Positions 1 to 12,896 of a stretch of DNA of 12,896 nt are shown here, one piece after another. How positions within the stretch are numbered: position 1 is the stretch's first letter; every line of letters starts with the position of its first letter. Origin of the DNA: Patescibacteria group bacterium (GTDB taxonomy: Bacteria; Patescibacteriota; Minisyncoccia; Minisyncoccales; DG-74-3); the NCBI GenBank assembly GCA_018813025.1, contig JAHJCL010000038.1, forward strand, positions 1 to 12,896, given 5' to 3'. Position numbers and translations under genes: made by a program. The notes under the pieces were generated by a model. It was given only the letters and a program-made list of their open reading frames with translations. It had not been told where the DNA came from and made no database searches.

Positions 1-15
1 AATAAATTAAAAAAT

Positions 16-285
16 ATGTTAACACCTGAAGAAAAAATTAAAGTTATTGAAAAGTGTAAATTACACAAAGTTGATACTGGTTCTCCCGAAGTCCAGGTTG
101 CTTTATTGACCGAAGAAATTAAACGTCTTTTGCTTCATCTGAAACAACATAAAAAAGATCTCCACTCCAAGAGAGGACTTTTAAAAATGGTTACCAAGAG
201 AAGATCTCTTTTAAATTATGTTAAAAATGAAGACCCAAAAAGATATAATAGTGTTATTAAAAAAATCGGTTTAAGTGCTAAATAA
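16..285 (+). CDS. rpsO: 30S ribosomal protein S15
   Basis: The 89-aa ORF carries the hallmark S15 motifs [30 protein letters not shown] and RRSLLNYV. The length is typical for S15. The stop TAA (283-285) shares its last A with the ATG of the next gene. Confidence 0.95.
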
Positions 286-794
286 TGATTACTGCCAAAC
301 ATCAAGACCAAAGAGTAGCTGTTCTCATAGATGTCCAAAATCTATATCATTCAGCTAAAAATCTCTATAAAGCGAGAGTTAATTTCCGAGCTATTGTCAA
401 AACAGCTGTTGAAGACAGAAAACTGATTCGAGCTTTTGCTTATGTTATTAAAACTAAAACAGGAGAAGAAAAGCCTTTTTTTGAGGCTTTAACTAATTTA
501 GGAATTGAAACACGAGTCAAAGACCTTCAAGAATTCTATGGTGGAATGAAAAAAGGTGATTGGGATGTTGGTATTACCGTTGACGCTGTCAGAATAGCGC
601 CATCGGTTGATACTATTGTATTAGCTTCAGGAGATGGCGACTTCATCCAACTGGTTGAGTATTTAAAAAACCAAGGTAAGAGAGTAGAGGCAATTTCTTT
701 TGCCCGATCATCCTCGGCCAAATTAAAAGAGGTTGTTGATGAATTTGTTGACCTAGAAAAAAATCTTAAAAAATATCTTATTAAAAGCTACTAA
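285..794 (+). CDS. NYN/LabA-like (DUF88) PIN-fold putative ribonuclease
   Basis: The 169-aa ORF has the N-terminal motif RVAVLIDVQNLYHS and the central ASGDGDF acidic cluster typical of NYN/LabA-like domains. Its start overlaps the rpsO stop (TAATG) and it ends 1 nt before the pnp ATG, so translational coupling is likely. Confidence 0.8.
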   Translation: MITAKHQDQRVAVLIDVQNLYHSAKNLYKARVNFRAIVKTAVEDRKLIRAFAYVIKTKTGEEKPFFEALTNLGIETRVKDLQEFYGGMKKGDWDVGITVDAVRIAPSVDTIVLASGDGDFIQLVEYLKNQGKRVEAISFARSSSAKLKEVVDEFVDLEKNLKKYLIKSY

Positions 795-795
795 A

Positions 796-2901
796 ATGAC
801 TGAAGAATTCAAATTAAAGATAGGTGAAAAAGAGTTAATAGTTAATATAAAAAATTTAGCCGAACAAAGTAACGGCTCTTGTCTTTTTCGTTCCGGAGAT
901 ACTTTAGTTTTAGCCACCGCTGTCATCGCCTCATCTGAAAGAGATGGAATAGATTATTTTCCTTTAATGGTTGGCTACGAAGAAAGATATTATGCGGCCG
1001 GAAAGATTTTAGGGTCAAGATATGTCCGGAGAGAAAGCCGACCGTCAGACGAAGCAGTGCTGACTGCCAGATTAATTGACCGGGCAATCAGGCCTCTCTT
1101 TAATCAGAATAGTAGAAGAGACGTACAATTAGTTATAACTTGTTTATCTTGGGATAGAGAAAATGACCCTGACATCATCGGTCTTTTGTCAGCTTCTTTA
1201 TCACTTTTAATATCTGATATTCCTTGGGCCGGACCAGTGGCCGGATTAAGAATTGGGCGGAAAGATGGACAGTTTATCCTTAATCCGACTTATGTCGAAA
1301 GAATTGAAAGCGATTTAGATTTAACTATTTCCGCTACCGAAGAAAATGGAGAAATCCTGATTAATATGATTGAAAGCGAATCTAAAGAAGTAGAAGAGAA
1401 AATAATTCTTGAAGCTGTGGAATGGGCTAAGCCATATTTGAAACAATTAATTGATTTTCAGAAAAAAATAGCCAAAGAAATCGGCAAAGAAAAAATTATA
1501 CTTACTCCGCCTGATAGCAAACCGGAATTGGATCAAGAAGCCAGAAAATTGGTTCTGGCTAAATTAGAGAAAGCTATTTTCGTAGAAAACAAACAAGAAA
1601 AATCAAAAAACTCAAACAATCTTTTTGAAGAGGTTCTAGAATTATTGAAACAAAAAGACCCGGATAATTTTAAGAGCAAAATCGGATTATTAAAACAATT
1701 CATTGAAGAAGAAACTGTTTCTTTAATGAGAGAGAAAATCTTAAAGAGAGAACAAAGACTTGATGGTCGTAAGATTGATGAATTAAGAGAAGTCAGCGTT
1801 GAGACTGGAATATTGCCGAGAACTCATGGTTCCGGACTTTTTTGCCGAGGTCTGACTAAAACCCTTTCTATCTTAACTCTCGGAGCTCCTGATGATGTTA
1901 AATTATTAGCTGGAATGGAATTTATCGGTGAAAAAAGATTTATGCACCATTACAACTTCCCGCCTTATTCAACCGGTGAGGTATCTCCGATGAGAGGACC
2001 TGGCAGGAGAGAAATCGGTCATGGAATGTTAGCGGAGAAAGCTTTAACCGCAGTCATGCCGAATCCGGAAGAATTTCCTTACACAATCAGAGTTGTTTCT
2101 GAAGTTTTATCTTCTAACGGTTCTAGTTCTATGGCTTCAACCTGCAGTTCAACAATCGCCCTGATGGATGCCGGTGTTCCTATCAGCGCTCCGGTAGCGG
2201 GTATTGCCATGGGGTTGATTAAAGATAATGACGATTACAAAATTTTAACTGATATTCAGGGACCAGAAGATCATTGTGGCGATATGGATTTAAAAGTAGC
2301 CGGAACTAATAAAGGTATCACAGCTCTTCAGATGGATTTAAAAATAACCGGTATCACGACAAAAATACTTTCGGAAGGATTAGAGCAAGCTAAAAAAGCA
2401 AGGATTAAAATATTAGATAAAATCACCCAAATAATTCCTCAACCACGAGCTCAGTTATCACAATTTGCTCCTCGAATTATTACTATCCAAATCAATCCTG
2501 AAAAAATCGGAGATGTTATCGGTAAGGGAGGAAAAGTTATTAATGAAATTATTAAAGAATGCGGAGTTCTAATTGATATTGAAGAATCCGGAACTGTTTT
2601 TATAACCGCTGAAACTCAAGAAGGAGCTCAGAAAGCGGTTGATTGGATTAAAAACCTTACTCGGGAAATAATGGTAGGAGAAGTTTTTGACGGAAAGGTG
2701 GTCAAAATCTTAGACTTTGGAGCTTTTGTAGAAATATTACCGGGGCAAGAAGGAATGATTCATATTTCTAAGTTATCTTCTCAAAGAGTAGAAAAAGTAA
2801 CCGATGTAGTTAATGTTGGCGATAAGGTTAGAGTTAAAGTTATTGCCATTGACGACCAAAGTAGAATAAATCTTTGTTTAGAAGAATTGATTAAAAATTA
2901 G
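796..2901 (+). CDS. pnp: polyribonucleotide nucleotidyltransferase (PNPase)
   Basis: The ORF is 701 aa. It shows two RNase PH-like core regions (FCRGLTKTLSILTLG, HHYNFPPYSTGE) and a KH motif (IGKGGKVINEI). A C-terminal S1 domain is present (GEVFDGKVVKILDFGAFVEILPGQEGMIHISKL). Synteny with rpsO upstream is conserved. Confidence 0.97.
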   Translation: MTEEFKLKIGEKELIVNIKNLAEQSNGSCLFRSGDTLVLATAVIASSERDGIDYFPLMVGYEERYYAAGKILGSRYVRRESRPSDEAVLTARLIDRAIRPLFNQNSRRDVQLVITCLSWDRENDPDIIGLLSASLSLLISDIPWAGPVAGLRIGRKDGQFILNPTYVERIESDLDLTISATEENGEILINMIESESKEVEEKIILEAVEWAKPYLKQLIDFQKKIAKEIGKEKIILTPPDSKPELDQEARKLVLAKLEKAIFVENKQEKSKNSNNLFEEVLELLKQKDPDNFKSKIGLLKQFIEEETVSLMREKILKREQRLDGRKIDELREVSVETGILPRTHGSGLFCRGLTKTLSILTLGAPDDVKLLAGMEFIGEKRFMHHYNFPPYSTGEVSPMRGPGRREIGHGMLAEKALTAVMPNPEEFPYTIRVVSEVLSSNGSSSMASTCSSTIALMDAGVPISAPVAGIAMGLIKDNDDYKILTDIQGPEDHCGDMDLKVAGTNKGITALQMDLKITGITTKILSEGLEQAKKARIKILDKITQIIPQPRAQLSQFAPRIITIQINPEKIGDVIGKGGKVINEIIKECGVLIDIEESGTVFITAETQEGAQKAVDWIKNLTREIMVGEVFDGKVVKILDFGAFVEILPGQEGMIHISKLSSQRVEKVTDVVNVGDKVRVKVIAIDDQSRINLCLEELIKN

Positions 2902-2907
2902 TTATTT

Positions 2908-3870
2908 ATGATTGAAGAAAAAATAACAAAAAAAAATGAGGAGTTAACTCATTTTAGAAGAGAAGATATTAAAACGATGCGAAAAGACATCGCTGTTGCC
3001 AGAGAAAAAGAAGCTCGAATAGAAAGAGAAAAAATAGCTCGATCTAATCACCAGCAGCCATTAAAGCAAGAAGTCAAAGATGTTAGCGTAAAACCGCCAG
3101 ATAAACTGCCAATAAAACAATCAACTGACCAGAAATTGCCTCAAGTTTCAAAAAAAATACGCTCTTCAAAAAAGATTTTAGTTCGAGTATTGATTGTTCT
3201 TATTTGTCTTTCTTGTATTACCTTAATCTTTCTATTAATAAAACTTCCTTGGGACAAAATAGAAGAAAACCAAACTGAAGTAATAGAAAAAGAAATACCA
3301 ATAGAATTTATTACCCCAGCTTCTTTAGTTACAGTTCAAAGCACTATTATTTCTGAAATTAACGAAAAACAGGAAACAGTAAATATTTTAGAACAAACAC
3401 TTAATCAGGAAGTTAATCAGAATAGTTTGAACCAGATTGTCTTAAAATATGTTCCGGAAAACCGAGTTCTTTCCTTAGAAGAAATTCCTTTAATTACTGT
3501 CTTCGGAACTGAATTATTGCCGGATATTTATCCTAAATTAGAAAAAGACCATACCTTGGTTCTTTACTCTCAAAGCCAGGGATTAAGAGCGGTTTTTATT
3601 GGTAAGGTCAAAGAAGACCAAGACTTAATTGCTCTCTTTGAGGATTGGGAAGCAGAAATAATAAAAAATGGAATTGTAATTAATCAAGAAAATATGCAAC
3701 CATTAACTCCATATTTCAGATATTATTTTTATAAAGATATTAGACTGCGCTATTTAACTTTATCCAGAAATGATTTAGGAATATGTTATGCTTATTTTGG
3801 AAATTATTTCGTTATCTCTTCTTCTATGGAGAGTTTTCGAAAAGTAATTGATAATATTCAACTAAAATAA
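2908..3870 (+). CDS. hypothetical single-pass membrane protein (charged N-terminal region, one TM helix, ~200-aa C-terminal domain)
   Basis: The 320-aa ORF starts 6 nt after the pnp stop on the same strand. It has a Lys/Glu/Arg-rich N-terminus and a TM segment (VRVLIVLICLSCITLIFLLIKL). The C-terminal domain is globular-looking and AT-rich in codon usage like its neighbours. No recognisable family. Confidence 0.6.
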   Translation: MIEEKITKKNEELTHFRREDIKTMRKDIAVAREKEARIEREKIARSNHQQPLKQEVKDVSVKPPDKLPIKQSTDQKLPQVSKKIRSSKKILVRVLIVLICLSCITLIFLLIKLPWDKIEENQTEVIEKEIPIEFITPASLVTVQSTIISEINEKQETVNILEQTLNQEVNQNSLNQIVLKYVPENRVLSLEEIPLITVFGTELLPDIYPKLEKDHTLVLYSQSQGLRAVFIGKVKEDQDLIALFEDWEAEIIKNGIVINQENMQPLTPYFRYYFYKDIRLRYLTLSRNDLGICYAYFGNYFVISSSMESFRKVIDNIQLK

Positions 3871-3903
3871 TAAAAGATTATAAAAATTTAAAAAGACTGA
3901 AAA

Positions 3904-4269
3904 ATGGATAAAAAATTAATTGAGGAATTAAAAGAAAACTTAAAAAAAGAAGAATCCCTAATAGAAAAAATGTTAGGGGGTTTTGCTAAGAAAGACGAAA
4001 AAACTCCGGGAGATTGGGATACCCGTTTTCCGTCAATGGGAGAAGGAACCAGTGGTGTTGATTTGGAGAAAGAGGCTGATGAGGTGGAACAATACGGCAC
4101 CATGATATCAATTGAACATAGTTTGGAAACAAGGCTTAAAAATATTATCTTGGCTTTAAAAAAAATTGAAGAAGGTGGATATGGAATCTGCGAAAAATGC
4201 AAAAAACCAATTAATATTAACCGATTAAAAGTTTCTCCTGAATCGAAATTCTGTCTAAAATGTAAATAA
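3904..4269 (+). CDS. DksA/TraR-family C4-type zinc-finger protein (YteA-like)
   Basis: The 121-aa ORF has an N-terminal coiled-coil-like region. Its C-terminus reads CEKCKKPININRLKVSPESKFCLKCK, the CxxC-x17-CxxC TraR/DksA zinc finger. Confidence 0.8.
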   Translation: MDKKLIEELKENLKKEESLIEKMLGGFAKKDEKTPGDWDTRFPSMGEGTSGVDLEKEADEVEQYGTMISIEHSLETRLKNIILALKKIEEGGYGICEKCKKPININRLKVSPESKFCLKCK

Positions 4270-4372
4270 AATGAGGATTCTTAATTTTTTGAGACGCGTC
4301 GGAGCACTTTAGGGTAAAGCGCGATAGAAAATTTAGAATCCAAAATAATAAAAATTAAAATAAATAAAAAAT

Positions 4373-4528
4373 ATGGCTAATGAACTCACGAATATTGAAT
4401 ACAAGGTTGATGAAATAAAAAAGACTGTTGAAGAATTAAGAGATGTGATAAAGAACTATAAATATACTTTAGACGAGATGAAAGAGGGGATAAAAAACAT
4501 AAAATACACGCTTGATAACCGAAAGTAA
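4373..4528 (+). CDS. possible 51-aa micro-protein with an internal tandem repeat
   Basis: Read by eye from ATG 4373 to TAA 4526-4528 as MANELTNIEYKVDEIKKTVEELRDVIKNYKYTLDEMKEGIKNIKYTLDNRK. It contains a duplicated IKN(Y/I)KYTLD unit. It was not in the ORF track, presumably for length. No SD. It is directly followed by a hairpin plus T-run terminator. Confidence 0.3.
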   Translation: MANELTNIEYKVDEIKKTVEELRDVIKNYKYTLDEMKEGIKNIKYTLDNRK

Positions 4529-4540
4529 ATCAAACAAATA

Positions 4541-4564
4541 AACCGCTTCTAAGCGGTTTTTTAC
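4541..4564. terminator. rho-independent terminator hairpin (ACCGCT-TCTA-AGCGGT + TTTTT), bidirectional
   Basis: The sequence AACCGCTTCTAAGCGGTTTTTT forms a perfect 6-7 bp GC-containing stem followed by a T-run on the + strand. On the - strand it is followed by TTTATTTGTTTG. It lies between convergent genes. Confidence 0.55.
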
Positions 4565-4566
4565 TT

Positions 4567-4585
4567 GGATAAGCTTAGCTTATCC
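4567..4585. terminator. second perfect palindrome GGATAAGCT-T-AGCTTATCC (9-bp stem)
   Basis: A perfect inverted repeat sits immediately 3' of the first hairpin and 24 nt from the 3' end of the minus-strand M23 gene. It is likely the proximal element of a tandem or bidirectional terminator. Confidence 0.4.
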
Positions 4586-4608
4586 GATTATTGGAAAATT
4601 TTTCTGAC

Positions 4609-5697
4609 TTAATGTGCAAAAGGGTTAGTAGCTCCGGTGACTCCAAAATGTAAGTGGCAGCCAGTTGATAATCCAGCGCCAGCCGTGCCGGGCTGACCTC
4701 CCATTAACCCGATAATTTGATACCTGGATACTTCTTGACCTGGAACAACAAAAATTTTAGATAAATGCCCGTAATAAGTAATAACTCCATTTGGATGTAA
4801 AATTGTAATGTGATTGCCGCCTCCGCCAAAAGCCCAAATAGATGTTGATGTAGTTGTCTGTGCTTTTATAACTGTTCCTGCTGCCGCAGCGTAAATTGAT
4901 TCGCCACAACCTCCATTGTTACTGAAATCAATTGCGTTATACCAATGTAACCCCTGGGTTATATATGGAACGTCGATTGGATAAACAAAATATCCTGAAG
5001 CTAAAGGAACAGATTGAGGTTGATAGTTAGAAACTGGAGCAGGCATAGTCCCATCAGGAATCATTAAAATATCTCCTAAAAATATATCTCCTTCTGAGGA
5101 CAACTCATTAAAAGCTATAATATCTGATGTTTTGGCTTTATGTATTTGGGCAATATTAGAAATTGTGTCTCCGTTTTGAACATGGTATATAACTCCGGAA
5201 ACAGGTGGAATGACCAATGTTTTGCCAATAGTTATAATTGTATTTTTATTTAAATCATTGGCCCAAAGTAAACTTTCAATTGAAACATTAAATTGTTGAG
5301 AAATGTTTGATAATGTGTCGCCTGATTCAACAACGTATTCAATAATACCTCTCCTGGTGCTGGGTAAAAAATCTATACCCACTAAAGCCCCTAAAACCTG
5401 CGGCGAAAGAGTAGTCGGTGGTAAAGATGCTTTTAATGTATTCTTTTGGATTAAAACAAGGTCTGGAGATTCTACGGAAAACTTGTTAATTGGTCCCAAA
5501 AAGAGATCATTGGTATTTTGAGATTGAAAATCGCTTACCTCTGTAGTAATTGGGTTTTGAGCTGAAATAATTAATGCTGAAACAAATAAAACAACAGTCA
5601 TTGCTGACAAAAACCAAAAAAGGTTTTCTTTAAGAAAACCAGCGAATTTAATATTTATTTCTTTACTCGACAAATCAATTTTTTTCTTTCTACCCAT
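4609..5697 (-). CDS. LysM-LysM-M23 family peptidoglycan peptidase (membrane-anchored)
   Basis: The ORF is 362 aa with an N-terminal TM helix (LFWFLSAMTVVLFVSALIISA). Two LysM domains are present (YVVESGDTLSNISQQF... and YHVQNGDTISNIAQIH...). The C-terminal M23/LytM fold retains the HLHF (HxH) motif. The first metal-ligand motif is atypical: GLHWYNAIDF rather than a clean HxxxD. Confidence 0.85.
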   Translation of the reverse strand: MGRKKKIDLSSKEINIKFAGFLKENLFWFLSAMTVVLFVSALIISAQNPITTEVSDFQSQNTNDLFLGPINKFSVESPDLVLIQKNTLKASLPPTTLSPQVLGALVGIDFLPSTRRGIIEYVVESGDTLSNISQQFNVSIESLLWANDLNKNTIITIGKTLVIPPVSGVIYHVQNGDTISNIAQIHKAKTSDIIAFNELSSEGDIFLGDILMIPDGTMPAPVSNYQPQSVPLASGYFVYPIDVPYITQGLHWYNAIDFSNNGGCGESIYAAAAGTVIKAQTTTSTSIWAFGGGGNHITILHPNGVITYYGHLSKIFVVPGQEVSRYQIIGLMGGQPGTAGAGLSTGCHLHFGVTGATNPFAH

Positions 5698-5777
5698 ATT
5701 TGATTAAAACTACACCCTCATAGGGCATAATCTAAGGATACCCTATCAAGAATCTAAGTCAAGCGGATAACTAAGAA

Positions 5778-5807
5778 TTGGCTAAAATTTAAAAAAAAAG
5801 ATAAAAT
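5778..5807 (+). promoter_or_regulatory. candidate sigma70-like promoter (TTGGCT -18- TAAAAT) upstream of the Cys-rich protein gene
   Basis: TTGGCT at 5778-5783 and TAAAAT at 5802-5807 lie about 19 nt upstream of ATG 5826. The region is AT-rich, so chance matches are common. Confidence 0.2.
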
Positions 5808-5825
5808 GGAATAATTTAAACACTG

Positions 5826-5906
5826 ATGAAACGGATTATTTTCAGAAAATATTTTTTAATTGGTTTAATCTTTGGATTTTTATTGTGCGGACAGTTTGTT
5901 TTGGCT
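5826..5906 (+). other. Sec-type signal peptide of the 818-aa protein
   Basis: The N-terminus is positively charged (KR..RK) and the hydrophobic core is LIGLIFGFLL. A VLA|C cleavage-like site follows. Confidence 0.55.
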
Positions 5907-8282
5907 TGCGAGGAAGGCAGCGTACAGGAATGCGGAGATTGCGGTTTGGAATATTGTGATAATTGCCAAATAAATCCAGAGACAGAAGAGGAAATATGTG
6001 ATTGGAGTGGTCTTTGTGAAGAACCACCCAAACCAGATACAGAGCAAACTATTAACTGGGAAGAGTATCGCTGCCAAGGAGAAGAAAATAAATGTGGAGA
6101 ACAATATATCGAAACAACAATATGGAATCAAGACCAAACAAGAAACGTTACTTGTGAAGTCCACGGAACTTGGACAACCGGTAATTGGAGTGATTCTGGA
6201 GACCCCTATTATGATTCACCCTTTATAAGTGAATATTGTGATTTAGATTGGCAACTTTGTTCCGGAGGCACTGAATGGACAGAAATACTATCGGAACGCC
6301 AGTGTTCCTGTGCCGGACAATGTTTAGATATTCCAGCCAATCCAAGGTATTACGATAACCCTAATTATCCGATTAACCCATATAACCCGGAAGTTTCGAA
6401 AGATTCTAATAATATTTTTCTTCCGGTTAAATTAGATTGGGATGATGTCCAATATTGGCAGACCTCTCCAGATGGCCCCAAGTCATATAAAACTACAGTA
6501 AAGAGTACAACCAAGGGTGACTATTCAAAAGTGTCAACTCAATCTGAATATAATTATACCCAAGATCCAAATGGTGGTGTTTGTTTATTGAAATCAAATT
6601 TTACTCACCAATGGCAAGTTCAGGCCTGTTGTGGAGCAGATGGAAGTAACTGCGGATCTCAAAGTAATTGGAGTTTTACTACTAATTCTGCTCCGGAACC
6701 AGTTACGCCAGCTGATCCAGATTGGAAAAATGAAGAAGGAATTGCTCAAAATGTTGGAATACCGGTAGTTTTAGATTGGTGCGATGTTAATATTGCCAAC
6801 TCATATATTATCCAAATTTATAAAGATAGCGAACTCCGCCATGTCACTGGAGTAAAAAAGATTAATGGTGTCCTTACTTCCTCAATTGAAATTAAAAACT
6901 TTGAAGTTTTTACAGGGTTAACAAATTATAGTTGGGAAGTTTCTAGTTGTTTTAATGAAAATGGTACTGGATGTGCAGATTTCAGTCAGAAATGGAGTTT
7001 TAAAACGCAAGAAATGGAAATAACTCCTCCGAAACTTCTCGAGCCATTTTATAATCCGAATAAACCAAATGAAATTCCATTTGTAAATTTATCTAATTCC
7101 CTAGAATGGCAGCGAACCGAGAATGAAGGCTTATGGGCGCGTTCTTATTATTTTGAAATAAAAAAGGGGAATGAAATCATTGTTCCATCCACTCTTACTA
7201 CTCAATACATCGTTCCTTTCGTTGATATTTGGAATTCTTTAGAATTAAATGAAGCTTATAATTGGCATGTAAAATCTTGTTATAGTGAAGATGGAACCGA
7301 TTGCAGTAATTTTGGCGATTCCTGGTATTTTAAAACAACTGGAGCGAAACCTATTCTTAATTATCCGAATAATAACGCCAACGATATTCTGATTCCGGTT
7401 AACTTTGATTGGCAAGATGTTTCTGGAGCTGCCTCCTATATATATGAAATTGCTATTGATTCTGGGTTTACCAATATTGTTATCCCTGAAGCGCAAAGAG
7501 TAGTAGAAAAATCTGAGGTCTTAGCAGATTATCCCTTTTTAAAAATGCTTACTGACTACTGGTGGAGAGTGAAAACTTGTGCCGATAAAGAGGGAAATAT
7601 CTGTGGAGATTGGGCTACTCCTCAAAATTTTAAAACTTTTAAATTAGAAACTCCCACTAATCCTTCTCCTGAAAATGGAACAGACTTTAATACTTCTGAT
7701 AATTATCTCTCCTGGGACCCTGTTTTAGGGGGGAAATTTTATCAATATAGAATTTATTACGGGGGAGTAGAAAAAATTCCTCCGACTATAGTTTCTACGA
7801 ATTCTGCTTTCCTCTCTACCGGACAACTAGAATTAGGAAGCCATAGCTGGTATGTTCGATCCTGCTTAGATAAAGATTGCCAAGAAACCGGAGACTGGGC
7901 CGGTCCCTGGTCTTTTAACCTTGTCCAACCGACACCTATTGGTAAAGCAGGATTTGTTCCTTGTGGAGGGATAATTGATTATCCTGAAACTCCTTGGAAC
8001 GAAAGAGAACAATGCGGAATTCAACATATTTTCATAATGCTTAAAAATATTCTTGATTTTCTTTTATGGAGATTAAGTTTACTTGTCTTGGTTTCACTAA
8101 CTATACTTACCGCCGTAATATTTTATTTCTCACTGGGATCAACGAATACGATTATTAATATAAAATCAATTTGGAAATCAGCTGGAATCGGCTACGGAAT
8201 TATTTTCTTCGCCTGGATATTTATAAATCTGATTCTAAAATTCCTTGGTTATACAGTTGATTGGTGGATAATTACTTTTTAA
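5826..8282 (+). CDS. giant cysteine-rich secreted protein: signal peptide + Cys-knot cap + 5 FN3-like Cys-pair repeats + C-terminal VirB2/TrbC-like (CPR-type) T4SS pilin domain
   Basis: The ORF is 818 aa. The N-terminal signal peptide is MKRIIFRKYFLIGLIFGFLLCGQFVLA. About 15 Cys fall in the next ~160 aa. Five ~95-110-aa repeats follow, each starting LDW.DV..A.SY.I.IY and ending Y.W.V..C-x(4-6)-C-x(3-5)-W-x-F-x-T. The C-terminus reads VPCGG...C..QHIFIMLKNILDFLL with two TM helices separated by a short loop. This matches the small pilin family that I recall being annotated as TrbC/VirB2-type in CPR genomes (recalled from memory; not searched). Confidence 0.75.
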   Translation: MKRIIFRKYFLIGLIFGFLLCGQFVLACEEGSVQECGDCGLEYCDNCQINPETEEEICDWSGLCEEPPKPDTEQTINWEEYRCQGEENKCGEQYIETTIWNQDQTRNVTCEVHGTWTTGNWSDSGDPYYDSPFISEYCDLDWQLCSGGTEWTEILSERQCSCAGQCLDIPANPRYYDNPNYPINPYNPEVSKDSNNIFLPVKLDWDDVQYWQTSPDGPKSYKTTVKSTTKGDYSKVSTQSEYNYTQDPNGGVCLLKSNFTHQWQVQACCGADGSNCGSQSNWSFTTNSAPEPVTPADPDWKNEEGIAQNVGIPVVLDWCDVNIANSYIIQIYKDSELRHVTGVKKINGVLTSSIEIKNFEVFTGLTNYSWEVSSCFNENGTGCADFSQKWSFKTQEMEITPPKLLEPFYNPNKPNEIPFVNLSNSLEWQRTENEGLWARSYYFEIKKGNEIIVPSTLTTQYIVPFVDIWNSLELNEAYNWHVKSCYSEDGTDCSNFGDSWYFKTTGAKPILNYPNNNANDILIPVNFDWQDVSGAASYIYEIAIDSGFTNIVIPEAQRVVEKSEVLADYPFLKMLTDYWWRVKTCADKEGNICGDWATPQNFKTFKLETPTNPSPENGTDFNTSDNYLSWDPVLGGKFYQYRIYYGGVEKIPPTIVSTNSAFLSTGQLELGSHSWYVRSCLDKDCQETGDWAGPWSFNLVQPTPIGKAGFVPCGGIIDYPETPWNEREQCGIQHIFIMLKNILDFLLWRLSLLVLVSLTILTAVIFYFSLGSTNTIINIKSIWKSAGIGYGIIFFAWIFINLILKFLGYTVDWWIITF
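6387..7922 (+). repeat. five tandem, divergent FN3-like protein-coding repeats (about 6387-6683, 6693-7007, 7008-7337, 7338-7637, 7638-7922)
   Basis: The repeat ends are anchored in-frame on WSFTT (6669-6683), WSFKT (6993-7007), WYFKT (7323-7337), NFKT (7626-7637) and WSFNL (7908-7922). Conserved W, Y and C positions recur at the same relative places. The repeats are divergent at the DNA level. Confidence 0.65.
7923..8282 (+). other. VirB2/TrbC-like pilin domain (two TM helices ~8058-8135 and ~8187-8255) at the C-terminus of the 818-aa protein
   Basis: The domain has the motif GFVPCGGIIDYPETPWNEREQCGIQHIFIML. Two hydrophobic helices follow (LLWRLSLLVLVSLTILTAVIFYFSL and IGYGIIFFAWIFINLILKFLGY) with a short polar loop between them. 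This matches the topology and motifs of T4SS pilins. Confidence 0.55.
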
Positions 8283-8324
8283 TAATTTGTGGTACAATAA
8301 AATAATTTAATTACTATTTATAAA

Positions 8325-10772
8325 ATGCTTTTTGAAAATAAACCAAGTTTGTTTTTAAAATATAAAAATAGTTTGATATTGTTTTTTAAAAACAAAAGAA
8401 TTTTGATCTTAACAATGGTAGTAGGATTAATTTTGTCTTTCTTACCTCTCCATTCTGTTGAAGCAGCTTGCAGTGCGTCACCTTTAGATTGGCCGCAGTG
8501 TATTGTAGACTTTGCGCTTTATTTACCCTCTCTCCCTCTGAGAATCGGTTTTGCTATTTTTATTATCCCTCTTATTCTTGCTGCTATTGGCGGTGGTCTT
8601 CTCTATTCTGTAATAGTAGCTGTCTGTAATTGGATGATGTCAATTTTTCTACAAGTAGGAATAACTCCAGCCAACTCGATCCCCGCCGGTCTTCCGGGGG
8701 CTACACCTCAAATAGTAACAATAGGATGGACTTTTACTAGAGATTTCGTTAATATGTTTTTTATTTTAATTCTGGTCTTTATAGGATTGGCTACTATTTT
8801 AAGAATAAAAGAATATGAAGCTAAAAAACTCTTACCAAAACTTATTGGTCTGGCTTTATTAATCAATTTCACTCCGGTAGTTGTAGGATTCATCGTTGAT
8901 ATGGGGAATATTGTCACTTCTTTTTTCTTGAATGCGGCTGGAAAAATAATAAATCTTTCAACAGTTTTAGATATGGCATTTGATTATGCATTAACATCAA
9001 TGGGAGTTATTTTTGGTCAGGGTGATTTTTTAACTATGATTGGCCAGTTTGCTGGGATAGTTATTTATGGAATTGTATTAACAGTTTTCTATTTATGGGG
9101 CTCATGGATATACGCATGGATAATGCTCTCTTTTGTATTCAGAATCACGGAACTTTGGGTATTGATGATTTTATGTCCTATTGCTTTTTTCTCTAACATC
9201 TTTCCACCTTCTAATACAATTAGAATGCTTTTTCCTGGTATTTTGCATTGGAAAAAATGGTGGGAAGAATTTTTACGATGGATAATTTGGGCTATACCAA
9301 TTGGTTTTTTCCTTTATCTCTCTAATTGGGTAATGGCAAACACAAGTGTAGTTCAAGGTATTTTTGATAACACTACTCTCATAGATGGATTAAATGTTGC
9401 GACGGAAGGATCTACTCAATTTCCAGCACTCGAGGGTGGTTTTATTACTCTTATCACATCCCTTCTTACTCCAACCCTTGCTTTAATTTTATTAGATAAA
9501 GGATATAAAATCGCTAAACAAACTGCACCAGAAGCAGCCAAGGGAATATTAGAAGGAACAGAAAAATTAGGAAAATTAGCTATAGCAGCTGGTATTACTG
9601 CCGCAACAGCCGGCGCTGGAGCAGGGTTGGCTGGTGGAATGTTAGGGAAAGCCGGAGTCGCGGCTACAAGACTAGAAACCTTTGCTGGTAAGGGTAGATT
9701 GGGTATAGCCGGTAAGGCTTTAGTATCTCCATTGACTAAACCTATTAAGATGTTTGAGAGAATTGCTGCTCCTCCACTTTTAAAATATGCGGCTAAAACA
9801 AGGGAGGGTATAAAAATACCGGAAGAATTCAAAAACCTATCGCCAGATGAACAAGCGATTATAGTACGAACGGCCCTAACAAAGGAAGCCAAGCTTAAAC
9901 GTATCGCTAAGATGGTAGAACTAAAAACTTACGATAAGGTTACTGACAAAAATTTCTTAAATGAAACTCAAAAAATAGCTGATAAACTTTCGGATGATCC
10001 TCGTTACAGCAAAGATGCAAGATCTGTAAAAGATAAAGCGCCCAATACGATATCAGAAGAAGGAATAATAAAAATGAAATTGGTTGGAAAAATAACAGAA
10101 GAAGAAAGAGAAGAAGTTAAAAAAACAGTAAAGAAAGAAATAAACCGAATATCGGAGGATTTGAAAAATGACGATACGTTTAAATTGGAAATTGATTCAC
10201 ATGCAAAAATAAATAAAACTACATTCGAACAAGCCTCAAGAGATATTGCCGCTGGAGCAATTTATACTAAAGAAATGAAAGGAGAAGATTGGTCAAAGAT
10301 AACAAAAAATTCGTCCAAATCTTTAGCCGTAAGAACAGGTGCTTTATATTCTGATGGAAGAAAACTTAGTAAAGCAGCGGATAATTTTGGACCAGAATTC
10401 GTTGATAATTTTATGGAAGAAGTTGCAAAGAAAGGACCTGAGTGGCTTGCGGAAAATAATAGTGCTGGGCTTCTTTATCTTTGTGGCAATGCTGCTCAAG
10501 ACCTCGGCTATACTCCTCCAGAAGGTATAGACAAAGAAAAGGCAAGAAAAATGATAGAAAATGCAAGAAAAGAAAAGATAGAAAATAGAAAGAATACCCG
10601 TACGAACACTAAAGAAGAAAAAGAACAAAAAAAATTAGATGATTGGATGCCTCAAGGAAGACAAGGTGCAACCGGAACACCAACGAAAAAAACAAAACAA
10701 CCTTCAGAAGGTCAGAGTACGATGGAAAAGCCCGAAAAAGAAAAAAGGCCTCCAGGACGGCCAGGTATTTAA
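8325..10772 (+). CDS. VirB6/TrbL-like polytopic membrane protein with long charged C-terminal extension
   Basis: The ORF is 815 aa. An alternative start at Met30 (nt 8412) would give a clean signal peptide, MVVGLILSFLPLHSVEA|ACSASPLDWPQC. About 8 predicted TM helices span aa ~60-390. A Gly/Ala-rich linker follows (AAGITAATAGAGAGLAGGMLGKAGVAATR, nt ~9578-9720, locally GC-rich). A ~400-aa Lys/Glu-rich hydrophilic tail ends PPGRPGI. The gene sits directly downstream of the pilin-domain gene. The family assignment is by architecture only. Confidence 0.5.
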   Translation: MLFENKPSLFLKYKNSLILFFKNKRILILTMVVGLILSFLPLHSVEAACSASPLDWPQCIVDFALYLPSLPLRIGFAIFIIPLILAAIGGGLLYSVIVAVCNWMMSIFLQVGITPANSIPAGLPGATPQIVTIGWTFTRDFVNMFFILILVFIGLATILRIKEYEAKKLLPKLIGLALLINFTPVVVGFIVDMGNIVTSFFLNAAGKIINLSTVLDMAFDYALTSMGVIFGQGDFLTMIGQFAGIVIYGIVLTVFYLWGSWIYAWIMLSFVFRITELWVLMILCPIAFFSNIFPPSNTIRMLFPGILHWKKWWEEFLRWIIWAIPIGFFLYLSNWVMANTSVVQGIFDNTTLIDGLNVATEGSTQFPALEGGFITLITSLLTPTLALILLDKGYKIAKQTAPEAAKGILEGTEKLGKLAIAAGITAATAGAGAGLAGGMLGKAGVAATRLETFAGKGRLGIAGKALVSPLTKPIKMFERIAAPPLLKYAAKTREGIKIPEEFKNLSPDEQAIIVRTALTKEAKLKRIAKMVELKTYDKVTDKNFLNETQKIADKLSDDPRYSKDARSVKDKAPNTISEEGIIKMKLVGKITEEEREEVKKTVKKEINRISEDLKNDDTFKLEIDSHAKINKTTFEQASRDIAAGAIYTKEMKGEDWSKITKNSSKSLAVRTGALYSDGRKLSKAADNFGPEFVDNFMEEVAKKGPEWLAENNSAGLLYLCGNAAQDLGYTPPEGIDKEKARKMIENARKEKIENRKNTRTNTKEEKEQKKLDDWMPQGRQGATGTPTKKTKQPSEGQSTMEKPEKEKRPPGRPGI

Positions 10773-10774
10773 AG

Positions 10775-10803
10775 AAAAAAAGTTGAGTTATTCTCAACTT
10801 TTT
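10775..10803. terminator. bidirectional rho-independent terminator (AAAAAAAGTTGAG-TTATT-CTCAACTTTTT)
   Basis: The AGTTGAG/CTCAACT stem is perfect and is flanked by an A-run and a T-run. It lies exactly between the convergent stops at 10772 (+) and 10807 (-). Confidence 0.6.
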
Positions 10804-10806
10804 GGG

Positions 10807-12051
10807 TTATTTTTTTCGTTTCTTTTTAGACTCGGACAACTTTAGTCTTTTAATATCTTCTTTTAGTTTTTGGATTTCTTCTGGTAAGATATCGTTTGGT
10901 GACTTCCCGAAGATTCCTTTTAATGCCTCTGAAAGTCCTGGTATTGCCTGAACCGTCATACTAGCTGCCAGCGGACTCTTCTCCATCGCCTCTAAGGTCC
11001 TGACCAATTTTCCTAAATCGCCATAGTGTTTAATCTGCTCAAAAATTATTCCCATCCTCTTTGCCTCTCCTTCGGCCTTAAGAATCGTCGCCTTTCTTTC
11101 GCCTGCCGCCTCTGTTTCTGTTTTATATTTTGTTGCTTTTGCTGTTACTTTTGTCGCTTCAGCTGTTTCACTAGCAGTATATCTTAGTAAAGTCGTCTTT
11201 AGAAACTCCTCTGGAGGATCTATTTGTCTGATTTCAATCGCTTTTACTTCTACACCATATTGATCAATGAATTCTCCTCTCTCACCTTCTGCCATCAATA
11301 TTCCATCCTCTTGTTCGTATTGACCGACCAGTTTTGATTTCTTCATTTCTTCCCACATTTCTCCTCCGACCGTCTGTATTACCGCTCCTAAATCAGTGTA
11401 TGATATTTTTGCAATGTATTGCCGTATAATAGGCTGCATCCGATTTATAATCGTCTCAAGCCAATTTTGGACAGCGAATCTAGCCTTATAAGGATTAACC
11501 ACTCTGATTGTAAGGTAAATTTGTATTTCTAAAGGTAAAAGGTTTTTGTCTTCTGCTTCGGCTATCTTAGTGAAATAAACATCGTCCTTGAGAAGCATAT
11601 AGTCAAGCCATTCATGTTTCTTATTTATTGTTCCGCTTTCGTCTACACCAGTCCATCGAAATTTGTATATATGAAGATCCCAGAGTGGCCAAAGACCATA
11701 GAAGCACAATCCACCGAACCTATGCTTTTCTTTGCCTTTTATAACGTTCCATTTTTCCGGATGCTGTTTTTGGTAGTCAAAAGTATAGCCTTCCCACCGA
11801 ATCAAACATTTATCGAATTTGTCTCCCTTTACAACAAATTTTACAGTACTTTCTTTCACAAAAGTGAAAAAACAGTTGTTTGGGGCTAAAACAAAATAGA
11901 TAATTAAGAAAGCGGCTATCGGGATAAAGATAATTGACCAGATAATATATGTAGAGATTGACATTGGTATTACTATTCCTAAGAGATACGGTAGAAATCC
12001 TATGATTACAACAATAGCTATCGTCCTTATCATATTTAAACTTCTTGTCAC
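10807..12051 (-). CDS. SPFH/Band-7 (stomatin/prohibitin/flotillin-like) membrane protein
   Basis: The ORF is 414 aa. N-terminal TM helices are present (IAIVVIIGFLPYLLGIVI and IIFIPIAAFLIIYFVLA). The SPFH core carries the motifs IEIRQIDPPEEF and TASETAEATKV...ILKAEGEAKR. The C-terminal tail is Lys-rich. The start is GTG (12049-12051), preceded by AGGAG (12060-12064 on -) with an 8-nt spacer. Confidence 0.75.
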   Translation of the reverse strand: MTRSLNMIRTIAIVVIIGFLPYLLGIVIPMSISTYIIWSIIFIPIAAFLIIYFVLAPNNCFFTFVKESTVKFVVKGDKFDKCLIRWEGYTFDYQKQHPEKWNVIKGKEKHRFGGLCFYGLWPLWDLHIYKFRWTGVDESGTINKKHEWLDYMLLKDDVYFTKIAEAEDKNLLPLEIQIYLTIRVVNPYKARFAVQNWLETIINRMQPIIRQYIAKISYTDLGAVIQTVGGEMWEEMKKSKLVGQYEQEDGILMAEGERGEFIDQYGVEVKAIEIRQIDPPEEFLKTTLLRYTASETAEATKVTAKATKYKTETEAAGERKATILKAEGEAKRMGIIFEQIKHYGDLGKLVRTLEAMEKSPLAASMTVQAIPGLSEALKGIFGKSPNDILPEEIQKLKEDIKRLKLSESKKKRKK

Positions 12052-12086
12052 TTTTTTTTCTCCTGTTTTTATTATGTTCTGGTTAA

Positions 12087-12114
12087 ATTATACAGAATTT
12101 TCGATTTTTGTCAA
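12087..12114 (-). promoter_or_regulatory. near-consensus sigma70 promoter TTGACA-16nt-TATAAT for the SPFH gene
   Basis: On the minus strand, TTGACA lies at 12109-12114 and TATAAT at 12087-12092 with a 16-nt spacer. The predicted TSS is ~12080, giving a ~30-nt leader to the SD and GTG start. Confidence 0.45.
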
Positions 12115-12145
12115 TAAAGCATTCCATTAAAAATTATTTTTGCGG

Positions 12146-12151
12146 TATAAT
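12146..12151 (+). promoter_or_regulatory. candidate -10 box (TATAAT, with TGcgGTATAAT context) for the 12182 gene
   Basis: A perfect TATAAT sits ~30 nt upstream of ATG 12182. No convincing -35 was found. The region is AT-rich. Confidence 0.25.
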
Positions 12152-12181
12152 TAAAATATGGTAAAATAATATAATAAATAT

Positions 12182-12607
12182 ATGCTGGACAAATATACAA
12201 AAGAACAATTTTGGAAACTTTACGAAAAAATTTCTCAGGAATTAAAAGAAACAATTTTTTCCGAAGAAACTGCGAATAATATCTTGGATATTTGCTTAAG
12301 AAACGGCGTTGAAGATGAAAGAGTTTCCGAGGTAGCCAGGTATACAGGTAGGGTTTTGATGGGAATTTTAGAGCCAACTGATTTTCAAGAAACATTGGAA
12401 AAAGAATTAAAAATGGAAAAAAATACGGCTAAAAAAATCAGTCAGGGAATTAATCGTTTTATTTTCTATCCCGTAAAACCGGCTCTTGAAGAATTATATA
12501 AAACAGAGATAATGCCAATTGCAAAGCCGAATGGAAGTGCTCCGCTACCTATAGAGAAAGCAGATACCTCTTCGTTAAAGGATGTTTATAGGGAAGCAAT
12601 TGAATGA
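12182..12607 (+). CDS. hypothetical protein (141 aa, soluble)
   Basis: The ORF has coding-like composition and diverges from the SPFH promoter region. Its stop TGA overlaps the next ATG (ATGA). No family recognised. Confidence 0.5.
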   Translation: MLDKYTKEQFWKLYEKISQELKETIFSEETANNILDICLRNGVEDERVSEVARYTGRVLMGILEPTDFQETLEKELKMEKNTAKKISQGINRFIFYPVKPALEELYKTEIMPIAKPNGSAPLPIEKADTSSLKDVYREAIE

Positions 12608-12846
12608 AAAATTTTAAATCCATCCAAGATTTACCGGAACAAAAAAGAAAAATAATTCTTTGGACAATAATGGTTTTAACAGGATTAAGCTTATTGATTA
12701 TTTATATAAAGGGTGCTCGAGAAAAAATAGAAAATCTTGAAATAGAAAAATTTAAAGAGGAAATACAATTACAATCTCTTGAAGAAGAACTTGGAAATTT
12801 ACTAAAAATAGAAATACCAAATATACAACAAGAGATACAAGAGTAA
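12604..12846 (+). CDS. hypothetical small membrane-anchored coiled-coil protein (80 aa)
   Basis: It is translationally coupled to the upstream ORF through a 4-nt overlap. It has a TM helix (ILWTIMVLTGLSLLIIYI) followed by an EIEKFKEEIQLQSLEEELGNLLKIEI coiled-coil-like segment. Confidence 0.45.
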   Translation: MKNFKSIQDLPEQKRKIILWTIMVLTGLSLLIIYIKGAREKIENLEIEKFKEEIQLQSLEEELGNLLKIEIPNIQQEIQE

Positions 12847-12896
12847 GCATATAATATTTGCGATTCATATATTATAATAGATTAATTATTATGAAA

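Follow-up and report, generated by a model that had tools for sequence, protein, structure and literature searches.

Several described systems come close to the protein analysed here, an 818-residue product encoded in a 12,896-nucleotide stretch of DNA (the window) from an ultra-small Patescibacterial bacterium. The short PF18895 pilins of Patescibacteria, such as those of the six-gene array SEML1_0014–0019 of Ca. Southlakia epibionticum, have a homologous module and the same layout of signal peptide and two helices. Their genes likewise lie close to rpsO, in an origin-proximal T4SS cluster that also encodes VirB6-like, PrgI/VirB3 and VirB4 proteins (PMC12102498, PMC10633639). In Southlakia, the T4SS and the short-pilin array are essential for epibiotic growth (PMC10633639; PMC12857230). 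The described pilins have about 120–185 residues, and members of PF18895 are typically small (about 100–180 residues) with no other domain, whereas the 818-residue protein holds an ectodomain of ~700 residues between the signal peptide and the module. Its module differs from the short pilins in an extra invariant juxtamembrane motif, VPCG...TPWNE...C...H, and in its own family score, which is below the cut-off. The classical VirB2/TrbC/TraA pilins (PF04956) of the Agrobacterium T-pilus and the F-pilus have in common with it two long hydrophobic helices with a short connecting loop, a Sec leader and a T4SS context. However, the 818-residue protein has no direct sequence match to them, belongs to a monoderm host, carries a very large N-terminal extension and gives no evidence of cyclisation or acetylation.

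The same design is known from an unrelated filament family. In the modular type IV pilins (S. sanguinis PilB and PilC, ETEC CofB and many CPR examples), a small pilin carrier bears, through a short linker, an adhesive module of bulky domains, including FN3 (IPR003961), that is modelled at the tip (PMC8179133). These pilins have an N-terminal class III leader, a single α1 helix and the extra module at the C-terminus. In contrast, the 818-residue protein has an ordinary Sec-type leader, a C-terminal VirB2-type hairpin as carrier and its extra domains on the N-terminal side, and the class III (type IV pilin) leader motif is absent from its sequence. FimH-type tip adhesins of chaperone–usher pili consist of a receptor-binding head and a pilin-type domain, and are incorporated as the first, distal subunit. 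The head-plus-pilin-domain plan is alike, but the two have nothing in common in fold, assembly pathway or organism. With VirB5/TraC tip proteins and PrgB adhesins, the 818-residue protein may share, by analogy, the proposed niche only, namely T4SS-encoded contact with target cells at the surface or tip. VirB5 is soluble and helical and PrgB is LPXTG-anchored, whereas the 818-residue protein has a pilin-type hairpin anchor, and a VirB5/TraC-type Pfam match is absent; resemblance in sequence or fold would not be expected either. VirB5 has not been found in Gram-positive-type systems according to a review (PMC12857230), and a Patescibacterial survey did not find a PrgB-like adhesin. Therefore, the contact role would otherwise be vacant.

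Layout of the 818-residue protein

The gene occupies 5826..8282 on the forward strand, from an ATG start through the stop codon, according to the ORF list and translation. The preliminary description had read this ORF as a Cys-rich head, five FN3-like repeats and a C-terminal two-helix hairpin, and all of these are present; the hairpin strings it quoted, VPCGG...C...QHIFIML and FFAWIFINLIL, are both found in the translation. Hydropathy gives three hydrophobic segments (residues 3–30, 735–773 and 785–811). The AlphaFold2 model (pLDDT 84.5) is β-rich at residues 33–700 and has two long helices at residues 732–768 (37 residues) and 773–806 (34 residues). The topology and the disulfides referred to below are predicted ones.

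Residues 1–27 (5826..5906, forward strand), with MKRIIFRK followed by a hydrophobic core, form a Sec-type signal peptide, as judged by hydropathy and by an aligned N-terminal layout that is conserved. The cleavage site is probably ...FVLA↓C. The signal peptide is followed by a Cys-rich head (residues 28–170, ~143 residues; 5907..6335, forward strand), which has 15 cysteines and is β-rich, with AlphaFold2 strands at pLDDT of ~70–90. The whole protein has 31 cysteines; the 15 of the head lie within residues 28–166, and nearly all are kept in 32 relatives. No other part is as poorly conserved or as variable in length as the head (38.8% mean identity, 78–207 residues among relatives), and a homologous head is present in only 16 of the best 150 module-bearing cluster representatives. 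Pfam and NCBIfam give no ligand-binding fold or binding partner for it. A Pro/Asn/Tyr-rich linker, modelled without regular secondary structure (residues 171–195, NPRYYDNPNYPINPYNPE..., alignment consensus NPRYYNNPNYPT; 6336..6410, forward strand), connects the head to the stalk.

The stalk is composed of five FN3-like domains, all on the forward strand: domain 1 (residues 196–288; 6411..6689), domain 2 (289–396; 6690..7013), domain 3 (397–506; 7014..7343), domain 4 (507–607; 7344..7646) and domain 5 (608–702; 7647..7931). Each is recognised from the AlphaFold2 model, the Foldseek matches to FN3 arrays and the repeat alignment, and domains 2, 3 and 5 also from conservation. The five repeats share 21–32% pairwise identity and a common motif, Y-x-W-x-V-x-x-C...C...W-x-F-K-T. 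A Cys pair before W-x-F-K-T is shared by the repeats, as proposed earlier, but the proposed spacing of C-x(4-6)-C is not uniform: it is C-x7-C in repeats 2–4 (375/383, 485/493 and 585/593), C-x4-C in repeat 5 (680/685) and CC-x6-C in repeat 1 (268/269/276). Domain 1 contains a further cysteine at position 253 and domain 2 one at 319; the cysteines of domain 2 are kept in 97–100% of relatives.

The model of the FN3 region (residues 196–700) has a pLDDT mostly above 85. A Foldseek search of the PDB gives 416 matches at E ≤ 1e-3, with gp130-family receptors, fibronectin FN7–10, contactins and LAR at the head of the list, and the top matches (fibronectin FN7–10, gp130 and contactin) have E-values of 1e-13 to 1e-9. 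The repeats are thus, according to the model, FN3-type β-sandwiches in a tandem array, in accordance with the fold expected for them in the preliminary description. PF25788 (Ig_Rha78A_N) matches residues 531–607, in domain 4, at E = 0.008 and 16.9 bits, below the cut-off of 27.4 bits; it matches 11 of 32 relatives (best E 3.6e-7), and the relative P0089 exceeds the cut-off at 35.3 bits. All 32 aligned orthologues have five FN3 domains of nearly constant total length and a variable head. A constant stalk with a varying head fits a fixed spacer that bears a diversifying recognition end. An FN3 domain is ~3.5–4 nm long, from which the five-domain stalk would measure ~18–20 nm when extended.

The C-terminal module and its relatives

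The module includes a juxtamembrane motif (residues 703–734; 7932..8027, forward strand), which reads G-F-V-P-C713-G ... T722-P-W724-N-E726 ... C730 ... H734. It is the most conserved segment of the protein, with 59.8% mean pairwise identity, and residues P712, C713, T722, W724, E726, C730 and H734 are invariant in all 32 relatives. Helix 1 (TM1, residues 735–768; 8028..8129, forward strand) is delimited by hydropathy and by the AlphaFold2 helices, which span residues 732–768 in the full model and positions 27–64 in a module-only model (pLDDT 85.4). The short loop (residues 769–784; 8130..8177, forward strand), recognised from alignment, AlphaFold2 and hydropathy, contains the invariant G771 and two lysines; it lies within the region that hhalign aligns to short PF18895 pilins and is probably cytoplasmic. 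Helix 2 (TM2, residues 785–811), the short exposed tail (residues 812–818) and the stop codon occupy 8178..8282 (forward strand), as supported by hydropathy, the AlphaFold2 helix 773–806 and the PF18895 match. G789, W797 and G808 of this region are invariant among the 32 relatives.

The PF18895 match covers residues 750–803 and profile positions 19–71 of 71. It scores 18.9 bits (E 0.0016) with the C-terminal 127 residues and 15.4 bits (E 0.02) with the whole protein, and does not reach the Pfam gathering threshold of 26.6 bits. Among the orthologues, 11 of 32 match PF18895 at E < 0.01 (best E 3.6e-6), and three relatives with the same module pass the cut-off (P0079, 27.0 bits; P0083, 27.5 bits; P0089, 26.7 bits). 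In addition, hhalign aligns the module profile with 25 VirB4-adjacent short pilins at 89% probability (E 2.2e-6), and a 244-residue paralogue in the same genome has a PF18895 domain that the module HMM matches over all 116 positions, at 78.6 bits. This paralogue itself scores 34.1 bits with PF18895 and has a weak match to TrbC/VirB2 (PF04956, E 0.0069). The hairpin module is therefore, as judged from sequence at the family level, a divergent member of PF18895, the Patescibacterial VirB2-like T4SS pilin family. The assignment to a T4SS pilin or TrbC family, suggested in the preliminary description, thus holds for PF18895 through relatives and profiles, but the protein's own score is sub-threshold and it has no PF04956 match in Pfam, where one of 32 orthologues matches weakly (E 0.0055). 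A profile search of the PDB did not find a pilin match. The superposition of the module on T-pilus VirB2, 2.8 Å over 60 columns, is not significant.

The search for relatives returned 61 homologues (E down to 0), most of them full-length, so that chance is no explanation for the architecture. The junction between FN3 domains and module is kept in 60 further homologues of 25–55% identity, again mostly full-length, and is shared by >100 diverged relatives. The module alone matches 6250 cluster representatives at E ≤ 1e-3. Throughout the best 150 of these it is C-terminal, in proteins of 142–1668 residues, and 132 of the 150 have homologous FN3 domains. Both the stand-alone and the long forms asked for in the preliminary description occur: the module is found alone with a signal peptide (142–150 residues) or preceded by FN3 domains, from one to many. 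In a few distant proteins, it is accompanied by a β-helix or other domains. The FN3–pilin fusion, thought unfamiliar at first, is common and not an oddity, and NCBI already labels some entries 'pilin'; a published description of it, however, was not found in a literature search.

The T4SS gene cluster

The 818-residue-type gene is the conserved first gene of a T4SS cluster, a context that lay beyond the view of the preliminary description. The order is LysM–M23 peptidase, 818-residue-type gene, extended VirB6/TrbL, PrgI/VirB3, TraC-like, VirB4 and short pilins, with jag–yidC beyond. This origin-proximal cluster is conserved in about 25 Parcubacteria/Nealsonbacteria-type genomes (L001, L005, L006 and about 20 further species-level genomes).

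The LysM–M23 peptidase gene (4609..5697, reverse strand; Pfam LysM 5.2e-22, Peptidase_M23 1.9e-18) is divergently transcribed and maintains its position in nearly all related loci. Its product is a candidate cell-wall hydrolase of the cluster, which would make it a VirB1 analogue. On the other side, 42 nt past the stop codon of the 818-residue protein, lies a gene for an 815-residue polytopic membrane protein (8325..10772, forward strand), whose C-terminal half is long and hydrophilic and which resembles an extended VirB6/TrbL. Pfam gives no match for this protein itself; among its 144 homologues, many carry a precomputed PF19590 match and two a PF04610 match, and P0335 exceeds the TrbL cut-off (26.6 > 25.9 bits). 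Of 29 loci compared, 26 have the VirB6-like gene downstream of the giant gene; in 10 of these it follows directly, and in most of the others one further pilin-domain gene intervenes.

Two small conserved genes (141 and 80 residues; 12182..12846, forward strand), for which no Pfam match was found, precede the short pilin/PrgI/TraC-like/VirB4 block, and in almost all related loci PrgI immediately follows the 141-residue gene. The window ends within the first codons of a 120-residue stand-alone PF18895 pilin (12891..12896, forward strand). The extended contig, L001, contains the complete pilin gene (12891–13253), PrgI (13321–13758), TraC-like (13762–14382) and VirB4 (14388–16199), followed by jag/yidC/rnpA/rpmH.

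Possible host contact and alternative readings

Because it is encoded by the conserved first gene of a T4SS cluster, the 818-residue protein is a good candidate for the host-touching part. We hold with moderate confidence that it is a modular VirB2-type pilin of the PF18895 class, which belongs to the Patescibacterial T4SS and displays a stalk of fixed length and a variable head for host contact. The protein would be exported by Sec and its signal peptide removed, and the C-terminal hairpin would insert into the membrane with both ends outside, in the fashion of VirB2. About 700 residues would remain extracellular, namely the five disulfide-stapled FN3 domains, the Pro/Asn/Tyr-rich linker and the variable 15-Cys head. 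An MdbA-like oxidoreductase and VKOR, which could make extracellular disulfides, are over-represented in CPR genomes (bioRxiv 10.1101/335083). The hairpin module would act as the carrier, docking the protein to the VirB6-like/VirB4 machinery beside the short pilins of the same locus, and the stalk and head as the effector, reaching beyond the cell envelope to the host cell. The juxtamembrane Cys/His motif is foreign to classical VirB2, which counts against this reading.

The protein had been proposed as a pilus-tip adhesin. An FN3 stalk on a PF18895-type module in a T4SS cluster is what we find, but the tip, the pilus and the binding belong to the hypothesis; adhesion, co-assembly with the short pilins and location at the tip are all putative. 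Not every subunit of a VirB2-type helical filament could bear an N-terminal extension of ~700 residues, so that incorporation would be sparse or terminal. If a pilus is built, the 818-residue subunit would be present in low copy and most plausibly enter first, thus ending up at the distal end. It is possible, though somewhat unlikely, that a T4SS pilus or stub of short PF18895 pilins is capped by this subunit, whose module nucleates or terminates the filament and whose stalk and hypervariable head recognise the host on behalf of a machine essential to episymbiosis. Under such a cap, we would tentatively picture the head as cysteine-knotted and the subunit as a replacement for the missing VirB5/PrgB in Paceibacteria-type CPR bacteria. 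The combination of a signal peptide, zero to many FN3 domains and a pilin module might then, as tentatively, define a family of adhesins of tunable reach. A 2025 review mentions only the 'potential to elaborate conjugative pili' (PMC12857230), and we found no report in the literature of an observed Patescibacterial T4SS pilus or of pilus incorporation of the short pilins.

That missing report would suit a plain membrane-anchored surface adhesin as well, which we consider rather unlikely. The hairpin would stay in the cytoplasmic membrane, the stalk would carry the head across the wall or S-layer, no pilus would be made, and the link to the T4SS would be regulatory or co-functional. A hydrophobic hairpin with a Lys-containing loop resembles a membrane anchor, fold searches do not distinguish it from any helical hairpin, and the constant length of five FN3 domains suits a spacer across an envelope of fixed thickness. 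However, the mean identity of the module is 53–60%, with 11 invariant residues, versus 38–45% for the ectodomain, indicating more constraint than a passive anchor would need. Moreover, the homologues of the module include VirB4-adjacent pilins and stand-alone proteins of pilin size, in which there is nothing to anchor. The tight, conserved siting of the gene by the VirB6-like gene in the T4SS cluster also speaks for a physical part in the secretion machine.

This siting, with the VirB6-like gene directly next to the giant gene or one pilin-domain gene apart in nearly all related loci, could also point to a part of the secretion conduit. Several copies would assemble on or around the VirB6-like translocon by means of their pilin modules, and their FN3 stalks would line the way across the cell wall and S-layer as a sheath or channel wall of fixed length. 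The stalks would then be no adhesin but a substitute for the outer-membrane core complex that is missing in this monoderm lineage. The stalk length shared by orthologues and the adjoining, divergent LysM–M23 wall hydrolase are consistent with this, as is a Patescibacterial survey that recovered almost no homologues of VirB10, the sole core-complex component reported on. We nevertheless judge both the conduit and the substitution improbable, since the distal head varies most, which is more in keeping with recognition than with the rim of a channel, and since the same module with zero, one or many FN3 domains means that stalk length is not fixed family-wide.

The PF25788 matches, weak in the 818-residue protein and stronger in relatives, and the β-helix or other domains of a few distant module-bearing proteins might instead suggest a carbohydrate-active or enzyme-associated surface protein, in which the FN3/Ig_Rha78A_N-like domains would be part of a protein that degrades or binds glycans and is simply tethered to the membrane. 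This is very improbable, as the 818-residue protein has no catalytic domain according to Pfam and NCBIfam, PF25788 is merely an Ig-like accessory domain, and the fold matches are to generic FN3 arrays. Finally, an assembly chimera, or a mis-called ORF in which an FN3 protein and a distinct pilin gene are joined near position 7920, is ruled out as far as sequence data go by an identical product on seven contigs of four assemblies (two NCBI and two independent Logan run assemblies), by the junction retained in the 60 further homologues, and by the C-terminal module throughout the best 150 representatives.

Patescibacteria, which live attached to other cells, account for a large part of bacterial diversity. 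In the sole species tested genetically, the T4SS and VirB2-like pilins are essential (PMC10633639), and no adhesin has so far been assigned to the Patescibacterial T4SS (PMC12102498). The 818-residue protein, read as a modular VirB2-type pilin, provides a concrete candidate for host contact that is conserved, locus-initial and pilin-anchored. HMM screens that demand a Pfam threshold or a small size miss or mislabel such proteins. If the reading is true, the 'modular pilin' principle known from type IV pili would also hold for VirB2 pilins, an unrelated family.

An intact giant gene with an FN3-type ectodomain

The window contains an 818-codon ORF at positions 5826–8282 (+ strand), as shown by the ORF list and its translation. 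Its product has three hydrophobic segments in the hydropathy plot (aa 3–30, 735–773, and 785–811) and 31 cysteines, 15 of them in aa 28–166. Together with the repeats described below, these features bear out the giant Cys-rich, FN3/pilin-like protein proposed from the sequence in a preliminary description. The remaining cysteines include the pairs 375/383, 485/493, 585/593, 680/685, and 713/730, and almost all cysteines are conserved across 32 aligned relatives.

Seven contigs encode the same 818-aa product; they come from two independent run assemblies and from the NCBI MAG assemblies GCA_043800015.1 and GCA_018824385.1, both labelled ‘Patescibacteria group bacterium’. In addition, there are 60 further homologues (25–55% identity, most of them full-length), in which the architecture and the FN3-to-hairpin junction are preserved. 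An assembly chimera with a break near 7920, raised earlier as an alternative, is therefore virtually impossible. Two other identities are rejected: a type IV pilin, as the leader lacks the class III motif, and a lipoprotein, as the aligned relatives do not keep the Cys that follows the leader.

In an AlphaFold2 model built on a 32-sequence alignment (mean pLDDT 84.5), residues 33–700 are all-beta, and two long helices (732–768 and 773–806) form the C-terminus. The ectodomain contains five FN3-like repeats (aa 196–288, 289–396, 397–506, 507–607, and 608–702) with 21–32% mutual identity and the common motif ...Y-x-W-x-V-x-x-C...C...W-x-F-K-T. A Foldseek search of the PDB gives 416 matches at E ≤ 1e-3, the top ones being tandem FN3 arrays (gp130-family receptors, fibronectin FN7–10, contactins, and LAR). 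The only Pfam family matched there, Ig_Rha78A_N, is sub-threshold in the giant protein and above threshold in relatives. The Foldseek matches and the Ig_Rha78A_N hits in relatives identify the modelled repeats as FN3-type sandwiches, as had been proposed. A cysteine pair does precede W-x-F-K-T, but its spacing is not the C-x(4–6)-C first described: three repeats have C-x7-C, one has C-x4-C, and the first repeat has CC-x6-C. In the model, a strand ends at the first Cys of each pair (for example, E367–375) and W-x-F-K-T forms the next strand (E390–394), a layout that fits a predicted disulfide stapling the F strand to the FG loop. Pfam and NCBIfam scans assign the 15-Cys head to no family, and the NCBIfam scan of the giant protein, its C-terminus, and its neighbours yields nothing meaningful.

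Kinship and distribution of the C-terminal module

PF18895 (T4SS_pilin) matches aa 750–803; both scores, 15.4 bits with the whole protein as query and 18.9 bits with its last 127 aa, fall short of the Pfam cut-off of 26.6 bits. Among the 32 orthologues, 11 match PF18895 (best E 3.6e-6) and one matches TrbC/VirB2. A profile made from 20 modules and run against 1.84 billion cluster representatives retrieves 6250 proteins with E ≤ 1e-3, of which 173 reach E ≤ 1e-30; among the hits, representatives P0079, P0083, and P0089 pass the PF18895 cut-off. A pairwise BLASTP comparison between the module and the neighbouring short pilin is not significant (E 1.7), so profile methods are needed. With hhalign, the module profile aligns at 89% probability (E 2.2e-6) to 25 short pilins, which are homologues of the pilin next to VirB4 in the locus. 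The same genome also encodes a 244-aa protein whose PF18895 domain matches the module HMM along all 116 of its positions (78.6 bits); this domain reaches 34.1 bits with the PF18895 model and E 0.0069 with TrbC.

These comparisons make the family-level link to PF18895 firm, and on sequence grounds the module is a divergent PF18895-class domain, the VirB2-like class of the literature. The VirB2/TrbC-like assignment made earlier thus holds at the level of the PF18895 family, through passing relatives and hhalign, although the protein's own score stays below the cut-off. Kinship to classical VirB2 is indirect. Among all PDB sequences, the module profile finds only a chance match (E 0.49), and on a separate model of the module (pLDDT 85.4) T-pilus VirB2 superposes with 2.8 Å over 60 columns at E = 5–8, amid generic hairpins in the fold search.

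The 244-aa protein is a second modular pilin of the organism (L003:384–1118, ~130 nt upstream of the rpsO that opens the window). It consists of a signal peptide, a Cys-rich head, a 17-proline run, and the PF18895 domain, which is of the ‘VPCG...C..CH’ class like the module of the giant protein. The corresponding position in related genomes is occupied by a short, stand-alone pilin of this class.

The fusion had been regarded as rare, which proves overstated, whereas the architecture and the T4SS link proposed with it stand. A survey of short and long forms covered the best 150 of the 6250 module-bearing representatives. The module is C-terminal in all of these (protein length 142–1668 aa); 132 share FN3 domains homologous to those of the giant protein, only 16 share its head, and some relatives are already named ‘pilin’ by NCBI. 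Complete proteins are known with a signal peptide and the module alone (142–150 aa) and with one FN3 domain (about 240–250 aa). The stand-alone short versions P0079, P0120, and P0151 sit on contigs of 1.1–1.5 kb and offer no informative gene context. In the literature searched, which covers few subscription journals, we found no description of an FN3–VirB2-like pilin fusion; only short Patescibacterial pilins and their arrays are described there, and the modular-pilin concept appears only for type IV pili.

The surrounding T4SS locus

The gene 42 nt downstream of the giant gene (8325–10772, +) encodes a polytopic membrane protein of 815 aa whose C-terminal half is long, hydrophilic, and rich in Lys and Glu; a promoter/terminator scan, itself weak evidence, shows no convincing terminator between the two genes. 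The 815-aa protein has no Pfam match of its own; its homologues carry TrbL/VirB6 (PF04610) and PF19590, family-level evidence by which we assign it as an extended VirB6-like protein. The last six bases of the window start a 120-aa PF18895 pilin, which spans 12891–13253 of the extended contig L001 and is followed there by PrgI (VirB3-like), a TraC-like gene, VirB4, and then jag, yidC, rnpA, and rpmH; the cluster therefore adjoins the replication origin region. The Patescibacterial T4SS has been described with a matching organisation (PMC12102498).

We found 26 loci among GTDB species representatives (Parcubacteria, Paceibacterota, Nealsonbacteria, and Yanofskybacteria MAGs, one complete genome included). 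By tblastn, essentially every locus long enough to judge has a common gene order: PNPase – DksA – M23/LysM(-) – giant – [extra pilin-domain gene] – VirB6-like – [SPFH] – orf141 – PrgI – TraC-like – VirB4 – [short pilin] – jag – yidC. The VirB6-like gene lies directly 3' of the giant gene in the window and in 10 of 29 loci compared; most others interpose a further pilin-domain gene. In many related loci (L005:14166–15077, L011:10895–12070, L022:10768–12126, L023:13254–14801, and others), the interposed product has 270–520 aa and combines a short-pilin-type domain with an extension, which is C-terminal in most of these proteins. Such clusters thus encode three or four different pilin-domain proteins; the gene is missing from the window's own locus.

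Upstream and divergent from the giant gene, a protein with two LysM domains and an M23 peptidase (4609–5697, -) keeps its position in nearly all related loci and is a candidate cell-wall hydrolase of the cluster (VirB1 analogue). In most Patescibacteria, the T4SS that it would serve is said to have no VirB1. Two small genes without family match (141 aa, 12182–12607; 80 aa, 12604–12846; both +) lie near the window's end. The 141-aa product is probably an unrecognised T4SS component, since nearly all related loci have its gene immediately before PrgI. An SPFH/Band-7 membrane protein (10807–12051, -) lies in the middle of the cluster and is kept only in some related loci (L014, L021, L024, and L026).

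Elsewhere in the window, an NYN-domain gene (predicted RNase; 285–794, +) lies between rpsO and pnp (flanks 16–285 and 796–2901), an arrangement conserved in related genomes (L005). No family matches the 320-aa membrane-anchored protein at 2908–3870 (+), the only leads being very faint similarities to mycoplasma ICE-associated families (NF046000, E 0.0019). Between the PNPase and DksA-like genes of L005, its place is taken by a GH3 glycosidase gene. A called 51-aa ORF (4373–4528, +), present in all four contigs of the organism, has only weak coiled-coil-type Pfam matches. Scans for tRNA and Rfam families found none in the window.

Conservation and possible role of the giant protein

Conservation among orthologues peaks in the module, with 53–60% identity in the motif and helices versus 38–45% in the ectodomain. 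In particular, the juxtamembrane motif VPCG-x(8)-TPWNE-x3-C-x3-H (7932–8027, aa 703–734) stands out as the protein's most conserved stretch, invariant in 32 of 32 relatives. P712, C713, T722, W724, E726, C730, H734, G771, G789, W797, and G808 are invariant. The His that opens helix 1 is also retained in short ‘C-x2-C-H’ pilins. The stalk has five domains and near-constant length in all orthologues, while head length ranges between 78 and 207 aa. A conserved module, a constant stalk, and a variable head argue, as a sequence pattern, for a carrier module that contacts other proteins specifically, a spacer of fixed length, and a distal end that diversifies.

A surface adhesin that uses the module only as an anchor would also display the FN3 array and head; with the invariant residues lying in the module itself, we consider this reading rather unlikely. 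A structural conduit or sheath element, for which the T4SS setting and the constant stalk might speak and the variable head would be an odd feature, is improbable. An enzyme-associated protein is highly improbable.

The N-terminus of F-pilin is reportedly accessible only at the pilus tip, as mapped with antibodies; if this holds, only the distal layer would accommodate a subunit extended at its N-terminus. We lean, by a modest degree, towards the giant protein being a modular VirB2-type pilin that would display a host-contact head. It would do so either in a pilus, as a rare or terminal subunit, or while docked at the T4SS.
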